In this document: positions 1 through 64,000 of the stretch, piece by piece | How the letters are laid out: every line of letters starts with the position of its first letter | Position numbering within the stretch: the stretch's first letter is position 1 | DNA from: Escherichia coli | GTDB taxonomy: Bacteria; Pseudomonadota; Gammaproteobacteria; Enterobacterales; Enterobacteriaceae | Strand: one strand, 5' to 3' | Length of the DNA stretch: 64,000 nt | Assembly: GCF_024298765.1 (NCBI RefSeq) | Contig: NZ_CP101210.1 | The notes under the pieces: generated by a model | What the model was told of the DNA's origin: nothing | What the model saw: the letters and a program-made list of their open reading frames with translations, nothing else | Databases searched by the model: none | Program-made: the position numbers and the translations under genes

Positions 1-1
1 A

Positions 2-505
2 TTCACTATGCCAGAGCACAAATTTGTCACCCTGGAAGATACGCCGCTGATTGGTGTTACCCAGAGCTACTCCTGTTCGCTGGAGCAAATCTCTGATTTC
101 CGCCATGAAATGCGTTATCAGTTCTGGCACGATTTTCTCGGCAACGCGCCGACCATTCCGCCGGTGCTCTACGGCCTGAATGAAACGCGTCCGAGTCAGG
201 ATAAAGACGACGAACAAGAAGTATTCTATACCACCGCGTTAGCCCAGGATCAGGCAGATGGCTATGTACTGACGGGGCATCCGGTGATGCTGCAGGGCGG
301 CGAATATGTGATGTTTACCTATGAAGGTCTGGGAACCGGCGTGCAGGAGTTTATCCTGACGGTATACGGGACGTGCATGCCAATGCTCAACCTGACGCGC
401 CGTAAAGGTCAGGATATTGAGCGATACTACCCGGCAGAAGATGCCAAAGCGGGAGATCGCCCAATTAATCTGCGCTGTGAACTACTGATTCCGATCCGTC
501 GTTAA
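2..505 (+). CDS. rob: Rob transcriptional regulator, C-terminal portion (gene starts upstream of window)
   Basis: ORF in frame to window edge; C-terminus ...INLRCELLIPIRR matches Rob as recalled. Confidence 0.85.
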   Translation, partial: FTMPEHKFVTLEDTPLIGVTQSYSCSLEQISDFRHEMRYQFWHDFLGNAPTIPPVLYGLNETRPSQDKDDEQEVFYTTALAQDQADGYVLTGHPVMLQGGEYVMFTYEGLGTGVQEFILTVYGTCMPMLNLTRRKGQDIERYYPAEDAKAGDRPINLRCELLIPIRR

Positions 506-1149
506 CGCTGCAGCTCATCTAATGCAGGGGCGTCCAGATGCGAGATGTCCCCTGCGGTTTCAACGACCCAGCCAGACGCCAGCCACAGGCTTTCCTGATA
601 ATCCACGCGCGAAATAGAACAGTTACGCAGACGTAAGCGGCGCTCTGCCCATGCTGGTAATCCGAGAATCGTACTCACCAGACATCCCAGTGCAATACCA
701 TGGCTCACCAGCAGCGGTCGGCTTCCCTGCGGTAAGTCCCGGCAAGATTCCAGTGCCGCATTGACGCGATCGCTGAGCTCCTGCATTGACTCGCCTTCAG
801 GAATACGCCCGTCAACGGTGCCATTGACCAGCTGCCGACGCCAGTTCTCTTCTTCTTCGGTGAGTGAATCGATATTTCTTGTTTCCAGTACACCCATATT
901 TAATTCACGCAGGCGAGAATCAAAGATGATGTCACAGCCGCAGGCCTGGGCGATGATTTCCGCCGTGCGCCGGGTCCGTCCTAAATCGCTACTGATGATA
1001 TGCGTAATGCCAAGCTCTTTGGCACGGGTTGCCACCTGCATCGCCTGTTGCTCACCTTTGGCGGTCAGCGGGCTGTCAGACTGGCCCTGAATACGTCGCT
1101 CGGCGTTCCACTGCGTTTCACCGTGGCGGACTAGGTATACCTGTAACAT
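502..1149 (-). CDS. gpmB: phosphoglycerate mutase family protein GpmB
   Basis: 215 aa; N-terminal RHGETQWN histidine-phosphatase motif. Confidence 0.9.
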   Translation of the reverse strand: MLQVYLVRHGETQWNAERRIQGQSDSPLTAKGEQQAMQVATRAKELGITHIISSDLGRTRRTAEIIAQACGCDIIFDSRLRELNMGVLETRNIDSLTEEEENWRRQLVNGTVDGRIPEGESMQELSDRVNAALESCRDLPQGSRPLLVSHGIALGCLVSTILGLPAWAERRLRLRNCSISRVDYQESLWLASGWVVETAGDISHLDAPALDELQR

Positions 1150-1188
1150 GCTTTTTTTCCGTATACTGCTGTAACGTTAATTTTCTGA

Positions 1189-2051
<863 letters not shown>

Positions 2052-2125
2052 TTAGCGGGGGAAGCAAAATGCCTCCCCCGGTTGTACTCGCTAAAGAGTA
2101 CGATAGCATATCATAAACGTGCGGA

Positions 2126-4063
2126 TCAGTAACGACGTCCCCATTCCGTGGCGCTCATCAACGTCGGTTTATCCCCCATGAAATAGCGGTAGTAAGCGTC
2201 ATAAGCCAGCACGTTCTTCACATAACCGCGCGTCTCGGAGAACGGAATACTCTCGACAAATGCCACAGCGTCGATACGCCCGGCGCTGTTGCCAAGCCAG
2301 GTTCGCACCCGTCCAGGTCCGGCGTTATAAGCTGCTGAGGAGAAAATACGGTTATTGCCAAACTGCTGATAAACATATTGCAGGTAACTGGTGCCAATGT
2401 TGATGTTCGTTTCCGGATCCAGCAATTGCCCAGGGCTGCTATAACCAGGAATAGAGAACATCTTCACCGTATGGGTCGCCGTGCCCGGCATAATCTGCAT
2501 CAGGCCGCTGGCCCCTACCGGTGATTTCACTTTCGGATTCCAGGCGCTCTCCTGACGGGCAATCGCCATCGCATAGCTTTGCGGGATCTCCTTCCCACTG
2601 GTGTAACGTTTGAAAAGATCGTTGTAGGCCAGCGGGAACCTCTCTTCCAGATGATCCCAAAGCTTCCCGGCGATCGTTGCCTGAACGCTAAGATCCCACC
2701 ATTGGTTATTGAAAGCATACCGAGCCAGTTGCGCCTGCTCTGTTTTTGACTTGCTCTTCACCAGATTGGCCCACTCGCTACGCGCGGTATTATCGAGATT
2801 CCAGTACATCAACTCGCGCACGCGCGCCATCTCCGGCCCCTGAGTCAGGGCGCTGTCAACATTCTGCGGCGCTTTATCAATCTTCAGCTCATACTCTTCA
2901 CCGATGCGTTGTGCTGCAACCATCGGGTAGAAACCACGCTGTTGCATGAGTTGATGCAAAATCTCTTTTGCTTCAGCTTCACGTCCGCGTTCCAGCAGTA
3001 AATCCGCCTGCCAGTAACGCCATTCATCTTTCTCTTTCGCCTCCATCGGCAAACGCGCCAGCCAGGTATTCAGGCCGCGACGATCGCCGGTGCCAAGCGC
3101 CATTCGCACGCGCCGTTCAATAAGCGAAGTAGATTGCGAACGCATAATGGCGTCATCGCGCCATTTCGCCTGCTCATCGGTGACATCATTGCCCATCAAA
3201 CGCCAGGCGACGATATCGCGCAGCTCCTGAATCTGATCTTCATTAAGCTGCTGCGCCTGGGCAAGCGACGGGATCATCAGCCGTGCATTTTCAGCATCCT
3301 GCCGCGCCACACTGGCAAACGCCACCGCCGCCATTTGACGGGTAAAATCGGTCGCTCCGGTTGTACGCGCGAAGGTCAGTACCGTATTAGGGTTGTTCGC
3401 CAGTGAAATGATTGCCGAGGCGATAGTCTGGTAATCGGCAGGCATCTGCCCTGCCAGCACTGTTACGAGTCCAGTGTTACCCGCTTTCATCGCCAGACGG
3501 ATACGCTCTAAATACGCCAGCGGATCTTGTTTACCTGACGCACGCCAGACGCTAAATAACTTGTCACAGGCGTTAGGCTGGCTCTTGCCGGTTAGCCACA
3601 GCTCTTTCGCCCCTTGCCAGGCTTCTTCACTCTGCCCGGTGTTCCATTTCGCATAGTAGTAATTACATTGCGCTTCGGTAGTTCCGGGCTTTTCCGGACT
3701 AAAGGCTAACAAGCCACGCCAGTCTTCACGCCGCGCCAGTTCATTGACGAAACGAGATTGCAGCGTGCGAGCGGGAGGAAGCGTGGGGTTAGCGCGAACA
3801 AAGTTAGTCACCGTCACCGCCGGTTGATTCATCAGGTCATCGGTGATCTGGCGGTATTCCAGGTAGGGATAAAGCGGATAATCCTTCAGTCCAGGCATCA
3901 TTTGTTCGACCACATCCATTTGTCGATTATCCCAGGCCTGCTTGATTTGGGCGTAGCGGCTACGCTGCTCATCCAGTGAGTCGGCTCGCGCCACGCTGCT
4001 GACCGTCAGCAGACAGACACCGGCAGCCAACAGCCGCCAGGTAACTTGTTTGGCTTTTTCCAC
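2126..4063 (-). CDS. slt: soluble lytic murein transglycosylase
   Basis: ORF to 4093; start set at GTG giving 645 aa (MEKAKQVTWRLL) with GAGGAT Shine-Dalgarno. Confidence 0.9.
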   Translation of the reverse strand: MEKAKQVTWRLLAAGVCLLTVSSVARADSLDEQRSRYAQIKQAWDNRQMDVVEQMMPGLKDYPLYPYLEYRQITDDLMNQPAVTVTNFVRANPTLPPARTLQSRFVNELARREDWRGLLAFSPEKPGTTEAQCNYYYAKWNTGQSEEAWQGAKELWLTGKSQPNACDKLFSVWRASGKQDPLAYLERIRLAMKAGNTGLVTVLAGQMPADYQTIASAIISLANNPNTVLTFARTTGATDFTRQMAAVAFASVARQDAENARLMIPSLAQAQQLNEDQIQELRDIVAWRLMGNDVTDEQAKWRDDAIMRSQSTSLIERRVRMALGTGDRRGLNTWLARLPMEAKEKDEWRYWQADLLLERGREAEAKEILHQLMQQRGFYPMVAAQRIGEEYELKIDKAPQNVDSALTQGPEMARVRELMYWNLDNTARSEWANLVKSKSKTEQAQLARYAFNNQWWDLSVQATIAGKLWDHLEERFPLAYNDLFKRYTSGKEIPQSYAMAIARQESAWNPKVKSPVGASGLMQIMPGTATHTVKMFSIPGYSSPGQLLDPETNINIGTSYLQYVYQQFGNNRIFSSAAYNAGPGRVRTWLGNSAGRIDAVAFVESIPFSETRGYVKNVLAYDAYYRYFMGDKPTLMSATEWGRRY

Positions 4064-4194
4064 AAGCGCATCCTCTAAGTGTAAATACATCAATGCAGCG
4101 TCATGCCGCGTAATAGATTTATGCTAACCAGTCATTGCCGTTTACGCCACGTTACGGACACTTTTTTACTTTTATACTCTAAATAATTCGAGTT

Positions 4195-4330
4195 GCAGGA
4201 AGGCGATAAGTGAGTGAGTCCCCAGGAGCTTACAGAAGTAAGTGACTGGGGTGAGCGAGCGTAAGCGCAGCACATGCAACTTGAAGTATGACGAGTATAC
4301 TGCGAGGGTGATCGACCGGCTGGGATTAGA
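4195..4330. repeat. ERIC/IRU intergenic repeat
   Basis: contains gtgagtccccaggagcttacag and aagtaagtgactggggtgagcg, which match the classic ERIC1R/ERIC2 primer sites; boundaries approximate. Confidence 0.65.
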
Positions 4331-4398
4331 TAAGGAAACAGGCTACACTTCGCCTTTGAAAACTCATCATCACGATAAACATAGAGGCGAAGTCCAAC

Positions 4399-6066
4399 GT
4401 GGCTCAATTCGTTTATACCATGCATCGTGTCGGCAAAGTTGTTCCGCCGAAACGTCATATTTTGAAAAACATCTCTCTGAGTTTCTTCCCTGGGGCAAAA
4501 ATTGGTGTCCTGGGTCTGAACGGCGCGGGTAAGTCCACCCTGCTGCGCATTATGGCGGGCATTGATAAAGACATCGAAGGCGAAGCGCGTCCGCAACCGG
4601 ATATCAAGATTGGTTATCTGCCGCAGGAACCGCAGCTGAACCCGGAACACACCGTGCGTGAGTCCATTGAAGAAGCGGTTTCTGAAGTGGTTAACGCCCT
4701 GAAACGCCTAGATGAAGTGTATGCGCTGTACGCCGATCCGGATGCCGATTTTGACAAGCTGGCCGCTGAACAAGGCCGTCTGGAAGAGATCATTCAGGCT
4801 CACGACGGTCACAACCTGAACGTTCAGCTGGAGCGTGCGGCGGATGCGCTGCGTCTGCCGGACTGGGACGCGAAAATCGCTAACCTCTCCGGTGGTGAGC
4901 GTCGTCGCGTGGCGTTGTGCCGCCTGCTGCTGGAAAAACCAGACATGCTGCTGCTCGACGAACCGACGAACCACCTGGATGCCGAATCCGTGGCGTGGCT
5001 GGAACGCTTCCTGCACGACTTCGAAGGCACCGTTGTGGCGATTACCCACGACCGTTACTTCCTCGATAACGTGGCGGGCTGGATCCTCGAACTGGACCGT
5101 GGTGAAGGTATTCCGTGGGAAGGTAACTACTCCTCCTGGCTGGAGCAGAAAGATCAACGTCTGGCGCAGGAAGCTTCACAAGAAGCTGCGCGTCGTAAGT
5201 CGATTGAGAAAGAGCTGGAGTGGGTACGTCAGGGGACTAAAGGCCGTCAGTCGAAAGGTAAAGCACGTCTGGCGCGTTTTGAAGAGCTGAACAGCACCGA
5301 ATATCAGAAACGTAACGAAACCAACGAACTGTTTATTCCACCGGGACCGCGTCTTGGCGATAAAGTGCTGGAAGTCAACAACCTGCGTAAATCCTATGGC
5401 GATCGTCTGCTGATTGATGACCTGAGCTTCTCGATCCCGAAAGGAGCGATCGTCGGGATCATCGGTCCGAACGGTGCGGGTAAATCGACCCTGTTCCGTA
5501 TGATCTCCGGTCAGGAACAGCCGGACAGCGGCACCATCACTTTAGGTGAAACGGTGAAACTGGCATCGGTTGATCAGTTCCGTGACTCAATGGATAACAG
5601 CAAAACCGTTTGGGAAGAAGTTTCCGGCGGGCTGGATATCATGAAGATCGGCAACACCGAGATGCCAAGCCGTGCCTACGTTGGCCGCTTTAACTTTAAA
5701 GGGGTTGATCAGGGTAAACGCGTTGGTGAACTCTCCGGCGGTGAGCGCGGTCGTCTGCATCTGGCGAAGCTGCTGCAAGTTGGCGGCAACATGCTGCTGC
5801 TCGACGAACCGACCAACGACCTGGATATCGAAACCCTGCGTGCGCTGGAAAACGCCCTGCTGGAGTTCCCGGGCTGCGCGATGGTTATCTCGCACGACCG
5901 TTGGTTCCTCGACCGTATCGCCACGCACATCCTGGACTACCAGGATGAAGGTAAAGTTGAGTTCTTCGAAGGTAACTTTACCGAGTACGAAGAGTACAAG
6001 AAACGCACGCTGGGCGCAGACGCGCTGGAGCCGAAGCGTATCAAGTACAAGCGTATTGCGAAGTAA
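4399..6066 (+). CDS. ettA: energy-dependent translational throttle ABC-F ATPase EttA
   Basis: 555 aa; two ABC cassettes (GLNGAGKST, GPNGAGKST; LSGGERRR, LSGGERGR). Confidence 0.95.
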   Translation: MAQFVYTMHRVGKVVPPKRHILKNISLSFFPGAKIGVLGLNGAGKSTLLRIMAGIDKDIEGEARPQPDIKIGYLPQEPQLNPEHTVRESIEEAVSEVVNALKRLDEVYALYADPDADFDKLAAEQGRLEEIIQAHDGHNLNVQLERAADALRLPDWDAKIANLSGGERRRVALCRLLLEKPDMLLLDEPTNHLDAESVAWLERFLHDFEGTVVAITHDRYFLDNVAGWILELDRGEGIPWEGNYSSWLEQKDQRLAQEASQEAARRKSIEKELEWVRQGTKGRQSKGKARLARFEELNSTEYQKRNETNELFIPPGPRLGDKVLEVNNLRKSYGDRLLIDDLSFSIPKGAIVGIIGPNGAGKSTLFRMISGQEQPDSGTITLGETVKLASVDQFRDSMDNSKTVWEEVSGGLDIMKIGNTEMPSRAYVGRFNFKGVDQGKRVGELSGGERGRLHLAKLLQVGGNMLLLDEPTNDLDIETLRALENALLEFPGCAMVISHDRWFLDRIATHILDYQDEGKVEFFEGNFTEYEEYKKRTLGADALEPKRIKYKRIAK

Positions 6067-6076
6067 TGCGTAAAAT

Positions 6077-6108
6077 GCCGGATGCGGCGCGCCAGCATCG
6101 CATCCGGT
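6077..6108. terminator. REP-like hairpin between convergent ettA and antitoxin gene
   Basis: gccggatgcg...cgcatccggt inverted repeat. Confidence 0.5.
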
Positions 6109-6121
6109 ATTAGTTAAATGA

Positions 6122-6406
6122 TTAATGGGAGGCAAGTTCCCGGAAAAAGGCAGGATTTTCTTTAATTGTGGCAAGTACTTTTGCAGCCAATCCCGTAGGA
6201 TTTCTTCGCTTCGATTCCCAGCTTTTAATGGTATCCACACTGGTTCCCAGAGCTTTTGCCATCTCACTTTGCGAAACGTTGAGTTGCTCACGAATAGCTT
6301 TAACATCCGCAATTTCGTAGCGGGTCACCCGTGCAGGTTCTTTTAAACCTTGTTTAATCTCGACAGCCTCTTCCAGAGAGGTTTTCAACTCATCAAAAAA
6401 ACTCAT
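6122..6406 (-). CDS. HTH (XRE-like) antitoxin, HigA-like
   Basis: 94 aa with HTH (LNVSQSEMAKALGTSVDTIKSWE); ATG lies 1 nt after the toxin TAA. Confidence 0.7.
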   Translation of the reverse strand: MSFFDELKTSLEEAVEIKQGLKEPARVTRYEIADVKAIREQLNVSQSEMAKALGTSVDTIKSWESKRRNPTGLAAKVLATIKENPAFFRELASH

Positions 6407-6407
6407 T

Positions 6408-6740
6408 TTATATCTCGCCTTTGAGCAGTTTCGTCAACTTCTTTAGTTGAGCTTTTTCCGTATCTGTCAGACTATCTTTGGCATTTTTCGGATAGGCCAT
6501 AATCAAATAAATAATCTCTTCCGTCGCCAGAAAGTAAATTATTCTGACACTGCCACTTTTTCCCTGTGAACCCGCAACCATTCGGACTTTACGCAATCCA
6601 CCAGTCTGCTGAATGAGATCACCTTTATCGGGAGTTCCGATGAGTTCTTTTTGCAATTCCTTTAATTCATCATCGGTTGCAATCTGCTTGATCTGACGCG
6701 TAAACATTGGCGTCTCTATAAATATTATCGCCTTACCCAT
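6408..6740 (-). CDS. RelE/ParE-superfamily toxin, HigB-like
   Basis: ORF to 6818; start set at ATG 6740 preceded by GGGAGGGG Shine-Dalgarno; 110 aa; toxin-first operon order. Confidence 0.65.
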   Translation of the reverse strand: MGKAIIFIETPMFTRQIKQIATDDELKELQKELIGTPDKGDLIQQTGGLRKVRMVAGSQGKSGSVRIIYFLATEEIIYLIMAYPKNAKDSLTDTEKAQLKKLTKLLKGEI

Positions 6741-6756
6741 TACCCCTCCCTGGCAG

Positions 6757-6767
6757 GTACATTGTAC
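6757..6767 (-). promoter_or_regulatory. palindromic putative operator (GTACA-A-TGTAC) overlapping a TACAAT -10-like hexamer upstream of the toxin gene
   Basis: read directly from sequence. Confidence 0.35.
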
Positions 6768-6831
6768 ACCAAAATGGAGTGCTAAGTACACTTTTGAATC
6801 AGTAATCCCACTCAACATCTTATAAAGATGA

Positions 6832-8064
6832 TTATCTTTGCTCCCCCATCATCTCCCGCACCAGCTCTACGCAGCGCAGGAAACGGCTGTCATAATCGTC
6901 TTCTTCAACCCGCACAAATTCGATATTGTTCTCTTCCAGCATCTCCACCAGCAAGTTCTGGAACTCTTTGCGATCCACCGAACTGCCGAGGCTGCGTAAA
7001 CCATCCGCCACCCAAGGGGTGTTGTTCTCCAGCAAGATAACCAGATCAAAACGGTATTCATCGATCAGCGCCTGCACGAACGGATGCTCCCGCCCTTCGT
7101 ACTTTTTGCAGAACGCCTGGGTAGTGACAAAATCAGTGTCGATAAACGCCACTTTATTGGCATATTTCACTGCAAAATCAATGTATTGTGCGTGTCCCAG
7201 CGCGATTTTATCGTAGTCGGAATACTGCAATGCGATCTCATCACCGCCGAGGTGTGAAAAGACATAATCGCGACCATATTCCCACGCACTGGTGGTATTG
7301 AAGATATTGGCAAGTTTGTTTACCAGGGTGGATTTACCGCTCGACTCGCCGCCAAGGATCGCCACGGTACGCACAAAAAACGGCTTCACTTCAGTGGGGA
7401 TATATTCCCAGTAGCGGAACGGGTTTTCGCGGATCTGCGCACCGCTGATACTCATAAAGGTGCGTTTCGGATCGACCAGCACCGTTTCGATCCCCAGATG
7501 TTCCATATACTGTGGCGCATCGGCTTCTTCCGAGGTGTAGATCAGGTCCGGCTGGATCCCCTTTTCAGCCATAAACTTTTTGATGCCGTTGCTCCACACA
7601 TCCCAGCCGTGCGGATACGGCTCCATGCCCTCTTCGTTGAAGGCATGAATACGGATATTTTTCTGATATTTAAAGGTTTGCAATAACCAGCGCAGACGAT
7701 CCGGCACGGTGGGCTGCTGCGACATGGCGCTGTCTTCAAACAACGCGCGGTCGCGGGTATCGTCAAAGCCCATAATGATATGCAGCTCGTCAACCTGGCT
7801 ACAGGCGCGCTGGATAAGGTAGATATGTCCGGTATGTAGCGGGTAGAACTTACCGAATACGACACCAATGGTTTTCTTTTGGCGGGGAAATTCAAGCCCC
7901 AAAAAACGGTGCAACGCCTCCAGCTTTTGCGCGCTGGGGCTTTTAATTTTGGCATTCAGTAACTGGCTTAAATACCCTTTGGTCATACCGCTGGCATCAG
8001 CTACCTGCTGTAGCGTGCAGCCCTGTTGCTTGATGGCAGTTTTCAGGTAATCAAATGACGACAT
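6832..8064 (-). CDS. nadR: NadR: NAD biosynthesis regulator / NMN adenylyltransferase / ribosylnicotinamide kinase
   Basis: start placed to give 410 aa (MSSFDYLKTAIKQQ); HTH, HTGH motif and GGESSGKST P-loop. Confidence 0.9.
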   Translation of the reverse strand: MSSFDYLKTAIKQQGCTLQQVADASGMTKGYLSQLLNAKIKSPSAQKLEALHRFLGLEFPRQKKTIGVVFGKFYPLHTGHIYLIQRACSQVDELHIIMGFDDTRDRALFEDSAMSQQPTVPDRLRWLLQTFKYQKNIRIHAFNEEGMEPYPHGWDVWSNGIKKFMAEKGIQPDLIYTSEEADAPQYMEHLGIETVLVDPKRTFMSISGAQIRENPFRYWEYIPTEVKPFFVRTVAILGGESSGKSTLVNKLANIFNTTSAWEYGRDYVFSHLGGDEIALQYSDYDKIALGHAQYIDFAVKYANKVAFIDTDFVTTQAFCKKYEGREHPFVQALIDEYRFDLVILLENNTPWVADGLRSLGSSVDRKEFQNLLVEMLEENNIEFVRVEEDDYDSRFLRCVELVREMMGEQR

Positions 8065-8084
8065 ATCTCCCTCCGTATCTCTCA

Positions 8085-9467
8085 TTATAAGTCGTCGAAC
8101 ACGCTAAGCGCGTCGGAGAGTTTTTTAACGCCAAAAATCTGCATCCCTTCCGGCGCTTTTTTCGGCACGTTAGCCGCCGGAACAATCGCCCGCCGAAAAC
8201 CGTGTTTCGCCGCTTCAGAGATTCGTTCCTGGCCGCTGGGCACCGGGCGGATCTCCCCTGCCAGCCCGACTTCACCAAACACCACCAGATCCTGCGGCAG
8301 CGGTCTGTCGCGCAGGCTGGAAACCATCGCCAGCAGTAACGCTAAGTCGGCGCTGGTTTCCGTCACCTTCACGCCGCCGACCACGTTAACAAATACATCC
8401 TGATCGGCCATTTGCAACCCACCGTGACGGTGCAGCACCGCCAGCAGGATTGCCAGACGGTTTTGCTCCAGCCCCACTGCCACGCGGCGTGGGTTCGCCA
8501 TCATCGAGTGATCGACCAATGCCTGAATCTCCACCAGCAGTGGACGCGTTCCTTCCCATACCACCATCACTGAGCTACCGGAGGTCACTTCATCACCGCG
8601 GCTTAAAAAGATGGCGGAAGGGTTGCTAACTTCACGCAGCCCCTGTTCGGTCATCGCGAAGACGCCCAGCTCATTCACCGCGCCGAAGCGGTTTTTATGG
8701 CTGCGTAAGGTGCGAAAACGGGAGTCGGCATCGCCATCCAGAAGCACTGAACAGTCGATACAGTGTTCCAGCACTTTAGGGCCAGCCAGCGAGCCATCTT
8801 TGGTTACGTGCCCCACCATGACAATCGCCACGCCGCGCGTTTTGGCGAAGCGCGTCAGATAAGCCGCCGTTTCACGCACCTGCGCCACGCTGCCAGGCGA
8901 TGATTGTACATCCGCCATATGCATCACCTGGATCGAGTCAATTACCATCAGCTTCGGTTGCTCTTCTTCGGCAATCAGGCAGATTTGTTCGATGCTGGTT
9001 TCCGACAACATATTGAGATTGTCAGTCGGCAGGCCAAGGCGATGAGCGCGCATTGCCACCTGTTGCAGCGACTCTTCGCCAGTGACATACAGCGTTTTCA
9101 TCTGCTGCGCCAGTTTGCACAGCGTTTGCAACAGCAGCGTGGATTTCCCGGCACCTGGGTTACCGCCAATCAGAATGGCACTTCCCGGCACCACGCCGCC
9201 GCCTAGTACGCGGTCGAACTCTTTAAATCCGGTGGAAAAACGCGGCAGCTCTTCAAGGCTGATGTCGGAAAGTTTCTGGACTTTTGCCACTCCGGCGCTA
9301 CCGGCATAGCCACTGAGACGCTCGTTACGCGCCACCGTTGGCGACGCAGCAAGACGCACCTCGGTGATGGTGTTCCAGGCATGACAGGCGCTGCACTGCC
9401 CCTGCCAGCGCGGATAATCGGCCCCGCATTCATTACAAACAAAGGCGCGTTTTGGAGCTTTTGCCAC
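8085..9467 (-). CDS. radA: DNA repair protein RadA/Sms
   Basis: 460 aa from GTG (VAKAPKRAF); C4 zinc finger, GNPGAGKST Walker A, Lon-like C-terminus. Confidence 0.9.
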   Translation of the reverse strand: MAKAPKRAFVCNECGADYPRWQGQCSACHAWNTITEVRLAASPTVARNERLSGYAGSAGVAKVQKLSDISLEELPRFSTGFKEFDRVLGGGVVPGSAILIGGNPGAGKSTLLLQTLCKLAQQMKTLYVTGEESLQQVAMRAHRLGLPTDNLNMLSETSIEQICLIAEEEQPKLMVIDSIQVMHMADVQSSPGSVAQVRETAAYLTRFAKTRGVAIVMVGHVTKDGSLAGPKVLEHCIDCSVLLDGDADSRFRTLRSHKNRFGAVNELGVFAMTEQGLREVSNPSAIFLSRGDEVTSGSSVMVVWEGTRPLLVEIQALVDHSMMANPRRVAVGLEQNRLAILLAVLHRHGGLQMADQDVFVNVVGGVKVTETSADLALLLAMVSSLRDRPLPQDLVVFGEVGLAGEIRPVPSGQERISEAAKHGFRRAIVPAANVPKKAPEGMQIFGVKKLSDALSVFDDL

Positions 9468-9515
9468 GGTGTACCTCGTTAATGCTGTGCCGCCCGCAGG
9501 ATGACGGGCAGGCAA

Positions 9516-10484
9516 TTACTTCTGATTCAGGCTGCCAGAGAGGATGCAGAATACACCCATCAGGTCAGCGTGACGGATGGTGACTTCCGTTTTTTCATTC
9601 ACTTTTGGCTTGGCATGGTAGGCAATCCCCAGCCCTGCCGCTTTGATCATCGGCAGGTCATTGGCTCCATCGCCAATCGCCACGGTCTGCGCCAGCGGGA
9701 TTTCATACTCCTGCGCGAGGCGAGTCAGAGTTTTCGCTTTGTACTGCGCGTCAACGATGTCGCCGATCACATTGCCGGTAAATTTACCGTCCATGATCTC
9801 CAGTTCATTGGCTACCACGGCTGTCAGGCGCAGCTTGTCGCGCAGGTATTCAGCAAAGAAAGTAAAGCCGCCGGAGGCAATCGCCACTTTCCAGCCCAGC
9901 GTTTCCAGCTTGAGTACCAGCTGCGTTAAGCCTGGCATCATCGGCAGATTTTCACGCACCTGTTGCAGGATATTGGCGTCAGCGCCTTTCAGCGTCGCCA
10001 CACGGCTGCGCAGGCTGGCGGTAAAATCGAGTTCGCCGCGCATCGCCCGTTCGGTTACCTCCGCCACCCTCTCGCCCGTTCCGGCCAGTTTGGCAATTTC
10101 ATCAATACATTCAATCTGGATGGCGGTGGAATCCATGTCCATCACCAGCAAACCCGGCGTGCGCAGGTGCGGGATTTTCCCCAGCGGCGCGACATCCAGC
10201 TGCGCTTCGTGGGCCAGGCGCGTAGCCCGCGCGGTGAGTGAACCTGCCAGACGAATCACCTGATAATCTTCCACGCACCAGGCGGCAACAATCACCATCG
10301 CCGCGCCCAGTTTGCTCTGGTATTGGGTCAGACGTTGTTTATCCAGCCCACGACCATACAGCAGCCAGCCGCTACGACCTGCGTGGTAATCCAGTGGCAT
10401 CACTTCATCACCACTTAATGAAAGAGGCAGACCGGGCCATAAAGAGACATCTTCAGGCAGGTCGCACCAGGTAATGTTAGGCAT
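9516..10484 (-). CDS. serB: phosphoserine phosphatase
   Basis: start set at MPNITWCDL (322 aa); HAD motif DMDST. Confidence 0.9.
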   Translation of the reverse strand: MPNITWCDLPEDVSLWPGLPLSLSGDEVMPLDYHAGRSGWLLYGRGLDKQRLTQYQSKLGAAMVIVAAWCVEDYQVIRLAGSLTARATRLAHEAQLDVAPLGKIPHLRTPGLLVMDMDSTAIQIECIDEIAKLAGTGERVAEVTERAMRGELDFTASLRSRVATLKGADANILQQVRENLPMMPGLTQLVLKLETLGWKVAIASGGFTFFAEYLRDKLRLTAVVANELEIMDGKFTGNVIGDIVDAQYKAKTLTRLAQEYEIPLAQTVAIGDGANDLPMIKAAGLGIAYHAKPKVNEKTEVTIRHADLMGVFCILSGSLNQK

Positions 10485-10589
10485 TAAGGCTCCTGTAAAA
10501 TCGTTCGAAGCAGGGAAAATAACGCATGAGGCTACCTTGTATCCATTGCTTCTGGCAACATTAAGTCTCAAATTTTCAAAGGGTGGAAG

Positions 10590-11234
10590 ATGGCTCGCAC
10601 AAAACTGAAATTCCGGCTGCATCGGGCAGTGATTGTCCTGTTCTGTCTTGCCTTGTTAGTGGCGCTGATGCAGGGAGCGTCATGGTTTAGTCAAAACCAC
10701 CAGCGACAGCGTAATCCGCAGCTGGAAGAACTGGCCCGCACCCTGGCGCGTCAGGTGACGCTGAACGTTGCACCGCTGATGCGTACCGAGTCACCAGATG
10801 AAAAACGCATTCAGGCGATCCTCGATCAGTTAACGGATGAAAGCCGTATCCTCGACGCGGGCGTATATGATGAACAAGGCGATCTTATCGCCCGTTCTGG
10901 CGAAAGCGTCGACGTGCGCGACCGGCTGGCGCTCGACGGCAAAAAAGCGGGCGGCTATTTTAACCAGCAGATTGTCGAACCCATTGCGGGTAAAAACGGA
11001 CCGCTCGGCTATCTGCGCCTGACGCTCGACACCCATACGCTCGCCACCGAAGCCCAACAGGTGGATAACACCACTAACATTTTACGCCTGATGTTGCTGC
11101 TCTCGCTGGCAATCGGCGTAGTGCTGACCCGCACGCTGCTACAGGGTAAACGCACCCGCTGGCAGCAATCGCCCTTCCTGTTAACCGCCAGTAAACCGGT
11201 GCCGGAAGAGGAAGAAAGCGAGAAAAAAGAGTGA
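10590..11234 (+). CDS. ytjB: inner-membrane protein YtjB (Smp)
   Basis: 214 aa with N-terminal TM helix; conserved position beside serB. Confidence 0.85.
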   Translation: MARTKLKFRLHRAVIVLFCLALLVALMQGASWFSQNHQRQRNPQLEELARTLARQVTLNVAPLMRTESPDEKRIQAILDQLTDESRILDAGVYDEQGDLIARSGESVDVRDRLALDGKKAGGYFNQQIVEPIAGKNGPLGYLRLTLDTHTLATEAQQVDNTTNILRLMLLLSLAIGVVLTRTLLQGKRTRWQQSPFLLTASKPVPEEEESEKKE

Positions 11235-11261
11235 CCCATTACTACAAGAAAGGAAATCGTT

Positions 11262-12278
11262 ATGTCCACATTACGCCTGCTCATCTCTGACTCTTACGAC
11301 CCGTGGTTTAACCTGGCGGTGGAGGAGTGTATTTTTCGCCAGATGCCCGCCACGCAGCGCGTTCTGTTTCTCTGGCGCAATGCCGACACGGTAGTGATTG
11401 GTCGCGCGCAGAACCCGTGGAAAGAGTGTAATACCCGGCGGATGGAAGAAGATAACGTCCGCCTGGCGCGGCGCAGTAGCGGTGGCGGCGCGGTGTTCCA
11501 CGATCTCGGCAATACCTGCTTTACCTTTATGGCTGGCAAGCCGGAGTACGATAAAACCATCTCCACGTCGATTGTGCTCAATGCTCTGAACGCGCTCGGC
11601 GTCAGCGCCGAAGCGTCCGGACGTAACGATCTGGTGGTGAAAACCGCCGAAGGCGACCGCAAAGTCTCAGGCTCAGCCTATCGCGAAACCAAAGATCGCG
11701 GCTTCCATCACGGCACCTTGCTACTCAATGCCGACCTTAGCCGCCTGGCAAACTATCTCAATCCGGATAAAAAGAAACTGGCGGCGAAAGGCATTACCTC
11801 AGTGCGTTCCCGTGTGACCAATCTGACCGAATTGCTGCCGGGGATCACCCATGAGCAGATTTGCGAGGCCATAACCGAGGCCTTTTTCGCCCATTATGGC
11901 GAGCGCGTGGAAGCGGAAATCATCTCCCCGGACAAAACGCCAGACTTGCCAAACTTCGCCGAAACCTTTGCCCGCCAGAGTAGCTGGGAATGGAACTTCG
12001 GTCAGGCTCCGGCATTCTCGCATCTGCTGGATGAACGCTTTACCTGGGGCGGCGTGGAACTGCATTTCGACGTTGAAAAAGGCCATATCACCCGCGCCCA
12101 GGTGTTTACCGACAGCCTCAACCCCGCGCCGCTGGAAGCCCTCGCCGGGCGACTGCAAGGCTGTCTGTACCGCGCGGATATGCTGCAACAGGAGTGCGAA
12201 GCGCTGCTGGTTGACTTCCCGGAACAGGAAAAAGAGCTACGGGAGTTGTCAGCGTGGATGGCAGGGGCGGTAAGGTAA
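11262..12278 (+). CDS. lplA: lipoate-protein ligase A
   Basis: 338 aa beginning [22 protein letters not shown]. Confidence 0.95.
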
Positions 12279-12309
12279 CTCGCTGATTAAAATATCCAGG
12301 GAAGGAAAT

Positions 12310-12573
12310 ATGATCGATCTGGAAAACCAGGAACGGGAGATTATCAATTTAATGTTCAGCCAGGGTATATCCTGGCTAACCGCCGTGCGTATCAGGCATA
12401 AATTATCGCTTGCTGAAGTAAGTAAAATGTTAGGTATCTCCATTAATTCTCTAAAACAGATCGAAAAGACGGAACGGCTTAGTTCAAACATCAAAAGCAA
12501 AATGGCAGGAATTTATGGTTGTCCACCAGAGTTGCTGATATGCCCTTCCTGGATGACGGCTGAACATAAATGA
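12310..12573 (+). CDS. small HTH-domain protein, 87 aa (function unknown)
   Basis: AAGGAA Shine-Dalgarno 5 nt upstream; HTH-like LSLAEVSKMLGISINSLKQIEK; AT-rich; sits where K-12 has yjjJ. Confidence 0.45.
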   Translation: MIDLENQEREIINLMFSQGISWLTAVRIRHKLSLAEVSKMLGISINSLKQIEKTERLSSNIKSKMAGIYGCPPELLICPSWMTAEHK

Positions 12574-12670
12574 ATAGATTCGTGAATAGATACTTGAATG
12601 GATTTTATTTTCTATCCATATGAAAAATAATAGTAAATCTATAAATCAGTTGCTATTGATGAATAGATAC
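12571..12670. repeat. three direct copies of TGAATAGAT (12571, 12583, 12660) downstream of the small HTH ORF
   Basis: read directly from sequence. Confidence 0.5.
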
Positions 12671-12671
12671 T

Positions 12672-12700
12672 AAAAAGCCGGAGCAGTCTCCCGCTCCGGC
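12672..12700 (-). terminator. intrinsic terminator after deoD
   Basis: gccggagc...gctccggc hairpin followed by a T-run on the minus strand. Confidence 0.7.
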
Positions 12701-12733
12701 TTCACAAGGCAATCGCCTTTCAGCAAAACACAA

Positions 12734-13453
12734 TTACTCTTTATCGCCCAACAGAACGGATTCCAGTGCGATTTTGATCATGTCGTTGAAGGTGGTCTGA
12801 CGCTCAGCGGCAGTGGTCTGCTCGTGAGTGCGGATGTGGTCAGACACGGTGCAGATGGTCAGGGCTTTCGCGCCAAATTCTGCAGCGACGCCGTAGATGC
12901 CAGCGGCTTCCATTTCCACGCCGAGGATGCCGTATTTTTCCATCACGTCGAACATTTCGCCGTCCGGAGAGTAGAACAGGTCAGCGGAGAACAGGTTACC
13001 AACGCGAGCATCAACGCCCAGTGCTTTAGCCGCGTCTACCGCGTTACGCACCATGTCGAAGTCAGCGATAGCGGCAAAGTCATGGTCTTTAAAACGGATG
13101 CGGTTAACTTTGGAATCGGTGCAGGCACCCATACCGATAACGACGTCGCGCAGTTTTACGTGCGGCAGAACAGCGCCACAGGAACCAACGCGGATAATTT
13201 TCTTCACGCCGAAATCGGTGATCAGTTCTTTGGTGTAGATGGAGCAGGACGGGATACCCATACCGTGGCCCATTACGGAAATTTTGCGGCCTTTGTAAGT
13301 ACCGGTGAAGCCCAGCATACCGCGAACGTTGTTCACTTCACGGGCATCTTCAAGGAAAGTTTCAGCAATATACTTCGCACGCAGCGGGTCGCCTGGCATC
13401 AAAACTACGTCAGCGAAATCGCCCATTTCTGCATTAATGTGTGGGGTAGCCAT
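12734..13453 (-). CDS. deoD: purine nucleoside phosphorylase DeoD
   Basis: 239 aa, [28 protein letters not shown]. Confidence 0.95.
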
Positions 13454-13478
13454 TGTTTTATCCTTATCAACATGTTTT

Positions 13479-13514
13479 CACCCTCTCCCTGTGGGAGAGG
13501 GCCGGGGTGAGGGC
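13479..13514. repeat. GC-rich palindromic intergenic element
   Basis: ccctctccc tgt gggagaggg ccggggtgaggg between deoB and deoD; family name uncertain. Confidence 0.4.
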
Positions 13515-13532
13515 ATCAAGCCGCACCCATTA

Positions 13533-14777
<1,245 letters not shown>

Positions 14778-14807
14778 TCAAATTTAAATGATCAGATCAG
14801 TATACCG

Positions 14808-16130
14808 TTATTCGCTGATACGGCGATAGACAGTTGGTGTGCTTTCCGGTGCTTTATCGGCAAGTTTAATTGCCGCTTTCACCGCTTTCGCCGCTTCCTG
14901 CCAGCTGTTTTCGTCTTTCGCGTGGATAACTGCCAGCGGACGCTGACCGTCTACCTGGTCGCCCAGACGCGCCATATCAGTAAAGCCGACGCTGTAATCG
15001 ATGGTGTCAGATGCCTGACGGCGTCCGCCGCCCATTGCAACCACTGCCATCCCCAGCGCGCGGGTATCCATTTCACTGACAAACCCTTCGGTATCAGCAT
15101 AGACTGCTTTCGTCAGCATCGCTGTCGGCAGATACTTCGCGTAGTTCTCAACGAAGTCGGTCGGGCCTTTTTGTGCCGCTACCATACGACCAAAGACTTC
15201 TGCCGCTTTACCGTTGTCCAGCACCGCCTGCAATTTCGCGCGCGCTTCGGCGTCATCTTTCGCCAGTTTGCCGGAGATCAGCATCTCCACGCACAGTGCC
15301 ATCGTGACATCAAACAGACGCGGGTTACGATATTCACCCGTCAGGAACTGCACCGCTTCACGAACTTCAACCGCGTTACCTGCACTGGAGGCCAGTACCT
15401 GATTCATATCGGTGAGCAGCGCGGTGGTGCGCACGCCAGCGCCGTTAGCCACGCCAACAATCGCTTCGGCAAGGGCTTCAGAGAGTTCGTAGGTCGGCAT
15501 AAACGCGCCGCTACCTACTTTCACGTCCATCACCAGCGCGTCCAGACCTTCCGCCAGTTTCTTCGCCAGAATAGAGGCAGTGATCAGCGGGATGGAGTCC
15601 ACGGTTGCGGTAATATCACGGGTCGCGTAGAAACGTTTATCCGCCGGAGCCAGTGAGCTGGTCTGGCCGATAATCGCCACGCCGACGTCTTTAATAATTT
15701 CGCGGAAACGGTTGTCATCCGGGAAAATGTCGAAGCCAGGGATGGATTCCAGTTTGTCGAGCGTACCGCCAGTATGACCGAGGCCGCGACCGGAGATCAT
15801 CGGAATATAGCCGCCGCAGGCTGCGACCATCGGCCCCAACATCAGCGAAGTGACATCGCCGACGCCGCCGGTCGAGTGTTTATCAACAATCGGGCCATTC
15901 AGATGCAGGCTTTTCCAGTCGAGAACGGTTCCTGAATCTCGCATAGCCATGGTCAGCGAGACACGCTCAGGCATTGTCATATCGTGGAAGAAAATGGTCA
16001 TCGCGAGGGCGGCAATCTGCCCTTCGGAGATAGTGTTGTCGCGAATACCGTTGATAAAGAAACGAATTTCTTCATCGCTTAGCGCATGACCATCACGTTT
16101 TTTACGAATAATTTCTTGTGCGAGAAACAA
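14808..16130 (-). CDS. deoA: thymidine phosphorylase DeoA
   Basis: 440 aa, [22 protein letters not shown]. Confidence 0.95.
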
Positions 16131-16164
16131 GGTAACCTCCCGAGGAAAAGAGTATGAGGCGGCT

Positions 16165-16240
16165 TTTGCCGGATGCGTCTACGCCTTATCCGGCCTACGG
16201 GTAGATACGTCTCGTAGGCCTGATAAGCGCAGCGCATCAG
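16165..16240. repeat. REP (palindromic unit) elements
   Basis: gccggatgcgtctacgccttatccggcctac and its inverse. Confidence 0.7.
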
Positions 16241-16256
16241 GCGTAAAGCATCTTAC

Positions 16257-17036
16257 TTAGTAGCTGCTGGCGCTCTTACCGTCACCGTGGCCCAGCGCTT
16301 TCAACAGGCTTGCCAGCAGGCTGGAAGCACCAAAGCGGTAGTGACGCGCATCTGCCCAGTCAGCACCGAACAGTTCATCTGCGATGGCGAGATATTTCTG
16401 CGCATCTTCCGCAGTACGCACGCCGCCCGCTGGTTTGAAACCAACGGTTTTTTCTACGCCCATATCACGGATCACTTCCATCATGATGCGCGCGCTTTCC
16501 GGCGTCGCGTTCACAGCCACTTTACCGGTAGAGGTTTTGATGAAGTCCGCACCCGCTTTGATGGAGATTTCAGACGCTTTACGGATCAGCGCTTCGTCTT
16601 TCAGTTCGCCGGTTTCGATGATCACTTTCAGCAGTACATTCGCTGCCGCGCAAGCCTCTTTACAGGCTTTCACCAGGTCAAAACCAACCTGCTCGTTACC
16701 CGCCATCAGCGCGCGGTACGGGAACACAACGTCAACTTCATCAGCACCGTAGGCGATTGCCGCACGGGTTTCTGCCAGCGCGATTTCGATGTCATCGTTA
16801 CCGTGTGGGAAGTTGGTTACCGTAGCGATTCGGATTTCCGGGGTGCCCTGCTCTTTCAGCGTTTTGCGAGCAATCGGGATAAAGCGAGGATAGATACAGA
16901 TAGCGGCGGTATTGCCGACCGGAGTTTTGGCCTGATGACACAGAGCAATTACTTTCTCGTCGGTGTCGTCGTCATTCAGGGTGGTCAGGTCCATCAATTT
17001 CAGTGCACGCAGGCTGCTTGCTTTCAGATCAGTCAT
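16257..17036 (-). CDS. deoC: deoxyribose-phosphate aldolase DeoC
   Basis: start set at MTDLKASSL (259 aa); ORF extends to 17060. Confidence 0.9.
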
Positions 17037-17080
17037 TTCATTCTCCTGGCTTGTCGCCAATAAAATTCACCTTGCGAGTT

Positions 17081-17096
17081 TGTTAGTATTCTAACA
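17081..17096. promoter_or_regulatory. DeoR operator O2 (deoP2)
   Basis: tgttagtattctaaca, 16-bp near-palindrome 45 bp upstream of deoC. Confidence 0.75.
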
Positions 17097-17293
17097 TCTA
17101 CTCCGCAACACACTTCGATATACATCACAATTAAGGAAATCTACTTACAAGTTTGCATCACTGTAATGCGATCTGGTTCAAATAATTCACTTTCAAATGA
17201 ATGCGTCAGTGGTGGCAAACGCATCAGGATCAAAGTGAACATCACGAAACTTCTTACAATGGCGCATCACCTTCGGCATAAAAGGAAAAGAAG

Positions 17294-18844
17294 ATGCCCA
17301 CTTCTCATGAAAATGCACTGCAACAACGTTGCCAGCAAATTGTCACCAGCCCAGTGCTTAGCCCGGAGCAGAAGCGCCATTTTCTGGCTCTGGAAGCAGA
17401 AAACAATCTGCCTTATCCGCAGCTTCCTGCCGAAGCCCGCCGCGCGCTGGATGAGGGTGTAATCTGCGATATGTTTGAAGGTCATGCGCCGTACAAACCG
17501 CGCTATGTCTTACCCGATTACGCCCGTTTTCTGGCGAACGGTTCCGAATGGCTGGAGCTGGAAGGCGCGAAAGATCTTGATGATGCACTCTCTCTGCTGA
17601 CCATTCTTTACCACCACGTACCATCGGTCACATCGATGCCGGTCTACCTGGGGCAACTGGATGCGTTGTTGCAACCGTATGTTAGAATTCTAACACAAGA
17701 CGAGATCGATATTCGAATAAAACGTTTCTGGCGTTACCTCGACAGAACCCTGCCAGACGCCTTTATGCACGCCAATATCGGCCCGTCTGATTCGCCCATT
17801 ACCCGCGCGATCTTACGTGCAGACGCAGAGTTGAAGCAGGTTTCACCGAACCTGACCTTTATCTACGATCCTGAAATCACCCCTGATGACCTACTGCTGG
17901 AAGTGGCGAAGAACATCTGTGAATGTAGCAAACCGCACATCGCCAACGGTCCGGTGCATGATAAAATTTTCACAAAAGGGGGCTACGGGATTGTGAGCTG
18001 TTACAACTCACTGCCGCTGGCGGGTGGTGGCAGCACGCTGGTACGCCTTAACCTGAAAGCCATTGCCGAGCGCAGTGAATCGCTGGATGACTTCTTTACA
18101 CGCACTCTACCGCACTACTGCCAGCAGCAGATCGCCATCATCGATGCGCGGTGTGAATTCCTCTATCAACAATCACACTTCTTTGAGAATAGCTTCCTGG
18201 TGAAAGAAGGGCTGATTAACCCTGAACGTTTTGTGCCAATGTTTGGCATGTACGGATTGGCGGAAGCAGTTAACTTACTGTGTGAGAAAGAAGGAATTGT
18301 CGCACGTTACGGTAAAGAAGCCGCTGCAAATGAAGTGGGTTATCGCATCAGCGCGCAACTGGCGGAGTTTGTCGCCAATACCCCCGTGAAATATGGCTGG
18401 CAAAAACGCGCCATGCTACACGCACAGTCGGGGATCAGTTCCGATATTGGCACCACGCCGGGTGCACGCTTGCCGTATGGTGATGAGCCAGATCCGATCA
18501 CCCATCTGCAAACCGTCGCCCCGCATCATGCTTATTATTATTCCGGCATCAGCGACATTCTGACGCTCGACGAAACCATCAAACGTAATCCGCAGGCGCT
18601 GGTACAGCTTTGCCTCGGTGCCTTTAAAGCCGGAATGCGTGAATTTACCGCCAATGTCAGCGGTAACGATCTGGTTCGCGTTACCGGTTATATGGTGCGT
18701 TTGTCGGATTTAGAAAAATATCGCGCCGAAGGTTCACGCACCAACACCACCTGGCTGGGAGAAGAAGCCGCACGCAACACTCGTATTCTGGAACGCCAGC
18801 CGCGCGTGATAAGCCATGAACAGCAGATGCGCTTTAGTCAGTAA
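17294..18844 (+). CDS. yjjI: YjjI, glycine-radical-enzyme-like protein (DUF3029)
   Basis: 516 aa, divergent from deoC; the 5' part overlaps deoP1/O1/OE if the first ATG is the true start. Confidence 0.85.
17680..17695. promoter_or_regulatory. DeoR operator O1 (deoP1)
   Basis: perfect palindrome tgttagaattctaaca, centre exactly 599 bp from O2 as in the literature. Confidence 0.75.
17959..17974. promoter_or_regulatory. candidate DeoR operator OE
   Basis: tgataaaattttcaca; centre 878 bp from O2 and 279 bp from O1, matching the published spacing. Confidence 0.5.
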
Positions 18845-19679
18845 GATTATCCCCTTCTCCTGCGTTGACGGGCCAGGCAGTCGTCTGGCTCTGTTTTTGC
18901 AGGGCTGCAATCTGCGCTGCAAAAACTGTCACAATCCGTGGACGATGGGGCGCTGTAATGATTGCGGAGAGTGCGTGCCGCAGTGTCCGCATCAGGCGTT
19001 GCAGATTGTTAACGGCAAAGTGGTGTGGAACGCTGTGGTTTGCGAGCAATGTGATACCTGCCTGAAGATGTGCCCGCAACATGCCACGCCAATGGCGCAA
19101 TCCATGAGCGTGGATGAGGTGCTTAGCCATATCCGCAAAGCAGTGCTGTTTATTGAAGGGATAACGGTGAGCGGCGGCGAAGCCACGACCCAGCTGCCGT
19201 TTGTGGTGGCGCTGTTTACTGCCATCAAAAACGATCCGCAACTGTGCCATCTCACCTGTCTGGTGGACAGTAACGGTATGTTGAGCGAAACCGGCTGGGA
19301 AAAATTACTTCCGGTGTGCGACGGCGCAATGCTCGATCTCAAAGCGTGGGGGAGCGAATGTCATCAGCAATTAACCGGACGCGATAATCAGCAGATTAAG
19401 CGCAGCATCTGTTTGCTTGCCGAGCGCGGCAAGCTGGCAGAACTGCGTTTGCTGGTAATCCCTGGCCAGGTGGATTATTTGCAACACATCGAAGAACTGG
19501 CGGCGTTTATCAAGGGACTTGGCGATGTTCCGGTACGCCTGAACGCGTTTCATGCCCACGGCGTGTATGGCGAAGCGCAAAGCTGGGCGAGCGCCACGCC
19601 GGAAGATGTTGAGCACCTGGCTGGCGCTTTACAGGAGCGCGGGGTGAGCCGGTTGATATTTCCGGCGCTATATTTGTGA
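18816..19679 (+). CDS. yjjW: radical SAM glycyl-radical activating enzyme YjjW
   Basis: 287 aa with Cys-rich 4Fe-4S motifs; overlaps the yjjI 3' end. Confidence 0.85.
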
Positions 19680-19680
19680 C

Positions 19681-19905
19681 ATGCCGGATGTGGCCTACGG
19701 ATCGGCACAGACCTGTAGGCATGATAAGACGCGTCAAGCGTCGCATCAGGCATTGTGCGCCAGCTGCCGGATGCGGCGTGAACGCCTTATCCGGCCTACG
19801 GTTCGGCACAGACTTGTAGGCATGATAAGACGCGTCAGCGTCGCATCAGGCATTGTGCGCCAACGGCCGGATGCGGCGTAAACGCCTTGTCCGGCCTACG
19901 GCACG
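19681..19905. repeat. REP/BIME cluster
   Basis: four alternating gccggatgcggcgtgaacgccttatccggcctac-type units. Confidence 0.8.
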
Positions 19906-20675
19906 TTAAACAACGTATACGTGTTATTAAGCAACACTTCGGCAATTTCATCTTCTGGTTCCGGGCGTAACTCGCAAAGCACGGCAAACACCCGCGCGGC
20001 CTGTTCCGGGCGATTAGGCTGCCCCTGAAAACCGTTGAGCGGCATATCCGGCGCGTCGGTTTCCAGCAACAACGATGCCAGCGGTAATTTTGCGATGACA
20101 TCGCGGGTTTTACTGGCGCGTGGATAGGTGATAGTACCGCCTACGCCGATTTTGTAGCCCAGCAGTACAAACCGTTCGGCCTGTTGCAGGCTGCCGGAAA
20201 AACCGTGAACCACGCCAGTGCGTGGCAAATCGTGGCGTTTAAGATGCATCGCCAGTTTGTCGTGTGTGCGCCGTGAATGCAGGATCACCGGCAGATCGTA
20301 GCGTTTCGCCAGTTTCAGTTGTTCGTCGAGTAACCACTGCTGCCTCTCAAATTGCGGATCGTCGCCGAAGAGATCCAGACCGATCTCCCCCACCGCCACC
20401 ACCTTCGCCGGACGCCTTTCCAGCGCCTGCTGTAGCTGATCAAGAGACACATCGCTATGTTTTTTCAACATACCAGGATGCAAGCCCAATGCGGCATACA
20501 GCGGTTGATATTTTTCCGCTAACGCCTGCACGCGGGCAAAATTTTCCGCCTCTGTCGCCGGAACAATGATCTTGCCTACGCCCGCTTGTGCCGCGCGTTG
20601 CAGGCTGGCCTCTTCATCGCCACTAAACGGCGGAAAATCAAAATGGCAGTGGGTGTCGATAAAACGGCAAATCAA
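19896..20675 (-). CDS. yjjV: TatD-family metal-dependent hydrolase/DNase YjjV
   Basis: 259 aa, N-terminal FIDTHCHFDF. Confidence 0.85.
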   Translation of the reverse strand: MICRFIDTHCHFDFPPFSGDEEASLQRAAQAGVGKIIVPATEAENFARVQALAEKYQPLYAALGLHPGMLKKHSDVSLDQLQQALERRPAKVVAVGEIGLDLFGDDPQFERQQWLLDEQLKLAKRYDLPVILHSRRTHDKLAMHLKRHDLPRTGVVHGFSGSLQQAERFVLLGYKIGVGGTITYPRASKTRDVIAKLPLASLLLETDAPDMPLNGFQGQPNRPEQAARVFAVLCELRPEPEDEIAEVLLNNTYTLFNVP

Positions 20676-21745
20676 GCCAGATCCTCATTGTTAAATGTCG
20701 GGTCGTTCGCCTGCGGAGCATCGCTCACTTCGGCAACCAGCGTATCGTTGGCGACTGGCGCAGGCGGAATAACGATCGATTCCGGCGTCATCACTGGCAC
20801 CAGATGGCGGGTAAGCGGCGCTTTTTCAGTTAATAACTTACCGACCGTTGCCAGAAAATAACGACCGCATAAACGCCCAAGTTTATAGTCTTCACGCAGC
20901 GCCGGAATCCGACTGCCAAGCGCGATACTATGCAACGGCTTCGGCGGATAAATTTCGAATATCCGCAGCTGGCCCGGTGGTTTCTCAATAAATTGCTGAA
21001 TCTCACGATAGCTGGTTTCATGATGCTGCACCAGATTGACCAGCGGCTGCAGGCTACTGTCACCCAGCCAGCGTTCCATGCGTTTGAACCACTGCGGCGT
21101 GTAGTACATTTGTGACGGCACAGTGCGAATGACGACCAACGTTTTAGCGCCCTGCCTTGCCGCCTCTTTAACCGGAATCGCATCACTGATCCCACCATCC
21201 AGGTAGTTAATGCCTTCCAGCGACACTCCGCTACGATAAAAGCCAGGTATCGCACTGGAGGCGCGAATCACATCCAGCCAGTTTTGTTTGGTTGGTAAAA
21301 AGTAATTCGGCGCATAGTCATCCTGACGACAGGCGCACATATAAAACGATTTGCCGCTGTCAAACAACCGCGCGGCGGTATCCATTTGCAACGGCATCTG
21401 GCTTGCGGTGGCCTCCACCAGCCAGTCGAGATCGATAAGATTTCCTCCACGGACAAAGCGCAATGGATCGAAAAATTCGCGTTTTGTGGTATAGCGCATG
21501 ATGACTTTGCGCGCGTAACCGGGCTGATTGCAGATATACGCCGAGAGGTTCTGCGCCCCGGCAGATGTGCCGAGATAAAGATCGAAAGGATTAAACTGCG
21601 CGCGCATAAACTCATCCAGCACGCCAGCCGTGAAAATTCCACGCTGCCCGCCGCCTTCGCACACCAGAGCTATTCGTCCAGGCTGGAACGGCCTTAGCGA
21701 CAACGGCGCAATGTTACCAAGCGTTACAGGTATTCGCTGCCCCAC
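20672..21745 (-). CDS. yjjU: patatin-like phospholipase YjjU
   Basis: GGGQRG and GTSAG motifs; start set at GTG to give 357 aa (track ORF starts at an upstream TTG). Confidence 0.8.
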   Translation of the reverse strand: MGQRIPVTLGNIAPLSLRPFQPGRIALVCEGGGQRGIFTAGVLDEFMRAQFNPFDLYLGTSAGAQNLSAYICNQPGYARKVIMRYTTKREFFDPLRFVRGGNLIDLDWLVEATASQMPLQMDTAARLFDSGKSFYMCACRQDDYAPNYFLPTKQNWLDVIRASSAIPGFYRSGVSLEGINYLDGGISDAIPVKEAARQGAKTLVVIRTVPSQMYYTPQWFKRMERWLGDSSLQPLVNLVQHHETSYREIQQFIEKPPGQLRIFEIYPPKPLHSIALGSRIPALREDYKLGRLCGRYFLATVGKLLTEKAPLTRHLVPVMTPESIVIPPAPVANDTLVAEVSDAPQANDPTFNNEDLA

Positions 21746-21866
21746 CTCTGCCTTCCTGTTTTTGTTGTGAAAGAATGACAAAGTAACGCAATTTATTATT
21801 CGCTAAAACCGCAAAAGCCAGTCCGCTGGACTGGCTTTGGATAAAATTTTCTTAATGGTCTGAAAT

Positions 21867-22028
21867 CTAGGGTCGTTTTCGGCCCATGAACAAACTCACC
21901 AGGAACAGAATAATCCCGACGACAAAGACAATTTTAGCTGCGCCTGCAGCAGTACCGGCCAGACCACCAAACCCAAGTGCGGCGGCGATTAACGCGATAA
22001 CCAGAAATATGATGCCCCAACGAAACAT
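21867..22028 (-). CDS. ytjA: small membrane protein YtjA (DUF1328)
   Basis: 53 aa hydrophobic protein from [22 protein letters not shown]. Confidence 0.75.
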
Positions 22029-22154
22029 AAGCGTCTCCTTTACCATAGTTAATGTCACCGCTTGATATGAGCGTGAAAATCACTCAACGCGATATTTTTA
22101 GTGTGGTGCACATCGCGCCTCCCGACAAAGTTCGGGAGGTCGAATTACGACGAA

Positions 22155-22760
22155 TTACTTAGTTTTCAGATCATTTTTAACGCTTTTCACACCATCTACC
22201 GCTTTGGCGATACTTTCAGCACGGTCGCTCTGTGCATGGGAATCGACGGTACCGGAGAGCTGAACCACGCCGTCGGTGGTTTCAACTTTCACATGACGGG
22301 AAGGGACAATGTCATCCGCCAGCAGTTTGGCTTTGATTTCACTGGTGGTGGCGGTGTCACCCGCGTAGCCCTTCACAGAGCCTTCTTTAGCGTCGCGAAC
22401 GTGCAGTTTGTCGCTGACAGAGGTCACCCCTTCAACGCCTTTCGCCACTTTCACTGCCTCTTCGGCCTGAGCCTGGCTTTCAACGAAACCGCTCAGGGTC
22501 ACGACTTTTTGATCGGTTTTGACAGAGATATCGGTGCTCTTGATGTTGTCATGATCCACCAGGGCCGCCTTCACTTTCGCGGTGATGGCGCTGTCATCCA
22601 TGAAATTACCGACTTTATTCATAGAGCTATCGACTTTTTGCCCTGTGCTTTCATTGGTAGTCTGCGCGTTGTTTTCCGCGTAGGCAGAGCCGGTCGCGAC
22701 GGCAGAGGTCAACATTACAGCCAGCAGAGTTTTCGAAATCTTCAGTCTTGTCATAGTCAT
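22155..22760 (-). CDS. osmY: osmotically inducible periplasmic protein OsmY
   Basis: 201 aa from [17 protein letters not shown]; signal peptide and two BON domains. Confidence 0.9.
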
Positions 22761-23152
22761 CGATTTATTCCTGTATGTTTGCTCGTAATTTGAGCCTGGC
22801 AACACGAGGTTGCATTGCTGAATAGGGAGAGACTTCACCCTCTACAGAAGTCAATGGCCGCCATCACAAAAGCGATGGGTGATGAATAACGACCATTACA
22901 GCCTCTGAATCAGTTATTAATATCGGTAGAATGACAATCAACGGCTTTAGATACTGATATCTACGCATTGAACGGTATTTAACGCCGTCAGAAATGTCAT
23001 TACTTTGTTAAATATAGATCACAATTTTGAAACCGCTCGGGATATCAGCGAAAACATAAGCAAAAGTGAATGTTTTAAGAACATTCCGTAAGCGGCTAAT
23101 AAGGAAGGGAAATTGACAGGGCGCAGCGGCTACCGCGCCCTGGAGGCAAGAA

Positions 23153-24742
23153 TTAATGCTCGCGGGTCTGGTGGAACTGAACGTCTGGATAACGTTCCTG
23201 CGCCAGGCGCAGGTTGACCATGCTGGTAGCGATGTAAGCGAGGTTATCGCCGCCATCAAGCGCCAGTTGGCTTTCGTTCTTACGCTTGAACTCTTCGAAT
23301 TTCTTCGCGTCCGCACATTCTACCCAGCGGGCAGTGGCAACGTTGACTGACTCATACACTGCTTCAACGTTGTATTCGCTCTTCAGACGCGCTACCACCA
23401 CATCAAACTGCAGCACACCAACCGCACCAACGATCAGATCGTTGTTGGAGATCGGACGGAACACCTGCACCGCGCCCTCTTCGGAAAGCTGTACCAGCCC
23501 TTTAAGCAGCTGTTTTTGCTTCAGCGGATCTTTCAGGCGGATACGACGGAACAGTTCTGGCGCGAAGTTCGGAATACCGGTGAACTTCATCATCTCACCC
23601 TGGGTAAAGGTGTCGCCGATCTGAATGGTGCCGTGGTTGTGCAGACCAAGGATATCGCCAGGATACGCTTCTTCAACGTGCGAACGGTCACCCGCCATAA
23701 AGGTCAGCGCGTCGGAGATCACCACATCTTTCGCAGTACGCACCTGGCGCAGCTTCATGCCTTTTTCATATTTACCGGACACCACACGCATAAACGCCAC
23801 GCGGTCGCGGTGTTTCGGGTCCATGTTGGCCTGAATTTTAAATACGAAGCCGGTAAATTTGTCTTCGCTCGCCTCTACGGTACGGGTATCAGTCTGACGC
23901 GGCATCGGCGCAGGAGCCCACTCCACCAGGCCATCCAGCATATGATCAACGCCGAAGTTACCCAGCGCAGTACCGAAGAATACCGGAGTGATTTCGCCCG
24001 CAAGGAACAGCTCTTTGTCGAACTCGTTAGACGCGCCTTTCACCAGTTCCAGTTCGTCACGTAGCTGCTGTGCTAGATCTTCACCAACCGCAGCGTCGAG
24101 ATCCGGGTTATTCAGCCCTTTAACAATGCGGACTTCCTGAATCGTGTGGCCTTTACCGCTCTGATAGAGATAGGTTTCATCTTTATAAAGGTGGTAAACG
24201 CCTTTAAACAGCTTGCCGCAGCCAATCGGCCAGGTGATCGGTGCGCAGCCGATTTTCAGCTCGTTCTCAACTTCATCGAGCAGCTCCATCGGGTCGCGGA
24301 TATCACGGTCAAGTTTGTTCATAAAGGTGAGGATCGGCGTGTCGCGCAGACGGGTAACTTCCATCAGCTTACGGGTACGATCTTCAACACCTTTTGCGGC
24401 GTCGATAACCATCAGGCAGCAGTCCACCGCCGTCAGGGTACGATAGGTATCTTCCGAGAAGTCTTCGTGCCCCGGGGTGTCGAGCAGGTTAACCAGGCAA
24501 TCGTGATACGGAAACTGCATCACAGACGTAGTAATGGAGATCCCACGCTGCTTTTCCATCTCCATCCAGTCCGACTTAGCGTGCTGGTTGGAACCACGGC
24601 CTTTTACTGTACCGGCGGTCTGAATGGCCTGTCCGAACAGCAGCACCTTCTCGGTGATGGTAGTCTTACCGGCGTCCGGGTGAGAAATAATGGCAAAAGT
24701 GCGGCGCTTCGCCACCTCTTGCAAATAAGGAGACAACGTCAT
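23153..24742 (-). CDS. prfC: peptide chain release factor 3
   Basis: 529 aa from [28 protein letters not shown]ase motif. Confidence 0.95.
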
Positions 24743-24832
24743 AATTCTTTCTTCTTGAGTAAGCGGCATCGCGCCGCGCTTGTTGAAAACGAAAAATTGC
24801 GGCTATTTTACCCATCAACGGGGGGGAGGCAA

Positions 24833-25510
24833 TCAGTGTTTACACAGGAGCTGCTCCAGTTCGTGCAACGAAGAAACGGTCCAGGTGGGCGCGATGCCTT
24901 CTGGTTGCTCGCGATTGTGCGCATTCAGCCAGCAGGTCGCAAGCCCGGCGTTGATGCCACCGAGAATATCGGACTCAGCTGTGTCGCCAACCATCAGCAC
25001 ACGCGAACGGTCAGGATTGCCTGCCTGTTCCAGCGCATAATCGAAAATTTTCTTATTCGGTTTGGCAACGCCAACTTCTTCGGAAATCACCAGCAAATCG
25101 AAATAATCACGCAGGCCCGTGCGTTCCAGACGCACTTGCTGCAAGGCGCTAAAGCCGTTGGTGATGATGCCAATTTTAGCGTTGCCACGAATGGCGTTAA
25201 GCAGAGAAACCGCGCCCGGCAGTGGCGTACAGATTTCCGCCATCGCATTAATAAAGGCTTCGTTGAGTTTACCCGGCTCGACGTTCAGCCGTTCGGCCCA
25301 GCTCTCAAACCGCCCGTGCTGAAGCTGTAATGAAGTGATCGCGCCGTTTTGATAATCCACCCACAGTGGCTTGTTAACGGCCTGATAGTCCTGAAAATCT
25401 TCAGCGGTAAAGGTGACGCTGTAATCAAGAAACATCCGCTGCAAGCCGGTGAATGAGTCAAAGGTAAACAGCGTTTCATCGGCATCAAAGAAAATCCAGT
25501 CCCACTTCAT
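24833..25510 (-). CDS. yjjG: HAD-family pyrimidine 5'-nucleotidase YjjG
   Basis: 225 aa, [11 protein letters not shown] motif I. Confidence 0.9.
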
Positions 25511-25524
25511 TATTCCACCTTGTC

Positions 25525-25971
25525 TTACATACTGATTGGCAACGCCATGATGATGGCGTCTTCGCGACCGTCCGTGGTGGGGTAGTAATTGCGGCGAATT
25601 GTCGCCTCGTTAAAGCCTAAACTTTCGTACAGGGCAATGGCGGCAGCGTTTGAAGCACGGACTTCCAGCCATAGCGTCGCCACGCCGCGTTTTTCCAGTT
25701 CGTCGATCAGATGTTCCAGCAGCGCCCTTCCCAATCCCTGACGCTGATAGTCAGGATCGACCGCAATATTGAACAATGTAGCTTCATCCAGCACCACTTG
25801 CGTAATCGCAAACGCCGCCATTTTGCCGTTTTGCGTTAACTGAAAGTTGAGATAACGCTCGCCCTGGTTGCTGGCAAAGGTTTTTTCACTCCACGGAAAG
25901 GCGTGGGCGCGTTGTTCAATGTGGTAAGCCGCTGGTAAATCAGTCGTTTCGAGGGAAGAAATCGTGTTCAT
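25525..25971 (-). CDS. rimI: ribosomal protein S18 alanine N-acetyltransferase
   Basis: 148 aa GNAT with [13 protein letters not shown]. Confidence 0.9.
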
Positions 25972-26353
25972 ATGTGCAAATTTGTTGCCATAACGCGGCG
26001 CGTGCCGTTGGGTTTGCCCGTAATTCGGTGAGCGCCGGTGATGCCACCTGAGCGCCTTCCAGTGATAGCGGTTCGTCAGTACCCAACCGCCAGCTGTTGC
26101 AGCGACTGCCTTGCGGCAGCATCGCGATTTTTTCTGGCGTCAGTTGCAGCACTTGATCGGGGCTGACGGTTAACGCGCGCAGAACATCGCTCACTATAGG
26201 ATCGGTCAGGGCGGGAAGATCGTTTGCCACCATCACCAGACGGACGTGTGCCGGGATCGCAATGGCAATCTCCCCCTGCAACGCGCCAGGGCGACGCAGC
26301 GACCACTGGGTAATGCCCAGTTGCTGTAACTGCCAGTCTCGTCGGGATGTCAT
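25940..26353 (-). CDS. holD: DNA polymerase III psi subunit
   Basis: 137 aa, overlaps rimI start; conserved holD-rimI arrangement. Confidence 0.9.
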   Translation of the reverse strand: MTSRRDWQLQQLGITQWSLRRPGALQGEIAIAIPAHVRLVMVANDLPALTDPIVSDVLRALTVSPDQVLQLTPEKIAMLPQGSRCNSWRLGTDEPLSLEGAQVASPALTELRANPTARAALWQQICTYEHDFFPRND

Positions 26354-26455
26354 AGCGAATCGCTCCTGTTGTCAGGGGCGCAAATATAGCAAATTCGTCG
26401 ATACCGCGCCAACATATGGCTATAATCGCCGCCAGTATTAATTGAGGAGCATTCC

Positions 26456-27487
26456 ATGTCTGCATTTACCCCGGCAAGTGAAGTCTTGCTGCGTCACAGT
26501 GATGATTTCGAACAAAGCCGTATTCTTTTTGCCGGAGACTTACAGGATGACCTGCCCGCGCGTTTAGATACCGCGGCCAGCCGTGCTCATACCCAGCAAT
26601 TCCACCACTGGCAGGTGTTAAGCCGCCAGATGGGGGATAACGCCCGTTTTAGTCTGGTCGCCACGGCGGATGATGTCGCAGATTGCGATACGCTGATTTA
26701 CTACTGGCCGAAGAACAAACCGGAAGCCCAGTTCCAGTTGATGAATTTACTTTCTCTGCTGCCAGTGGGCACGGATATTTTTGTCGTTGGCGAGAACCGC
26801 AGCGGCGTGCGCAGCGCCGAGCAGATGCTGTCAGATTATGCGCCGTTGAATAAAATGGACAGCGCTCGTCGCTGTGGCCTCTATTTTGGTCGTCTGGAAA
26901 AACAGCCAGTATTTGATGCCGATAAATTCTGGGGCGAATACAGCGTCGATGGCCTGACGGTCAAAACGCTGCCTGGCGTGTTTAGCCGCGACGGTCTGGA
27001 TGTCGGTAGCCAGTTGCTGCTCTCGACGTTAACCCCGCACACGAAAGGTAAAGTGCTGGATGTCGGCTGTGGCGCGGGCGTACTTTCGGTTGCCTTTGCG
27101 CGCCATTCGCCGAAAATTCGTCTCACTCTGTGCGATGTCTCTGCACCAGCGGTAGAAGCCAGCCGCGCAACACTTGCGGCCAACGGTGTTGAAGGTGAAG
27201 TCTTTGCCAGTAACGTCTTTTCCGAGGTGAAAGGTCGTTTTGATATGATCATCTCCAACCCGCCGTTCCACGATGGGATGCAAACCAGCCTGGATGCCGC
27301 GCAAACGCTGATTCGCGGCGCGGTGCGTCATCTTAATAGCGGCGGCGAGCTGCGAATTGTAGCGAACGCCTTCCTGCCTTATCCGGACGTGCTGGATGAG
27401 ACATTTGGCTTCCACGAAGTGATCGCGCAAACCGGGCGCTTCAAGGTGTATCGCGCCATTATGACCCGCCAGGCGAAGAAAGGTTGA
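26456..27487 (+). CDS. rsmC: 16S rRNA m2G1207 methyltransferase RsmC
   Basis: 343 aa; SAM-MTase motif [11 protein letters not shown] and NPPFH. Confidence 0.9.
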
Positions 27488-27502
27488 GTATCTGATATAT
27501 GT

Positions 27503-27548
27503 CGCCGCATACCGTGTCGGATGCGGCGTACACGCCTTATCTGACCGA
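27503..27548. repeat. REP element
   Basis: gtcggatgcggcgtacacgccttatctgac. Confidence 0.6.
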
Positions 27549-27686
27549 CAAACGAATTATCCACAATCCGCTGATGGACATTTTTCCAGCAATTACACCT
27601 CTGTCGATAATTAACTATTGACGAAAAGCTGAAAACCACTAGAATGCGCCTCCGTGGTAGCAATTCTTTTTAAGAATTGACGGTAT

Positions 27687-27773
27687 GCGAAGGTGGCGGA
27701 ATTGGTAGACGCGCTAGCTTCAGGTGTTAGTGTCCTTACGGACGTGGGGGTTCAAGTCCCCCCCCTCGCACCA
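27687..27773 (+). tRNA. leuQ: tRNA-Leu (CAG), first copy
   Basis: 87-nt GCGAAGGTGGCGGAATTGGTAGACGCG...CCCCCCCCTCGCACCA with encoded CCA. Confidence 0.95.
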
Positions 27774-27801
27774 AAAACCACGTTGATATTGCTCGCACTG
27801 G

Positions 27802-27888
27802 GCGAAGGTGGCGGAATTGGTAGACGCGCTAGCTTCAGGTGTTAGTGTTCTTACGGACGTGGGGGTTCAAGTCCCCCCCCTCGCACCA
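27802..27888 (+). tRNA. leuP: tRNA-Leu (CAG), second copy
   Basis: same 87-nt sequence with one substitution (gtgttc instead of gtgtcc). Confidence 0.95.
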
Positions 27889-27922
27889 AACGAGGCAATA
27901 TCAAAAAAAGTAAGATGACTGT

Positions 27923-28009
27923 GCGAAGGTGGCGGAATTGGTAGACGCGCTAGCTTCAGGTGTTAGTGTCCTTACGGACGTGGGGGTTCAAGTCCCCCCC
28001 CTCGCACCA
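27923..28009 (+). tRNA. leuV: tRNA-Leu (CAG), third copy
   Basis: identical to first copy. Confidence 0.95.
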
Positions 28010-28047
28010 ATTATCTTTACTTCCTTTCTTGTTTCTTCCCTGTTTTA

Positions 28048-28284
28048 TCATCCCTGCTTCAAATTCATTATCATCAGCATGATGCCAGCAATAAGCGCCA
28101 GGCACGATGGCAGCAAAACGTAATGCCGCAACTGTTTGTGATACAGCATCACCGGCGTCAATACTAATCCCATCAGAATGATAATCCGCCATTGATCCGG
28201 CGATAAATCCGCATACATCAGCCCTGCAATCAGCAATCCCGGCAGCAACACTCCCCAGCCACTGCCCAGCGTACGTTGCAACAT
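28048..28284 (-). CDS. yjjZ: small membrane protein YjjZ (DUF1435)
   Basis: 78 aa from MLQRTLGSGWGVLLPGLLIAG; divergent from fhuF. Confidence 0.7.
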   Translation of the reverse strand: MLQRTLGSGWGVLLPGLLIAGLMYADLSPDQWRIIILMGLVLTPVMLYHKQLRHYVLLPSCLALIAGIMLMIMNLKQG

Positions 28285-28299
28285 GGTTTCATCTCTTTC

Positions 28300-28410
28300 A
28301 TTGATAATGATAACCAATATCATATGATAATTTTTATCATTTGCAAGCCAGAGAAATCCCTTGCTATCGGGTAAACCTATCGCTAGGATTAGCAATCATT
28401 ATCATTTAGA
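28300..28410. promoter_or_regulatory. Fur boxes in the yjjZ-fhuF divergent promoter region
   Basis: gataatgataaccaatatc (28303-28321) and caatcattatcatt (~28392-28405) resemble the GATAATGATAATCATTATC consensus. Confidence 0.7.
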
Positions 28411-28424
28411 TTACTATCACGATT

Positions 28425-29213
28425 ATGGCCTATCGTTCCGCACCGCTCTATGAAGATGTTATCTGGCGAACGCATCTCCAGCCGCAGGATGCTGGGCTTG
28501 CACAAGCCGTACGGGCGACGATCGCCGAACATCGTGAACATTTGCTGGAGTTTATCCGTCTGGATGAACCCGCACCGCTCCGTGCCATGACGCTGGCGCA
28601 ATGGTCATCACCGAATACGCTAAGTTCTCAACTGGCGGTCTATTCCGATCATATCTACCGCAACCAACCCTTGATGATCCGCGAGAACAAACCGCTGATC
28701 TCACTATGGGCACAATGGTATATCGGCCTGATGGTGCCACCATTAATGTTGGCGCTGCTGACGCAGGAAAAAGCATTAGATGTGTCGCCGGAACATTTCC
28801 ACGTTGAGTTTCACGAAACCGGACGCGCCGCCTGTTTCTGGGTCGATGTGTGTGAAGATAAAAACGCAACACTACATTCGCCGCAGCAGCGAATGGAAAC
28901 GTTAATCAGCCAGGCGCTTGTTCCGGTAGTGCAGGCATTAGAAGCGACGGGAGAGATCAACGGCAAACTTATCTGGAGCAATACCGGTTATTTGATCAAC
29001 TGGTATCTGACTGAGATGAAACAGCTGCTTGGCGAGGCGACGGTTGAATCGCTGCGCCATGCCCTCTTTTTTGAGAAAATGCTCACGAACGGTGAAGATA
29101 ATCCACTCTGGCGTACCGTGGTACTGCGCGACGGCCTGCTGGTGCGCCGCACTTGCTGCCAGCGTTATCGCTTACCGGATGTGCAGCAATGTGGCGATTG
29201 TACGCTGAAATGA
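28425..29213 (+). CDS. fhuF: ferric-siderophore reductase FhuF
   Basis: 262 aa; C-terminal C-C-x10-C-x2-C 2Fe-2S motif. Confidence 0.9.
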   Translation: MAYRSAPLYEDVIWRTHLQPQDAGLAQAVRATIAEHREHLLEFIRLDEPAPLRAMTLAQWSSPNTLSSQLAVYSDHIYRNQPLMIRENKPLISLWAQWYIGLMVPPLMLALLTQEKALDVSPEHFHVEFHETGRAACFWVDVCEDKNATLHSPQQRMETLISQALVPVVQALEATGEINGKLIWSNTGYLINWYLTEMKQLLGEATVESLRHALFFEKMLTNGEDNPLWRTVVLRDGLLVRRTCCQRYRLPDVQQCGDCTLK

Positions 29214-29249
29214 AGCACTGCCGGGGAAGTAAACCCGGCATCATGTGGA

Positions 29250-29927
29250 TTAATAGGGATGCAACACATTACTTGCTTCGCAATGCCGCATACATAACAG
29301 AATATCTGCGGCCTCCAACAACCCTGCATCAGAACTGACGCCCAGTTTCGACATTACATTAAATTTATGCGCGCGGATCGTTTTGATATTGCGTTTAAGC
29401 TGCTCGGCAATTTGTGTCATTGAGTAGCCACGCGACATAAAGCGCAATATTTCTCTCTCCGTCGGGCTTAGCGTCCGGCTTTGGTTAATGTACCACTGAT
29501 TGTTCAGTCGGTCGGTCGCCTGACGCACACCATTTAATGACAAAAAGAGTTCCTGATGAAAAATCTCCAGCGTCGACGCTTTACTTAATACACCGTCCAG
29601 CGGTGATGGCGACAATGAACCAATCAGCCGAGCTTCAATATCATCATCCGCAATAACTAAACGTCGGGTACGCGGAAACTTAATCGCCAGTTCAGTCAGG
29701 CAAGATAATCCCTCTCTGCGTTTACTTCTCATGGCAGAAAAAGAAAAAATGACCGCCGCAAACGAGATCCGCGACATGGCATCCTGAAATGACTCCTGAC
29801 TGGTATAGATATGGAGCTTATAAGGGTTACCTGCAAACTTTCTGAATAAACTCTCAATACCGATACTGCTCATGACGCATTTTTCTATGAGTGCGACATT
29901 TCTCTTCTTAATTCGGCTGTGTTCCAT
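29250..29927 (-). CDS. bglJ: LuxR-family transcriptional activator BglJ
   Basis: 225 aa, C-terminal LuxR HTH; overlaps yjjQ 3' end. Confidence 0.85.
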
Positions 29928-30610
29928 TCTGCGGCATCTCCATAAACAGAAGGCAAGTTAAGTTCTCTTGCACCCTGCGCGCTATTTATCCATGCATACA
30001 TTTCAGCGTTACTGTGAATTGCCAGTCGACGCATCGCACTGTTTTTTTGGGCGCTGATAGTTTTATTACTTTTCTTAAGCAATGAAGCTATCTGGTTGAT
30101 GCCCCATCCTTTACCTAATAGCCGCAGTACCTTGCGCTCTGAAAGAGTGAGAATGACTGAGCGATAGCTAAAATCATGAGTTTCAGTCATTGCCGGAGAG
30201 GTCAGCATGGCGCTGATACGCTCTGCGTGCGTATTGCCGGAACGTACGGTCTTGACCAGATTCTCAATGGGTTCAACATCAGACAATAACGTCGCCGTAG
30301 GGCACATGAGCAATTCTACTGCCTGGGAATACCAGGAGCGTGACACCATGAAAACCCAGTGAATTTCCCGATATTGTGAGATTAAAGAGTAATAATGCTC
30401 ACAAACGGAACGTGGATCTTCACTTTCACCGGCCAAATCAGCAATGACTAATCCGGAACGACGTAATTGTAATAAGGTAAGGTCCTCCGCAGAGGCGCTG
30501 GATATTATTTCATATTCAGGGAAGTGAGTCCTCATGACCTCTTTTAACCCTGCTTGCATAACAGGTATTTTACTGATAACAATTCCATTTTTGCAGCATC
30601 CTGGCAACAT
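29885..30610 (-). CDS. yjjQ: LuxR-family regulator YjjQ
   Basis: 241 aa; long AT-rich region upstream. Confidence 0.85.
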
Positions 30611-31229
30611 ATTTCCTCCACATCCACTGTCTAAAAATCATGATGGTTTATTCAAGGTATTCATTCCTTAAATATTCTCAGCAAATTAATAGATTAAGTG
30701 AATAAATTATCCTTAGCATTCACTTTCATATCAGCATACTCCTGCTGCACAACAACTCCACTGCATGTGTCAGAAGGTTAGCATCAAATGATAACCTGGT
30801 GAAATAGCCTGGAGACATTTAAAATATCTACATTAAGTTGTTAGAAATACTTAATGAAAAACAGAGATCTCATTCATTTAATTTATAATTAAATGATATC
30901 TCTTCCCGCAGAATGCGGGAATCACACAATCAATATTTATTCAATAAAATCTGATGGTTTTAACTTGTTAACATTAAAAAACGCGCCCAGCTATCTATTA
31001 TCCTGACTCGTAAAGGCCAAATAACAAATTCATTATAGTGATAATATTCATGCGATAGTTTGTTTACGGCGAGAGATAATTCGCTTTTTATCACCGAGCA
31101 TCTCCCGATAACCAGGATTAATCAGCGCAATTTTGATCTTAACCTACCGCAAAACAACCGTGCTTCATGATACAAATGGATTCTCATTAACTGAACAATA
31201 CGCAGCACGTCTATGACAAAGGGCGAGTT

Positions 31230-32464
<1,235 letters not shown>

Positions 32465-32571
32465 AATTGCCTCACTTAAAGCACGCGGATGAGAGACAGC
32501 CTCCTCTCCTCCGTGTGTTACTATAAAAGTTATCTCCCTTCTCGTTCATCGTTCCATATTTGAGAAACAGT

Positions 32572-33111
32572 ATGTCTTCCAGAGTTTTGACCCCGGACGT
32601 CGTTGGTATTGACGCCCTGGTACACGATCACCAAACCGTTCTGGCAAAAGCTGAAGGCGGTGTGGTTGCCGTATTTGCTAACAATGCTCCGGCGTTTTAT
32701 GCCATCACTCCTGCACGCCTGGCTGAACTGCTGGCGCTGGAAGAAAAGCTGGCGCGTCCGGGAAGTGACGTGGCCCTGGACGATCAACTCTATCAGGAAC
32801 CGCAAACCGCTCCCGTTGCCGTACCCATGGGGAAATTTGCCATGTATCCGGACTGGCAACCCGATGCCGACTTTATCCGCCTGGCGGCGCTATGGGGCGT
32901 GGCACTAAGAGAGCCGGTGACCGCCGAAGAACTGGCGTCATTCATTGCCTACTGGCAGGCGGAAGGCAAAGTCTTTCACCATGTGCAGTGGCAACAAAAA
33001 CTGGCGCGCAGCCTGCAAATCGGTCGTGCCAGCAACGGCGGACTGCCGAAACGAGATGTGAATACGGTCAGTGAACCTGACAGCCAAATTCCGCCAGGAT
33101 TCAGAGGGTAA
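32572..33111 (+). CDS. dnaT: primosomal protein DnaT
   Basis: 179 aa from [17 protein letters not shown]. Confidence 0.95.
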
Positions 33112-33113
33112 CG

Positions 33114-33851
33114 ATGAAAAACGTTGGCGACTTGATGCAACGCCTGCAAAAAATGATGCCTGCCCATATCAAACCTGCGTTCAAAACGGGTGAAGAACTA
33201 CTGGCCTGGCAGAAAGAACAAGGGGCGATCCGCTCCGCCGCTCTCGAACGTGAAAATCGGGCGATGAAAATGCAGCGCACCTTTAACCGCTCCGGTATTC
33301 GTCCACTGCATCAGAACTGCTCCTTTGAGAACTATCGCGTTGAGTGTGAAGGGCAAATGAATGCGTTAAGCAAAGCGCGCCAGTATGTCGAAGAGTTTGA
33401 CGGCAACATCGCCAGCTTCATCTTTTCTGGTAAGCCAGGAACCGGCAAAAACCATCTGGCGGCGGCAATCTGCAACGAGCTGCTGCTACGCGGTAAATCC
33501 GTATTGATCATCACCGTGGCCGATATTATGTCGGCGATGAAAGATACCTTCAGGAATAGCGGTACCAGCGAAGAACAACTGCTTAACGATCTGAGTAACG
33601 TTGATCTGCTGGTGATCGATGAGATCGGCGTGCAGACCGAATCGAAATACGAAAAAGTGATCATCAACCAGATCGTCGATCGCCGCTCTTCTTCCAAACG
33701 CCCAACCGGGATGCTGACCAACAGTAATATGGAAGAGATGACCAAGTTGCTGGGCGAACGCGTGATGGACCGTATGCGCCTGGGTAACAGTTTGTGGGTG
33801 ATCTTCAACTGGGATAGCTACCGTAGCCGTGTAACAGGTAAAGAGTATTAA
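33114..33851 (+). CDS. dnaC: helicase loader DnaC
   Basis: 245 aa; Walker A GKPGTGKNHLAAAI; 2 nt after dnaT stop. Confidence 0.95.
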   Translation: MKNVGDLMQRLQKMMPAHIKPAFKTGEELLAWQKEQGAIRSAALERENRAMKMQRTFNRSGIRPLHQNCSFENYRVECEGQMNALSKARQYVEEFDGNIASFIFSGKPGTGKNHLAAAICNELLLRGKSVLIITVADIMSAMKDTFRNSGTSEEQLLNDLSNVDLLVIDEIGVQTESKYEKVIINQIVDRRSSSKRPTGMLTNSNMEEMTKLLGERVMDRMRLGNSLWVIFNWDSYRSRVTGKEY

Positions 33852-33899
33852 TCCCCGTTTCTGGCGGTATACTGCGACACAATTCAACCTTGAGTAATG

Positions 33900-34394
33900 A
33901 TGATGAAAACTATTAAACATCTTCTGTGCTGTGCCATTGCCGCCAGCGCATTAATTTCCACCGGGGTGCATGCTGCGTCCTGGAAAGATGCGCTCTCCAG
34001 CGCCGCCAGCGAACTTGGCAACCAAAACAGCACGACACAGGAAGGCGGTTGGTCGCTCGCGTCATTAACTAACTTGCTTAGCAACGGGAACCAGGCCTTA
34101 AGCGCAGATAACATGAACAACGCCGCAGGCATTCTGCAATACTGCGCGAAGCAAAAGCTGGCTTCGGTAACCGATGCCGAAAACATCAAGAATCAGGTAC
34201 TGGAAAAACTGGGCCTGAACAGTGAAGAGCAAAAAGAAGACACCAACTATCTGGATGGCATTCAGGGTTTGCTGAAAACCAAAGATGGTCAGCAACTCAA
34301 TCTGGATAATATTGGAACGACTCCGCTGGCAGAAAAGGTGAAAACCAAAGCCTGCGATCTGGTGTTAAAGCAGGGGCTGAACTTCATTTCCTGA
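33900..34394 (+). CDS. yjjA: secreted protein YjjA (DUF2501)
   Basis: signal peptide MKTIKHLLCCAIAASALISTGVHA; start among ATGs 33897-33903 uncertain. Confidence 0.8.
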   Translation: MMKTIKHLLCCAIAASALISTGVHAASWKDALSSAASELGNQNSTTQEGGWSLASLTNLLSNGNQALSADNMNNAAGILQYCAKQKLASVTDAENIKNQVLEKLGLNSEEQKEDTNYLDGIQGLLKTKDGQQLNLDNIGTTPLAEKVKTKACDLVLKQGLNFIS

Positions 34395-34647
34395 ACCGCG
34401 AAACGCCGCGTTTTAGCTGTTACCCGGCTGACGCGGCTCTCTCCTGCCCTTTTCCCTGCTCCTGGACGGTTTTACCCCTGTTACACGGGAAGCGACCGCG
34501 ATCAAAAAAGTCTGTTTATAAACTAATTCCTAACAACATCGCATTTTTTTGACACTAGAATTGCAGCAATATGGCGACGCCATTACATTGTGCTTCTCAA
34601 AAAGCTTAAACGTTGGCTAAACGGCCCGGTTTAGTGAGGATCGCCCG

Positions 34648-36939
34648 TTGTCAGAACTACTCTCTTTCGCCCTTTTTCTCGCCTCTGTGCTGATTTACGC
34701 ATGGAAAGCGGGACGTAACACCTGGTGGTTTGCAGCCACATTAACGGTACTGGGGCTATTTGTCGTTTTAAATATCACCCTGTTTGCCAGCGACTATTTT
34801 ACTGGCGATGGTATTAACGACGCGGTTCTCTATACCTTAACCAACAGCCTGACCGGTGCTGGTGTCAGCAAATACATCCTGCCTGGTATCGGCATTGTGC
34901 TGGGGCTGGCGGCGGTGTTCGGTGCGCTGGGCTGGATCCTGCGCCGTCGTCGTCATCATCCGCACCATTTTGGTTACAGCCTGCTGGCACTCTTACTGGC
35001 GCTGGGTTCAGTGGATGCCAGCCCGGCATTTCGTCAGATAACGGAACTGGTGAAATCCCAGTCACGCGACGGCGCCCCGGACTTTGCGGCTTATTATAAA
35101 GAGCCGTCGAAAACTATCCCTGACCCGAAACTCAACCTGGTATATATCTACGGCGAAAGTCTCGAGCGGACCTATTTTGATAACGAGGCTTTCCCGGATC
35201 TCACGCCTGAACTGGGCGCGTTGAAAAATGAAGGCCTGGATTTCAGCCACACGCAGCAGCTGCCAGGAACGGATTACACGATTGCGGGCATGGTGGCTTC
35301 TCAGTGCGGCATACCGCTGTTTGCCCCATTTGAAGGCAACGCCTCCGCTTCTGTTTCCAGCTTCTTCCCGCAGAACATCTGTCTGGGCGATATTCTGAAA
35401 AACTCGGGTTATCAGAACTATTTCGTGCAGGGCGCGAATCTGCGTTTTGCCGGTAAAGATGTGTTCCTGAAATCGCACGGCTTCGACCACTTATACGGCT
35501 CAGAAGAGCTGAAAAGCGTGGTGGCCGACCCGCACTATCGCAACGACTGGGGATTCTACGACGATACCGTTCTCGATGAAGCGTGGAAAAAATTTGAAGA
35601 GCTTTCCCGCTCAGGTCAGCGATTCTCACTGTTTACCCTGACAGTCGATACCCATCACCCGGATGGTTTTATCTCGCGCACCTGTAACCGCAAAAAATAT
35701 AATTTTGACGGTAAGCCGAATCAGTCATTCAGCGCGGTAAGTTGCAGCCAGGAGAATATTGCGACGTTTATCAACAAAATCAAAGCGTCACCGTGGTTTA
35801 AAGATACCGTCATCGTCGTCTCTTCTGACCATTTAGCGATGAACAATACGGCGTGGAAATACCTTAATAAGCAGGATCGCAATAACCTGTTTTTTGTCAT
35901 CCGTGGCGACAAGCCGCAGCAAGAGACGCTGGCAGTGAAGCGTAATACGATGGATAACGGCGCGACGGTGCTGGACATTCTCGGTGGCGATAACTATCTC
36001 GGACTTGGCCGTAGCAGTTTATCCGGGCAGTCGATGTCGGAAATCTTCCTCAATATCAAAGAGAAAACATTGGCGTGGAAGCCGGATATCATCCACCTGT
36101 GGAAATTCCCTAAAGAGATGAAAGAGTTCACCATCGACCAGCAGAAAAACATGATTGCCTTCTCAGGTAGCCATTTCCGTTTGCCGCTGCTGTTGCGGGT
36201 TTCAGACAAACGCGTGGAACCGCTGCCGGAAAGCGAATACTCAGCACCGCTGCGTTTCCAGCTGGCTGATTTCGCTCCACGCGACAATTTCGTCTGGGTT
36301 GACCGTTGCTATAAGATGGCACAACTCTGGGCTCCGGAACTGGCACTTTCCACCGACTGGTGTGTCTCGCAAGGGCAGCTTGGCGGTCAGCAAATTGTTC
36401 AGCATGTTGACAAAGCAATATGGAAGGGCAAAACGGCATTTAAAGATACGGTCATCGACATGGCGCGTTACAAAGGCAATGTCGATACGCTAAAGATTGT
36501 TGATAACGATATTCGCTACAAAGCCGACAGTTTCATCTTTAACGTCGCTGGTGCGCCAGAAGAGGTGAAACAGTTTAGCGGGATTTCTCGTCCAGAGTCG
36601 TGGGGCCGCTGGTCCAACGCACAGCTGGGCGATGAAGTAAAAATCGAGTACAAGCATCCGCTGCCGAAGAAATTTGACCTGGTGATTACCGCCAAAGCAT
36701 ACGGCAATAACGCCAGCCGTCCTATTCCGGTACGCGTAGGCAATGAAGAACAAACCCTTGTGCTGGGCAATGAAGTGACCACCACCACACTGCATTTCGA
36801 TAACCCAACCGATGCCGACACACTGGTAATTGTGCCACCGGAACCTGTCTCAACCAACGAAGGGAATATCCTCGGGCACTCGCCGCGTAAGCTCGGGATC
36901 GGCATGGTGGAAATTAAAGTGGTAGAACGTGAAGGGTAA
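34648..36939 (+). CDS. opgB: phosphoglycerol transferase I (OPG biosynthesis)
   Basis: 763 aa; N-terminal TM helices plus sulfatase-like domain. Confidence 0.9.
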
Positions 36940-36949
36940 TTCCTGACTG

Positions 36950-36995
36950 ATGTGTAGGTCGCATAAAGTGCGACCTACACACCTTCTCCGGCCTA
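36950..36995. repeat. REP-like hairpin / terminator after opgB
   Basis: gtgtaggtcgcataaagtgcgacctacac. Confidence 0.55.
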
Positions 36996-37078
36996 CAAAA
37001 CATTATTGAGAAACAGAAAAAAAACAGCGCCCAACACTTCCCCGGACGCTGCATGGCAACTTTAATAATCTCGCCTTA

Positions 37079-38101
37079 TCAGAAAGTAATTACGCCCTTA
37101 ATCAACTCACGATTGTTAATCACATCGCGCTCGTAGGTTTCTGCCAGCGTGGCGAACGGGTAGCGATGGGTTAACATCATGTCGGCAGTGATTTTTCCTT
37201 CCGCCATCAGTCGACCGACTTTAGCGAAATCTTCCGGCGTGGCGTTGCGGCTACCCATCATCGTCGTTTCTTTTTTATGGAATTCCGGATCGGAGAACTG
37301 CAACTCACCTTTAAACAGACCGACAAATACCACCGTGCCGCCGTGACGAATCAGATTTACGGTGTTATTCATCGCATGTTGATTACCTGTCGCGTCGATC
37401 ACTTTCTGCGCCAGCGAACCACCAAACTGCGCCCGCAGCTGCGCGTCAAAATCTTCGGCTGATGGGTCCAGCACGGGCAACTCCAGACGCGTTGCCACAT
37501 GTTCACGGCGCGCCGGACTGGTATCCGCCACCACTACCTGTGCGCCATCGGCTTTAGCGATTGCCGCCGCGCCCAGACCGATTGGCCCCGCCCCGACCAC
37601 CAGCACCTGCTCGCCGGGAGCCATGGCTGCGCGACGCACCGCATGAGCGCTAATAGCGAAAGGTTCAATCAATGCTGCCGCCTGCGGGTCAATACCGTCT
37701 GCGGGCAAAATGTTCTCCACCGGCACGCTCAAATACTCACTAAAACCACCATCCTGATGCACGCCAATAACTGAAATTTTTTCACAGCAATTGGTACGAC
37801 CGCTTTTACATGCAGGGCACTGCTGACAGGCAACATAAGGGATCACAGCAACTTGCTGACCATTTTTAAGATCAGCAATATTTTTACCCAGCCCAACAAT
37901 CTCCCCACATATTTCATGGCCTAAAACCCGTGGATAACTAAAAAATGGTTGATTTCCACCCCAGGCATGAATATCGGTACCGCAAATCCCGACAGACTTA
38001 ATTTTTATTAATGCTTCATTGTCACCCGGAATAGGTATCTCGCGTTGTTTCCAGACTAATTCTTTCGGCTGCTGGCAAATTAAAACATTCATCGTAGACA
38101 T
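37079..38101 (-). CDS. lgoD: L-galactonate 5-dehydrogenase (Zn-dependent alcohol dehydrogenase family)
   Basis: 340 aa from MSTMNVLICQQPKELVW; GHEICGEIVGLG zinc motif. Confidence 0.85.
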   Translation of the reverse strand: MSTMNVLICQQPKELVWKQREIPIPGDNEALIKIKSVGICGTDIHAWGGNQPFFSYPRVLGHEICGEIVGLGKNIADLKNGQQVAVIPYVACQQCPACKSGRTNCCEKISVIGVHQDGGFSEYLSVPVENILPADGIDPQAAALIEPFAISAHAVRRAAMAPGEQVLVVGAGPIGLGAAAIAKADGAQVVVADTSPARREHVATRLELPVLDPSAEDFDAQLRAQFGGSLAQKVIDATGNQHAMNNTVNLIRHGGTVVFVGLFKGELQFSDPEFHKKETTMMGSRNATPEDFAKVGRLMAEGKITADMMLTHRYPFATLAETYERDVINNRELIKGVITF

Positions 38102-48599: not shown

Positions 48600-50750
48600 A
48601 TGGATACTAAAAAGATATTCAAGCACATACCCTGGGTGATTCTCGGAATCATCGGTGCATTCTGCCTCGCGGTAGTTGCATTACGTCGGGGGGAGCACGT
48701 CAGCGCCCTGTGGATCGTGGTCGCCTCTGTGTCGGTGTATCTGGTGGCTTATCGCTACTACAGTCTGTACATCGCCCAGAAGGTGATGAAACTCGACCCC
48801 ACGCGCGCGACGCCTGCGGTTATTAACAACGACGGTCTGAACTACGTTCCGACCAACCGTTACGTGTTGTTTGGTCACCACTTCGCCGCTATCGCCGGTG
48901 CAGGTCCGCTGGTGGGTCCGGTTCTCGCCGCGCAGATGGGCTACCTGCCTGGCACGCTGTGGCTGCTGGCGGGGGTCGTGCTGGCCGGTGCGGTTCAGGA
49001 CTTTATGGTGCTGTTTATCTCCTCTCGCCGTAATGGCGCATCTCTTGGTGAGATGATCAAAGAAGAGATGGGGCCAGTACCGGGGACTATCGCGCTGTTT
49101 GGCTGTTTCTTAATCATGATCATCATCCTCGCCGTCCTGGCGCTGATTGTGGTTAAAGCCCTGGCCGAAAGTCCGTGGGGTGTCTTCACCGTTTGCTCAA
49201 CCGTACCGATTGCGCTGTTTATGGGTATCTACATGCGCTTTATTCGTCCGGGGCGTGTGGGTGAAGTCTCTGTCATTGGTATCGTGCTGCTGGTTGCCTC
49301 TATCTACTTCGGTGGCGTGATTGCTCACGATCCGTACTGGGGTCCGGCACTGACCTTTAAAGACACCACCATTACCTTCGCGCTGATTGGCTATGCGTTT
49401 GTTTCCGCACTGCTGCCAGTGTGGCTGATCCTCGCACCACGCGACTATCTGGCAACCTTCCTGAAAATCGGCGTTATCGTCGGCCTGGCGCTGGGTATCG
49501 TGGTGTTGAACCCGGAACTGAAAATGCCTGCGATGACCCAGTACATTGACGGTACTGGCCCGCTGTGGAAAGGCGCTCTGTTCCCGTTCCTGTTCATCAC
49601 CATCGCCTGTGGTGCGGTATCTGGCTTCCACGCGCTGATCTCTTCCGGTACGACGCCAAAACTGCTGGCTAACGAAACCGACGCGCGTTTCATTGGCTAC
49701 GGCGCAATGCTGATGGAGTCCTTCGTGGCGATTATGGCGCTGGTTGCTGCATCCATCATCGAACCGGGTCTTTACTTCGCGATGAACACCCCGCCTGCTG
49801 GCCTTGGCATCACCATGCCTAACCTGCATGAAATGGGTGGCGAGAACGCGCCGATCATCATGGCACAGCTGAAAGACGTTACCGCACACGCGGCAGCGAC
49901 CGTCAGCTCCTGGGGCTTCGTGATTTCGCCAGAGCAGATCCTGCAAACCGCGAAAGACATTGGTGAGCCTTCTGTCCTGAACCGTGCAGGTGGTGCGCCA
50001 ACGCTGGCGGTAGGTATCGCTCACGTGTTCCACAAAGTGCTGCCGATGGCTGACATGGGCTTCTGGTATCACTTCGGTATTCTGTTCGAAGCCCTGTTCA
50101 TCCTGACCGCGCTGGATGCCGGTACCCGTTCTGGCCGCTTTATGCTGCAAGACCTGCTGGGTAACTTCATCCCGTTCCTGAAAAAAACCGACTCTCTGGT
50201 TGCCGGTATCATCGGTACTGCGGGTTGTGTGGGGCTGTGGGGCTACCTGCTGTATCAGGGCGTGGTCGATCCGCTGGGCGGCGTTAAGAGCCTGTGGCCG
50301 CTGTTCGGTATCTCCAACCAGATGCTGGCAGCCGTAGCACTGGTACTAGGCACCGTTGTGCTGATTAAGATGAAGCGCACCCAATACATCTGGGTAACTG
50401 TTGTTCCGGCTGTATGGCTGCTTATCTGCACCACCTGGGCGCTGGGCCTGAAACTGTTCAGCACCAACCCGCAGATGGAAGGCTTCTTCTACATGGCAAG
50501 CCAGTACAAAGAGAAGATTGCTAACGGTACTGACCTGACGGCGCAGCAGATTGCCAACATGAACCACATCGTTGTGAACAACTACACCAACGCAGGTCTG
50601 AGTATTCTGTTCCTGATTGTGGTGTACAGCATCATCTTCTACGGTTTCAAAACCTGGCTTGCGGTGCGTAACAGCGACAAACGTACTGACAAAGAAACAC
50701 CGTACGTTCCAATCCCGGAAGGCGGCGTGAAGATCTCTTCGCACCACTAA
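48600..50750 (+). CDS. btsT: pyruvate/H+ symporter BtsT (CstA family)
   Basis: 716 aa from MDTKKIFKHIPWVILGIIG; ORF extends 5 codons upstream. Confidence 0.9.
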   Translation: MDTKKIFKHIPWVILGIIGAFCLAVVALRRGEHVSALWIVVASVSVYLVAYRYYSLYIAQKVMKLDPTRATPAVINNDGLNYVPTNRYVLFGHHFAAIAGAGPLVGPVLAAQMGYLPGTLWLLAGVVLAGAVQDFMVLFISSRRNGASLGEMIKEEMGPVPGTIALFGCFLIMIIILAVLALIVVKALAESPWGVFTVCSTVPIALFMGIYMRFIRPGRVGEVSVIGIVLLVASIYFGGVIAHDPYWGPALTFKDTTITFALIGYAFVSALLPVWLILAPRDYLATFLKIGVIVGLALGIVVLNPELKMPAMTQYIDGTGPLWKGALFPFLFITIACGAVSGFHALISSGTTPKLLANETDARFIGYGAMLMESFVAIMALVAASIIEPGLYFAMNTPPAGLGITMPNLHEMGGENAPIIMAQLKDVTAHAAATVSSWGFVISPEQILQTAKDIGEPSVLNRAGGAPTLAVGIAHVFHKVLPMADMGFWYHFGILFEALFILTALDAGTRSGRFMLQDLLGNFIPFLKKTDSLVAGIIGTAGCVGLWGYLLYQGVVDPLGGVKSLWPLFGISNQMLAAVALVLGTVVLIKMKRTQYIWVTVVPAVWLLICTTWALGLKLFSTNPQMEGFFYMASQYKEKIANGTDLTAQQIANMNHIVVNNYTNAGLSILFLIVVYSIIFYGFKTWLAVRNSDKRTDKETPYVPIPEGGVKISSHH

Positions 50751-50758
50751 CCGTGTTT

Positions 50759-50786
50759 AGCCCCGCTTCGGCGGGGCTTTGTTCTT
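50759..50786 (+). terminator. terminator hairpin after btsT
   Basis: agccccgcttcggcggggcttt followed by T-rich tract. Confidence 0.6.
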
Positions 50787-50799
50787 ATCAGAGTGAACT

Positions 50800-51003
50800 A
50801 TGTTTGGTAACTTAGGACAGGCAAAAAAATATCTCGGCCAGGCGGCGAAGATGTTGATTGGCATTCCAGACTACGACAACTACGTCGAGCATATGAAGAC
50901 CAACCATCCCGACAAGCCGTACATGAGCTATGAAGAATTCTTCCGCGAACGCCAGAACGCGCGCTACGGCGGCGATGGTAAAGGCGGTATGCGCTGTTGT
51001 TAA
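50800..51003 (+). CDS. yjiX: DUF466 small protein YjiX
   Basis: 67 aa, [33 protein letters not shown]. Confidence 0.85.
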
Positions 51004-51013
51004 TGGAGAGAGC

Positions 51014-51970
51014 ATGAACCCGATTGCAGTTACCCTACTCACCGGTTTTTTAGGCGCGGGCAAAACCACCCTGCTGCGCCATATTCTTAACGAACAACAC
51101 GGCTACAAGATTGCCGTGATTGAAAACGAATTCGGCGAAGTCTCCGTTGATGATCAACTGATTGGCGACCGCGCCACGCAGATCAAAACGCTGACCAACG
51201 GCTGCATCTGCTGTTCGCGCTCCAACGAGCTGGAGGACGCGCTACTCGACCTGCTGGATAATCTCGACAAGGGCAATATTCAGTTCGACCGTCTGGTGAT
51301 TGAATGCACCGGCATGGCCGATCCCGGCCCGATTATTCAGACCTTTTTCTCCCATGAGATTTTATGCCAGCGTTACCTGCTGGATGGCGTGATTGCGCTG
51401 GTGGATGCGGTACATGCCGATGAGCAGATGAACCAGTTCACCATCGCCCAGTCCCAGGTTGGCTACGCCGACCGTATTCTGCTGACTAAAACCGACGTCG
51501 CAGGCGAAGCAGAAAAACTGCGTGAACGCCTGGCGCGCATCAACGCCCGCGCACCGGTCTACACCGTCACCCACGGCGACATCGACCTGGGCCTGCTGTT
51601 CAACACCAACGGTTTTATGCTGGAAGAAAACGTCGTCAGCACCAAACCGCGTTTCCACTTTATCGCGGATAAACAAAACGATATTTCGTCGATTGTGGTG
51701 GAACTGGATTACCCGGTAGATATCAGCGAAGTTTCCCGCGTGATGGAAAACCTGCTGCTGGAGTCGGCGGATAAACTACTGCGTTACAAAGGGATGCTAT
51801 GGATTGACGGCGAACCTAATCGCCTGCTGTTCCAGGGCGTCCAACGCCTCTACAGCGCCGACTGGGACAGGCCGTGGGGCGATGAAAAACCGCATAGCAC
51901 GATGGTGTTTATCGGGATTCAGCTGCCGGAGGATGAGATTCGGGCGGCGTTTGCGGGGTTGAGGAAGTAA
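51014..51970 (+). CDS. yjiA: CobW/P47K-family GTPase YjiA
   Basis: start set at MNPIAVTLLTGFLGAGKTT (318 aa) with GGAGAG Shine-Dalgarno. Confidence 0.9.
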   Translation: MNPIAVTLLTGFLGAGKTTLLRHILNEQHGYKIAVIENEFGEVSVDDQLIGDRATQIKTLTNGCICCSRSNELEDALLDLLDNLDKGNIQFDRLVIECTGMADPGPIIQTFFSHEILCQRYLLDGVIALVDAVHADEQMNQFTIAQSQVGYADRILLTKTDVAGEAEKLRERLARINARAPVYTVTHGDIDLGLLFNTNGFMLEENVVSTKPRFHFIADKQNDISSIVVELDYPVDISEVSRVMENLLLESADKLLRYKGMLWIDGEPNRLLFQGVQRLYSADWDRPWGDEKPHSTMVFIGIQLPEDEIRAAFAGLRK

Positions 51971-51981
51971 TTTGGGATGAT

Positions 51982-52012
51982 GGCCGCCATGTGGCGGCCT
52001 GAATTATTTTTT
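51982..52012. terminator. bidirectional terminator between yjiA and the brnA-like gene
   Basis: ggccgccatgtggcggcc hairpin followed by T-run. Confidence 0.6.
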
Positions 52013-52306
52013 ATTCTGATCGCGCAGCATCGCTTCACGTAAAATTGCGTTCAGGCGAGTTTGATAGCCTTTACCTGGTCGCTTCAACCATTCCATCACA
52101 TCAGCATCAATACGCACCGAAGCCTGAGTTTTCAATGGCCGATAAAACTTACCGCGTTCTGCGTTAGACCATTGCTCATCGCTGGAAGGTGGGATATCGC
52201 TGTAATCAATCTCTTCGTCGGATTTATTCGCCAGCACCTTCAATTCGGCCTCATGCTGCACATCGAGTGTAGAGGAGGTCCCTCGTTTATGTTTAACCAT
52301 GCTCAT
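52004..52306 (-). CDS. BrnA-like antitoxin (DUF4415/COG3514, RHH-type)
   Basis: 100 aa with family-typical EIDYSDIP...SVRIDADVMEWLKRPGKGYQTRLNAILREAM; ATG overlaps upstream ORF stop (ATGA). Confidence 0.6.
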   Translation of the reverse strand: MSMVKHKRGTSSTLDVQHEAELKVLANKSDEEIDYSDIPPSSDEQWSNAERGKFYRPLKTQASVRIDADVMEWLKRPGKGYQTRLNAILREAMLRDQNKK

Positions 52307-52431
52307 AGCGGCTCCGTTCGTTGTGGATCATCAAACACTAACACCGCATCTTCAAAGCGGATGCCATGTTTCACCCGATTACTTTTGGCCTTGTTTGCAT
52401 CCCATTCAAACTCCATTGGCATAGTTGCCAT
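52303..52431 (-). pseudogene. truncated BrnT-like toxin (DUF497) ORF, 42 aa
   Basis: hand-translated MATMPMEFEWDANKAKSNRVKHGIRFEDAVLVFDDPQRTEPL; BrnT-type N-terminus but about half the usual length; not in the ORF track (<60 aa). Confidence 0.5.
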
Positions 52432-52437
52432 CCCTAA

Positions 52438-52449
52438 TTGTATATACAA
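52438..52449. promoter_or_regulatory. perfect 12-bp palindrome TTGTATATACAA just upstream of the brnT-like start
   Basis: read directly from sequence. Confidence 0.4.
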
Positions 52450-52618
52450 AAATGTATCTACAATTATTCTGCAATTATAGCGTTGATGTTGGAAATAGCA
52501 TCACGTTTCGAATAATCAACCATGAAATTGACAATGTGTGAGTTGGACTTGATTCATCCAATAGAATTTCTCGCCTGACATGGCACACTAAACACCTCGC
52601 TGTCGTTAAGGGATTACC

Positions 52619-53785
52619 GTGAAAAACTACAAAGTCATTACCCCGCTTTTTCCTACCTATGCGCAAGTTAAGGCTATGATGAAAGCCGTCTCAGGCTATT
52701 CCCTGAAAGCGGTACGCAATATGATTACCGCCATTCACGAGCAAACCGGAACGCCGCAAAAACCCGTTGACTGGTCGGAACCTGACCTGTGGATCAGCGA
52801 ACGCTTAACGGGTGAAGATGCCGACATCGCCCGTCGTATTTGGGATACCGATAATCACATATTGAACCCGCGCCACAGCTACGGCTGCTACTTATTCCTC
52901 AACTATCCCCAGTTTGAGCTGATGGAAAGCACGCCAGATGATACCTGGCAGCCCACCTCGCGCGGGCAAAAATTCCTGCAAGATGACGAAAAAACGCTGC
53001 GTTCACTGGACGACCAGGAAGGCATTCTGCAACTGCTTGAGCTGCTGGCTGGCCGGGAAATGTCGCGCCGCGCCGATTTATTGCCGGAATGGCAGGCCTT
53101 TTTGCATCAGCATTCGAAATTCGCGTCAGCAAGTTCAGTGAAAAGCACGCTCTACTCCCGTCTCTATAACCTTATCGACCGTGACATGGTTAACCGTGAA
53201 GGCATGAGCTATCGCATCACCGATACCGGGCGCGCCTGGCTTGGAAAAGCGTTGCCAGCACGAAAAAGCGATCCGCGTAAAGAGCTGCTGGAAGCAGTGA
53301 AACGCTACAACGAGCAGCAAAAAGAGCTGCTGCGCGAACAAATCAGCACGATGAACCCGTACAAATTTGAGCAACTGGTTGGTCAATTACTGGAAGCAAT
53401 GGGCTACGAGCAGGTCGAAGTGACCAAAGCCTCAGGCGATAAAGGTGTGGACGTGATTGGTCAGGTGCAGGTCGGCATCACCACTATTACCGAAGTGGTG
53501 CAGGTCAAAAGAATGCAGAACACTATCACTCGCCCGTATATCGACCAGTTGCGCGGGGCGTTGCCTTACCACAAAGCCATTCGCGGTACGCTCATCACCA
53601 CCGGGAAATTTGCGGCGAAATGTGCAGAAGCGGCGCTCTTTCCGGGTGCCGCGCCCATTACTCTTATCGACGGCGATCGTTTACTGGAACTGTTAATCGA
53701 AAATAACGTCGGCATTCGCCGCAGCAATGCAGTGGAATTGCTGGATGTAGATTTGCAGTTGTTTGATGAGCTGGAGATGGATTAA
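52619..53785 (+). CDS. Mrr-family (Mrr_cat) restriction endonuclease-like protein with extended N-terminal domain
   Basis: 388 aa, GTG start with AAGGGA Shine-Dalgarno; C-terminal GDKGVDVIGQ...VVQVKRMQNTITRPYIDQL; N-terminal ~240 aa unassigned. Confidence 0.7.
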   Translation: MKNYKVITPLFPTYAQVKAMMKAVSGYSLKAVRNMITAIHEQTGTPQKPVDWSEPDLWISERLTGEDADIARRIWDTDNHILNPRHSYGCYLFLNYPQFELMESTPDDTWQPTSRGQKFLQDDEKTLRSLDDQEGILQLLELLAGREMSRRADLLPEWQAFLHQHSKFASASSVKSTLYSRLYNLIDRDMVNREGMSYRITDTGRAWLGKALPARKSDPRKELLEAVKRYNEQQKELLREQISTMNPYKFEQLVGQLLEAMGYEQVEVTKASGDKGVDVIGQVQVGITTITEVVQVKRMQNTITRPYIDQLRGALPYHKAIRGTLITTGKFAAKCAEAALFPGAAPITLIDGDRLLELLIENNVGIRRSNAVELLDVDLQLFDELEMD

Positions 53786-53848
53786 AGGGCGAAATCCGCC
53801 GCCTCAACCATTACAATAGCGACCCAATTTATCTGAACAGAGTTCATC

Positions 53849-55468
53849 ATGGCCAAAGCACCAACTAAAAAAGCCAAAGCAAAGAAAGGCTTTGAAGAAA
53901 CATTATGGGATACCGCAAACCAGCTTCGCGGTAGCGTTGAGTCCTCCGAATACAAGCACGTGGTGTTGAGCCTCGTGTTCCTGAAATTCATCAGCGATAA
54001 GTTTGAAGCACGCCGCAAAAAAATGATTGCCGATGGGCAAGCAGACTTCCTTGAGATGGAAGTGTTCTACCAGCAGGACAACATTTTCTACCTGCCGGAA
54101 GAGGCGCGCTGGTCATTTATCAAACAAAATGCCAAACAGGACGATATTGCGGTCCGTATTGACACCGCCCTCTCGACCATTGAGAAACGTAACCCAACGC
54201 TGAAAGGCGCGCTGCCAGACAACTACTTCAGCCGTCAGAATCTGGAAACCAAAAAACTGGCGTCACTGATTGATACCATCGACAACATCGAAACGCTGGC
54301 ACACGAAACTGACGTTGAAACGTTATCGAAAGAAGACCTGGTCGGACGCGTTTACGAATACTTCCTCGGTAAGTTTGCCGCAACTGAAGGCAAAGGCGGT
54401 GGTGAGTTCTACACGCCTAAATGTGTGGTTACGCTGTTAACTGAAATGCTCGAACCCTTCCAGGGCAAAATTTATGATCCGTGCTGCGGCTCGGCGGGGA
54501 TGTTTGTGCAGTCGGTGAAGTTTGTCGAGAGCCATCAGGGTAAAAGTCGTGATATCGCGCTGTATGGTCAGGAACTGACAGCCACGACGTATAAACTGGC
54601 AAAAATGAACCTCGCCATTCGCGGTCTTTCAGCTAACCTCGGCGAACGCCCGGCAAACACTTTCTTTAGCGACCAGCACCCGGACCTGAAAGCCGACTAC
54701 ATTCTGGCGAACCCGCCGTTCAACCTGAAAGACTGGCGTAACGAAGCTGAATTAACCAAAGACCCACGTTTTGCCGGTTATCGTATGCCGCCAACCGGTA
54801 ACGCCAACTACGGCTGGATTTTGCATATGCTCTCCAAGCTGTCGGCTAACGGTACAGCAGGTTTTGTGCTGGCAAACGGTTCGATGAGTTCTAACACCAG
54901 CGGTGAAGGCGAGATCCGTGCGCAGATGATCGAAAATGATCTGATCGACTGCATGATCGCCCTACCTGGACAGTTGTTCTACACCACGCAGATCCCGGTG
55001 TGTTTATGGTTTATGACCAAATCGAAGGCTGCCGACCCAGCCAAAGGTTATCGTGATCGTCAGGGCGAGACGCTGTTTATTGATGCGCGTAACCTCGGCA
55101 CCATGATTAGCCGCACAACTAAAGAGTTAACGACGGAAGATATTGCCACAATCGCCGATACCTACCATGCCTGGCGCAGCACGCCGGAAGAACTGGCTGC
55201 ACGGATTGCGCGTGGTGACAGCAAGTTGGAAAAATATGAAGACCAGGCAGGTTTCTGCAAAGTTGCAACCCTGCAAGATATTAAAGATAACGACTACGTA
55301 CTGACACCGGGCCGCTATGTGGGTGCAGCCGAGCAGGAAGAAGACGGCGTGGCATTTGAGACGAAAATGCGCGAATTGTCGAAGACGTTGTTTGAGCAGA
55401 TGAAGCAGGCGGAAGAACTGGATCGTGCGATTCGCCAGAATCTGGAGGCGCTGGGTTATGGGCTTTGA
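53849..55468 (+). CDS. hsdM: type I restriction-modification methyltransferase subunit HsdM
   Basis: 539 aa; FYTP, YDPCCGSAGMF SAM-binding motif and ANPPF catalytic motif. Confidence 0.9.
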   Translation: MAKAPTKKAKAKKGFEETLWDTANQLRGSVESSEYKHVVLSLVFLKFISDKFEARRKKMIADGQADFLEMEVFYQQDNIFYLPEEARWSFIKQNAKQDDIAVRIDTALSTIEKRNPTLKGALPDNYFSRQNLETKKLASLIDTIDNIETLAHETDVETLSKEDLVGRVYEYFLGKFAATEGKGGGEFYTPKCVVTLLTEMLEPFQGKIYDPCCGSAGMFVQSVKFVESHQGKSRDIALYGQELTATTYKLAKMNLAIRGLSANLGERPANTFFSDQHPDLKADYILANPPFNLKDWRNEAELTKDPRFAGYRMPPTGNANYGWILHMLSKLSANGTAGFVLANGSMSSNTSGEGEIRAQMIENDLIDCMIALPGQLFYTTQIPVCLWFMTKSKAADPAKGYRDRQGETLFIDARNLGTMISRTTKELTTEDIATIADTYHAWRSTPEELAARIARGDSKLEKYEDQAGFCKVATLQDIKDNDYVLTPGRYVGAAEQEEDGVAFETKMRELSKTLFEQMKQAEELDRAIRQNLEALGYGL

Positions 55469-56855
55469 TTTTCAGTTGTTAGAAAATGCAGGGATCCAGC
55501 TAATTGATGGTGACAGAGGCAAAAATTATCCTAAACATAATGATTTTATGGAGAATGGCTATTGTCTTTTCTTATCCGCTAAAAATGTCACTAAATCTGG
55601 TTTTCAATTTCAAGAAACATTATTTATCAATGAAACTAAAGATCGTGAACTAAGAGCAGGAAAGCTTAAGTACGGTGACATTGTTCTTACTACCCGTGGC
55701 ACAGTAGGTAATGTTGCGTACTATGACAATAATAATCCATATAAACATATTAGAATCAACTCAGGAATGATTATCATTCGAGCTGATAATAAATTATGGA
55801 ACCCTAAATTTCTATATTTCATATTAAAATCAGAACTATTAAAAGAACAGATCATTAATCTTATCTCTGGCTCTGCAGTGCCTCAACTACCCGCGAGAGA
55901 TATTAGGAAATTTATATTACCAGTTATTAATAGAAGCCTTCAAAATAAAATTACTAATATTATCTCAGATATTAATGATAAGGTTAATTTAAATATAGAA
56001 ATTAACCAAACACTCGAAAAAATGTCCCAAACCCTGTTCAAATCATGGTTTGTGGATTTTGATCCGGTGATTGATAACGCGCTGGATGCAGGAAACCCCA
56101 TCCCGGAAGCCCTGCAATCTCGCGCCGAATTGCGTCAAAAAGTACGTAATTGTGCAGATTTCAAACCGCTTCCGGCGGAAATTCGCTCGCTTTTCCCAAG
56201 TGAATTTGAAGAAACGGAGTTGGGTTGGGTGCCAAAGGGCTGGTCTTTCACTGCATTAAAAAACTTTGGTAAAATCATATGCGGTAAAACACCAACTAAA
56301 AGTAACAAAAATTATTATGGCGAAGATTTTCTTTTTATAAAAATACCAGATATGCATGGTAAAGTTTTTGTAACAAACTCACATGATAAATTAAGTAAAC
56401 TCGGTAGCGAGTCACAATCAAATAAAATAATTCCTCATGGTAGCATCTGTGTAAGTTGTATAGCGACTGTTGGTTTAGTCTCTATTAATGCGCAAGATTG
56501 CCATACAAACCAGCAGATCAATAGTATTGTACCAAACAGTCCACATTATCGAAATTACTTATATTTTTCTATGTTAGAGAAATATAAAATATTTCATGAT
56601 TTGGCTAGTGGAGGTAGTGCAACCCTCAATATGAATACAAGTGTGTTCTCTAACATAGCCACATTAATGCCAAATAATCTCGTGCTTAAACAATTTCACA
56701 AAATAACAGAACCTTGGTTTGAAGCCATATTACTAAATGAATATAAGTTGACCTCACTTGCATCTCTCCGAGATACCCTGCTCCCGAAACTCATCTCCGG
56801 TGAGCTATCCCTGGAAGATCTTCCGGATCTCAACACCGATACAGAAGCTGCATAA
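55458..56855 (+). CDS. hsdS: type I restriction-modification specificity subunit HsdS
   Basis: ATG overlaps hsdM stop, GGAGG 9 nt upstream; 465 aa; AT-rich target-recognition-like segments. Confidence 0.8.
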   Translation: MGFDFQLLENAGIQLIDGDRGKNYPKHNDFMENGYCLFLSAKNVTKSGFQFQETLFINETKDRELRAGKLKYGDIVLTTRGTVGNVAYYDNNNPYKHIRINSGMIIIRADNKLWNPKFLYFILKSELLKEQIINLISGSAVPQLPARDIRKFILPVINRSLQNKITNIISDINDKVNLNIEINQTLEKMSQTLFKSWFVDFDPVIDNALDAGNPIPEALQSRAELRQKVRNCADFKPLPAEIRSLFPSEFEETELGWVPKGWSFTALKNFGKIICGKTPTKSNKNYYGEDFLFIKIPDMHGKVFVTNSHDKLSKLGSESQSNKIIPHGSICVSCIATVGLVSINAQDCHTNQQINSIVPNSPHYRNYLYFSMLEKYKIFHDLASGGSATLNMNTSVFSNIATLMPNNLVLKQFHKITEPWFEAILLNEYKLTSLASLRDTLLPKLISGELSLEDLPDLNTDTEAA

Positions 56856-56949
56856 CGCATTTTGCCCCTGTAAAATCAGGGGCTTTCTGGTAAGGTTTTC
56901 TACTGATACGGGAATGCTTACCCGAAATTAGCCAGGGTTGGAGCGCAAT

Positions 56950-59900
56950 ATGAGTCTCTCTTTCAGTGAAGCAAAATTAGAACAAGCGATCATTGAACTG
57001 TTACAGGATCAGGGATATCAACACCTGATCGGCGATAATGTCCCACGTTCAAGTCTCGATCAGGTCATCATCGAAGACGATCTCCGTCATTATTTAGCGG
57101 CACGTTACCAGCCTGATGGCATTACTGAAGAAGAGATTCAGCGACTGATCAAACAGTTCACCACGCTTCCGGCCTCCGATCTTTATGAAAGCAACAAAAT
57201 ATTTTGTCGCTGGCTGGCAAATGGTTTTCTGTTCAAACGCGACGATCGGCAACAAAAAGATCTCTATATTGAATTGCTCGACACCCGGCATCTACCTGCC
57301 GCGCTGCGCCAGATATTTGACGCCGAAGATGTCCCGTTGCAACAGGCGGCGGAACTCCCGCCCTCCTATATTAATCCGCCGCTTAACCGGATTAAGATTG
57401 TTAACCAGCTTCAAATCTCCGGCAAAGATAATCAGACTCGTATTCCTGACGGCATTCTCTATATCAACGGTCTGCCACTGGTCGTCTTTGAATTTAAAAG
57501 TGCGGTGCGCGAGCAGGAAGCCAGTATTGGCGATGCCTGGAAGCAGCTCTGTAAACGCTACCGCCGGGATATTCCACAACTGTTTATCTACAACGCGCTC
57601 TGCATTATTAGCGATGGCGTAAATAACCGGATGGGCAACCTGTTTGCGCCCTATGAATACTTTTACTCATGGCGCAAAGTCACCGGTAATGAAAACCGTG
57701 AACAGGACGGAATTCCATCATTGCACTCAATGATTCAGGGACTGTTTCATCCGGTACGTCTGTTGGATGTGATTAAAAACTTTATCTGCTTCCCGGATAA
57801 AGCCAAGCACGAAGTAAAAATTTGCTGCCGATATCCGCAGTACTATGCCGCCCGCAAACTCTATTACAGCATCAAGCAAGCGCGTAAACCTTTCGGTAGC
57901 GGTAAAGGCGGTACCTACTTTGGCGCAACGGGCTGCGGTAAAAGCTACACCATGCAATTTTTAACCCGCTTGTTAATGAAAAGCGTGGAGTTTGCCAGCC
58001 CGACCATTGTTTTGATCACCGACCGTACCGATCTGGACGATCAGCTTTCTGCGCAAATGTGCAACGCCAAAAATTACATTGGCGATGACACCATCGTTCC
58101 CGTTACCAGCCGTGAAGATTTGCGTAATCAACTGGCGGGACGCAATAGTGGCGGTGTATTCCTGACAACGATCCATAAATTCACCGAAGACACCGAACTC
58201 CTTTCTGAACGCAGCAATATCATTTGCATCTCGGACGAAGCACATCGCAGCCAGGTTAACCTCGACCAGAAAGTCATCGTCGATAAAGAAAGCGGAAAAG
58301 TACGCAAAACGTATGGCTTTGCAAAATACCTGCACGATTCACTGCCAAATGCCACCTATGTTGGCTTTACCGGCACACCGATTGACGCGACGCTCGATGT
58401 CTTCGGTGAGGTGATCGACAGTTACACCATGACCGAATCCGTTCAGGATGAAATCACTGTACGCATCGTGTACGAAGGCCGTGCGGCTAAAGTGATCCTG
58501 GACTCCAGCAAACTGGAAGAAGTCGAAAAGTATTACGAAGAGTGCGCAAACGCAGGCACCAATGAGTGGCAAATCGACGAAAGTAAAAAAGCCACCGCAA
58601 CCATGAATGCGGTACTGGGTGATGAAGATCGGTTAAAAGCCCTCGCGGAAGATTTTGCCAAACATTATGAAAAACGCGTAGCCGAAGGTTCCACCGTAAA
58701 AGGCAAAGCCATGTTTGTTTGTGCCAGCCGTGAAATTGCCTGGGATTTCTACCGCCAGCTTAAAGCTATTCGCCCTGCCTGGTTTGAAGTGAAGCAAGCA
58801 CCTGATGGCGTCGTCCTGACGGAACAGGAGCAGAAAGAGTTACCGCCTTCTGAAATGGTGAAGATGGTCATGACGCGCGGTAAAGATGACGACGAGACGC
58901 TTTATGATTTACTGGGCACAAAAGAATATCGCAAAGAGCTGGATAAGCAGTTCAAAAACGCTAAATCGAATTTCAAAATTGCCATTGTTGTTGATATGTG
59001 GCTGACCGGTTTTGATGTTCCTGAACTGGACACCATCTATATTGATAAGCCCTTACAAAAACATAACCTTATCCAGACTATTTCTCGCGTTAACCGTAAA
59101 CTGGAAGGCAAAAGCAAAGGGTTAGTAGTGGACTACATCGGCATTAAGAGTCAGATGAACCAGGCACTGGCAATGTATTCCCGCATTGATGCCACCAACT
59201 TTGAAGATATTCAGCAATCGGTAATAGAAGTTAAAAACCATCTCGATTTGTTGGGGCAAGTCTTTTACGAATTTGACAGTCGGGATTATTTTAGTGGTGA
59301 GCCACAAGCGCAATTATCCTGCCTCAACCGCGCGGCGGAATTTGTTCTGCGTACCCAGAAAGTTGAACGTCGGTTTATGGGACTGGTTAAACGCATGAAA
59401 GCCGCCTACGACGTCTGCTGCGGCAGCGAAGCATTATCACAGACAGAACGTGACTATATTCACTATTATCTTGCTGTTCGTTCAATTGTTTTCAAACTGA
59501 CGAAAGGTGACGCACCGGATGTCACCCAGATGAATGCTCGCGTTCGTGAAATGATTGCAGAAGCGTTAAAAGCTGATGGCGTAGAAGAAATTTATTTTCT
59601 TGGCGACAAAAAAGCGGAATCCATCGATATTTTTGACGAAGATTATCTGGCGCGAATTAACAAGATCAAACTTCCGGCAACGAAGATCCAGTTATTACAA
59701 AAATTACTGGAAAAAGCGATCAGCGACTTCAGGAAAGTGAACCAGTTGCAAGGGATTAACTTCACCCGCCGCTTCCAGGCGATTATAGATCGTTATAATG
59801 AGCGGCGAGAAGATGATGTACTCAACGGTGAAGAATTCGATACATTCAGTCAGGAAATGACCGATATTATCTATGATATTAAAACCGAAATGGGCACATG

Positions 59901-60213
59901 GGCCGATTTAGGTATTGATATTGAAGAAAAAGCGTTTTTCGACATTCTTGCTCATATGCGCGATAAATATCAGTTCACCTATGACGATGAAAAAATGCTG
60001 TCACTGGCAAAAGAGATGAAAAGCGTGGTTGACAACACATCGAAATATCCTGACTGGAGTAAACGCGATGATATTAAAGCGAAACTGAAAGTTGAACTTA
60101 TTCTGCTTCTACACAAGCATAAGTTCCCGCCAGTAGCGAATGATGATGTTTATATGGGTGTGCTGGCACAGGCAGAGAATTTTAAAGAACATCATATGAG
60201 TGCTTTAAATTAA
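56950..60213 (+). CDS. hsdR: type I restriction enzyme R subunit HsdR
   Basis: 1087 aa from ATG 56950; nuclease motif LVVFEFK, Walker A GATGCGKS, DEAH box. Confidence 0.9.
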   Translation: MSLSFSEAKLEQAIIELLQDQGYQHLIGDNVPRSSLDQVIIEDDLRHYLAARYQPDGITEEEIQRLIKQFTTLPASDLYESNKIFCRWLANGFLFKRDDRQQKDLYIELLDTRHLPAALRQIFDAEDVPLQQAAELPPSYINPPLNRIKIVNQLQISGKDNQTRIPDGILYINGLPLVVFEFKSAVREQEASIGDAWKQLCKRYRRDIPQLFIYNALCIISDGVNNRMGNLFAPYEYFYSWRKVTGNENREQDGIPSLHSMIQGLFHPVRLLDVIKNFICFPDKAKHEVKICCRYPQYYAARKLYYSIKQARKPFGSGKGGTYFGATGCGKSYTMQFLTRLLMKSVEFASPTIVLITDRTDLDDQLSAQMCNAKNYIGDDTIVPVTSREDLRNQLAGRNSGGVFLTTIHKFTEDTELLSERSNIICISDEAHRSQVNLDQKVIVDKESGKVRKTYGFAKYLHDSLPNATYVGFTGTPIDATLDVFGEVIDSYTMTESVQDEITVRIVYEGRAAKVILDSSKLEEVEKYYEECANAGTNEWQIDESKKATATMNAVLGDEDRLKALAEDFAKHYEKRVAEGSTVKGKAMFVCASREIAWDFYRQLKAIRPAWFEVKQAPDGVVLTEQEQKELPPSEMVKMVMTRGKDDDETLYDLLGTKEYRKELDKQFKNAKSNFKIAIVVDMWLTGFDVPELDTIYIDKPLQKHNLIQTISRVNRKLEGKSKGLVVDYIGIKSQMNQALAMYSRIDATNFEDIQQSVIEVKNHLDLLGQVFYEFDSRDYFSGEPQAQLSCLNRAAEFVLRTQKVERRFMGLVKRMKAAYDVCCGSEALSQTERDYIHYYLAVRSIVFKLTKGDAPDVTQMNARVREMIAEALKADGVEEIYFLGDKKAESIDIFDEDYLARINKIKLPATKIQLLQKLLEKAISDFRKVNQLQGINFTRRFQAIIDRYNERREDDVLNGEEFDTFSQEMTDIIYDIKTEMGTWADLGIDIEEKAFFDILAHMRDKYQFTYDDEKMLSLAKEMKSVVDNTSKYPDWSKRDDIKAKLKVELILLLHKHKFPPVANDDVYMGVLAQAENFKEHHMSALN

Positions 60214-60332
60214 TTATGAAGGCCGGATACACTTTGTTATCCGGCCATTCTGAATTAACGTTAATTTCTCTTCCAGATCTTTCCAGTAACGCTTTTATTA
60301 TTTTCTATTTTTAGCTGGACTTTCCCCATATT

Positions 60333-60352
60333 TACTGATGATATGTCCAGAT
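60333..60352. promoter_or_regulatory. LexA (SOS) box upstream of symE
   Basis: TACTGatgatatgtcCAGat fits CTG-N10-CAG. Confidence 0.7.
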
Positions 60353-60354
60353 AT

Positions 60355-60435
60355 TTAGCGCGGTGCGGATGTGCGCCAACACACCCGCACCGCTAATCAC
60401 AATCCCTATTTCAAAGGAATAGTAATCATGACTGA
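60355..60435 (-). ncRNA. symR: SymR antisense sRNA region (boundaries approximate)
   Basis: known cis-antisense RNA over the symE translation start; coordinates inferred from symE position, not from mapped ends. Confidence 0.45.
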
Positions 60436-60766
60436 CACGCATTCTATTGCACAACCGTTCGAAGCAGAAGTCTCTCCGGCAAATAACCGTCAATTAACCG
60501 TGAGTTATGCGAGTCGCTACCCGGATTACAGCCGTATTCCCGCCATCACCCTGAAAGGTCAGTGGCTGGAAACCGCCGGTTTTGCCACCGGCACGGCGGT
60601 AGATGTCAAAGTGATAGAAGGCTGTATTGTCCTCACCGCCCAACCACCCGCCGCCGAAGAGAGCGAACTGATGCAGTCACTGCGCCAGGTGTGCAAGCTG
60701 TCGGCGCGTAAACAAAGGCAGGTGCAGGATTTTATTGGGGTGATTAGTAGCAAAACGCCACGCTAA
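60428..60766 (+). CDS. symE: SOS-induced toxin SymE (AbrB-fold, endonuclease-like)
   Basis: 112 aa from [25 protein letters not shown] Shine-Dalgarno; track ORF starts at upstream GTG. Confidence 0.9.
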
Positions 60767-60807
60767 GTTTCTCTCCCCTTCCCCATACGGGAAGGGAAAT
60801 TGCCCCC

Positions 60808-60972
60808 TCACTCCACATCCTCCCTGCGTAACCCAATATCCCTCAATCGCTCATCACTCATCTGCTGTAACACCCGTCGGGCCTGCATTTGCCGCCGCCA
60901 ACGCCTCACCGCCTGCCAGAGTTGCACAAGTCTGATAAACGGCGTTTTGGCTTTGTTTTCGTGAAATTCCAT
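60808..60972 (-). CDS. yjiS: DUF1127 small protein YjiS
   Basis: hand-translated 54 aa MEFHENKAKTPFIRLVQLWQAVRRWRRQMQARRVLQQMSDERLRDIGLRREDVE, GAGGAGG Shine-Dalgarno; absent from ORF track. Confidence 0.8.
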   Translation of the reverse strand: MEFHENKAKTPFIRLVQLWQAVRRWRRQMQARRVLQQMSDERLRDIGLRREDVE

Positions 60973-61148
60973 CTGCTGCCTCCTCATCTTTCAGAGGCTT
61001 CATCATCCGCCTTCTGGCAGTTCACAATACAGATGCAAATATTAGTTTTATTTAACATACAGACAGGTTAAAACAACATCTGCATCCGGTTTTTTAGCCT
61101 CATCTGTACCGGTTTTTCTCTCTGTATGGTCCAAATAAGGAATACAGC

Positions 61149-62561
61149 ATGACGCGTTATCAACATCTGGCGACTCTGCTTGCCGAGCGGATTGAGCAAG
61201 GGCTGTATCGTCACGGGGAGAAATTGCCGTCGGTGCGCAGCTTAAGTCAGGAGCACGGCGTCAGTATTAGCACCGTGCAGCAGGCGTACCAGACGCTGGA
61301 GACGATGAAGCTCATCACTCCGCAGCCGCGTTCGGGTTATTTTGTCGCACAACGTAAAGCCCAGCCGCCAGTACCGCCGATGACGCGTCCGGTGCAGCGC
61401 CCGGTAGAGATTACCCAGTGGGACCAGGTACTGGATATGCTGGTAGCGCACAGCGACAGTTCCATTGTTCCGTTAAGCAAAAGCACGCCGGATGTCGAAA
61501 CGCCCAGCCTGAAACCGCTGTGGCGGGAGCTTAGCCGGGTAGTGCAGCATAATCTGCAAACCGTTCTCGGTTATGACTTGTTAGCCGGTCAGCGAGTGTT
61601 GCGAGAGCAGGTTGCCCGCCTGATGCTCGACAGCGGCTCAGTGGTCACCGCCGATGACATCATTATCACCAGCGGCTGCCATAACTCGATGTCGCTGGCG
61701 TTAATGGCGGTATGTAAACCGGGCGATATTGTCGCAGTCGAATCCCCCTGTTATTACGGTTCAATGCAGATGCTGCGCGGTATGGGCGTGAAAGTGATTG
61801 AAATCCCAACCGATCCAGAAACTGGCATCAGCGTTGAAGCGCTGGAACTGGCGCTGGAACAGTGGCCGATTAAAGGCATCATTCTGGTGCCAAACTGTAA
61901 TAATCCGCTGGGATTTATTATGCCGGACGCGCGCAAACGGGCCGTTCTCTCTCTCGCTCAGCGTCATGATATTGTGATTTTTGAAGATGATGTCTACGGC
62001 GAACTGGCGACGGAGTATCCGCGCCCGCGGACCATTCATTCCTGGGATATCGACGGGCGAGTGCTGCTGTGCAGCTCGTTCAGTAAAAGTATTGCACCAG
62101 GCCTGCGCGTGGGTTGGGTCGCACCGGGGCGTTATCACGATAAACTGATGCATATGAAATACGCCATCAGCAGCTTTAATGTGCCGTCCACGCAAATGGC
62201 GGCGGCAACGTTTGTGCTGGAAGGTCACTATCATCGCCATATCCGGCGGATGCGGCAGATCTATCAGCGCAATTTGGCGCTTTATACCTGCTGGATACGG
62301 GAATATTTTCCCTGCGAAATCTGTATTACGCGCCCGAAAGGCGGATTTTTACTGTGGATAGAATTGCCTGAACAGGTCGATATGGTCTGCGTCGCGCGGC
62401 AGCTGTGCCGCATGAAAATCCAGGTGGCAGCAGGCTCGATTTTCTCGGCTTCCGGCAAATACCGTAATTGTCTGCGCATCAACTGCGCTTTGCCGCTCAG
62501 CGAAACCTATCGCGAAGCACTAAAGCAAATTGGCGAAGCCGTGTATCGGGCAATGGAATGA
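61149..62561 (+). CDS. yjiR: MocR-type regulator (GntR HTH fused to aminotransferase-like domain) YjiR
   Basis: 470 aa. Confidence 0.85.
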   Translation: MTRYQHLATLLAERIEQGLYRHGEKLPSVRSLSQEHGVSISTVQQAYQTLETMKLITPQPRSGYFVAQRKAQPPVPPMTRPVQRPVEITQWDQVLDMLVAHSDSSIVPLSKSTPDVETPSLKPLWRELSRVVQHNLQTVLGYDLLAGQRVLREQVARLMLDSGSVVTADDIIITSGCHNSMSLALMAVCKPGDIVAVESPCYYGSMQMLRGMGVKVIEIPTDPETGISVEALELALEQWPIKGIILVPNCNNPLGFIMPDARKRAVLSLAQRHDIVIFEDDVYGELATEYPRPRTIHSWDIDGRVLLCSSFSKSIAPGLRVGWVAPGRYHDKLMHMKYAISSFNVPSTQMAAATFVLEGHYHRHIRRMRQIYQRNLALYTCWIREYFPCEICITRPKGGFLLWIELPEQVDMVCVARQLCRMKIQVAAGSIFSASGKYRNCLRINCALPLSETYREALKQIGEAVYRAME

Positions 62562-62679
62562 ATTCGAAATAGTGGCGAGCCCCCTGATTTCCTCTCACGA
62601 ATCGCGTGTGACTCGTTTTATCTTTGCAGGGTCATCGCCACGTTCCAGCATGGCTTAGGCAAAGTGTGCTTTGTTCATA

Positions 62680-62785
62680 CCGGATGCGGCGTGAACGCCT
62701 TATCCGGCTTACAAATCGCGCAAATTCAATAGATTGCAGAGGTAATGTAGGTCTGATAAGCGTAGCACATCAGGCAGCTTTGCGT
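62680..62785. repeat. REP elements
   Basis: ccggatgcggcgtgaacgccttatccgg and ggtctgataagcgtagcacatcaggc. Confidence 0.7.
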
Positions 62786-62802
62786 TTGTCATCAGTCTCT
62801 GA

Positions 62803-63746
62803 TTAGTACTCGATCCATGGATCGCGCTTGCTTTCAGGCAAGGGTTGCTCTAATGCCTGCATTTGCTCTGCCGAAAGTCCAGTATATCGTTGTATCCATT
62901 CAGGATCCGCACCGTTCTGCAAAAGCAATCTAAGGAGGCGTTGTTCCCCTTCTTCTTTCCCCTTTTCCATCCCTAACAGCCATCCATCATTATGAATTCG
63001 CTCTGCAATCGTCATTATTCGCTCCCTTTGTTGTGGCATTCGACGGGTAAGTTCACTGATAAACTCATTAAAACGCGCTTCATCGCCAGTCAGTAAAATG
63101 TAATTTAACAGCGCAGTTATCTGGCTGTCATTAGCACACTCTGTAACCAGTAATATTACCAGTTGATCGATAAGCCCCATCAGATCGCGCTGGCGAATAT
63201 GCTTTTGGATCAACTCCAACAGGGCGACTCTGCGGTGCTGCACAATCTCGTCGTCTGGCACGACAGTGACATCCACCAGCGGGAACGCTGCGGTATAAAG
63301 CTTCCGTGCGGTGGTCGGGTCAGCAAATTCGTCCAGCCAGCACAGGGACAGGGATAAGGACTACGGCTACCGTGATAAAACAGCATCGGGATGACCAGCG
63401 GTAGCGGTCGGCGTTTATCATGCTCGATATGGCGCTGCATCACCGCCATGGAATATCGCATCAGGCGAAAGGCCATATGGATATCCTCGCGGCTCTGATG
63501 TTCAATCACTACGTAAATATAACCATCACCTTCACGGGTCTTTACCGACCACAGAATATCGGAGTGTAGCGCCCGCAATTTTTCATCGACGAAGCTGGCG
63601 GATTCCAGTTTTAAGCTGTCGAGATCGCACAGTTCACGTAAATCTTTGGGTAAGTGGATCTCCATAAAATCCCGCGCGGTGTCAGGGTGCGTGAGAAAGG
63701 ATTTAAATAATGCGTCATGCGGCGTGCTGGTTGTGAAGTTTGTCAT
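62803..63746 (-). pseudogene. rpnD: recombination-promoting nuclease RpnD (YhgA-like), frameshifted
   Basis: ORFs 63210..63746 and 62803..63276 overlap in different frames; the first goes out of family sense after ~120 aa. Confidence 0.7.
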
Positions 63747-64000
63747 GGCGATCCGTCACCTGTAGATAAGATGGCCCGACTGTAGCGACTAACAAAACCA
63801 TTCTCACCCGGCAATTTCTCGTTCCCCGAGGCGCTTTCCAGGCTATTTTTGTTCCTCTGCAAACGATACATTTTTCCGGAAACAGGCTCGCGTTTTACAT
63901 TTCCTGTACCCGGCAGATATTCCCCTTTCCACCGCACTCTTTTGATTAACCGCAAATTTTAATTACACTTAAGGTGTATATTTTCTATGCAACCCATCAA

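Follow-up and report, generated by a model that had tools for sequence, protein, structure and literature searches.

A probable HigB2/HigA2-type toxin-antitoxin module between nadR and ettA of Escherichia coli and its decay within the species

HigB2/HigA2 of Vibrio cholerae (VcHigBA2; PDB entries 5JAA, 5JA8 and 8A0X) represents a family of toxin-antitoxin systems that is well characterised in this organism both structurally and biochemically. The toxin HigB2 is a ribosome-dependent mRNase. It was shown that replacement of R51, R64, Y82 or K84 of VcHigB2 by alanine lowers the activity 170- to 3000-fold, with Lys84 being the most critical residue, and that the N-terminal segment of HigA2 folds onto the toxin and is enough alone to neutralise it (PMC5416850). 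For HigA2, footprinting and a crystal structure showed that a dimer binds to the operator TGTACGC-N5-GCGTACA, which overlaps with the -10 element (PMC11006873). The HigB of Proteus is built without the C-terminal helix and the arrangement of its antitoxin dimer differs (PMC5416850). In E. coli, two genes in the spacer between nadR and ettA very probably constitute a type II toxin-antitoxin module that is located on the chromosome and belongs to the V. cholerae HigB2/HigA2 type. The module is of a known kind and is annotated already in RefSeq, in which the two proteins are named 'type II toxin-antitoxin system RelE/ParE family toxin' and 'nadS: NadS family protein', and as the family is well characterised in V. 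cholerae the pair has little weight as a discovery; a search of the accessible literature gave no experimental study of the two E. coli genes. The news is incremental and consists in the HigA2-type character of NadS, a GTAC-N3-GTAC box as probable operator, the origin of the stub annotated in K-12 and the substitution K85I in a third of the toxins. The locus is furthermore a tidy example of decay within a species, with deletion of the toxin, truncation of the antitoxin by REP sequence and exchange of the catalytic lysine.

The window, i.e., the whole stretch of 64,000 nucleotides that was analysed, contains the pair in the region 6122-6831, which is the entire spacer separating the convergent core genes nadR (minus strand) and ettA (plus strand) (Table 1). 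Both open reading frames lie on the minus strand, and the anatomy given in a preliminary description of this DNA was found as claimed, i.e., a toxin-first two-gene operon downstream of nadR, a Shine-Dalgarno sequence ahead of the toxin gene and a 94-aa XRE-type HTH protein that starts 1 nt past the toxin stop. The stop codon TAA of the toxin gene and the ATG of nadS are exactly this one nucleotide (6407) apart, and the spacer between nadR and the toxin gene has 91 bp (6741-6831). The strength of the homologues (E 1e-16 to 1e-54) argues against both reading frames being chance open reading frames. A longer toxin reading frame of 136 aa (ATG 6818) was considered and rejected: RefSeq annotates 333 nt, homologues align from residue 1-4 only, and the promoter and operator region together with a conserved upstream motif would become coding, and for the latter two reasons the 110-aa start is taken as the right one. 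Strain 104, a chicken isolate, is 100% identical across the region.

Table 1. Positions of the genes and of observed and predicted sequence elements in and around the nadR-ettA spacer of the window.
Feature	Position	Strand	Basis or remark
ettA	stop at 6066	+	convergent neighbour
nadR	stop 6832-6834	-	upstream neighbour of toxin gene
Toxin gene, 110 aa	ATG 6740 to stop 6408 (6740..6408)	-	RefSeq WP_001317608.1; ORF list
Antitoxin gene nadS, 94 aa	6406..6122	-	RefSeq WP_000007436.1; ORF list
Shine-Dalgarno GGGAGGGG of toxin gene	6750..6743	-	direct sequence reading; 2 nt ahead of ATG
Box O2 GTACAATGTAC (GTAC-N3-GTAC), predicted NadS operator	6767..6757	-	contains -10-like TACAAT 6766..6761
Box O1 GTACTTAGCAC, degenerate second box	6789..6779	-	22 bp upstream of O2
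TGTACT, left end of box O1, best -35 candidate	6785-6790	-	18-nt spacer to TACAAT
REP-like GC-rich hairpin, probable two-way terminator	6074..6111		between convergent nadS and ettA

The RelE/ParE fold that had been proposed for the 110-aa protein is supported in agreement by Pfam, by searches of the PDB with sequence and fold, and by the RefSeq annotation. In Pfam the toxin matches RelE (PF06296) with an E-value of 3e-9, far stronger than the weak and partial match to Gp49 (PF05973; E 0.0015, 19 bits, residues 43-105). Searching all PDB chains with phmmer revealed that toxin residues 6-102 match V. cholerae HigB-2 (E 2.7e-16), and up to E = 1 only chance-level CRISPR ring nucleases were returned besides HigB-2. 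An AF2 model of the toxin, built on 27 homologues and with a mean pLDDT of 77.6, was compared to the PDB with Foldseek, and the best 11 matches are HigB2 chains (TM 0.68-0.80, probability 1.00). The ParE toxins follow after these chains with a TM of about 0.5, and together with the RefSeq name, which says only 'RelE/ParE family', this would be compatible with the toxin being a ParE-like gyrase poison instead of an mRNA endonuclease. However, the strong matches lead without exception to HigB2, which is an mRNase, the catalytic residues R/R/Y/K of RelE type are conserved and the partner antitoxin is of HigA2 type and not of ParD type, and a gyrase poison is therefore given hardly any credence. 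Residues R53, R66, Y83 and K85 of the toxin correspond to R51, R64, Y82 and K84 of VcHigB2 in the PDB alignment, all four are invariant in an alignment of the 27 homologues, and the window copy carries K85 (codon at 6486-6488). As every catalytic and invariant residue is kept and the antitoxin is intact, the toxin-antitoxin copy of the window is probably active, judged from its sequence. None of the NCBIfam families matched the toxin, and PADLOC-DB returned no defence system, with a chance-level CARF match for the toxin (E 0.008) and generic HTH matches for NadS only. In PHROGs both proteins match only the families phrog_5869 and phrog_2104, whose function is unknown, and the relatives in phage records are distant only, with at most 52% identity.

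NadS matches the NCBIfam equivalog NF041265 (NadS) over profile positions 1-94 of 94 with 182.6 bits (E 1.2e-54), the curated cut-off being 60 bits, and it contains an HTH_3 domain at residues 35-79 (Pfam, 6e-10). With a profile of NadS built from 27 homologues, positions 3-92 align with residues 5-101 of HigA-2 (E 4e-11), and this alignment takes in the N-terminal segment (LFAELSSALVEA in NadS, FFDELKTSLEEA in HigA-2) that in HigA2 neutralises the toxin. By its sequence, NadS is thus a HigA2-type antitoxin. An assignment of NadS as MqsA was rejected, as NadS reaches 38 bits with TIGR03830, for which the cut-off is 61.8, and matches with the HTH part only (profile positions 67-126); NadS contains no cysteine.

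Upstream of the toxin gene, the palindrome GTACA-A-TGTAC that overlaps a TACAAT hexamer, noticed already in the preliminary description, is present and constitutes box O2 (Table 1). In the window it is the single GTAC-N3-GTAC in 64 kb, which is about the chance expectation, and its significance lies in its conservation upstream of related toxin genes and not in this count. A scan of genome contigs gave 57 loci from other species with toxin relatives of 47-81% identity; the scan is no complete census and returned no Escherichia, yet E. fergusonii has the pair. Among the 53 of these loci with enough upstream sequence, 46 carry GTAC-N3-GTAC in the 100 nt that precede the toxin gene, in nearly all cases 29-64 nt ahead of the toxin start, compared to 5 occurrences in the remaining 369 kb of the related loci. 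Several loci, from Serratia, Enterobacter and others, have a second box about 21 bp farther upstream, and the same layout is found in the window. Box O1 reads GTACTTAGCAC in the window and GTACTTAGTAC in the other E. coli sampled and in E. fergusonii; a single T-to-C change, turning GTAC into GCAC, breaks one GTAC of this predicted second operator. The GTAC-N3-GTAC boxes are probably the operator of NadS. This is proposed because of their conservation and not by transfer from V. cholerae, as operator binding is not simply transferable by homology: of the base-contacting residues of VcHigA2, R68, E71 and N72 align with D58, K61 and S62 of NadS and only R77 is kept (R67), and the spacing of the half-sites differs as well.

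The candidate promoter of the pair combines TACAAT, with 5/6 positions to consensus, and TGTACT, with 3/6, at a spacer of 18 nt, and this promoter ahead of the toxin was not picked up in a scan for consensus promoters. A promoter-like site within the toxin gene (6570..6541), considered as a promoter for nadS only, was dismissed because such sites occur at chance level (2 found and 1.4 expected). In Acinetobacter higBA2, which is more distant and of Gp49 type, a comparable internal promoter proved inactive when assayed (PMC5906591). A terminator-like hit on the plus strand (6624-6644) lies within the toxin gene and on the wrong strand and was discarded, too. The spacer between nadR and the toxin gene has no terminator, so that read-through from nadR is possible. 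On the other side of the pair, the hairpin at 6074-6111 has arms of 13 nt with 92% complementarity, an RNA fold of -20.9 kcal/mol (z -3.55) and UUUU next to it on the nadS strand, and its sequence is REP-like (GCCGGATGCG...CGCATCCGG); it probably terminates both nadS and ettA. No known RNA was detected with Rfam in the region 5900-7000 at E-values up to 1.

From these elements a working scheme of the module can be proposed. Transcription would most likely start at the weak promoter TGTACT-18 nt-TACAAT within the nadR-toxin spacer, possibly supplemented by read-through from nadR, and the transcript would end at the shared hairpin. The toxin would act as a RelE-fold, ribosome-dependent mRNA endonuclease, and nadS would be translationally coupled to the toxin gene via the gap of 1 nt. 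The N-terminal approximately 30 residues of NadS are predicted to fold onto the toxin and to neutralise it, while the C-terminal XRE helix-turn-helix would bind DNA as a dimer. NadS, with or without the toxin, would then repress transcription via the two GTAC-N3-GTAC boxes lying over the -35 and -10 elements.

Of the related loci, 56 continue beyond the toxin gene, and in every one of them a nadS homologue comes directly after it. Both genes are intact in 46 loci, and there they are for the most part separated by 1 nt or overlap by 4 nt. A nadR homologue was not detected near any of the 57 loci from other species, and the name 'Nad' thus reflects the neighbourhood in E. coli only. It was considered if NadS could be a regulator of NAD metabolism acting with NadR, the upstream reading frame encoding an accessory protein and not a toxin. 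Such a function is suggested by the position of nadS directly downstream of nadR, by strains with deleted toxin in which it starts 33 nt from the nadR stop and is probably co-transcribed, and by the K-12 stub being reported as expressed (PMC12350097). Against it stand that nadS adjoins a toxin gene wherever a related locus extends, that the closest solved relative of NadS is the antitoxin HigA-2, that the HTH domain was lost in most E. coli and that no paper tying nadS to NAD regulation was found in the literature searched. A NAD-regulatory role is hence highly improbable, and it was dropped as a candidate on account of the missing nadR homologue near the loci of the other species sampled.

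In Klebsiella, Serratia, Shigella boydii, Hafnia, Pectobacterium, Citrobacter and Yersinia ruckeri, plasmids of 4-7 kb encode toxins of about 80% identity with adjacent antitoxins. One E. coli record of 4.9 Mb found among the plasmids (NZ_CP134663.1), with a toxin of 98% identity, is evidently a mislabelled chromosome. The GC content of the module is 0.42, compared to 0.55 for ettA and 0.51 for nadR, and this low GC content together with the plasmid relatives indicates a foreign origin of the module. It was probably inserted at this site before E. coli diversified and has since degenerated in the majority of lineages. A recent gain is contradicted by E. fergusonii, in which the pair occupies the same site: an exact-protein look-up revealed the intact pair in strain ATCC 35469 in the order radA-nadR-toxin-nadS-ettA-slt.

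Within E. coli, 4962 of 5426 complete genomes contain some part of a 765-bp region spanning the pair. The toxin gene is present in 672 of the 5426 (12.4%), i.e., in about 1 in 8, and the HTH-encoding half of nadS in 729; an orphan nadS of full length is thus encoded in about 57 genomes, and roughly 4200 keep a remnant of about 140 bp only. The pair is not a conserved core feature characterised already in K-12. The same deletion junction, GATAA-CCG-TGAYGAAAC, was found in four toxin-less strains, namely 700462, which has the full orphan nadS, K-12, B19429 and Trp01, and as these four strains have it in common the toxin was deleted in a single event and the antitoxin truncated later. The preliminary description had suggested a strain-variable acquisition. 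The variability and the foreign character of the module hold, but the variation among strains reflects loss and not repeated acquisition, as is concluded from the remnant in most genomes, the shared junction and the intact pair of E. fergusonii at the same site. In strain B19429 (1-1650 of the extracted locus) a degenerate nadS remnant after nadR is followed by genes for DUF1471, SRPBCC and SDR proteins, and ettA is not next to the remnant, showing that the junction is rearranged in some strains. Strain Z1323HEC0355 carries an insertion encoding an integrase core domain (an IS element, 2789-3889 of the extracted locus) between nadR and the toxin gene, overlapping the annotated toxin start.

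The toxin variants sampled are A55V, V65L, I110V and K85I. The K85I allele was detected by an exact 37-nt probe in 224 of the 672 toxin-bearing genomes, e.g., in LF82, M-17 and ECONIH2, while the K85 (AAA) allele of the window gave 281 hits. V55 was found in the window allele only, the other six of the seven alleles compared having A55. As the locus is decaying species-wide and a third of the toxins are K85I, selection for an active toxin is doubtful. This raises the question if the pair is an inert relic, with a toxin that is attenuated or barely expressed and with NadS being at most a self-repressor. Such a relic would fit to the decay across the species, with many more genomes holding a remnant than a toxin, to the frequent loss of the main catalytic lysine, to a broken toxin (truncated or interrupted) beside an intact nadS homologue in 6 of 52 related loci from other species, the toxin decaying before the antitoxin as in E. 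coli, and, for the window, to its mutated box O1, its strain-specific A55V and its weak promoter. The window allele nevertheless retains the four catalytic residues and those invariant in the 27 homologues, and V55 aligns at the start of the disordered loop of VcHigB2, a non-catalytic position. Moreover, the NadS protein does not differ in any of the five further toxin-carrying E. coli genomes that were sampled, and the changes in their nadS DNA are all synonymous, as would be expected if it still had to neutralise something. We therefore regard an inert relic as unlikely and retain the reading as a HigB2/HigA2-type module.

Compared to its flanks, the module shows far less divergence. From the window to E. 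fergusonii, the differences amount to 0/285 in nadS and 6/333 in the toxin gene, compared to 65/1233 in nadR and 57/1668 in ettA, and the module is less diverged than the flanks among E. coli strains, too. Possible explanations are a recombinational spread of the intact module or an unusual constraint. In a review, tables based on TADB list 'higBA/HTH' pairs in the AIEC strains LF82 and NRG857c, and these may include the nadR/ettA locus.

The pair had been described beforehand as not known from K-12. Indeed, only a broken remnant exists there, but the site is not empty: in K-12 W3110 a 'nadS' of 55 aa is located between nadR and ettA (3944-4111 of the extracted locus). The toxin gene and the promoter region are deleted from just past the nadR stop, with the last approximately 33 bp of the toxin gene kept, and the stub consists of the first 37 nadS codons followed by REP-type sequence that replaces the HTH half. 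At the position of the hairpin 6074-6111, K-12 has a longer REP cluster, which substitutes the 3' half of nadS. Compared to the window DNA, the first 22 codons of the stub are identical and the next approximately 75 nt contain 8 changes. On this sequence evidence, the K-12 'nadS' is a neutralising stub of the NadS antitoxin and the product of a two-step decay. In a transposon-reporter study from 2025, the K-12 'nadS', which is annotated by PGAP only and absent from EcoCyc, was found to be expressed under laboratory conditions, and the study does not say what it is (PMC12350097). As nadS begins 33 nt past the nadR stop in the toxin-deleted strains, the orphan gene is probably co-transcribed with nadR there. 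The orphan forms, i.e., the full-length protein (about 57 genomes) and the stub of 55 aa (most E. coli), keep exactly the HigA2-type toxin-neutralising N-terminus, and orphan NadS might serve as an anti-addiction peptide directed at the closely related HigB2-type toxins of small enterobacterial plasmids. That these forms were kept for a purpose and are not debris is nonetheless thought to be rather improbable. A practical caveat follows for toxicity assays in K-12 hosts, as the host expresses a stub containing that segment of the cognate antitoxin which would neutralise the toxin.

In comparison with known systems, the pair resembles MqsR/MqsA in its toxin-first order and in a weak similarity of the NadS HTH region to the C-terminal domain of MqsA, but NadS is built without the CxxCG zinc-binding N-terminal domain and the toxin has no match to MqsR. 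With HigB-HigA of E. coli K-12 and Proteus Rts1 (ygjN-ygjM type) it has in common the toxin-first order, a toxin of the RelE superfamily and an HTH antitoxin, whereas no Proteus or E. coli HigB chain, but HigB-2 instead, is among the PDB matches up to E = 1. The NadS-family (NF041265) pairs on small enterobacterial plasmids likewise combine a RelE/ParE toxin with an adjacent antitoxin, and in contrast to these the copy in the window is chromosomal and fixed in position. The closest likeness is to V. cholerae HigB2/HigA2: the gene order is toxin-first, the toxin has the RelE fold with about 34-40% identity to VcHigB2 and all four catalytic residues, and NadS aligns over its full length with VcHigA2, with the neutralising segment at the N-terminus and the XRE HTH at the C-terminus. 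The predicted NadS operator has the TGTAC/GTACA half-site ends of the V. cholerae operator and overlaps the -10 element as well. The two systems differ in location, VcHigBA2 being part of a superintegron and the E. coli pair occupying a fixed core-genome site between nadR and ettA, and in the recognition helix, where NadS has changes at three of the four positions that contact bases. Finally, one 7-N5-7 inverted repeat in V. cholerae stands against two predicted GTAC-N3-GTAC boxes 22 bp apart in E. coli, with a gap between the half-sites of 9 nt (TGTAC to GTACA) there and of 3 nt here, and if the prediction is true, this two-box operator would constitute a distinct DNA-binding mode for a HigA2-type repressor.

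Follow-up and report, generated by a model that had tools for sequence, protein, structure and literature searches.

We consider it likely that the interval between lplA and deoD in this Escherichia coli genome is the locus of hipH (yjjJ) with its kinase gene replaced, and that an orphaned HipH operator now lies there beside the replacement gene, a small helix-turn-helix (HTH) ORF referred to here as hth87. The window, i.e. the whole 64-kb stretch of DNA that was analysed, was compared with K-12. This comparison showed that ~290 bp of AT-rich DNA now stand in place of the hipH coding sequence, with the exchange beginning at the second hipH codon and reaching the lplA stop codon, and that the repeats found in the interval do not belong to the new gene but represent what remains of the 5' control region of hipH. 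The features of the interval, together with three antitoxin relatives of hth87, are presented in Table 1.

The lplA-deoD interval in the window and in other genomes

The genes lplA and deoD converge on an interval of 455 bp (12279-12733), whose G+C content is 37-40% compared with 52-62% in the flanks. This agrees with the initial annotation, which had described an AT-rich gap of ~450 bp and had placed a ~1.3-kb yjjJ gene here in K-12. In K-12, a 1332-bp yjjJ (named hipH in NC_000913.3) does fill the interval. It lies on the deoD strand, i.e. the minus strand of the window, and its stop codon adjoins that of lplA. Aligned with one another, the two loci were not identical, differing in gene content, and had the repeats in common. 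Positions 12565-12733 aligned with the K-12 deoD-yjjJ spacer, with the terminator, the distal repeat, the tandem repeats and the start-codon CAT all kept, and K-12 carries three tandem boxes at the same positions, adjoining the yjjJ ATG. Between the distal and tandem repeats, 56 nt were unalignable with K-12. Since the repeats are common to both alleles, the difference is confined to the segment between the hipH ATG and the lplA stop.

Exact copies of TGAATAGAT were found at 12571-12579, 12583-12591 and 12660-12668, as many as the initial annotation had counted from the stop codon of the ORF, and a fourth copy with one mismatch (TGAATGGAT) was located at 12595-12603. The latter forms a tandem array with a 12-bp period together with the copies at 12571 and 12583. 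The stop codon of hth87 (TGA) is also the first three nucleotides of the nearest copy. No further exact copy occurs within the 64-kb window, for which ~0.5 exact copies of a 9-mer would be expected on both strands by our arithmetic, so that three within 100 bp are not a matter of chance.

Read on the minus strand, the proximal boxes start at -36 (the copy with one mismatch), -24 and -12 from a vestigial hipH ATG. This strand of the window thus carries a HipH-box array as we defined it, namely at least two copies of ATCTATTCA at a 12-bp period, the last within ~30 nt of an ATG, and a distal copy ~65 bp upstream. The 27-codon ORF behind the vestigial ATG showed no HipH similarity in an HMM search and, as only this unrelated ORF and no hipH homologue lies downstream, the array is orphaned. 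Consensus promoter and terminator scans gave nothing useful in either the window allele or the hipH allele. The deoD terminator was instead recognised by folding: an inverted repeat forms a hairpin (12675-12702) that is followed on the minus strand by a T-run (12670-12674), with a folding energy of -25.3 kcal/mol (z = -5.0). An Rfam search of 12100-12900 returned no family up to E = 1.

Table 1 Features of the lplA-deoD interval (window coordinates) and antitoxin relatives of hth87. 'HipH box' denotes a copy of the candidate operator repeat.
Feature	Position or source	Strand or accession	Basis or remark
lplA	11262..12278	+	Left flank of the replaced segment
Shine-Dalgarno-like GGAAGGA	12300..12306	+	3 nt before the hth87 ATG, 22 nt after the lplA stop
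hth87 (WP_000566145.1), 87-aa XRE/Cro-C1-type HTH ORF	12310..12573	+	ORF list, HTH_3 profile, AF2, Foldseek
Vestigial hipH start	12484..12567 (ATG 12567-12565)	-	27-codon ORF, antisense to the 3' end of hth87
Three proximal HipH boxes	12571..12603	-	ATCCATTCA-agt-ATCTATTCA-cga-ATCTATTCA
Inter-box spacer, 56 nt	12604..12659	-	Promoter site in hipH-bearing genomes; length conserved, sequence not
Distal HipH box ATCTATTCA	12660..12668	-	Starts at -101 relative to the vestigial ATG, 65 bp before the first proximal box
deoD intrinsic terminator	12670..12702	-	GC-rich hairpin then UUUUU; distal box comes directly after
deoD	12734..13453	-	Right flank; 3' end of the gene at 12734
Antitoxin relative	Pasteurella phage Pmp14	XYO02381.1	Downstream of ParE-family toxin gene
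Antitoxin relative	Phage PPyecE_EH1910	BCI50128.1	Downstream of ParE-family toxin gene
Antitoxin relative	Leclercia plasmid	WP_225988006.1	Downstream of ParE-family toxin gene

The hth87 interval was present in 4057 of the 5426 complete E. coli genomes (~75%) and yjjJ, always as a single copy, in 1348; the two sets account for 5405/5426 genomes. E. marmotae and cryptic Escherichia lineages also carry the hth87 protein, and those alleles that were fetched occupied the same lplA-deoD slot, while E. albertii has the hipH allele. Synteny of deoD-hipH-lplA was found in Salmonella, Citrobacter, Kluyvera, Cedecea, Buttiauxella, Kosakonia and Pluralibacter, and that of deoD-hipH in Erwinia. This conservation across Enterobacteriaceae and Erwiniaceae identifies hipH with its boxes as ancestral and the hth87 allele as derived. 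A donor lineage was sought through the spacer among hipH-bearing species, none of which had a spacer of >66% identity.

The box array and HipH across bacteria

A scan of one genome per species for the pattern TGAATAGATNNNTGAATAGAT identified at least 120 loci, compared with a chance expectation of ~9 by our arithmetic (18 fixed bases in 2 x 298 Gb). Among the 120 pattern loci listed, 72 had a match to a HipH profile HMM directly downstream, on the same strand as ATCTATTCA, and none had such a match in divergent orientation. These box-linked HipH homologues came from Enterobacterales, Xanthomonadales/Lysobacterales, Burkholderiales, Neisseriales, Rhodocyclales and Geomonas, and shared 33-95% identity (median 37%) with K-12 YjjJ. 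As these loci had been chosen by their repeats, five more hipH loci were taken by protein similarity alone (Salmonella enterica, Kosakonia cowanii, Pluralibacter gergoviae, Erwinia tasmaniensis and Klebsiella sp. RIT-PI-d). Boxes were present in all five, at ~-12/-24/-36 and at -99 to -101 from the ATG. The proximal positions were those of the window in Salmonella, Kosakonia, Erwinia tasmaniensis and Klebsiella sp., and P. gergoviae showed a variant arrangement. Across 79 hipH-type regions, three tandem boxes occurred in 26 and two in 52, and a distal box, which was absent from the search pattern, lay 65-66 bp upstream of the first tandem box in 32. In most loci, 0-5 nt separated the last box from the start codon, with no Shine-Dalgarno sequence. 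The ATCTATTCA array is conserved far better than the HipH kinase itself, and its layout (-12/-24/-36 and ~-101) stands fixed before hipH from enterobacteria to Burkholderiales and Geomonas.

The 9-mer array is probably the operator of HipH in hipH-bearing genomes, and we put it forward as a candidate. The N-terminal winged HTH of HipH would bind the tandem boxes and repress hipH, with the near-invariant helix SQxTxSR as their putative reader, and the distal box would aid cooperative binding. In homologues of 27-75% identity, residues S25, Q26, S30 and R31 of this putative recognition helix were invariant, in parallel with the invariance of the 9-mer. An AF2 model of the HipH N-terminus (pLDDT 89.5) placed three helices before a beta-hairpin, as expected of a winged HTH, the assignment being one of secondary-structure order only. 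Foldseek searches with the 118-aa N-terminal model gave a best E of 0.49 and one ArsR-type match (probability 0.69), and no sequence relative of YjjJ was found in the PDB. HipA_C is the only Pfam domain in YjjJ, and its HTH has no Pfam model.

A simple scan for a consensus sigma-70 promoter detected none in either allele, and three differing placements exist. In Enterobacterales, a CTTTAC-17-TATAA motif abuts the first proximal box. SELEX with RpoD holoenzyme led to the proposal of TTTTCA-18-TCTATT in K-12 (PMC3946193), which puts the -10 element inside box 1, and Reg-Seq computed a transcription start 53 bp upstream of the yjjJ ATG (PMC7567609). Each placement sets the tandem boxes at or just after -10/+1, and hence where a repressor acts. 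The boxes would accordingly overlap or follow -10/+1 and fill the short leader that lacks a Shine-Dalgarno sequence.

Published data bear on this candidate in both directions. In the K-12 yjjJ promoter, Reg-Seq reported two repressor sites (Ireland et al. 2020, PMC7567609; supplementary files 5, 13), of which that at -24..+18 was assigned to MarA and that at +30..+45 was given no protein name. Mapped on K-12, the +30..+45 site, which is clipped at the end of the mutagenised window, corresponds to TCTATTCACGAATCTA, i.e. box 2 and the start of box 3. As this site is transcribed, an effect at the level of the mRNA is possible. Control of hipH acts at its promoter, which is reported to respond to c-di-GMP (PMC11452175, an eLife study). 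In vitro, the K-12 deoD-yjjJ spacer is a target of both H-NS and RpoD holoenzyme (PMC3946193). On the other side, ChIP-exo of myc-tagged YjjJ in K-12 recovered no DNA binding sites at all (PMC8464067), which is one negative result against direct binding of HipH to the boxes. This outcome might be due to low expression, to the tag or to the growth conditions.

The DNA target of the HipH HTH, and the control of a monocistronic HipA-family toxin that has no antitoxin, have both been posed as questions (PMC8262856). Within the searchable literature, the 9-mer repeat was neither described nor linked with HipH, and the motif matched only primers and shRNAs across 7.7 million papers. As far as that literature shows, a conserved candidate HipH operator that matches a Reg-Seq repressor site is new. 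The box array offers a concrete test sequence for the target of HipH, for the response of the promoter to c-di-GMP (PMC11452175) and for the Reg-Seq site (PMC7567609), and the ~75% of complete E. coli genomes with the hth87 interval represent natural backgrounds that lack hipH and retain the boxes.

Persistence of the boxes without hipH

Loss of hipH with retention of the boxes was also found in Serratia plymuthica, Enterobacteriaceae UBA2655 and Pantoea RIT-PI-b, as well as in Buttiauxella noackiae, where a remnant of hipH is kept. In Enterobacteriaceae RIT691, where the boxes are likewise kept, a gene for a DUF2238 membrane protein starts exactly at the old hipH ATG. In genomes of the type without hipH, the boxes would be an orphan relic, which in the window lies in the 3' flank of hth87. 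Comparison of 11 alleles revealed four point changes and two independent deletions of a 12-bp unit in the boxes. In the most divergent hth87 allele (L145), 0/30 box positions were changed compared with 13/55 in the spacer (Fisher, p=0.003). The sequence of L145 hints at continuing constraint on the orphan boxes, the signal overall being mixed. The pS of hth87 was about half that of lplA and deoD, and most comparisons show a cassette younger than its flanks, so low diversity there is no evidence of constraint. We favour a relic as the explanation of the orphan boxes and give residual function a minority chance. Most likely, the interval reflects ordinary genome decay, in which the toxin gene has been lost, its operator has been left behind and a foreign HTH gene under weak constraint has come in.

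The persistence of the boxes raises the alternative that their ligand is some conserved host protein other than HipH, or in E. coli H-NS or MarA, and that they are functional without hipH, for example through an antisense transcript over hth87. The negative YjjJ ChIP-exo (PMC8464067) and the in vitro binding of H-NS and RpoD holoenzyme to the spacer (PMC3946193) would both fit this reading, as would the naming of MarA for the adjacent Reg-Seq site (PMC7567609), the survival of the boxes in at least five other Enterobacterales lineages without hipH, with the DUF2238 gene directly after them in RIT691, and the contrast between boxes and spacer in L145. However, hipH alone shows a consistent link to the boxes across classes, and does so always in one orientation, and the HipH recognition helix is as conserved as the 9-mer. 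Furthermore, the orphan boxes of other E. coli and E. marmotae-type alleles have acquired substitutions and unit deletions. We therefore regard binding by such a factor as unlikely.

It is rather less probable still that the array is a portable control platform that outlives hipH, bound in trans by hth87 or by an unlinked protein and reused by incoming genes. If this were the case, the DUF2238 gene of RIT691 and an antisense transcript over hth87 would be examples of reuse, and the precise coincidence of the replacement with the ATG in two lineages would denote either selection for, or recombination at, the edge of the array.

The third alternative places the function of the boxes of hipH-bearing genomes in RNA, as a repeated AU-rich mRNA leader that controls the translation or stability of hipH. 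The short distance between the last box and the start codon (0-5 nt in most loci), the missing Shine-Dalgarno sequence and the location of the Reg-Seq 'repressor' site in the transcribed region would all suit a leader. Against this, all proposed promoters lie downstream of the distal box, fixed at 65-66 bp, which would leave that box untranscribed; moreover, Rfam gave no match, and the protein feature conserved along with the boxes is a DNA-binding helix. An RNA-level role instead of a DNA operator is thus improbable.

The replacement gene and its comparison with known systems

The product of hth87 is an XRE-type HTH domain by prediction, and a putative DNA-binding protein. The initial annotation had reported an 87-aa HTH ORF with a good Shine-Dalgarno sequence; the GGAAGGA motif and the score against Pfam HTH_3 (PF01381; 25.2 bits, above the gathering threshold of 23) bear this out. 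Comparison with XRE regulators gave the same class by the HTH_3 profile, by AF2 and by Foldseek. The AF2 model was all-helical (mean pLDDT 86.5), with an extra N-terminal helix at residues 4-18, and AF2 and Foldseek together indicated a five-helix, lambda-repressor-like fold. Its top Foldseek matches were CylR2, C.BclI, P22 c2, SinR and 434 Cro, all XRE-type repressors, with a probability of 1.0, target-normalised TM of 0.55-0.76 and E values of only ~0.02. PGAP labelled the protein 'helix-turn-helix domain-containing protein' in all matches listed or fetched, and NCBIfam contained no named family for it. The hth87 ATG lies 31 nt downstream of the lplA stop, and a scan detected no terminator-like site between the two genes, which makes co-transcription plausible; hth87 is probably transcribed by read-through from lplA.

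An exhaustive HMMER search of 1.8 billion representatives returned Escherichia/Shigella sequences, one singleton (P0081) and generic HTH proteins. The singleton was 43% identical to hth87, of equal length and likewise located between lplA and deoD; it scored 20.6 bits against HTH_3, below threshold, and a search seeded with it returned P0081 alone, so the family was not widened. A sequence of 71% identity (P0036), considered as a divergent hth87 orthologue, was dropped, as it came from an assembly of bisulfite-converted E. coli reads. The nearest annotated relatives were the C-terminal HTH domains of ~120-aa antitoxins linked to ParE/RelE (tblastn: 30-37% identity over 85% of the query, E 2e-6 to 1e-4). 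Residues 3-77 of hth87 aligned with the C-terminal HTH_3 domain of these antitoxins, with which it has an IY(G/N)C.PE.L tail in common. In all three contexts examined, the antitoxin gene lay directly 3' of a ParE-family toxin gene. We regard hth87 as a stand-alone HTH domain of the antitoxin type that originated from mobile elements (phages, plasmids).

The pN/pS of hth87 was 0.18-0.49, compared with 0.02-0.10 for lplA and deoD, and the gene is broken in strains D6 and EH53, by an internal stop, and in S1-CAM-04-C, by a frameshift. It is weakly constrained, is probably dispensable and probably does not use the boxes. The initial annotation had offered two explanations for the ORF, one of which, a different small regulator with its own binding sites, holds for the XRE-type regulator and fails for the sites, which are linked to hipH. 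That the TGAATAGAT repeats are operators bound by the hth87 protein itself, in autoregulation or in control of a neighbour, could be argued from the repeats beginning at the hth87 stop codon and from their perfect retention in L145. Nevertheless, the hipH linkage of the boxes across Proteobacteria makes them older than the arrival of hth87 at the locus, P0081 occupies the same slot on a contig with none of the repeats there, and several strains with an inactivated hth87 keep the boxes. In addition, the boxes are located downstream of hth87 and not where a promoter for this gene would be. Inverted repeats, as opposed to 12-bp direct repeats, are the usual targets of XRE dimers. We give this possibility very little weight.

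The other explanation, that hth87 is the N-terminal HTH left over from yjjJ after deletion of the kinase part, has on its side that yjjJ occupies the same position in K-12 and that genuine N-terminal hipH remnants are known from B. noackiae (L119) and E. coli WB61, but it is vanishingly improbable and already refuted by strand and sequence: hth87 lies on the plus strand and yjjJ on the minus strand, BLASTP of hth87 against YjjJ was empty, the HipH HMM (built from 54 homologues, and detecting the B. noackiae remnant as a positive control at E=3e-14) had no match in the six frames of 12279-12620 (E>1), the predicted fold class is a five-helix XRE domain as opposed to the winged HTH of HipH, and the G+C content of 37-40% compares with ~52% for yjjJ.

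In comparison to characterised systems, the predicted fold of hth87 is common to the XRE/Cro-C1 repressors (CylR2, C.BclI, P22 c2, the SinR N-domain and 434 Cro); unlike these, it carries the extra N-terminal helix and belongs to a tiny family. The ParE/RelE-linked antitoxins possess a RelB-like N-terminus of ~55 aa, whereas hth87 lacks one and begins where their HTH begins. They also adjoin a toxin gene, whereas the neighbours of hth87 are lplA and deoD, with no ParE/RelE-like ORF next to it at this locus. The hipH promoter region of K-12 resembles the window in its three tandem boxes and one distal box, in their positions relative to the ATG and in the deoD terminator, and the window differs from it by the missing hipH after the ATG, one mismatch in the third box and an unrelated 56-nt spacer. 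For the candidate operator, the closest parallel is hipBA, where HipB (XRE HTH) and the HipA2B2 complex bind palindromic operators (PMC8262856). Both are loci of HipA-family toxin kinases with several operator copies over the promoter, and autorepression would be expected in each. However, the hipBA sites are palindromic whereas those described here are 9-bp direct repeats with a 12-bp period, and the binder in hipBA is the separate HipB, whereas the presumed binder here is a putative winged HTH fused to the kinase.

Loss and replacement of hipH beside retained boxes

The exchange of hipH for another gene downstream of the HipH boxes was not confined to the window. In Enterobacteriaceae bacterium RIT691 a DUF2238 membrane-protein gene stands in hipH's place and the last HipH box runs straight into its ATG; this is a second instance of a hipH swap precisely at the start codon. 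Distal and tandem boxes were also present in Serratia plymuthica (L045), Enterobacteriaceae UBA2655 (L071) and Pantoea sp. RIT-PI-b (L073), with no hipH downstream of them and with ytjB, on the opposite strand, as the next gene. These three loci are independent losses of hipH in which the boxes remain. The initial annotation had proposed, as one of two options, that the 87-aa ORF is an N-terminal HTH remnant of yjjJ (hipH). Such remnants do exist, as natural truncations retaining just the HTH-coding part in E. coli WB61, where the product is annotated "transcriptional regulator", and in Buttiauxella noackiae, but they were found in strains other than that of the window. In E. coli TB354, an IS200C element parts yjjJ from the distal portion of the spacer.

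Coordinates of features in the window and in other sequences
Feature	Location	Source	Remarks
DUF2238 membrane-protein gene	L056, oriented position 2031 (ORF start)	Enterobacteriaceae bacterium RIT691	217 aa; minus strand
Truncated hipH (match H72)	NZ_CP020025.1 673702-673826	E. coli WB61	
Truncated hipH	L119 10239-10432	Buttiauxella noackiae	
IS200C element	L003 3217-3675	E. coli TB354	between proximal HipH boxes and deoD
Degenerate box-like ATCTATAAA	12637-12645	window	inverted orientation
Degenerate box-like TCTATCCAT	12611-12619	window	inverted orientation
Longer tandem arrays of the 12-mer unit	L049 1-50	Methanosarcinaceae MAG STD2_68	
Longer tandem arrays of the 12-mer unit	L124	Proteobacteria MAG	
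P0036 source contig	L127 4001-4264	Logan assembly SRR18740011	
P0036 source contig	L128 3709-3972	Logan assembly SRR13921544	
deoB-deoD spacer	about 13454-13532	window	79 bp

Box-like sequences in the spacer and in distant taxa

Both degenerate box-like sequences belong to the allele-specific spacer, and the one at 12637-12645 forms an imperfect inverted repeat (I11) with the distal box; they could have arisen by chance in AT-rich DNA. The arrays in the Methanosarcinaceae and Proteobacteria MAGs, composed of ATCTATTCA/ATCCATTCA plus 3 nt, had no hipH nearby. In Verrucomicrobiaceae MAG concoct.366, five contigs (L008-L012) share ~110 identical nt whose 3' end, ATCTATTCAcatATCTATTCA, sits 19 nt upstream of a 354-aa ORF (235 aa in L010). 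This shared stretch looks like a multi-copy element with no relation to hipH.

Spurious records and the deoB-deoD spacer

A cluster (P0036) 71% identical to the 87-aa ORF was rejected as a homologue. Both source contigs carry T in place of nearly every C throughout lplA, the ORF and deoD, and the cluster is spurious because they are bisulfite-converted E. coli reads that had been assembled and gene-called. Several PLSDB "plasmid" records with the lplA-deoD locus among the search matches were 0.4-4.9 Mb long, and are evidently misfiled chromosomes or chromosome fragments. Beyond deoD, the deoB-deoD spacer has the same length in strain 104 as in the window, compared to 56 bp in K-12, the surplus being a GC-rich palindromic stretch, ccctctccctgtgggagagggccggggtgaggg.

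Follow-up and report, generated by a model that had tools for sequence, protein, structure and literature searches.

DeoR operators and the deoP1 promoter lie within the coding sequence of yjjI in Escherichia coli

The deoC-yjjI region of Escherichia coli carries the canonical control elements of the deoCABD operon, and it is highly probable that three of them, the promoter deoP1 and the DeoR operators O1 and OE, lie inside a genuine, conserved yjjI gene, the DNA of which is selected twice. The looping system of deo is already known, since three-operator DeoR looping at deoCABD was described by Valentin-Hansen et al. (1986), Dandanell et al. (1987) and Amouyal et al. (1989) (via PMC8053113, PMC5326754), and the overlap can be read from any annotated E. 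coli genome. What is new here is the quantitative comparative evidence for double selection, together with its natural controls. In the accessible literature we found neither a link between DeoR and yjjI nor a mention of the yjjI overlap; one review (PMC4217526) reads as placing the looping operators of E. coli outside genes, whereas O1, OE and P1 are inside the yjjI frame.

Operators and promoters of the deoC-yjjI region

The window is the whole 64-kb stretch of DNA that was analysed. Its sequence from 16200 to 19700 matches several complete E. coli genomes at 100% identity, and the deoC-yjjI region was found in 5422 of 5426 complete genomes of the species. RefSeq annotates deoC, yjjI and yjjW here in the identical genomes, and positions 16257-19679 are collinear with MG1655 (97.4% identity), in which YjjI also has 516 residues. 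The elements of the region are as follows.

16257..17036, minus strand: deoC (deoxyribose-phosphate aldolase), first gene of deoCABD; ORF, Pfam PF01791 (E 5e-49) and RefSeq annotation
17081-17096: DeoR operator O2, TGTTAGTATTCTAACA (TGTTAGAATACTAACA on the deo strand); palindrome with one mismatch, published sequence
17088-17093, minus strand: deoP2 −10 hexamer TAGAAT, inside O2
17115..17130, minus strand: CRP site 1 of deoP2, TGTGATGTATATCGAA on the deo strand; conserved in alignment A1
17164..17185, minus strand: conserved block in alignment A1, which from the deoP2 literature we take to be CRP site 2 and the CytR region of deoP2
17220..17260, plus strand: putative yjjI promoter, with an FNR-type half-site ATCAA at 17229-17233 (site 17220-17233) and a −10 TACAAT at 17255-17260
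17282-17286 and 17294-17296, plus strand: Shine-Dalgarno AAGGA and start codon ATG of yjjI; cross-species conservation
17294..18844, plus strand: yjjI, YjjI-family glycyl radical enzyme, 516 aa; PF11230, TIGR04040 and codon-position entropy
17680-17695: DeoR operator O1, TGTTAGAATTCTAACA, a perfect palindrome; exact match and published sequence
17687-17692, minus strand: deoP1 −10 TAGAAT, inside O1, with a TG extended −10
17710..17733, minus strand: candidate deoP1 −35 and A+T-rich upstream region, at about codons 140-147 of yjjI (I R I K R F W R)
17959-17974: DeoR operator OE, TGATAAAATTTTCACA (TGTGAAAATTTTATCA on the deo strand); position and synonymous conservation
18816..19679, plus strand: yjjW, YjjW-family glycyl-radical activase; TIGR04041 (E 2e-119)

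The 16-bp palindrome TGTTAGAA.TTCTAACA occurs exactly at O1 and as a one-mismatch variant at O2. When up to three mismatches are allowed, these two are the sole matches in the 64 kb, against 0.14 expected, and none of 100 shuffles gave two or more. The operator centres lie at 17088.5 (O2), 17687.5 (O1) and 17966.5 (OE), so that O2 and O1 are 599 bp apart, O2 and OE 878 bp, and O1 and OE 279 bp. A sequence-only reading of this DNA had placed three operators at these positions, with centre spacings of 599 and 878 bp, and the computed distances bear it out, as do the letters of O1 and O2, which are identical to the primary-literature sequences quoted in PMC5326754. The layout given in PMC8053113, in which O1 and O2 are about 600 bp apart at the tandem promoters and OE is about 300 bp further upstream, agrees as well. 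In locus, letters of O1 and O2, O1-O2 spacing and OE placement, the region is that of the known E. coli deo looping system. OE differs from O1 at four positions, and a match of this quality is what chance would give (2 sites of the kind in the window, ~2.05 expected); we therefore assign it from its distance of 279 bp to O1 and from the near-total conservation of its synonymous sites in 70 species. In MG1655 the operators correspond to 4617263-78 (O2), 4616664-79 (O1) and 4616385-400 (OE). In the yjjI frame, O1 begins at the last base of codon 129 and ends with codon 134 (Y V R I L T); OE likewise extends from the last base of codon 222 to the end of codon 227 (H D K I F T).

A TAGAAT hexamer falls within both the O2 and the O1 palindromes on the deo strand. 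Of the two promoters that serve the operon in tandem, deoP2 adjoins deoC and deoP1 lies 599 bp upstream; both have their −10 inside a DeoR operator, and OE is a third, weaker operator 279 bp beyond O1. Transcription from deoP1 probably starts near 17680, and from its distance to the −10, the segment 17710..17733 is likely to act as the −35/UP element. A consensus promoter scan called neither deoP1 nor deoP2, both of which have poor −35 hexamers; it gave one plus-strand match, at chance level, that overlaps OE. Multimeric DeoR is known to bind pairs of operators, loop the DNA and repress both P1 and P2, while deoxyribose-5-phosphate induces deo by releasing DeoR, and CytR and CRP exert an additional control over deoP2 (PMC8053113; PMC5326754). 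The centre of CRP site 1 is about 41.5 bp from the deoP2 start inferred here, and the site called in ETEC under a ChIP-seq peak of CRP between yjjI and deoC is the identical 16-mer (PMC4287617). Another site from the ETEC CRP ChIP-seq data, inside yjjI (17618-17633 here), was considered as a fourth conserved element and discarded, as its codons vary normally (1.6-1.9 bits).

On the opposite strand, the GGATCAAA and TACAAT/TACACT segments of the putative yjjI promoter are conserved across genera, and the combination of an ATCAA half-site and a TACAAT −10 would fit a class II FNR promoter. FNR activates yjjI, and a ChIP peak of FNR has been located ~93 bp before the ATG of the gene (PMC3688515; PMC2634741); the peak is ~25 bp from the putative FNR site. 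This promoter is inside the O2-O1 loop interval.

Coding status of the operator-bearing DNA

For the comparative analysis, we collected 80 orthologous loci, from Escherichia to Proteus, of which 74 complete genes entered the codon alignment. The sequence-only reading had started yjjI at the first ATG (17294), giving a frame that covers deoP1, O1 and OE, and the coordinates agree with this for a gene of 516 codons. It had left two alternatives: a coding sequence that doubles as a regulatory region, or a yjjI start downstream of 17974. The first stands and the second falls. Residues 11-504 of YjjI align with positions 1-497 of the 497-position TIGR04040 profile (787 bits, cutoff 498), and residues 22-504 with positions 1-485 of the 485 in PF11230 (E 5e-220). 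Over yjjI, the entropies of codon positions 1, 2 and 3 are about 0.26, 0.15 and 1.2 bits. Among 38 Enterobacteriaceae they are 0.28/0.19/1.23 bits before O1, 0.26/0.11/1.18 bits between P1 and OE and 0.25/0.12/1.20 bits after OE, whereas the deoC-yjjI intergenic spacer is flat (0.90/0.97/0.96). In 44 aligned species, the first two bases of the yjjI start codon (A331 and T332) are invariant and the third (G333) is nearly so, and the AAGGA/GAGGA Shine-Dalgarno is conserved.

A true start past the operators would put P1, O1 and OE in an untranslated upstream region, and shorter YjjI entries of E. coli (476, 452 and 402 aa) do exist in the databases. Nevertheless, both profiles are aligned from their first position, the three-base periodicity of variation is strong from codon 22 through and past OE, the ATG and Shine-Dalgarno at 17282-17296 are conserved, and the orthologs of Proteus and Providencia (65-72% identity) align from the N-terminus. 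Because of this profile coverage, codon periodicity and conserved translation start, we regard a start downstream of 17974 as excluded for practical purposes. It could also be argued that yjjI is decaying or non-functional in E. coli and survives only as a spacer for the deo control elements, given that the function of YjjI is unknown and that the gene is poorly expressed under aerobic conditions. This is hardly more credible, as it is opposed by strong purifying selection at codon positions 1 and 2 over the whole gene in 70 species, by an intact 516-codon frame with an RVTGY glycyl radical motif near the C-terminus and the gene for the cognate activase, yjjW, directly downstream (overlapping the 3′ end of yjjI by 29 nt), by the activation of yjjI through FNR, and by the retention of the region in nearly all the complete E. 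coli genomes counted above. We thus continue with yjjI as a functional coding sequence that contains the operators.

Synonymous variation and natural controls

We scanned third-position entropy in 6-codon windows over the 70 yjjI genes that carry the operators. The mean was 1.17 bits over 482 degenerate codons. The aligned species are related, and the entropies are not independent samples; the comparison between sites within the alignment is internally controlled. The lowest windows were the following.

Codons 129-134 (O1): 0.05 bits, the lowest in the 516-codon yjjI
Codons 222-227 (OE): 0.12 bits, the second-lowest in yjjI
Codons 507-516 (yjjI/yjjW overlap): 0.24 bits, a positive control for the method
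Codons 141-146 (candidate deoP1 −35 and A+T-rich upstream region): 0.32 bits, the fourth-lowest in yjjI

When the per-codon values were shuffled, none of 20000 shuffles gave windows as low as O1 or OE, and the P value for the deoP1 −35 region was 0.004. At O1, none of the six third-codon positions varies among 38 species, and there is next to no variation in the 70. Three rare codons, AGA, CTA and ACA, are fixed there, and the rare codons CGA and ATA are fixed in the deoP1 −35 region. Elsewhere in the same genes, AGA and CGA account for 3.4% and 5.3% of Arg, CTA for 3.5% of Leu, ATA for 5.7% of Ile and ACA for 9% of Thr. As the frozen codons include rare ones, codon bias does not explain the pattern. 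In these alignments, the mark of a double selection on the same nucleotides, for what they encode and for the proteins that bind them, shows only where deoC adjoins yjjI and the operators are present.

Loci with other neighbors provided natural controls. In 69 of the 74 loci, deoC is the divergent neighbor of yjjI, and an O2-like site is present in 69 deoC-linked loci. In P. mirabilis, a Pfam check identified smp/serB/radA upstream of yjjI in place of deoC, and the four Proteus yjjI loci have no deoC-like start upstream and no operators. The three aligned Proteus species encode the peptides YVG(E/N/S)LT and QDAVFG at the operator sites, and their synonymous positions differ from one species to another. 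Likewise, yjjI of Providencia has neither a deo neighbor nor operators, and the positions of the operator sites vary freely. All three operators are present in an Enterobacillus-like locus with adjacent deoCAB. In one further locus (L084), deoCAB adjoins yjjI, but the operators are absent and the peptides are divergent at the operator sites, which shows that adjacency alone does not force the arrangement. The segment that encodes OE is variable in distant orthologs (QQQAFDE, HAEFFAQ, HSAAFDE); in all loci with the operator it is nearly constant, reading (H/N)D(K/N)IFT. Taken as natural controls, these loci indicate that the constraint tracks the operators, and neither the needs of the protein nor adjacency alone.

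The frozen synonymous sites might still be put down to codon bias, translational pausing or the structure of the yjjI mRNA, with the operator-like sequences outside E. coli being incidental. Several of the fixed codons (AAA, GAT, TTC and ATT) are indeed also common ones. However, the rarest codons (AGA, CTA, ATA, CGA and ACA) are fixed as well, and only at these positions; the constrained windows match the 16-bp operators and the P1 −35 region base for base; operator-less orthologs vary freely at the same codons, even in amino acid; and the intergenic O2 is conserved in these species as well as O1 and OE. We find such an explanation very improbable, and selection on the operators themselves remains our reading of the constraint.

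The distance from O1 to OE is held at 279 bp by the reading frame, and that from O1 to O2 is 596-604 bp in 57 of the 69 loci, with outliers at 568, 589-592, 612, 626 and 675 bp. Helical phasing of O1 and O2 was also considered; the Rayleigh statistic was nominally significant, but it is confounded by shared ancestry and simple length conservation, and we set the idea aside.

At deo loci without yjjIW, the gene order is yjjU-yjjV-(nupC-like)-deoCABD. In Mangrovibacter, two Enterobacteriaceae-like contigs and Pantoea, such loci have two operator-like palindromes, 142-175 bp apart and both intergenic; in the strongest case, the distal site is TGTTATAATTATAACA, with a TATAAT within it. The Rahnella locus of this kind has one operator-like site, and that of Providencia none. 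A relic of a distal operator, sought in the yjjW-yjjV spacer of E. coli (19680-19895), was not found; there were only REP-like repeats. From this comparison of sequences, the long-range form embedded in a gene and the compact intergenic form are alternative states of one switch.

Possible consequences for yjjI and relation to known systems

By their coordinates, the O2-O1 and O2-OE loops enclose the promoter and the 5′ coding region of yjjI, transcription from deoP1 passes in antisense through the initial ~390 nt of yjjI and over its promoter, and O1 and OE are in the path of the RNA polymerase that transcribes the gene. The geometry of the operators and deoP1 may thus change the expression of yjjI. 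Going further, the overlap could itself be functional: DeoR at O1 and OE, looped to O2, would block or trap polymerase on yjjI while the convergent deoP1 interferes, yjjIW would belong to the DeoR regulon, and YjjI may have a role in the metabolism of nucleosides or deoxyribose under anaerobic conditions. For O1 and O2 at their natural distance, ~72% looping in vivo has been predicted (PMC8053113), the yjjI promoter region (17220-17260) is between O2 and O1, the transcribed region contains O1 and OE, yjjIW and deoCABD are neighbors in most of the loci (the 69 given above), and a NupC-family nucleoside transporter also flanks them in some taxa. Nevertheless, published co-expression groups yjjI with FNR and nitrate genes and not with deo (PMC3228777), yjjIW occurs without deo in Proteus and Providencia, and Pantoea, Rahnella, Mangrovibacter and others have deo loci that lack yjjIW. 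Since each occurs apart from the other, their adjacency may be only inherited gene order, and we consider a functional overlap possible but, on the whole, unlikely.

A still more tentative scenario, to which we give somewhat less credence, concerns how the arrangement arose. deoP1, O1 and OE would have been built from pre-existing yjjI codons once yjjIW met deoC, the ancestral codons for Y-V-G-x-L-T becoming TGTTAGAATTCTAACA through synonymous choices and a Gly-to-Arg change, and relatives that lack yjjIW would have kept a compact intergenic switch. Anaerobic expression of yjjIW would then depend on the occupancy of DeoR, acting as a roadblock or through a loop, and on the convergent deoP1.

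Auxiliary operators inside coding sequences occur in other operons, namely lac O2 within lacZ and gal OI within galE. The deo arrangement is similar in that a distal operator for looping repression is written in codons and its bases serve both protein and regulation. In lac and gal, however, the operator is in the first gene of the regulated operon and on the same transcript, whereas in deo two operators and a whole promoter are in a divergent neighbor of unrelated function, and the regulated transcript runs antisense to its host. The 29-nt overlap of yjjI and yjjW is comparable too, as a second function suppresses synonymous variation and a single scan detects both; there, the bases are read a second time by a ribosome or as a second reading frame, and at the two operators within yjjI by RNA polymerase and a DNA-binding repressor.

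The accepted picture of how the deo system works is unchanged by the overlap. There are nevertheless practical implications: codon optimization or deletion of yjjI would disrupt the regulation of deo, phenotypes of yjjI knock-outs could be deo effects, and the widely used deoP1P2 expression cassette includes ~390 bp of the 5′ coding sequence of yjjI, up to deoP1. The deo operon is among the founding examples of repression through DNA loops, and drawings of it usually place the operators in non-coding DNA. The 70 genomes carry the signature of double selection at single-base resolution, which makes this a bacterial case of a regulatory code written on the genetic code.

Candidate yjjI promoter and neighbouring features of the window

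The spacer between deoC and yjjI contains a conserved block, and a second spacer, downstream of yjjW, carries repeated units.

Features of the two spacers
17220-17260: deoC-yjjI spacer; GGATCAAA block and TACAAT/TACACT hexamer, both conserved
19680-19895: yjjW-yjjV spacer; two near-identical units of ~100 bp, within which lie REP-like GCCGGATGCGGCG...CCGGCCTAC palindromes

The spacing of the GGATCAAA block and the hexamer fits a putative class II FNR-dependent promoter of yjjI, and an FNR ChIP peak is reported ~25 bp from the putative FNR site (PMC3688515). The left half-site is weak, reading CGCAT vs TTGAT. Some repression loops are assisted by HU. Loss of normal hupA function by mutation lowers exponential-phase expression of yjjI and yjjW to 0.03-0.05 of the wild type level (PMC2634741 Table), an effect that might relate to the loop enclosing the yjjI promoter.

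A CRP ChIP-seq peak has been described within yjjI in ETEC, with a MEME-assigned site, CGTACCGTCGGTCACA, whose counterpart in the window is CGTACCATCGGTCACA (17618-17633). The codons at this position show normal synonymous variation and the intragenic CRP site is therefore not conserved; the peak may arise from nearness to O1 and the P1 promoter in a loop, and not from direct binding. The CRP-1 site of deoP2 reads TGTGATGTATATCGAA in the window and differs from that of MG1655 by one base, at position 17121. Codon 140 of yjjI (17711), which falls in the spacer/-35 region of deoP1, encodes Ile in the window and Val in K-12. On the yjjI strand, a promoter-like match lies over the OE operator (17940-17967, plus strand; TCGCCA, a 16-nt spacer and TAAAAT, with a TG upstream); such matches are no commoner in this region than chance predicts (1 found vs 1.0 expected).

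Synonymous variation in yjjI outside the operators

As a positive control for the scan of synonymous variation, we used the 29-nt overlap of yjjI and yjjW (18816-18844, yjjI codons 507-516), where the value of 0.24 bits is the third lowest within yjjI. This is consistent with constraint by the yjjW start or its ribosome-binding site. Variation is also slightly down, at 0.49 bits, at 18179-18196 (codons 296-301), where the shuffle test was not significant.

Gene neighbourhoods in other taxa

In L084, a comparison locus on a Logan contig (SRR31913104), yjjI is divergent from deoCAB in an E. coli-like arrangement (1817-4551), and DeoC is ~81% identical to that of Providencia. The DeoR-type palindrome is absent throughout the 7.5 kb searched, where a single match with four mismatches falls within yjjW. 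The peptide sequence has diverged at the positions of both O1 and OE. A database protein of 574 aa (P0004), encoded on a 2.9-kb contig, has both YjjI-like and DeoC Pfam domains; an error of assembly or gene calling across the divergent yjjI/deoC pair probably accounts for it.

A gene of the NupC family of nucleoside transporters adjoins the deo/yjjIW cluster in several taxa, E. coli not among them; where such loci include yjjIW, nucleoside genes lie on either side of the pair.

NupC-family genes in the comparison loci
L082: 5410-6687
L084: 5427-6704
L085: 1949-3226
L087: 1673-2968
L088: 1930-3207

In most of the deo loci that lack yjjIW, two operator-like palindromes, separated by 142-175 bp, lie between deoC and the gene upstream of it.

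Operator-like palindromes in deo loci without yjjIW
L085: 3234 and 3401
L086: 3302 and 3444
L088: 3219 and 3394
L090: 3228 and 3388

The distal palindrome lies just beyond the end of that upstream gene, and some of the distal copies have a TATAAT inside them. These closely spaced pairs look like a compact form of the P1/O1-P2/O2 pair.

Follow-up and report, generated by a model that had tools for sequence, protein, structure and literature searches.

The window, a stretch of 64 kb of DNA, contains exactly three tRNA genes as detected by ARAGORN, all of them tRNA-Leu genes with anticodon CAG and all on the + strand. Each gene is 87 nt long, encodes a class II tRNA with the CCA present in the gene, and matches Rfam RF00005 with a score of 48.5 bits, as compared to a gathering score of 29. 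The starts of the genes lie 115 and 121 bp apart, leaving spacers of 28 and 34 nt. Copies 1, 2 and 3 equal, as exact strings, the leuQ (b4370), leuP (b4369) and leuV (b4368) genes of Escherichia coli K-12 MG1655 (NC_000913.3). The array is laid out as follows.

27687-27773, + strand: leuQ, tRNA-Leu(CAG), 87 nt, C at position 48 (C48); ARAGORN, Rfam 48.5 bits; same as K-12 leuQ
27774-27801, + strand: spacer 1, 28 nt; same as K-12, ends in GG before leuP
27802-27888, + strand: leuP, tRNA-Leu(CAG), 87 nt, T at position 48 (T48, window position 27849); ARAGORN, Rfam 48.5 bits; same as K-12 leuP
27889-27922, + strand: spacer 2, 34 nt; one base from K-12 (A27897)
27923-28009, + strand: leuV, tRNA-Leu(CAG), 87 nt, C48; ARAGORN, Rfam 48.5 bits; same as K-12 leuV

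An earlier, sequence-only reading of this DNA had placed three 87-nt tRNA-Leu(CAG) genes at the same outer coordinates, spaced about 115 bp apart and with one variable-arm substitution in the second copy. ARAGORN returned these boundaries and this anticodon, with RF00005 matching each copy; the spacing is as given above, and alignment of the three copies locates the substitution as C48T at window position 27849. The comparison with K-12 leuQPV that the same reading had suggested shows the three genes to be identical base for base, including the T of leuP. Thus the array is an already known, textbook tRNA operon, and its variant is the published leuP allele. We regard it as all but certain that this is the chromosomal E. 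coli leuQ-leuP-leuV operon, with T48 as the normal allele of leuP and no mobile element attached, and no observation speaks against it.

The array represents three of the four cellular tRNA-Leu1 (CAG) genes, whose products read CUG, the most frequent codon. In 24 neighbouring genes CUG accounts for 49% of leucine codons and is the commonest codon (5.3%), which fits with several Leu(CAG) gene copies. The fourth gene, leuT, has a mature sequence equal to that of leuQ and leuV, with C48 in K-12, but lies at another locus in a mixed tRNA operon, argX-hisR-leuT-proM.

Structures of the tRNA copies were evaluated on an imposed cloverleaf; free minimum-free-energy (MFE) folding of a single copy gave no cloverleaf and weak z-scores, which is usual for tRNAs and uninformative. 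All three copies carry an A5-C79 mismatch in the acceptor stem (window positions 27691/27765 and the equivalents). Morganellaceae have G5-U79 instead, and a clade of Enterobacter and Lelliottia has C5 with C79 in copies 1 and 2, and A5-U79 in copy 3.

The middle copy and its T48 allele

Position 48 is the only variable column among the three copies; the middle one has T there and the outer two have C. Read from the sequence, the variable-arm stem consists of 4 bp (G46-C57, U47-A56, C48-G55 and C49-G54) and carries the loop UUAC. T48 converts C48-G55 of leuP to U48-G55, which keeps the pairing at a cost of ~2.9 kcal/mol in the imposed cloverleaf (-30.0 vs -27.1). The change is probably near-neutral in effect. 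The variable arm is not known to act as an identity element for E. coli LeuRS.

PMC12472396 notes that leuP differs by a single nucleotide, and a tRNA-seq preprint (bioRxiv 10.1101/2020.02.21.958157) lists (leuP) separately from the identical set (leuQ leuT leuV). The exact T48 gene is found in 4536 of 5429 E. coli records, and at least 91% of the E. coli genomes with an intact array possess T48. Outside E. coli, a scan for the T48 variable arm gave at least 120 Enterobacterales loci; the matches listed include 44 three-copy arrays, most of which were verified as adjoining rsmC, usually followed by yjjZ and fhuF. Among the matches listed, the order C-T-C occurs in 30 of these 44 arrays and C-C-T in 6, although the arrays were collected through T48 itself, which overestimates its retention. 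The C-T-C arrays come from E. albertii, Salmonella, Citrobacter, Klebsiella, Raoultella, Kosakonia, Phytobacter, Pseudocitrobacter, Intestinirhabdus and others. Because T48 is shared with K-12, with most E. coli and with other genera, the leuP allele is old and orthologous rather than a quirk of one strain; on these sequence comparisons, T48 is the standard, ancient allele of leuP and is not specific to this strain.

Whether the U48 isodecoder does something of its own is a separate question. A leuP tRNA that differs functionally (in stability, processing, fragments or modification), and that is held in the middle position by selection against gene conversion, would explain why the C-T-C order persists in at least 12 genera despite otherwise identical tRNA copies only 28 to 34 nt apart, and why T48 is so common in intact E. 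coli arrays. It would also sit well with a tally in which 24 of 39 genomes picked up through a T48 leuT gene also carry T48 in the rsmC-linked array, among the matches listed. A sample selected on T48, with the inflated retention that this brings, cannot show that selection maintains T48. Among the matches listed, moreover, Enterobacter, Lelliottia, Pluralibacter and Trabulsiella either have T48 in copy 3 or lack it, and leuP has been lost altogether in O157:H7 and other strains by collapse of the array to one copy. The lone leuT gene has T48 in many Enterobacterales (L005, L015, L036, L069 and 35 other loci) as compared to C48 in K-12, so that genera differ in which paralogue has which state, and the two states seem interchangeable. 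A selected function for U48 is therefore improbable, and the reading of T48 as an old, near-neutral allele is preferred.

The middle copy might instead have arisen by recent mutation in this strain alone, be in decay, or reflect a sequencing error. This idea draws on T48 being the sole difference among three otherwise identical genes and on the U-G pair being weaker than C-G by the ~2.9 kcal/mol given above, but it is ruled out, for practical purposes completely, by the population and cross-genus data: the same T in K-12 leuP and in the 4536 E. coli records, its place in the middle copy of 30 of 44 rsmC-linked three-copy arrays of other Enterobacteriaceae (among the matches listed), a retained pairing with an Rfam score equal to that of the neighbouring copies, and the handling of leuP as a distinct expressed gene in the tRNA-seq work.

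The array itself varies within E. coli. Of 5426 genomes, 4964 have the leuQ-leuP junction and 4983 have the leuP-leuV junction, and ~8% of complete genomes are without one or the other. Only a few of the 893 E. coli records that have no exact T48 copy were sampled. Gene conversion was considered for these records and rejected, as the sampled cases were either collapsed arrays or T48 copies with an extra substitution; a clean C-C-C array was not found among these few. In O157:H7 strains and in TUM11356 the array has collapsed to a single C48 gene that has the upstream flank of leuQ and the downstream flank of leuV (single copies at L123 1778-1864, L129 801-887 and L124 1897-1983). An O111:H8 strain has a leuP that combines T48 with C26T (L126 916-1002), and E. 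albertii has a C24T substitution (L004); both are confined to leuP, and each changes a D-stem G-C pair to G-U. These extra substitutions, a very small sample, might point to a constraint that is a little relaxed in the middle copy.

Several assemblies contain tRNA copies of 85-89 nt (L081, L100, L122, L038 and L068), which are length variants of the C8 run of the T-arm, or, in L100, of its G5 run. An indel hotspot has been reported for the C8 run of leuP, leuQ, leuV and leuT (PMC8510543), and the C8 and G5 variants fit either this hotspot or homopolymer sequencing errors. A separate candidate, a plasmid-borne tRNA-Leu, was dismissed on inspection of one match (L130, NZ_CP170379.1, a 294-kb "plasmid"), which is a chromosomal wec-thrP-argX-hisR-leuT-proM-aslB segment. 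This record probably represents a piece of the chromosome or a wrongly assigned replicon, and not a case of plasmid-borne tRNA.

Chromosomal setting

The genes on either side of the array are core genes of the E. coli chromosome.

26456-27487, + strand: rsmC, upstream neighbour, encoding the 16S rRNA m2G1207 methyltransferase (ORF of 343 aa; annotation)
28048-28284, - strand: yjjZ (DUF1435, 78 aa), convergent downstream neighbour (annotation in 2014C-3338 and K-12)

The stop codon of yjjZ lies 38 bp after leuV, and the annotated gene order rsmC-leuQPV-yjjZ-fhuF is the same in K-12 and in E. coli 2014C-3338. A 901-bp query around the array has a 100% match in 2014C-3338, and 5405 of 5426 complete E. 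coli genomes cover at least 80% of the query, where the annotation is always rsmC, three tRNA-Leu genes and yjjZ. Many of the matches have coverage of 81-88% because the region between rsmC and leuQ differs in length and in REP content. On a larger scale, blastn shows positions 15400-40303 of the window to be collinear with 2014C-3338 at 99.74% identity with one gap. The annotation of this block in 2014C-3338 consists of core genes only: deoA, deoC, yjjI, yjjW, yjjV, yjjU, ytjA, osmY, prfC, yjjG, rimI, holD, rsmC, the three tRNA genes, yjjZ, fhuF, bglJ, yjjQ, yjjP, yjjB, dnaT, dnaC, yjjA, opgB and lgoD/R/T. The array serves as an anchor that puts the window in the rsmC-fhuF region of an E. coli chromosome, the closest strain being 2014C-3338.

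In that annotation no integrase lies within ~12 kb on either side of the array. The 64-kb window has three matches to the 28-nt tRNA 3' end, one per gene (0.00 expected from shuffles), and contains no further att-like repeat of it, even with 3 mismatches allowed. The sequence-only reading had stated that no integrase or island is attached, and the collinearity with core genes of 2014C-3338 and the unrepeated tRNA 3' end bear this out. That the array borders an inserted island or prophage, in the manner of leuX, was worth considering since tRNA genes are frequent integration sites and a symE/symR region is present elsewhere in the window, but it has next to no probability and is ruled out for the window, as yjjZ, fhuF, bglJ and yjjQ come directly after the array as in K-12, ~12 kb per side is collinear with a genome annotated as integrase-free, and no att repeat accompanies the tRNA genes. 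The leuX gene, too, is chromosomal in E. coli and encodes a leucine tRNA; it is a single gene with anticodon CAA that often has an integrase and an island downstream, and it differs from leuQPV, which has core genes on both sides. The chromosomal operon described above is thus the reading that we retain.

The locus resembles that of K-12 in its tRNA genes, including T48 of leuP, in spacer 1, in its promoter, in its leader bar one base, and in its neighbours rsmC and yjjZ-fhuF. It differs at two bases, with A rather than the G of K-12 at 27897 in spacer 2, and C rather than the T of K-12 at 27681 in the leader. A further difference is in the rsmC-leuQ intergenic region, which is 199 bp here (27488-27686) as compared to 267 bp in K-12 (L001 3403-3669); one REP-like palindrome is present (~27501-27549) in place of the larger REP cluster of K-12, and the region is shorter here because of the additional REP-like sequence in K-12.

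Two other features found by Rfam in the window are unrelated to the tRNA array: a SymR antitoxin RNA at 60357-60433 (- strand, 93.4 bits), and two tandem copies of naRNA4, a REP-derived nucleoid-associated RNA, at 19718-19896 (- strand).

Transcription and processing of the precursor

Elements of a single transcription unit surround the three genes.

27618-27623 and 27640-27645, + strand: sigma-70 promoter, -35 TTGACG and -10 TAGAAT with a 16-bp spacer (10/12 in a consensus scan)
27646-27653, + strand: GC-rich discriminator GCGCCTCC, after the -10
28010-28090, + strand: C-rich, G-poor unstructured 3' region that overlaps the 3' end of yjjZ, presumed zone of Rho-dependent termination

From the position of the promoter, transcription would start at ~27652-27654. 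The -35, the -10 and the discriminator are unchanged across 13 genera, and the region from the -35 to leuQ is the same as in K-12 except for the one leader base. Activation of the leuV promoter by FIS figures in the title of Ross et al. 1999, as cited in PMC2885671, and is mentioned in PMC1468432. One strong sigma-70 promoter, reportedly FIS-activated, is predicted to transcribe leuQ, leuP and leuV as a single precursor. At the other end, no terminator-like site was found on the + strand after leuV in a search for intrinsic terminators. The first 80 nt after leuV contain 28% C and 9% G, as would be expected of sequence on which Rho loads, and transcription may end by Rho-dependent termination within this C-rich, structure-free stretch.

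The processing of the K-12 transcript has been studied directly. RNase P separates the tRNAs of leuQ leuP leuV and RNase E is not needed; the transcript ends at an unstructured Rho-dependent terminator, and its tail of ~40 nt is removed by PNPase and RNase II (PMC2190699). Mutants with rnpA49 accumulate the intermediates QPV, QP and pQ (PMC2190699), and RNase P defects are lethal in part because leuQPV processing is lost (PMC7049720). Processing of leuT is reported to be dependent on RNase E (PMC2190699).

In the window, the bases after the CCA are AAAACC for leuQ, AACGAG for leuP and AUUAUC for leuV, the same as in PMC2190699, and post-CCA bases as found here have been reported for the pathway that is independent of RNase E and dependent on RNase P (PMC2190699, PMC7049720). 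The two bases before the mature 5' end, N(-2)N(-1), are GG for leuP, GU for leuV and AU for leuQ. By analogy to K-12, on which both the RNase P pathway and the Rho dependence of this operon rest, RNase P rather than RNase E would separate the three tRNAs, exonucleases would trim the 3' ends that carry the encoded CCA, and PNPase and RNase II would remove the 3' tail of the leuQPV transcript.

The published valV-valW operon is similar in its separation by RNase P, its Rho-dependent termination and the trimming of its tail by PNPase and RNase II (PMC2190699), and differs in consisting of different tRNAs, two genes only, that are 4 nt apart. Structural anti-determinants, such as the stem-loop of the valVW leader or GG at N(-1)N(-2), reportedly determine which sites RNase P cuts first in polycistronic precursors (PMC9433436). 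The leuQ leader here also has a conserved hairpin, described below.

Helices that bracket the tRNAs

Four helices can be drawn in the leader, the spacers and the sequence after leuV.

27661-27668 with 27672-27679, + strand: H1, leader hairpin CAAUUCUU / AAGAAUUG, 7 nt upstream of leuQ; brackets no tRNA
27653-27658 with 27777-27782: H2, leader CGUGGU with spacer 1 ACCACG; brackets leuQ
27783-27795 with 27891-27904: H3, spacer 1 UUGAUAUUGCUCG with spacer 2 CGA-G-GCAAUAUCAA; brackets leuP
27908-27918 with 28011-28022: H4, spacer 2 AAGUAAGAUGA with the sequence after leuV; brackets leuV

A repeat search finds H1 (8/8 complementary) and the 10-bp core of H3 (10/10) as perfect inverted repeats, and H1, H2 and H3 all appear when the whole transcript is folded to its MFE structure. 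Across genera, spacer 1 keeps 23-28 of its 28 bases, as compared to 12-28 of 45 bases after leuV outside Escherichia; in E. albertii 41 of the 45 bases downstream of leuV are kept. The spacers are much better conserved than the DNA after leuV, apparently because of RNA structure. Across Enterobacteriaceae the helices are kept, with compensatory substitutions.

In 43 aligned arrays, 96.7% of cells are paired in H1-H3, as compared to 22-48% when the partner strand is slid, with the helix model itself being derived from one of the aligned sequences. H1 is paired in 99.6% of cells in these arrays and includes two pairs that change on both sides (GC in 33, AU in 5 and GU in 4; AU in 25 and UA in 17), and the H3 pair 27790/27897 is U-G in 21 arrays, C-G in 13 and U-A in 5. 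H2 is almost invariant and is thus uninformative on covariation. For H4, 89% of cells are paired as compared to 36-49% when slid, and four pairs are changed on both sides. With the tRNAs masked, bracketing is also observed in Morganellaceae, in the two-copy arrays of Xenorhabdus, Morganella, Proteus and Photorhabdus, where the flanks are unrelated in sequence. Shuffle tests on single loci are only moderate, with z from about -2 to -2.8, -0.2 for Proteus and -4.2 for Photorhabdus.

By analogy, the leader hairpin of leuQ may play a role like that of the valV leader stem-loop, and the bracketing helices together with this hairpin probably shape the order of processing. A more specific reading, which is possible but on balance doubtful, is that the covarying leader hairpin and the separate helices of leuQ, leuP and leuV hide the A/U-rich spacers from RNase E, stop identical tRNAs from mispairing with one another and, with the GG of leuP, set a 3'-to-5' order of cleavage by RNase P; retention of U48 might then share the same constraint. 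In Mohanty and Kushner (PMC2190699), stems predicted at the cleavage sites appear only as data not shown, and the helix architecture of the precursor has not previously been described in detail. It is a modest new detail of a known kind rather than a new system. Taken together, the ancient leuP allele, the single-copy arrays of O157:H7 and the bracketing helices that covary add modestly to the well-studied RNase P-dependent processing of polycistronic tRNA transcripts.

The base of spacer 2 that sets this strain apart from K-12 falls within H3. A27897 turns a U-G pair of this leuP-bracketing helix into U-A, and is a minority allele of spacer 2, found exactly in 423 records as compared to 4557 with one mismatch; K-12 and most E. 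coli have G.

Follow-up and report, generated by a model that had tools for sequence, protein, structure and literature searches.

Among the closest described counterparts of the region analysed here are the bgl operon and leuO promoters, whose AT-rich silencers H-NS holds OFF under laboratory conditions until LeuO relieves the silencing. BglJ and RcsB jointly activate bgl and leuO, among other loci, and the spacer upstream of yjjQ-bglJ belongs to the same circuit, which runs in both directions between leuO and yjjQ-bglJ and from yjjQ-bglJ on to bgl, with H-NS being antagonised by LeuO and by BglJ-RcsB. Activation by insertion of an IS element is known for bgl and has likewise been seen for yjjP. 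Unlike in bgl and leuO, two divergent units share one silencer in the yjjQ/yjjP spacer, a textbook-style case of a single AT-rich silencer that shuts off two divergent units. Other long divergent spacers of E. coli that H-NS binds (csgD<>csgB, nanC<>fimB and the region upstream of gadE) fall in the same class of Shimada 2014 (type-A spacers with RpoD and H-NS SELEX sites) and likewise serve as polymorphic intergenic markers for host tracking, albeit with far more documented regulators than the yjjQ<>yjjP spacer.

The region is already known as the H-NS-silenced, LeuO-antagonised divergent region that controls yjjQ-bglJ and yjjP, and a MarA site has been documented in it besides. Later papers, where they cite Stratmann, Madhusudan and Schnetz (2008, J Bacteriol 190:926) on this locus, report that yjjQ-bglJ is repressed by H-NS and activated by LeuO (PMC5025477, PMC3950696, PMC2646131); the title of the 2008 study, as cited there, also names the divergent yjjP. 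Statements on the locus in papers of the same laboratory add that an hns stpA mutant would express yjjQ-bglJ and that H-NS repression “dominates and keeps the locus in the OFF state” in the laboratory, and LeuO activation of native yjjQ-bglJ is described, in the statements concerned, as too weak for a BglJ-dependent effect under laboratory conditions. Shimada 2014 (PMC3946193) reported that yjjP<>yjjQ is a type-A spacer that binds the RpoD holoenzyme and contains an H-NS genomic-SELEX site, the SELEX strain being K-12 W3110.

Here, we examined the corresponding segment of a non-K-12 E. coli within a window of 64,000 nucleotides, i.e. the whole stretch of DNA that was analysed. The segment is very probably the H-NS-silenced region that holds the divergent promoters and regulatory sites for yjjQ-bglJ, read leftward, and for yjjP-yjjB, read rightward. 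It thereby controls two LuxR-type regulators, YjjQ and BglJ, the former annotated in K-12 RefSeq as a transcriptional repressor, as well as the succinate exporter YjjPB. The value of the present check lies in the confirmation of a first call that had been made from the sequence, in a feature map in window coordinates (Table 1), and in the documented absence of a hidden gene.

Position and neighbours of the spacer

The ORF map of the window shows that the segment is exactly the 619-bp spacer between yjjQ-bglJ on the minus strand and yjjP-yjjB on the plus strand, the yjjQ start codon ending at 30610 and the ATG of yjjP beginning at 31230. The original prediction had placed a regulatory region between yjjQ-bglJ and yjjP at precisely these coordinates, in agreement with the ORF boundaries and with RefSeq. 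The names it gave to the flanking genes are borne out by megablast, annotation and Pfam. Of 5426 complete E. coli genomes, 5424 contain the locus (29200-32500) according to megablast, its genes being named yjjQ, bglJ, yjjP and yjjB, and 5423 contain the spacer itself. Several strains are 100% identical at the locus, and RefSeq places bglJ, yjjQ, yjjP and yjjB at the same boundaries. Pfam detects GerE/LuxR domains in YjjQ and BglJ and a ThrE domain in YjjP. No annotated feature lies in the spacer in K-12 or in the other RefSeq genomes examined.

Words of the yjjQ Shine-Dalgarno region are present in 41 of 71 non-Escherichia spacers. At the other end, an older annotation extends yjjP upstream by 21 codons, and the in-frame TAA that closes this extension in the window supports the yjjP start at 31230. 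The K-12 spacer is said to have been counted as 555 bp at the time of its description, a length that agrees with the older yjjP start 63 bp upstream (ATG at 31167 here).

Table 1 Features of the yjjQ<>yjjP spacer and its flanking genes, in window coordinates
Feature	Position	Strand	Evidence or remark
bglJ, LuxR/GerE-type regulator	29250..29927	-	43-bp overlap with yjjQ 3' end
yjjQ, LuxR/GerE-type regulator, 241 aa, first gene of the yjjQ-bglJ operon	29885..30610	-	ORF, annotation, Pfam
yjjQ<>yjjP divergent intergenic regulatory region	30611..31229	.	619 bp, GC 0.344; no annotated feature
yjjQ Shine-Dalgarno GGAGGA	30614..30619	-	Sequence; in an alignment of 20 Enterobacteriaceae sequences, core GGAG invariant, fifth G almost invariant
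Candidate LeuO core-like site GTATTCATTCCTTAAATAT, GTATTCA-N5-TAAATAT	30657..30675	.	12/14 half-site positions; prediction
Predicted yjjQ sigma-70 promoter CTGATA-17-GATAAT	30706..30734	-	Best-scoring promoter-like site in scans
MarA marbox GCATCAAATGATAAC	30781..30795	+	Exact 15-bp match to ETEC H10407 marbox
AT-richest core, proposed H-NS nucleation/filament zone	30801..31060	.	GC 0.292; binding position inferred
Conserved AT-rich block, candidate promoter element or protein site	30815..30855	.	Near-invariant in six Escherichia sequences
Perfect 23-bp AT palindrome TCATTTAATT-TAT-AATTAAATGA (10+3+10)	30874..30896	.	Unique in window
Lineage-specific 19-bp GC hairpin TTCCCGC-AGAAT-GCGGGAA	30903..30921	.	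Inside AT-rich core
Conserved block TGATAATATTCAT, extended -10-like TGaTAATAT, includes ATATTCA LeuO-type half-site	31039..31051	.	Invariant in six Escherichia sequences
Conserved yjjP-proximal element TTAATCAGCGCAATTTTGATCTTAACC	31118..31144	+	Six Escherichia sequences and cross-genus
Predicted extended -10 of yjjP promoter, TG-a-TACAAA	31168..31176	+	Cross-genus pattern; predicted start near 31183
In-frame TAA ending older 21-codon N-terminal yjjP extension (ATG at 31167)	31188..31190	+	K-12: TAT
yjjP, ThrE-family putative succinate exporter subunit, 256 aa, followed by yjjB	31230..32000	+	ORF, annotation, Pfam

Composition and conservation

The spacer is markedly AT-rich relative to the genome, at a GC content of 0.344 compared with 0.513 for the window, 0.450 for yjjQ, 0.453 for bglJ and 0.524 for yjjP. 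Across the 64 kb, no more than 0.6% of the 619-bp windows reach a GC content as low, and the sole other low-GC zone (55321-56950) lies inside a type I R-M specificity gene. The contrast with the flanking genes noted in the original prediction is thus reproduced by these figures. The GC content is graded along the spacer, from 0.347 (30611-30800) through 0.292 in the core (30801-31060) to 0.42 (31061-31229), and the AT-rich tract also takes in roughly the first 90 bp of yjjQ. Relative to the window, the density of TpA steps is 2-fold and that of A/T tracts 1.5-fold. Because the window is collinear with strain 13P477T only over ~24.5-40.9 kb, the ORF-free gaps of the window itself were used for comparison; among the 16 such gaps of at least 150 bp the spacer is the second longest, and among those above 200 bp it has the lowest GC content.

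Compared with K-12 MG1655, where the orthologous locus (Stratmann 2008) has the same flanking genes in the same orientation, the arrangement is unchanged and the spacer is 619 rather than 618 bp long, with 29 differences (substitutions and indels) over 619 positions, i.e. 95.3% identity; the flanking genes are 98-99% identical. Long invariant blocks extend over 30700-30844 and 31101-31189. The K-12 region differs in that it has neither the perfect hairpin at 30903-30921 nor the stop codon that interrupts the yjjP extension in the window. Given 29 differences, including the hairpin in the core, quantitative regulation could differ between strains.

An alignment of six Escherichia sequences (the window, K-12 and four other Escherichia species) resolves conserved places at 30611-30650 (the yjjQ RBS region), 30699-30735, 30778-30799, 30815-30855, 31039-31051 and 31118-31144, and in the final 70 bp before yjjP. 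The 30801-31060 core is the least conserved part between Escherichia species, and its centre (~30855-31035) is almost unalignable, yet AT-rich. Across genera, only the Shine-Dalgarno sequence and an element at ~30815-30835, the core of the conserved AT-rich block, can be aligned upstream of yjjQ. The TGATAATATTCAT block is present in 27 of 71 other spacers.

On a wider scale, 80 Enterobacteriaceae species loci were retrieved with YjjP, and yjjQ-bglJ is divergent from yjjP in 75 of them. Fifty-three species have a direct spacer of 347-709 bp with a mean GC content of 0.365, compared with 0.517 for the loci. The other 22 loci (Klebsiella, Raoultella, Kluyvera and some Citrobacter) carry a stretch of ~2.6 kb between yjjQ and yjjP, which in K. 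pneumoniae holds ORFs of 302 and 394 aa that look like pobR and pobA. Conserved edges around a centre that is conserved in composition and free of conserved sequence are the layout to be expected if the centre serves as a platform for H-NS nucleation and spreading while the edges carry promoters and factor sites. This layout agrees with what is reportedly the case in K-12, where H-NS is said to bind centrally in the AT-rich DNA, at a distance from both divergent promoters, and LeuO sites to be situated centrally and distal to the yjjQ promoters, one of them overlapping the yjjP promoter.

A search for the 10-bp high-affinity H-NS consensus TCGATAAATT was performed with up to two mismatches and against composition-matched shuffles. 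It returned three sites with two mismatches each, a number that 98 of 500 shuffles reach, and the motif is thus not enriched in the spacer beyond composition. As the count is at chance level in shuffles, it was rejected as evidence in either direction. Such a result is what a generic long AT-rich spacer would give, one with two ordinary promoters, the usual non-coding GC bias and no silencing by a nucleoid protein, and so are the chance rate of promoter-like sites (see below) and the fact that intergenic DNA in the window generally lies below genes in GC content (0.27 to 0.62 in the ORF-free gaps). We nevertheless consider a generic spacer very improbable, given its rank among the gaps of the window (second longest, and lowest in GC content above 200 bp), an AT-richness that is kept in 53 species despite an unconserved central sequence, and the published reports that precisely this spacer is subject to H-NS repression and is bound by H-NS in SELEX. 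The SELEX binding was observed in vitro rather than by in vivo ChIP, and it counts against a lack of H-NS occupancy, the outcome named in the original prediction as incompatible with its own reading. Together with the papers that cite H-NS repression and LeuO activation, it agrees with that reading, namely a known H-NS-silenced promoter region. The interpretation was hence correct, albeit incomplete, as it omitted the MarA site, the palindromes and the conservation of the arrangement throughout the family.

Predicted promoters and candidate factor sites

Scans of the spacer returned four promoter-like sites, compared with 3.0 ± 1.9 expected from shuffles. Since this count is at chance level, our promoter assignments rest on conservation. 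The best-match promoters given by Shimada 2014 (PMC3946193) are CTGATA-17-GATAAT for yjjQ and ATGAAA-17-TTTAAT for yjjP, and their hexamers map to 30734-30706 on the minus strand and 30854-30882 on the plus strand, respectively. The yjjQ block is conserved in all six Escherichia sequences and is the predicted yjjQ promoter in Table 1, with a predicted start near 30699 on the minus strand. For yjjP, the predicted extended -10 is based on a (T/G)G-n-TA-n-AA pattern at 31168-31176 that is seen in about 17 of 21 aligned sequences, with Klebsiella, Raoultella and Kluyvera carrying GG; the A at 31172 is its single invariant column. A simple scan of the spacer for terminators gave one weak site only, which is at chance level.

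Upstream of the predicted yjjP promoter, the hexamer TTGATC (31133-31138, within the 27-bp yjjP-proximal element) shows no change in any of 21 sequences aligned across genera. An assignment as an FNR/CRP-type site was rejected, as the second half-site is not conserved, and so was an assignment as a -35 hexamer, as TTGATC stands 32 nt from the -10-like element, too far for such a role. Located ~45 bp upstream of the predicted yjjP start, TTGATC could bind an activator of the succinate exporter.

The LeuO core has been described as a 19-bp palindrome (7-5-7) that hardly differs between cas and leuO (PMC6698644). Following this description, we derived the core ATATTCA-N5-TGAATAT from the K-12 cas and leuO spacers, in which the scan recovers ATATTCATACTGTGAATAT and ATATTGATTTGGTGAATAT, respectively. 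In contrast to cas and leuO, the yjjQ/yjjP spacer holds only one 12/14 match to the palindromic core (30657-30675), which is the only match with up to two mismatches in the 64-kb window (P ~0.016, for a self-derived motif). This match is best regarded as a lead for a predicted LeuO site, not as a demonstrated one.

Sharma 2017 (PMC5684230) reported a MarA ChIP-seq peak in yjjP<>yjjQ of ETEC H10407, with a marbox, gcatcaaatgataac, scored “+++”; binding of MarA to this marbox in ETEC was observed both in vivo and in vitro by EMSA. The spacer of the window contains an exact match to it (Table 1), which shows at most one change in the six Escherichia sequences. In this respect the spacer is comparable to MarA regulon targets such as xseA and mlaFEDCB. 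The marbox adjoins a promoter-like site on the plus strand, TGGTGA-17-TAAAAT (30797-30825; possible start near 30832), and so lies directly beside a -35-like hexamer as in mlaP2, for which a “marbox adjacent to the -35” layout has been described (PMC5684230). The literature searched contained no report of a MarA effect on yjjQ or yjjP expression.

Close to the centre of the spacer, the 23-bp palindrome has arms of a length that is reached in 0.45% of composition-matched shuffles (P ~0.0045). It is perfect in five of six E. coli strains, while DFK.1 keeps the arms with the loop flipped from TAT to ATA, and an Escherichia sp. outgroup shows one change in an arm. A reading of the palindrome as a LeuO core site is not supported, since its half-sites, ATTTAAT, do not match ATATTCA.

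Taken together, H-NS silencing of both units may be envisaged as follows. The core promoters would be situated near the edges of the spacer, at 30706-30734 for yjjQ and 31168-31176 for yjjP. H-NS would bind the 29%-GC centre (~30801-31060) and from there spread or bridge, silencing both promoters under laboratory conditions. LeuO, a LysR-type H-NS antagonist, would bind sites in the AT-rich spacer and relieve the repression of yjjQ-bglJ, and MarA would bind the marbox at 30781-30795. Where an IS insertion or a deletion interrupts the AT-rich tract, the expression of yjjP would be expected to rise.

Hidden-gene tests and variation in populations

The length of 619 bp is considerable for a spacer, and the presence of both a hairpin and a palindrome may suggest a gene missed by annotation, be it for a small RNA, a small protein or a leader peptide. 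The ORFs in the spacer are mechanical only (27-45 aa). The one that stays open in other Escherichia species is a 30-aa ORF at 30726-30818 on the minus strand; its ATG, reading frame and length are retained in five of the six aligned Escherichia sequences. This conservation is explained in part by the marbox and the promoter block, which lie inside the ORF. Substitutions are spread evenly over the codon positions (7/9/9 and 7/7/9 relative to two other Escherichia species), the split between synonymous and non-synonymous changes is the same as in the off-frames, and a search for a Shine-Dalgarno sequence in front of the ORF found none; on these grounds it was rejected as a small protein. On the RNA side, Rfam returned no match at E ≤ 1 over 29000-33000 on both strands, and the one weak terminator-like site is at chance level. 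Likewise, nothing is annotated in K-12 or the other RefSeq genomes examined, and neither K-12 nor the outgroup has the GC hairpin. A gene within the spacer is accordingly given only a very slim chance, and we conclude that the spacer holds no hidden gene. The earlier statement that it contains no ORFs is right in substance, as only mechanical ORFs occur and the 30-aa one shows no coding signature.

The original prediction also stated that repeats are absent. This holds for tandem and dispersed repeats: Tandem Repeats Finder found no tandem repeats in the spacer, and a direct-repeat search gave only short two-copy chance matches. Two short palindromes, at 30874-30896 and 30903-30921, had been overlooked. 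The second of these, the GC hairpin, has a folding energy, as DNA, of -8.7 kcal/mol in the window (z = -4.5), compared with -1.1 in K-12. The GCGGGAA allele is shared by this window, ST540 and DFK.1, whereas K-12, two other E. coli and the outgroup Escherichia carry G(C)-AAAA. Judged from this distribution, the hairpin is the derived allele, resulting from three adjacent changes at 30917-30919, and three changes that complete an inverted repeat are the pattern expected from a quasi-palindrome (template-switch) mutation. A role of the hairpin as a terminator or sRNA element was rejected because there is no T-run on either strand and because K-12 and the outgroup lack it; the latter also disqualifies it as a conserved functional element.

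Alternatively, the AT-rich DNA might mark the edge of an island (yjjQ-bglJ) acquired recently, or be what a decayed mobile element left behind. In favour of this, yjjQ and bglJ, with a GC content of 0.45, are below their neighbours, and IS elements do land in the spacer (IS1 in strain 203740, IS2 in mouse-gut evolution). It is nevertheless extremely unlikely: of 80 Enterobacteriaceae species sampled, 75 have the arrangement in the same place, which is therefore ancient, the region is present in all but three of the 5426 E. coli genomes, terminal inverted or direct repeats of any length are missing, and neither relatives with yjjP beside fhuF and without yjjQ-bglJ nor target-site duplications at the spacer edges were seen.

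Returning to the spacer as an H-NS-silenced control region, its variation within populations deserves consideration. IS insertions in the yjjP/yjjQ spacer, IS2 among them, have been reported to recur, and to be beneficial, when E. coli evolves in the mouse gut; in one mouse-gut clone with such an insertion the expression of yjjP was up 2-fold. The spacer has furthermore been used as a host-informative polymorphic marker in host tracking. It is a tentative and rather doubtful extension of the main assignment that the spacer may carry uncharacterised inputs beyond H-NS and LeuO, namely the TTGATC element, the MarA box by the plus-strand promoter-like site and the 23-bp palindrome, and that the hairpin allele could change the strength of H-NS silencing between lineages. 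If true, a lineage-dependent silencing of this kind would fit both the repeated adaptive mutation in the gut and the use of the spacer as a host-associated marker. A natural isolate, strain 203740, carries IS1 together with a deletion that has taken away almost all of the spacer as well as the 5' part of yjjQ, and its IS1 transposase gene ends ~60 bp upstream of yjjP.

Inverted repeats within the yjjQ–yjjP spacer

Comparison of the AT-rich spacer among Escherichia strains reveals two alleles of a GC-rich inverted repeat. The window, ST540 and DFK.1 share the GCGGGAA arm that makes the hairpin perfect, and K-12, CREC-629, L725 and the outgroup Escherichia carry G(C)-AAAA at the same position. 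The hairpin allele is the derived one. As the inverted repeat is completed by three adjacent changes, its origin looks like a quasi-palindrome (template-switch) mutation. In the nearby 23-bp AT palindrome, strain DFK.1 retains both arms, with the 3-nt loop changed from TAT to ATA, and this difference is attributed to a hairpin-loop flip.

Features of the spacer, the wider window and the K. pneumoniae locus
Feature	Position	Strand	Detail
AT palindrome, 23 bp	30874-30896		3-nt loop
Perfect GC hairpin TTCCCGC-AGAAT-GCGGGAA	30903-30921		changes at 30917-30919
30-aa ATG ORF	30726-30818	-	directly upstream of predicted yjjQ promoter
Conserved yjjP-upstream element	31118-31144		TTGATC at 31133-31138; conserved among Enterobacteriaceae genera
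Intervening stretch, K. pneumoniae	2641-4723 of locus L057		302-aa ORF and 394-aa ORF
Type I restriction-modification specificity gene (HsdS, Methylase_S), 476 aa	55425-56855		holds the other AT-rich zone (55321-56950)
Three tandem tRNA-Leu genes	27687-28009		between rsmC and yjjZ; annotation of matching RefSeq record

Coding potential and conserved elements

The short ORF upstream of yjjQ is open at identical length in five of six Escherichia sequences. Still, it is probably non-coding, because a search for codon-position bias found none in this frame and a Shine-Dalgarno sequence is absent. On the opposite side of the spacer, an older yjjP start, the ATG at 31167, would add 21 codons and overlaps a predicted extended -10 element. 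The frame of this extension is open in K-12; in the window strain it is cut by an in-frame TAA at 31188-31190, which supports the revised yjjP start at 31230. The TTGATC motif further upstream is invariant in the cross-genus comparison (21 of 21 sequences). Its spacing is wrong for a -35 hexamer, and a second FNR/CRP half-site is lacking.

Disruption of the spacer in other genomes

The natural isolate E. coli 203740 carries an IS1 element together with a deletion between yjjQ and yjjP (locus L083, 4030-5045). The deletion has taken out nearly the entire spacer along with the 5' portion of yjjQ, and upstream of yjjP the IS1 transposase gene stops at a distance of about 60 bp. The arrangement resembles the adaptive IS insertions reported during mouse-gut evolution. 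In K. pneumoniae, and in 21 further loci from Raoultella, Kluyvera, Citrobacter amalonaticus/sedlakii and other species, the common spacer is split by a stretch of about 2.6 kb that separates yjjQ from yjjP. Judged from the translations, the shorter K. pneumoniae ORF resembles an AraC-type regulator (pobR) and the longer one resembles 4-hydroxybenzoate 3-monooxygenase (pobA).

Other features of the window

Within the 64-kb window, the only other zone as AT-rich as the spacer is found at 55321-56950 (minimum GC 0.317). Collinearity and identity with the annotated strain 13P477T are confined to approximately 24.5-40.9 kb of the window; the genomes differ at 1-24500 and 40900-64000, which identifies these flanks as including strain-variable DNA. 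In 13P477T, a prophage adjoins yjjG. The 560-bp ORF-free gap at 27488-28047 is explained by the tRNA-Leu genes.

Follow-up and report, generated by a model that had tools for sequence, protein, structure and literature searches.

The window, a 64,000-nucleotide stretch of Escherichia coli DNA, carries between yjiA and yjiS a cassette of restriction, nuclease and toxin-antitoxin genes (Table 1), and yjiA is named as an anchor of the ICR (PMC12707154). Starting at yjiA, brnA comes first, followed by a brnT remnant, an Mrr_cat gene, hsdM, hsdS, hsdR and symR/symE, with yjiS convergent, and all structural statements of the original prediction about this order hold. These include the 388-aa Mrr_cat gene lying co-directional with the hsd genes and 63 bp upstream of hsdM, the overlap of hsdS with hsdM, which amounts to 11 nt, and the lack of mcrBC before symE. 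Between hsdS and hsdR lies a gap of 94 bp. HsdR measures 1087 aa from the PGAP start, against 1091 aa when counted, as originally, from an upstream TTG. The exact BrnA, Mrr-like, HsdM, HsdS and HsdR sequences, five out of five looked up, each occur on at least 1000 public contigs and are thus real genes rather than chance ORFs. Nearby, the rpn gene is frameshifted in the PGAP annotation.

Table 1. Features of the segment from yjiA to yjiS, in window coordinates.
Feature	Position	Strand	Basis and remarks
yjiA, GTPase	51014..51970	+	left ICR anchor, flank outside the cassette; PGAP of a 100%-identical record
brnA, intact BrnA-family antitoxin, 100 aa	52004..52306	-	Pfam BrnA_antitoxin E=3e-17; PGAP
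brnT remnant	52303..52422	-	34 native codons, then frameshift and stop
Mrr-family nuclease gene, 388 aa, GTG start	52619..53785	+	Mrr_cat; PADLOC candidate PDC-S02
hsdM, type ID methyltransferase subunit, 539 aa	53849..55468	+	TIGR00497; PADLOC MTase_I E=5e-193
hsdS, specificity subunit, 465 aa	55458..56855	+	TRD1, central conserved region, TRD2, C-terminal conserved region
hairpin GCCCCTG-N6-CAGGGGC, then TTTCTG	56864..56883	+	between hsdS and hsdR; terminator-like scan
hsdR, type ID restriction/translocase subunit, 1087 aa	56950..60213	+	TIGR00348 467 bits (cutoff 285); PADLOC REase_I 1715 bits
symR, antisense RNA antitoxin	60357..60433	-	Rfam RF01809 93.4 bits (gathering score 61); overlaps symE 5' end
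symE, type I toxin, 112 aa	60428..60766	+	NCBIfam NF010128 equivalog 218.6 bits (cutoff 132); PGAP
yjiS (DUF1127)	60808..60972	-	flank that bounds the variable segment on the right; PGAP, K-12 comparison

In K-12, the same anchors yjiA and yjiS enclose EcoKI and Mrr, so that there too a type I system is combined with an Mrr-family nuclease, and symER is shared; as had been described, mrr is divergent from hsdR-hsdM-hsdS there, and mcrBC sits beside symE. However, the K-12 hsd family is unrelated, its order is R-M-S as against M-S-R in the window, its mrr is divergent rather than co-directional, and mcrBC, yjiT and yjiV are absent from the locus studied here. EcoKMrr (residues 137–304) and the Mrr-like protein have only the C-terminal ~165 residues in common, at 31% identity and an hhalign probability of 99.1.

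The segment was rightly presented as an alternative to the K-12 arrangement, but its presentation as an unusual variant gives way to the finding that the allele is common. At least 25 complete E. coli genomes carry the 9.2-kb stretch at 100% identity, 57 genomes reach at least 99% among the matches listed, and at least 80% of the stretch is present in 788 of 5,426 complete genomes. The Mrr-like gene occurs in 880 of the same 5,426 (~16% of complete E. coli, including ST131), always as a single chromosomal copy. The contents likewise match those listed for ICRs, namely types IA, IB and ID, Type IV genes including Mrr, brnAT, symE-symR and rpn, with type ID occupying 12% of ICRs (PMC12707154). 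The stretch is an ordinary, widely shared and already known type ID ICR allele and no novel variant.

Toxin-antitoxin genes lie on both sides of the nuclease genes. An antitoxin with a truncated BrnT-like ORF had been predicted, and this is what the locus holds: BrnA gives a Pfam match and is 96–97% identical to the BrnA of loci with intact brnT, while brnT carries a 158-bp internal deletion with its junction near 52319/52320, leading to a frameshift after codon 34. The brnTA genes are a decayed toxin-antitoxin pair, the toxin destroyed by the deletion and the antitoxin left intact. On the other side, the symE ORF, whose 5' end is covered by the antisense SymR RNA, makes up with it the type I toxin-antitoxin pair, SOS-linked, that is usual here.

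The type I genes can be placed in a family, contrary to the expectation that the hsd type could not be read from sequence; they read as type ID, not as IC or EcoprrI-like. HsdM contains the motifs NPPF and DPCCGSAG. HsdR has a Walker A motif (GATGCGKS) and a DEAH box as well as an N-terminal nuclease motif (D...EFK), all read from the translations. Both subunits are close to members of the type ID family and unlike those of types IA and IC. In a Salmonella cassette, HsdR (1088 aa) is 92% and HsdM 94% identical to the proteins of the window. By comparison, EcoKI HsdR matches with E=1e-5 over 219 residues only, and EcoR124I HsdR, the only solved relative, with E=5e-24 and a best-scoring stretch at residues ~149–515 of 1091. 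The site agrees as well: like the StySBLI, EcoR9I and KpnAI family, the locus is an allele of the serB-linked ICR, with the HsdR of ~1087–1088 aa and the HsdM of 539 aa common to the family, and the window shows the order hsdM-hsdS-hsdR in this ICR between yjiA and yjiS. The assignment draws on a published StySBLI identity figure and on the Salmonella and Klebsiella cassettes, the founder StySBLI, EcoR9I and KpnAI sequences lying outside the comparison, and it is made by sequence and site, whereas the classical definition is complementation of StySBLI or EcoR9I mutants or antibody cross-reaction (PMC3874165).

The closest characterised system is EcoMII of the ST131 strain EC958, also found in JJ1886, which has the same site, order and spacing: brnTA, an 'Mrr' gene (EC958_0079), hsdM-hsdS-hsdR and symE. 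Identity to the EC958/JJ1886 counterparts is 99.4% for both HsdR and HsdM, 98.7% for the Mrr-like protein and 96% for both BrnA and SymE. A characterised system with closely matching genes in the same order was what the original prediction had named as its refutation, and with the identity of the Mrr-like protein, HsdM and HsdR and the shared order the claim of novelty fails. In ST131, brnT is intact, in contrast to the deleted copy of the window. EcoMII methylates AACN4CTTT, as established by SMRT sequencing and knockout, its R subunit is reported to be 92% identical to that of StySBLI, the type ID founder, and its adjacent gene is called 'Mrr' (PMC4659465). Given the near-identity to this experimentally active system, HsdM2S is expected to methylate adenines, with the bipartite target depending on both recognition domains of the HsdS allele, and HsdR2M2S to translocate and cut unmethylated DNA.

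Among the Hsd proteins, HsdS alone differs from EC958/JJ1886, with 42% identity and swapped recognition domains. Since both domains are unlike those of EcoMII, the target is not AACN4CTTT. A search for shared recognition domains gave no meaningful similarity to the HsdS of EcoKI, and one TRD is common to an uncharacterised HsdS allele. The search for shared recognition domains thus yielded no motif for this allele, which agrees with the original statement that specificity is not readable from sequence alone. The central conserved region spans residues ~170–262, and the GC content of hsdS is 30–39%. Of the complete genomes, 56 carry the exact allele, and many of these come from avian and porcine isolates; searches of the literature, including one by RefSeq protein accession, found no experiment on it. 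[quoted passage not shown]

The segment between yjiA and yjiS is best explained as a type ID ICR allele of the StySBLI/EcoR9I/KpnAI/EcoMII family that holds four independent modules, a reading given a probability of about 0.8. Two rival readings concern the hsd genes and the state of the locus. Membership of the type IC family (EcoR124/EcoprrI-like) has in its favour the shared gene order M-S-R and the structured gap ahead of hsdR, which would fit a control region of its own for this gene; it is hardly credible, however, because the HsdR of EcoR124I/II is distant and matches over part of the protein, a prrC-like gene is lacking at the locus, the near-identical EcoMII R subunit itself leads to StySBLI, and no type IC system was found at the ICR in 9,040 genomes (PMC12707154). 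It is also very improbable that the locus as a whole shares the fate of brnT, being in decay and without function. The brnT deletion and the frameshifted rpn fit such decay, but the ORFs of the Mrr-like gene and of all three hsd genes run over their full length and keep their catalytic motifs, the identity of the Mrr-like protein, HsdM and HsdR to the active EC958 system is 98.7–99.4%, and the exact proteins recur on the many contigs noted above. For genome annotation, the locus can be labelled directly as a type ID ICR allele of the ST131 EcoMII family, and it offers no lead for new biology.

The Mrr-like protein was described at the outset as having a large unassigned N-terminal domain. Examination of this half gave structural matches to PadR/MarR winged helices: residues 1–135 form a divergent winged-helix-like domain and residues ~136–211 a PadR/MarR-like winged helix, followed by a helical linker and by Mrr_cat (Pfam PF04471) at residues 243–359 (E=4e-29). 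The N-terminal Mrr_N (PF14338) winged-helix domain was not found in the protein. The N-terminal module has as invariant residues Q42, G44, P46, D51, W52, P55, W58, R62, W75 and N83-P84-R85. The nuclease domain carries the PD-QxK signature of Mrr_cat, with D278, E292, Q295 and K297 unchanged across 43 homologues, the most distant at 50% identity, and its structural matches are AF1548, AspBHI and MspJI, whereas a sequence search of the PDB returned a marginal match to MspJI only. NCBIfam has no equivalog for the Mrr-like protein or BrnA.

The protein matches the PADLOC candidate family PDC-S02 over its full length (PDLC04796, E=2.1e-207, residues 1–386 against profile positions 1–383 of 390), with no sequence-level difference from it. 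What defines the PDC models is that their genes are embedded in BREX, DISARM or type I systems (bioRxiv 10.1101/2024.01.29.577857), and BREX- and type I-linked homologues were recovered independently in this analysis. The family is left out of a paper on winged-helix type IV enzymes (PMC11037411), and the searchable literature yielded no experimental report, anti-phage activity included, on any PDC-S02 protein. The domains, the invariant catalytic residues and the spread of homologues over several type I families (see below) suggest an autonomous, probably modification-dependent candidate nuclease. Beyond the fold, the conserved active site and the linkage, which are observed, we infer that the protein is most likely a separate nuclease in which two winged-helix-type domains would read DNA and the PD-QxK Mrr_cat domain would cut it, and that it probably targets modified DNA escaping type I restriction, which is type IV behaviour. 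Mrr_cat by itself implies no modification dependence, as LlaGI carries this domain yet cuts unmodified DNA (PMC3874153). Because the protein stays ~97–100% identical while the adjacent HsdS varies, it must tolerate Dam, Dcm and many type I m6A patterns. Which DNA PDC-S02 cuts matters for phage therapy host range and for the cloning and transformation of clinical strains. Similar arrangements, with a modified-DNA-type nuclease co-directional with its host system, are TgvAB in the type I operon of Vibrio cholerae VPI-2 and BrxU with BREX, a placement that gives complementary cover against modified and unmodified invaders (PMC11411939; bioRxiv 10.1101/2024.01.29.577857). Both belong to the GmrSD family (DUF262/DUF1524), in contrast to the winged-helix plus Mrr_cat protein of the window.

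The proposal that the Mrr-like gene and hsdMSR form one unit is weakly supported. The block of Mrr-like gene, hsdM, hsdS and hsdR travels together through several genera of Enterobacteriaceae and is kept in E. coli, E. albertii, Salmonella, Klebsiella, Enterobacter and Pluralibacter, including a type ID-family cassette of Klebsiella pneumoniae with the Mrr-like gene upstream, but near-identical Mrr-like genes pair with other type I families. In Citrobacter, a 95%-identical copy stands in front of a type IA hsdRMS, and 86%-identical copies stand in front of further families. Among 59 species-level loci, the type I partners comprise at least five families in several gene orders. A type I gene lies within 1 kb in 27 of these loci, co-directional in 25 and in opposite orientation in the other two (L025 and L046); the remaining 32 have none within 1 kb. 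One Mrr-like gene comes after a BREX system, and another is flanked by rtcB and rtcR. In eleven distant species, the order is hsdR-MrrL-hsdM(-hsdS), MrrL being the Mrr-like gene, with ORFs touching or overlapping, and in one it is M-S-MrrL-R. At the locus studied here, the 63-bp gap before hsdM contains a conserved -10-like TACAAT and, in the scan, no terminator-like site. The promoter scan returned 15 sites against 14.6 in shuffled sequence, and as this is no excess, no promoter claim rests on it. The gene may be partly co-transcribed with hsdMSR, without being a dedicated hsdMSR subunit.

Two further alternatives would couple the Mrr-like protein more closely to the type I system. It could be a functional fourth component that is co-transcribed and either works together with the Hsd complex or acts upon it, for example by adding a second nuclease activity or by regulating restriction. 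Its co-directional position close upstream of hsdM across a gap free of terminator-like sites, the conservation of the four-gene block in all six groups named above, the eleven species with touching or overlapping ORFs and the 25 of 27 co-directional neighbours all fit this, and functional coupling in general also fits the tight, sometimes overlapping placement inside type I operons. Nevertheless, such a role is improbable. Mrr-like genes of 80–95% identity pair with four type I families within Enterobacterales, although the HsdR proteins of different families share little sequence, as the EcoKI comparison illustrates. More than half of the 59 loci have no close type I gene, the loci after BREX and between rtcB and rtcR and the two in opposite orientation also speak against it, and the conserved TACAATAG 29 nt before the hsdM ATG suggests that hsdM has its own promoter. 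Embedded defence genes elsewhere moreover act alone (TgvAB, PMC11411939). Quite improbable, too, is a back-up or guard effector comparable with PrrC of EcoprrI, silenced by the methylation system and unleashed by an anti-restriction protein (Ocr, ArdA, Stp-like). Its genes repeatedly lie next to or within type I systems and in one case next to BREX, and DNA-mimic inhibitors target both kinds of system; this would suit such a latent nuclease, for which PrrC, almost exclusively type I-embedded, is the precedent (bioRxiv 10.1101/2024.01.29.577857). Many homologues nonetheless have no adjacent type I gene, the winged helices and DNA nuclease resemble ordinary Type IV enzymes (EcoKMrr, the MspJI family), and the protein has no sensor or ATPase domain. 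Compared with these alternatives, an autonomous nuclease within a type ID ICR allele is preferred. A further-reaching version is conceivable but rather unlikely, namely that PDC-S02 is an uncharacterised Type IV enzyme whose N-terminal module is a new reader of modified bases, and whose insertion into type I and BREX loci reflects real cooperation or co-regulation rather than shared real estate.

The hairpin between hsdS and hsdR appears in both the MFE and the centroid folds. Its stem is invariant in the E. coli, Salmonella and Enterobacter cassettes, with one loop base differing in Salmonella, and the hairpin may set hsdMS apart from hsdR by acting as an attenuator or a partial terminator.

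Around the hsd genes of this immigration control region (ICR), which is anchored by yjiA on the left and yjiS on the right, the ORF listing agrees on the gene layout with the RefSeq annotation of E. coli 13P477T, whose record is 100% identical. The original prediction had described a variant restriction locus, in which an Mrr-like gene precedes hsdM, hsdM overlaps hsdS, and the arrangement departs from that of K-12; this observation is confirmed. Both sources give the 63-bp spacing that separates the Mrr-like gene from hsdM, as well as an 11-nt hsdM/hsdS overlap, and the K-12 region, with mrr divergent from hsdR-hsdM-hsdS and mcrBC beside symE, upholds the contrast. The toxin-antitoxin pair SymE/SymR has its usual form, whereas brnTA has decayed. 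The gene of the Rpn-family recombination-promoting nuclease is broken in the window and intact in ST131; in K-12, the rpnD found at this position is a pseudogene too.

Features of the ICR and its right flank in the window
Feature	Position	Strand	Remark
yjiA	51014-51970	+	left anchor
brnA	52004-52306	-	intact
brnT	52321-52422	-	pseudogene
'restriction endonuclease' (Mrr-like)	52619-53785	+	388 aa
hsdM	53849-55468	+	
hsdS	55458-56855	+	
hsdR	56950-60213	+	
symE	60428-60766	+	
SymR	60357-60433	-	Rfam
yjiS	60808-60972	-	right edge
yjiR	61149-62561	+	
rpn	62803-63746	-	frameshifted, two overlapping ORFs (157 + 178 aa)

Judged by protein identity and gene order, the locus is the known type ID allele of the ICR, because of its likeness to the ST131 system EcoMII and to a Salmonella cassette, and because of the ICR contents described in a 2025 review. 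In the ST131 strains JJ1886 and EC958, the gene order and the site are identical to those of the window, with 99.4% identity in HsdR, 99.4% in HsdM, and 98.7% in the Mrr-like protein, but just 42% in HsdS. EcoMII, the type I system of EC958, forms an operon hsdM-hsdS-hsdR with an adjoining 'Mrr'; its R subunit shares 92% identity with that of StySBLI, the founder of type ID, and AACN4CTTT methylation is gone in an EC958 knockout (PMC4659465). The Salmonella enterica cassette contains yjiA, brnA, the Mrr-like gene, hsdM (539 aa), hsdS, hsdR (1088 aa), and yjiS, with HsdR and HsdM sharing 92% and 94% identity with the window, and the type ID block with the Mrr-like gene is also present in Klebsiella, Enterobacter, E. 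albertii, and Pluralibacter. According to the review, types IA, IB, and ID occur at the ICR together with Type IV genes and with toxin-antitoxin systems, namely brnAT, symE-symR, and rpn; 12% of enterobacterial ICRs hold type ID, and no type IC was found there (PMC12707154). HsdR is remote from the type IC enzyme EcoR124I, its sole solved relative (E=5e-24, best-scoring stretch residues ~149-515 of 1091), and matches EcoKI (type IA) at E=1e-5. The novelty claimed for the variant is therefore lost, since genes and order, HsdS excepted, are highly identical to a characterised system; a locus of this kind is common and has been described before, and the earlier interpretation is partly supported. 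In the Salmonella cassette (L015), a DUF5655 gene (16783-17703) lies where the E. coli type ID cassette has symE, and likewise no brnT gene is called beside brnA.

HsdS has the usual layout of TRD1, a central conserved region (~residues 170-262), TRD2, and a conserved C-terminus. Its matches to the EC958 HsdS are confined to the conserved regions, and the difference reads as ordinary domain shuffling; the gene is AT-rich (30–39% GC, against ~50% in the surroundings). In RefSeq, HsdS is WP_000505212.1 and HsdM is WP_001029747.1. Neither comparison with the EcoKI HsdS nor a literature search by protein accession assigned a recognition sequence. The exact hsdS allele is carried by 56 genomes, and many others match in the conserved parts or in one recognition domain only. 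Among the carriers are 2009C-3133, FDAARGOS_1286/1287, and APEC O2-211, whose genomes are complete. With the 9.2-kb locus as query, all of the best 25 complete genomes listed are 100% identical, 57 records reach at least 99% identity, and 788 of the 5,426 complete E. coli genomes contain at least 80% of the query. Within the same set, the Mrr-like gene occurs in 880 genomes, always as a single chromosomal copy, and the exact sequences of BrnA, the Mrr-like protein, HsdM, HsdS, and HsdR are each found on at least 1000 public contigs. The brnA/brnT sequence beside yjiA (query 52280-52365) is present in 2,109 of the 5,426 genomes, far above the count of the type ID cassette; therefore, brnTA also accompanies other ICR alleles.

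The Mrr-like protein is a full-length match to the PADLOC candidate PDC-S02 (E=2e-207), with Mrr_cat at residues 243-359 (Pfam), and its alignment to EcoKMrr (31% identity) begins only at residue ~216. Asp278, Glu292, Gln295, and Lys297 are invariant across 43 homologues, down to 50% identity, and the nuclease is therefore probably active. The AlphaFold model (pLDDT 84.6) resembles the nuclease folds of AF1548, AspBHI, and MspJI, while its N-terminal half resembles PadR/MarR winged helices. These fold matches answer the question about the N-terminus, which had been left unassigned: in the predicted order, a divergent winged-helix-like module comes first and a canonical winged helix second, and a helical linker then leads to Mrr_cat.

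Since HsdR and HsdM are each 99.4% identical to those of the active EcoMII, HsdM2S would methylate a bipartite target dictated by the HsdS of the window, and HsdR2M2S would restrict DNA without that methylation. The winged-helix domains of the Mrr-like enzyme probably bind DNA, which the PD-QxK site would cut. Its target is likely DNA with modifications foreign to the host, because the enzyme has to tolerate Dam and Dcm as well as numerous type I patterns; Mrr_cat by itself is no guarantee of modification dependence (PMC3874153).

Two signals lie between the genes. Within the 63-bp gap behind the Mrr-like gene, TACAATAG at 53812-53819 (+), 29 nt 5' of the hsdM ATG, is kept in four genera and is a possible -10 element of a promoter for hsdM, with no good -35 element in evidence. 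Between hsdS and hsdR, a GC-rich hairpin at 56864-56883 (+), GCCCCTG-N6-CAGGGGC followed by TTTCTG, is stable when folded and terminator-like in the scan. Its stem is likewise invariant across the four genera, including the type ID cassettes from E. coli, Salmonella, and Enterobacter, with one loop base differing in Salmonella, and it could act as an attenuator setting the ratio of HsdR to HsdMS. Together, the two elements fit separate controls for hsdMS and hsdR without being proof on transcription.

The Mrr-like gene was further surveyed in one genome per species, with the flanks scanned for Hsd proteins. A type I gene lies within 1 kb in 27 of 59 full-length loci (22/39 where at least 3 kb is available on both sides), and 25 of these 27 adjacent loci are co-directional with it. 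The order MrrL-M-S-R (MrrL, the Mrr-like gene) belongs to type ID in Enterobacteriaceae. MrrL-R-M-S is found with a type IA-like system in Citrobacter sp. FP75 (L019, 1162-9066) and with an IB-like system in C. youngae; in the former, the Mrr-like protein is 95% identical to that of the window, which reads as an hsd cassette swapped next to an Mrr-like gene that stayed in place, or vice versa. MrrL adjoins a 786-aa-HsdM family in Yokenella (co-directional) and Serratia (convergent), R-MrrL-M(-S), whose ORFs touch or overlap, occurs in 11 species (Pseudomonas, Stutzerimonas, Polaromonas, Thiocystis, and others), M-S-MrrL-R in Kroppenstedtia, and M-S-R-MrrL in Vibrio owensii. The 32 loci that lack a type I gene within 1 kb include one directly after a BREX cluster in Modicisalibacter and one rtcB/rtcR locus. 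With its differing partners and orders, this pattern favours an autonomous module that recurs beside methylation-based defence, in the same orientation, and speaks against a fourth subunit dedicated to the type ID enzyme. Such recurrent embedding is the defining criterion of PADLOC PDC candidates (bioRxiv 10.1101/2024.01.29.577857), and tested parallels are the Type IV genes within type I or BREX loci, TgvAB and BrxU (PMC11411939; bioRxiv 10.1101/2024.01.29.577857).

On a JGI metagenome contig (L011, 8001-9158), a 63%-identical homologue stands alone between rtcB, of an RNA repair operon, and rtcR, the regulator of that operon; another rtcB lies close by. In Kushneria indalinina (L010 and L063), the order hsdR-hsdS-[TIR-domain gene]-hsdM is followed immediately by the Mrr-like gene, thus placing two accessory defence genes on one type I system.

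Follow-up and report, generated by a model that had tools for sequence, protein, structure and literature searches.

In Escherichia coli K-12, symE transcription is repressed by LexA, translation of the message is blocked by the antisense RNA SymR, and any SymE protein is a substrate for degradation by Lon (PMC1891008). SymR, which is stable and roughly 10-fold more abundant, pairs with the 5' end of the symE mRNA, and its action requires neither Hfq nor RNase III (PMC1891008, PMC4147584). SymE was first proposed to be an endoribonuclease, a name that persists in RefSeq. In the summary that PMC11894785 gives of the work of Thompson et al. (2022), no RNA cleavage by SymE was found; instead it bound DNA non-specifically and condensed the nucleoid. 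Kawano et al. had earlier noted that SymE genes are associated with restriction-modification islands. Island variants of type IA, IB and ID with brnAT, symE-symR and rpn were described in a 2025 review (PMC12707154), and the immigration control region is also covered in PMC2481252 and PMC3874165.

The window analysed here is a 64,000-nt stretch of an E. coli chromosome, and all positions below refer to it. The genes read between 59800 and 61400 are, in order, hsdR (+), symE (+), yjiS (-) and yjiR (+), with the large plus-strand open reading frame identified as hsdR (Pfam, TIGR00348 and PADLOC) ending at 60213 and yjiR, encoding a MocR-like regulator, starting at 61149 on the same strand. [quoted passage not shown] This arrangement of symE/SymR and yjiS is a common, previously described variant of the restriction island, and is in that sense already known and ordinary.

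Results

The symE gene and its product

The coding sequence of symE occupies positions 60428-60766 of the plus strand and comprises 112 codons plus the stop, as judged from Pfam PF08845, NCBIfam NF010128 and the RefSeq annotation of a near-identical strain. The encoded protein matched the Pfam SymE_toxin family (PF08845) with an E value of 1.5e-19 and the NCBIfam equivalog NF010128 with 219.4 bits against a cut-off of 132. When aligned with SymE of MG1655, 100 of 109 residues were identical (92%). These comparisons bear out the identity given to the gene in the preliminary description; the product is a toxin protein of the SymE family, with an AbrB/MazE-like fold. A Shine-Dalgarno sequence, AGGA, was read directly on the plus strand at 60415-60418, 9 nt 5' of the ATG and inside the stretch complementary to SymR. 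No model in the PADLOC scan matched SymE or YjiS.

A megablast search with positions 60214-61148 as the query showed that homology with K-12-like, O157 and other arrangements runs from query position 84-90 to 532-533. The conserved symE module so defined (60297-60745, plus strand) is common to all island variants and contains the promoter region, the LexA box, the 5' UTR with SymR and most of symE. Its left edge lies near 60297, about 36 nt 5' of the LexA box, and its right edge near 60745, which is seven codons short of the stop of symE. The module 60297-60745 was found once in 2872 of the 5426 complete E. coli genomes.

The C-terminal tail of SymE varies with the gene that follows. It reads ...VISSKTPR where the downstream neighbour is yjiS and ...VIAGKQKVA where the neighbour is mcrB, GmrSD or a helicase gene. 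Since the tails track the downstream neighbour, the boundary of the variable segment falls inside the last seven codons of symE (60745-60766).

The SymR antisense RNA

SymR is a 77-nt RNA with two hairpins, encoded on the minus strand from 60433 to 60357. It was identified by the Rfam family RF01809 with a score of 93.4 bits (gathering score 61, E = 5.7e-18), and the match covers model positions 1-77 of 77. In a permissive Rfam scan of 58000-64000, SymR was the sole match above the gathering score of any family. The 5' end of the RNA lies 3 nt past the symE ATG (60428-60430), and the transcript covers the ribosome-binding site and the rest of the 5' UTR. The expectation that the antisense RNA would cover the start region of symE was thus confirmed by a full-length match, the overlap in cis taking in the 5' UTR, the ribosome-binding site and the start codon. 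The RNA folds with a minimum free energy of -41.4 kcal/mol, a z score of -7.3 relative to shuffled sequences.

[quoted passage not shown] This hexamer is identical to the one mutated in K-12, where the change from CATTCT to CACTCC abolished SymR (Kawano et al. 2007, PMC1891008). The motif is kept in 14 of the 15 genomes inspected, and strain 103605 has TATTCT with TAGAAT still intact. A consensus scan of 60100-61200 gave no convincing -35 element for symR, and reported no sigma-70 promoter for either symE or symR and no intrinsic terminator. The positions of the promoters therefore rest on the K-12 mutagenesis (PMC1891008).

The 15 genomes carry 10 distinct SymR alleles, among which no compensatory covariation was found. 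With the pairing of the Rfam structure, 93.8% of the cells in these alleles pair, as compared with no more than 51% after the pairing has been shifted along. At this depth of 10 E. coli alleles, the SymR structure appears compatible with the sequences rather than independently supported by them, and in view of the lack of compensatory changes it is the Rfam score that serves as evidence for SymR.

A separate observation concerns the ST131-type allele, also present in E41-1. At the tip of the 3' hairpin of SymR, which resembles a terminator (window 60382-60389), 8 bp are exactly reverse-complemented, from GCGCCAAC to GTTGGCGC, a change that keeps the stem and turns the loop from UUGG into CGCCAA. 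The difference looks like an inversion of the hairpin tip rather than a series of point mutations.

The LexA box and presumed SOS control

A LexA box, TACTGATGATATGTCCAGAT, of the form CTG-N10-CAG, was found by direct reading and pattern search on the plus strand at 60333-60352, 95 nt 5' of the symE ATG, where K-12 also has its box, TACTGATGATATATACAGGT. The pattern TACTG-N10-CAG occurs five times in the window where 1.1 occurrences are expected, and by eye only the one at 60333-60352 has an A+T-rich spacer. In all of the 15 E. coli genomes, the box lies 95 nt 5' of the ATG and its CTG and CAG are invariant. Four operator alleles were distinguished among these genomes. The allele ending in ATATCCAGGT is present in nine and that ending in ATGTCCAGGT in three, while the K-12 allele, ending in ATATACAGGT, is present in two and the allele ending in ATGTCCAGAT in the window only. 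The window box differs by three substitutions from the K-12 box that was studied experimentally. The exact 53-nt stretch around the window allele is found in about 56-59 of the 5426 complete genomes, or about 2% of those that bear symE.

The alleles were scored with an approximate LexA matrix made from 27 K-12 operators known from the literature, with the symE operator left out. By this matrix, the window allele has 13.9 bits and an HI of 10.3, and the K-12 allele has 19.6 bits and an HI of 6.6. The best score in random sequence of 64 kb averages 13.6 ± 2.5 bits with the same matrix, and the window box, at 13.9 bits, is second in the window. In the 64-kb window its score is thus that of the mean best random match and not statistically exceptional, and because it lies at the chance level a LexA site cannot be established from the sequence by itself. 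The preliminary description had spoken of a good LexA box upstream of symE. A box is indeed present and begins exactly at 60333, but the adjective does not hold, the score being 13.9 bits as opposed to 19.6 bits in K-12. From its positional homology we take the box to be probably real, but a weak allele, and SOS control of symE, which is inferred from the same homology, may be weaker than in K-12.

The highest-scoring match to the LexA matrix in the window is another sequence, TGATGGACATTTTTCCAGCA at 27572-27591 (14.1 bits), between rsmC and a leu-tRNA cluster. Its CTG core is missing on one side, and a score of this size is expected by chance.

The low score raises the question of whether SOS control has been largely lost in this lineage. 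The symE/SymR pair would then be intact, the substitutions would make LexA bind less well and might also impair the overlapping promoter, and SymE would be restrained mainly by SymR and Lon. The drop from 19.6 to 13.9 bits and the rise in HI from 6.6 to 10.3 between the K-12 and the window allele are in line with such a loss. For the symE box of K-12 an HI of 7.9 has been published, and HI values up to 13 occur among accepted SOS genes, polB and yoaA being listed at 13 (PMC11228462); when the shift is added to the published K-12 value, the window box comes to about 11.6-12.9, at the weak end of the functional boxes. Even in K-12 the regulation of symE is modest, with 1.5-fold induction by AZT and a 2.5-fold dependence on lexA (PMC11228462), and the rarity of the window allele points in the same direction. 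However, the box retains its CTG and CAG and, between them, the A+T-rich spacer of 10 bp; of its three variant bases, two (G at position 13 and C at position 15) are also widespread in other lineages of E. coli. Several well-known LexA operators also have C at position 15, with CCAG for ACAG, which counts against the loss. A large loss of SOS control is conceivable but on balance doubtful, and we retain the reading of a LexA-controlled symE, possibly with weakened repression.

The convergent gene yjiS

On the minus strand, yjiS extends from 60972 to 60808 and encodes a DUF1127 small protein of 54 residues, as indicated by Pfam PF06568, RefSeq and direct reading. The match to PF06568 (E = 2.8e-12) covers residues 23-59 of a 59-residue open reading frame, and the short protein is essentially one DUF1127 domain. 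RefSeq calls the 54-residue version yjiS and annotates the same 165-bp gene in strain 13P477T, which differs from the window at only two bases over the last 15.8 kb. A GAGGAGG Shine-Dalgarno sequence lies 6 nt 5' of the ATG at 60972, which favours this start over the upstream ATG at 60987. The description of yjiS as a DUF1127 gene on the opposite strand, convergent with symE, was upheld by the Pfam match and by the same coordinates in RefSeq. That the ORF track had missed it, as also stated, fits a product of 54 residues (59 in the longest open reading frame) that falls below the default cut-off of 60.

The stop codons of symE and yjiS face each other at a distance of 41 nt. Between them lies an 8-bp G+C-rich hairpin, CCCUUCCC/GGGAAGGG (60776-60796), found by folding, with -15.5 kcal/mol on the plus strand (z = -2.6) and -20.7 kcal/mol on the minus strand (z = -2.1). 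The hairpin has no U-tract on either strand, and the terminator scan reported nothing there.

The adjacency of symE and yjiS is probably not meaningful in function, yjiS being an unrelated framework gene. The two genes are neighbours because this variant of the island lacks the block from mcrBC to yjiT. In a K-12-like strain yjiS is about 7.6 kb away from symE. Strains that have a penicillin acylase pseudogene or IS1 in place of the restriction cassette lack symE but keep yjiS, except that yjiS is missing too from one of those with IS1, ET82. It could nonetheless be argued that the convergent transcripts overlap at their 3' ends and create a new regulatory coupling specific to this island variant, given that only 41 nt and one hairpin without a U-tract separate the stops and that the adjacency recurs in 916 genomes. 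The absent mcrBC-yjiT block simply accounts for the adjacency, however, and the occurrence of yjiS and symE independently of each other in other strains also speaks against a coupling, which we consider unlikely. We know of no link between YjiS or other DUF1127 proteins and symE, and keep to the view of yjiS as an unrelated neighbour.

Two further features of this junction were observed. In K-12-like strains the octamer CCCCCTCA is present 62 nt 3' of symE and again at the yjiS stop, as a direct repeat that brackets the block of about 7.6 kb with mcrB, mcrC, a hypothetical gene and yjiT. The window has a single copy of CCCCCTCA (60798-60810), and for this reason resembles the matching empty site. 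Between strains, the poly-C run beside the yjiS stop differs in length.

Island context and gene order

The island lies between yjiA and yjiS/yjiR and contains a type I restriction-modification system. According to the RefSeq annotation of the near-identical strain 13P477T, the order in the window is yjiA, brnA, a brnT remnant, a gene for an Mrr-like nuclease, hsdM, hsdS, hsdR, symE, yjiS (-), yjiR, a frameshifted rpn and mdtM. A K-12-like strain has mrr (-), hsdR, hsdM, hsdS, symE, mcrB, mcrC, a hypothetical gene, yjiT, yjiS (-) and yjiR, and the order in O157:H7 is hsdR, hsdM and hsdS of the EcoAI family, followed by symE, GmrSD/DUF262 genes and yjiS. Compared with K-12, the hsd family and the gene order differ and the mcrBC-to-yjiT block is missing, while the position of symE relative to hsd is the same. 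An inversion of symE relative to hsd in K-12 was considered and rejected; the annotated K-12-like locus has symE on the same strand as hsdRMS and mcrBC, and the window accordingly contains no inversion.

The placement of symE after hsdR, unlike its position between hsdS and mcrB in K-12, was correctly described from the outset. It is not peculiar to this strain: the 935-bp interval from hsdR to yjiR, and with it the symE-yjiS adjacency, is found in one piece in 916 of the 5426 complete E. coli genomes, ST131 included.

The hsdR gene (56950-60213, plus strand, start taken from the RefSeq annotation) is the last in the order hsdM-hsdS-hsdR and was identified by the Pfam domains HSDR_N, SWI2_SNF2 and T1RH-like_C, by TIGR00348 and by the PADLOC model REase_I (1715 bits). 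The system probably belongs to family ID, an assignment made by elimination only: the review lists only IA, IB and ID at this island, and the gene order differs from those of the K-12 IA and the O157 EcoAI-family IB systems. Just 3' of the hsdR stop, folding revealed a plus-strand hairpin, GGCCGGATA...TATCCGGCC (60221-60246), with -21.8 kcal/mol and a z score of -6.8. It has no T-run and was not called a terminator, and it is a possible barrier to read-through into symE.

Other genes of the island were also noted. The antitoxin gene brnA is intact (52004-52422; Pfam BrnA_antitoxin, 2e-17), the toxin gene brnT is a truncated pseudogene in the near-identical 13P477T, and both are intact in ST131. 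Immediately 5' of hsdM and on the same strand, a 388-residue nuclease with an Mrr_cat domain is encoded at 52619-53785; it matched the PADLOC candidate model PDC-S02 with 687 bits, and models of type IV methyl-directed restriction more weakly. A gene of the Rpn family (YhgA-like, Transposase_31) lies 3' of yjiR at 62803-63746 in two overlapping open reading frames of 178 and 157 residues; the RefSeq annotation of the near-identical strain marks a frameshift in it, and ST131 has an intact copy. In the yjiR-rpn intergenic region (62673-62754), Rfam gave matches below threshold to naRNA4, which is a REP-type hairpin (32.4 bits, gathering score 59.5), and to ES036/CssrF (33.4 bits, gathering score 37.6); these probably represent a REP element. 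At the other end of the comparison, the window matches 13P477T only from about 24678 on; upstream of this point 13P477T has a lambdoid prophage, with its integrase beside yjjG. The prfC gene (RF3) of the window is intact at 23153-24769, and the window therefore comes from a close relative without that prophage.

Association of symE with type I restriction-modification genes

In each of the 15 symE-bearing genomes inspected, symE immediately follows the last hsd gene, which in one of them is only a truncated hsdR remnant. These genomes span at least three types of hsd cluster, namely IA, EcoAI-family IB and the hsdM-S-R type of the window. Conversely, symE is absent in all six genomes without hsd in the island, four with a penicillin G acylase pseudogene and two with IS1. 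Physical linkage in one replaceable cassette is the simple explanation of the association.

Expression of symE mainly by read-through from hsdM-hsdS-hsdR, as a fourth restriction-modification gene and not as an independent SOS unit, is highly improbable: symE does lie on the hsdR strand only 214 nt downstream, behind a hairpin that has no T-run and is not scored as a terminator, and its place is directly behind the last hsd gene in all 15 genomes, but the conserved module starts about 36 nt 5' of the LexA box whatever the hsd family, which fits an autonomous promoter, the stable hairpin after hsdR (z = -6.8) could terminate or stabilise the hsd transcript, and in K-12, even though hsd is expressed, there is next to no symE mRNA unless DNA is damaged (PMC1891008). 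We also give scarcely any credence to the idea that symE is functionally linked to the type I cassettes and more than a passenger in them. If that were true, SymE induced by SOS, which condenses the nucleoid non-specifically, might work together with the type I enzymes once DNA has been damaged, for instance by protecting unmodified host DNA made in repair synthesis from self-restriction, or it might serve as an addiction module of the hsd cassette. The preferred reading remains that of an independent symE/symR unit carried in the same replaceable cassette as hsd.

Discussion

The sequence elements of the symE/symR system in the window are intact, correctly placed and conserved across E. coli. 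Alignment with the K-12 symE-symR region, the check suggested in the preliminary description, places the LexA box and the symR -10 at homologous positions; in SymE, 100 of the 109 aligned residues are identical. By homology with K-12, the weaker box allele would be bound by LexA, SymR would be expressed and the SymE protein would be active.

Transferred from K-12, the mechanism would be as follows. LexA bound at 60333-60352 would repress the symE promoter until DNA damage. A stable 77-nt SymR would be made constitutively from the promoter inside symE (-10 TAGAAT, 60446-60441) and, being perfectly complementary to the 5' UTR, the ribosome-binding site and the start codon of symE, would block translation. 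Lon would degrade any SymE that is produced, and SymE, an AbrB/MazE-fold protein, would be toxic when overproduced.

The value of the analysis is mainly one of annotation. Features like SymR and the 54-residue yjiS escape tracks that are based on ORFs, and beyond correct annotation the locus, a classic type I toxin-antitoxin pair within a thoroughly studied defence island, has little importance. The LexA operator does vary among E. coli lineages, and SOS strength equal to that of K-12 should not be assumed for the window allele.

The 54-residue arginine-rich DUF1127 protein encoded beside yjiR in the window has its counterparts in Salmonella YjiS and other small DUF1127 proteins (PMC11707872; CcaF1, PMC8034643), but the function of YjiS, namely inner-membrane association and the timing of macrophage escape, was studied in Salmonella and not in E. 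coli (PMC11707872). With the SOS-controlled type I loci tisB/istR-1 and dinQ/agrB (PMC4147584), the symE locus would share a LexA-repressed toxin gene and a constitutive small antisense or antitoxin RNA. It differs from them in that SymE is a soluble AbrB-fold protein of 112 residues and not a small membrane peptide, and in that SymR is fully cis-antisense to the 5' end and unusually stable, while the toxin is labile through Lon.

The island as a whole corresponds to the variants of the immigration control region, or defence hotspot 36 (Sibley & Raleigh 2004, as cited in PMC2481252; PMC12707154). There too, a variable island lies between yjiA and the yjiS/yjiR/yjiN side, and the type I system, the Mrr-type type IV nuclease, brnAT, symE-symR and rpn are all present in the window. 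There is no substantive difference; brnT is truncated and rpn frameshifted in the window strain as in 13P477T.

The closest system is symE/symR of K-12 (yjiW/RyjC; Kawano, Aravind & Storz 2007, PMC1891008). The window differs from it in the LexA box, with three substitutions, in another haplotype of the SymR 5' hairpin, with one non-canonical pair in the Rfam alignment, and in the SymE tail, which is SSKTPR in place of AGKQKVA and gives a protein of 112 instead of 113 residues. The neighbours also differ, with hsdR on the left and yjiS on the right, whereas K-12 has hsdS and mcrB. What the two share is a 77-nt antisense RNA whose 5' end lies 3 nt beyond the start codon of symE, the symR -10 inside symE, the distance from the LexA box to the ATG, 92% protein identity, and the position of symE directly after a type I restriction-modification cluster.

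Follow-up and report, generated by a model that had tools for sequence, protein, structure and literature searches.

The minus strand of the window (by which we mean the whole 64,000-nt stretch of Escherichia coli DNA analysed here) carries between 62803 and 63746 two overlapping ORFs, 63746..63210 (178 aa) and 63276..62803 (157 aa). This raises the question of whether they are parts of one broken gene, what broke it, and what the locus could still produce. The first-pass annotation had described a frameshifted rpnD whose N-terminal ORF keeps a YhgA-like nuclease core, with the reading frame switching near 63210–63280 as in the split annotation of K-12 (yjiP/yjiQ).

Gene identity and position of the lesion

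Both ORFs matched PF04754 (Transposase_31, YhgA-like; cutoff 21 bits): ORF 63746..63210 aligned with profile positions 1–142 (E 6e-60, 202.7 bits) and ORF 63276..62803 with positions 150–202 (E 2e-11, 44.4 bits). Since adjacent ORFs hold consecutive parts of a single domain at scores far above chance, the split gene is real. The NCBIfam equivalog model for RpnA was matched at positions 3–133 and 157–291 of 292, with scores (175 and 145 bits) that do not reach its cutoff of 583 for either ORF, while with TIGR01784 the N-terminal ORF scored 98.2 against a cutoff of 52.1. NCBIfam has no RpnD-specific model, and PADLOC has none that matches RpnD.

The gene order at the locus is yjiN, mdtM, the rpn gene, yjiR, yjiS, symE and a type I restriction system. 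As these neighbours match the K-12 surroundings of rpnD (b4584), the window gene is the positional orthologue of rpnD. Besides lying between mdtM and yjiR, it is most similar to rpnD alleles (91–100% DNA identity), and its protein identity to RpnA, RpnB and RpnC is 48–63%. We conclude that 62803–63746 is a genuine split rpnD, a member of the YhgA-like/Rpn family of PD-(D/E)XK nucleases. The outer coordinates agree with those of a PGAP pseudogene in identical public records, and the frameshifted gene is in this respect an ordinary and known pseudogene, already flagged in RefSeq for identical sequences.

Some features of the neighbourhood may be recorded here. According to the annotation of the colinear strain 13P477T, rpnD borders on a defence island, as shown by SymR/symE, the genes of the type I R-M system and a gene for a restriction endonuclease. 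The SymR antisense antitoxin RNA (Rfam RF01809, 93 bits) lies at 60357–60433 on the minus strand, adjoining symE, and REP-like palindromes, ccggatgcggcgtgaacgccttatccgg and gtaggtctgataagcgtagcacatcaggc, were seen by eye at 62670–62790, in the spacer of the convergent yjiR and rpnD.

The lesion was mapped against the rpnD allele of strain 2011C-3911, the nearest lesion-free allele (97.8% identical over 1.2 kb), which is 945 nt long and forms a single ORF of 314 codons. Aligned to it, the 944-nt window gene contains a sole 1-bp gap, at gene position 398 (window 63349/63350), and when 14 orthologues were compared this gap was the only frame-changing difference. Re-inserting the G gave a 314-aa protein with one PF04754 match covering 1–202 of 203 positions (E 1e-86, 290 bits), so that one missing base explains the split. 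The alignment with intact K-12 RpnA, RpnB and RpnC that the first-pass annotation had proposed puts the break after SPYP (residue 132), and the native frame resumes at SLCWLD. The earlier placement of the frame switch near 63210–63280 marks only the overlap of the two ORFs; the lesion itself lies 75–140 nt further upstream in the gene. We also considered a translational restart at the GTG at 63276, which would give a 157-aa C-terminal protein, and set it aside as improbable: this GTG is merely the first start codon for the ORF lister, and no Shine-Dalgarno sequence is visible upstream of it by eye. Features of the locus are collected in Table 1.

Table 1. Features of the rpnD locus, in window coordinates
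Feature	Position	Strand	Evidence or remark
rpnD pseudogene, 944 nt	62803..63746	-	ORFs; PF04754 and TIGR01784/RpnA models; PGAP 'frameshifted' at the same coordinates in identical records; synteny
Native codons 1–132, PD-(D/E)XK core with D11, D63, E82, Q84	63351..63746	-	Identical to intact orthologue; aligned with RpnA/B/C
1-bp deletion, CCCTGGTCC > CCCTGTCC; W133 codon TGG minus one G	63349..63350	-	Only 1-bp gap against 14 orthologues
Aberrant tail of the N-terminal product, 46 out-of-frame codons (CPCAGWTN...SPCWS) plus TGA 63212–63210	63210..63350	-	Departs from RpnD/A/B/C after SPYP
Native frame, residues 134–314, with PDDEI and C-terminal tail, cut off from the start codon	62803..63348	-	PF04754 positions 150–202
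Candidate sigma-70-like internal promoter, ATGACA-18-TAAATT with TG, ~85 nt upstream of the internal ATG	63102..63131	-	Consensus scan only; weak
Shine-Dalgarno AGGGAG, 6 nt before the internal ATG (63015..63013)	63022..63027	-	Same SD-N6-ATG in paralogues
RpnD_S, predicted intragenic antitoxin, intact ORF of 70 codons (70 aa, ends WIEY)	62803..63015	-	Identical protein in Santai allele; BLASTP to RpnA_S
Hypervariable repeat stretch, first helix of RpnD_S	62941..62985	-	8 aa longer than K-12, 4 aa shorter than 318-aa alleles (protein alignment)

The paralogue RpnA has been described as a non-specific DNA endonuclease of the PD-(D/E)XK superfamily that depends on Mg and is stimulated by Ca; its activity requires D11, D63, E82 and Q84 and is affected by PDDEI, a conserved motif that lies in the domain's second half (Kingston 2017, PMC5350276). 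When the window gene is aligned with RpnA, RpnB and RpnC, these four residues are encoded before the break, within native residues 1–132, and PDDEI (residues 164–168) after it. The description of the N-terminal ORF as keeping the YhgA-like nuclease core thus holds at the level of sequence. We envisage that the rpnD of one E. coli lineage lost one G of the GG pair in codon 133, and that translation from the normal start would now yield 132 native residues comprising the PD-(D/E)XK core, after which 46 residues would be read out of frame before a stop is reached. This truncated product would be without the second half of the YhgA-like domain, with its PDDEI motif, and without the C-terminal dimerisation tail; as both are missing, the toxic full-length nuclease RpnD_L is most likely not made. 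Loss of function is to be expected since deleting just the last 45 residues of RpnD strongly lowers its activity (Kingston 2017, PMC5350276). The continuous single RpnL protein that characterizes a functional Rpn member is absent from the window gene, which runs into a stop after 178 codons. The 178-aa N-terminal fragment, which keeps all known catalytic residues, may nevertheless have residual nuclease activity.

Inheritance of the deletion

An exact 81-mer across the deletion was found in 64 of 5,426 complete E. coli genomes; the deletion context in the carriers reads CCCTGTCCC. The sources of these carriers are animals (chickens, turkeys, pigs and a dog), humans, and both river water and seawater; many are avian or APEC. 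In all five carriers that we inspected (13P477T, 2009C-3133, APEC O2-211, KKo009 and a UK blood isolate; the sources, spread over four countries, are pig, human, chicken and river water) the CDS is 944 nt long and is labelled 'frameshifted' by PGAP. Four carriers from the USA, Japan and the UK, compared base by base, showed no differences from the window over the gene and 447 nt of flanks. Recurrence in 64 genomes together with identical alleles indicates a clonal mutation and not an assembly error, and we conclude that the deletion is real, inherited and recent. It can serve as a lineage marker and adds one more decaying toxic defence nuclease, which alone carries little weight.

At larger scale, window 24678–64000 is 99.96% identical to 13P477T (NZ_CP019273.1), and window 1–24900 is 100% identical to the carriers D10 and CT282. 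Strain 13P477T is colinear with the window only at 24678–64000. Beside yjjG, as the counterpart of window 1–24677, it carries an integrase and a dGTPase-family gene together with a prophage segment, yfdPQR; the window, like D10 and CT282, has the core genes sltY, ettA, prfC and radA there instead.

A single-base indel is the commonest type of long-read error, and the first-pass annotation had itself named a continuous ORF after sequence correction as its refuting case. That the missing base is such a sequencing or assembly error in an intact gene is nevertheless very improbable. The exact deletion recurs across 64 complete assemblies that were produced independently, in many laboratories and from many hosts and countries, the checked carrier records share a byte-identical 944-nt gene, and the site is a GG dinucleotide with no long homopolymer. 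Alternatively, the two frames might be joined during translation into full-length RpnD by programmed -1 ribosomal frameshifting of the IS3 type. The family has long been annotated as 'putative transposase', a -1 shift would restore the frame, and the native frame is open from its upstream limit at 63360, some 10 nt before the deletion, down to the frame-0 stop at 63210. Yet a search for in-frame slippery heptamers of the form X XXY YYZ up to that stop, the signal expected of IS3-like programmed frameshifting, found none, and a shift elsewhere in the overlap would put aberrant residues within the conserved domain. In addition, all paralogues, and most orthologues as well, consist of one ORF, and the identity of Rpn proteins as transposases has been disputed (Zhong 2023, PMC10400941). 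We give this mechanism almost no credence.

The comparison with the K-12 split suggests a further possibility, that both strains inherited the same lesion by common descent. rpnD is indeed disrupted at the same chromosomal position in both, but in K-12 codon 133 reads TGG and the frame does not change; its defect is an in-frame CAG>TAG amber at codon 104, where the window has CAG. Furthermore, the two alleles are ~9% apart and differ by 24 nt in the length of the tail, and an allele whose protein is otherwise identical to that of K-12 (L016) has CAG at codon 104 and is intact. A shared lesion is accordingly improbable in the extreme. The window deletion and the K-12 nonsense mutation are independent events in different lineages, and the K-12 annotation is not transferable to the window allele, whose break at 63349/63350 is genuine and its own.

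Other alleles of rpnD

In a spread sample of 15 E. coli genomes, 12 have an intact rpnD of 921, 945, 957 or 966 nt. The gene is usually intact, and at least three lineages have lost its function through separate events. The intact alleles of 2011C-3911 (WP_000181170.1, 314 aa) and of O157:H16 Santai (WP_021557499.1) have TGG at codon 133 and form one ORF. The gene of strain A39 is also intact, at 321 aa; it contains a 21-nt in-frame tandem duplication (SLKLESA repeat) at gene positions ~129–149, in the N-terminal domain.

The inactivated K-12 gene (b4584, formerly yjiP/yjiQ) shares with the window its family, its slot between mdtM and yjiR, and an intact C-terminal small ORF with SD and ATG. 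Unlike the window gene it is 921 nt long and in one frame, and PGAP flags it as 'internal stop'. The two alleles are ~91% identical, and the repeat region of K-12 is 8 residues shorter. An 81-mer of the K-12 type with TAG was present in 339 complete genomes, which are largely laboratory derivatives and include the NEB strain ER1709. Strong toxicity and SOS induction have been reported for rpnD amplified from MG1655 DNA, with the stop codon unmentioned (Kingston 2017, PMC5350276). In NC_000913.3 the gene is listed as a pseudogene (4568998–4569918). An amber suppressor in the host of the toxicity experiments, such as glnV44 inserting Gln (the residue of intact alleles), could presumably explain the toxicity of the MG1655 gene.

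In the O157:H7 strain OK1, rpnD likewise carries an independent, PGAP-flagged frameshift. Here, unlike in the window, the cause is a 25-bp tandem duplication (GACGATTGCAGAGCGAATTCATAAT; positions 939–990 of the extracted locus) directly after the internal ATG (codon 245). It truncates the product of the original RpnD_S start and creates a second ATG-MTIAER ORF in the downstream frame, which is without the AGGGAG SD; the original Shine-Dalgarno sequence is weakened to AGAGAG. BLAST with an 86-nt query across the OK1 junction was uninformative for counting carriers, as it joined two overlapping pieces in genomes free of the duplication.

Similarity to the intact alleles is unevenly distributed along the window gene. 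Over its 5' 680 nt there are 2 differences from 2011C-3911 (one SNP and the deletion) and 31 from Santai; over its 3' 266 nt there is 1 difference from Santai and there are 21 from 2011C-3911. This pattern suggests a mosaic allele that recombined at the border of the variable tail encoding RpnS.

The predicted small gene within rpnD

The rpn genes have been described as gene-within-gene toxin-antitoxin systems, in which a separate transcript arising inside the gene is translated, from an in-frame start codon within the 3' part, into the small protein RpnS, which binds and blocks the toxic full-length RpnL (Zhong 2023, PMC10400941). According to the same study, internal transcription starts have been reported for all rpn genes of K-12, where RpnS was detected in 5 of 5 cases and long forms only for RpnB, RpnC and RpnE. 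The internal start of RpnA (M244, with the RBS at K240/E241) was proven by mutation, a variation of 4-aa repeats begins 8–20 residues after the initiating Met, and one plasmid-borne Rpn protected against T-even phages.

We therefore compared the internal starts of the family. rpnA has AAGGAG-N6-ATG ACT ATT GCG GAA followed by an ORF of 49 codons in all, rpnB AAGGAG-N6-ATG with 53 codons, rpnC a related arrangement (GGGAGG/GGAG) with 59 codons, and K-12 rpnD AGGGAG-N6-ATG with 62 codons. The window gene has the same AGGGAG-N6-ATG as K-12, and its ORF is open down to 62803. All five internal ORFs start with MTIAER, MTIADR or MTLAQ. At the level of sequence, the window gene thus shows the RpnL/RpnS arrangement of an in-frame internal start with SD leading to a small C-terminal protein. 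The deletion lies 334 nt upstream of the RpnD_S start and leaves it untouched.

Pairwise BLASTP aligned RpnD_S with the crystallised RpnA_S (49 aa, PDB 7th0) at E 2e-8. A PDB sequence search with full-length RpnD returned a weak RpnA_S match (E 0.29) and otherwise chance matches to designed repeat proteins. PF14261 (DUF4351) gave no Pfam match in RpnD_S even at E<=10, and the homology to RpnA_S is a pairwise one. Between RpnA (YhgA; RpnA_L-RpnA_S, PDB 7th0) and the repaired RpnD, protein identity is 59%. Common to both are D11/D63/E82/Q84, PDDEI, the internal SD-N6-ATG-MTIAER start and a homologous C-terminal domain. RpnA, however, is intact and biochemically characterised, whereas the window RpnD should be unable to make the long form, and at 70 aa against 49 aa RpnD_S has extra repeat residues and a longer C-terminal extension than RpnA_S. 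Among RpnD alleles, protein alignment shows length differences of 8 and 12 residues that begin 11–15 residues after M245, including DGWLLGRERGRKEGKVEGERS, and the lengths of the alleles change in steps of 12/24 nt. This repeat variation agrees in position and 4-aa periodicity with that described for the family (Zhong 2023, PMC10400941).

A promoter for the small gene is less clear. The candidate listed in Table 1 is identical in sequence in K-12, but the consensus scan that found it returned 2 sites against 1.9 expected, that is, at chance frequency. As the frame and start signals of RpnD_S are intact, it could putatively be expressed as an orphan antitoxin, and the window locus may still be making it. 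Conservation does not inform us about selection for RpnD_S, since the carrier lineage is too young and too uniform (no differences).

The whole locus could instead be an inert relic, in which the truncated nuclease and RpnD_S are neither made nor relevant. The chance-level promoter match would fit this, as would the specificity of RpnS for its own RpnL partner and repeat number, which leaves an orphan RpnD_S without an obvious target. It is harder to reconcile with the SD, ATG and ORF, none of which is damaged and all of which match those of functional alleles exactly, and with K-12, which is also without full-length RpnD and had RpnD_S among the five small proteins detected (Zhong 2023, PMC10400941). 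We regard an inert locus as possible, though somewhat doubtful. Taking all of the above together, we hold with high confidence that the locus is an inherited frameshift pseudogene that has lost RpnD_L and keeps the predicted RpnD_S frame and signals intact, perhaps as an orphan antitoxin. The label 'pseudogene' would then hide an apparently intact gene-within-a-gene, the predicted RpnD_S, a point of use to annotators.

Both the window deletion (codon 133) and the K-12 amber (codon 104) spare the predicted RpnD_S gene and its start signals, the O157:H7 duplication recreates an MTIAER-initiated ORF in the new frame, and one could imagine that rpnD repeatedly loses its toxic long form yet keeps the intragenic antitoxin. 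If this were true, it would imply that orphan RpnD_S is kept by selection, to name one possibility because it protects against rpnD alleles arriving from elsewhere. The RpnS ORF takes up 213 of 945 nt, however, and three lesions would all fall upstream of its start with a probability of ~47% (0.775 cubed) by chance, so three lesions cannot establish such a pattern. We consider it unlikely. Should orphan RpnS proteins prove functional, several E. coli lineages would offer natural test cases in their rpnD pseudogenes.

Elsewhere in the window, an intact ORF for the antitoxin BrnA (52004–52306, minus strand, 100 aa) adjoins a truncated ORF for the toxin BrnT (52303–52449, minus strand, 48 aa), which PGAP calls 'incomplete' in 13P477T. 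After rpnD, this is the second place in the window where a decayed toxin is paired with an intact antitoxin. The MFS transporter gene lgoT, at ~39.4–40.7 kb, bears an 'internal stop' flag in the near-identical 13P477T record. Finally, two tandem naRNA4 (REP325-type) repeats lie at 19718–19896 on the minus strand, and three tandem tRNA genes, tRNA-Leu according to the 13P477T annotation, at 27687–28006 on the plus strand.
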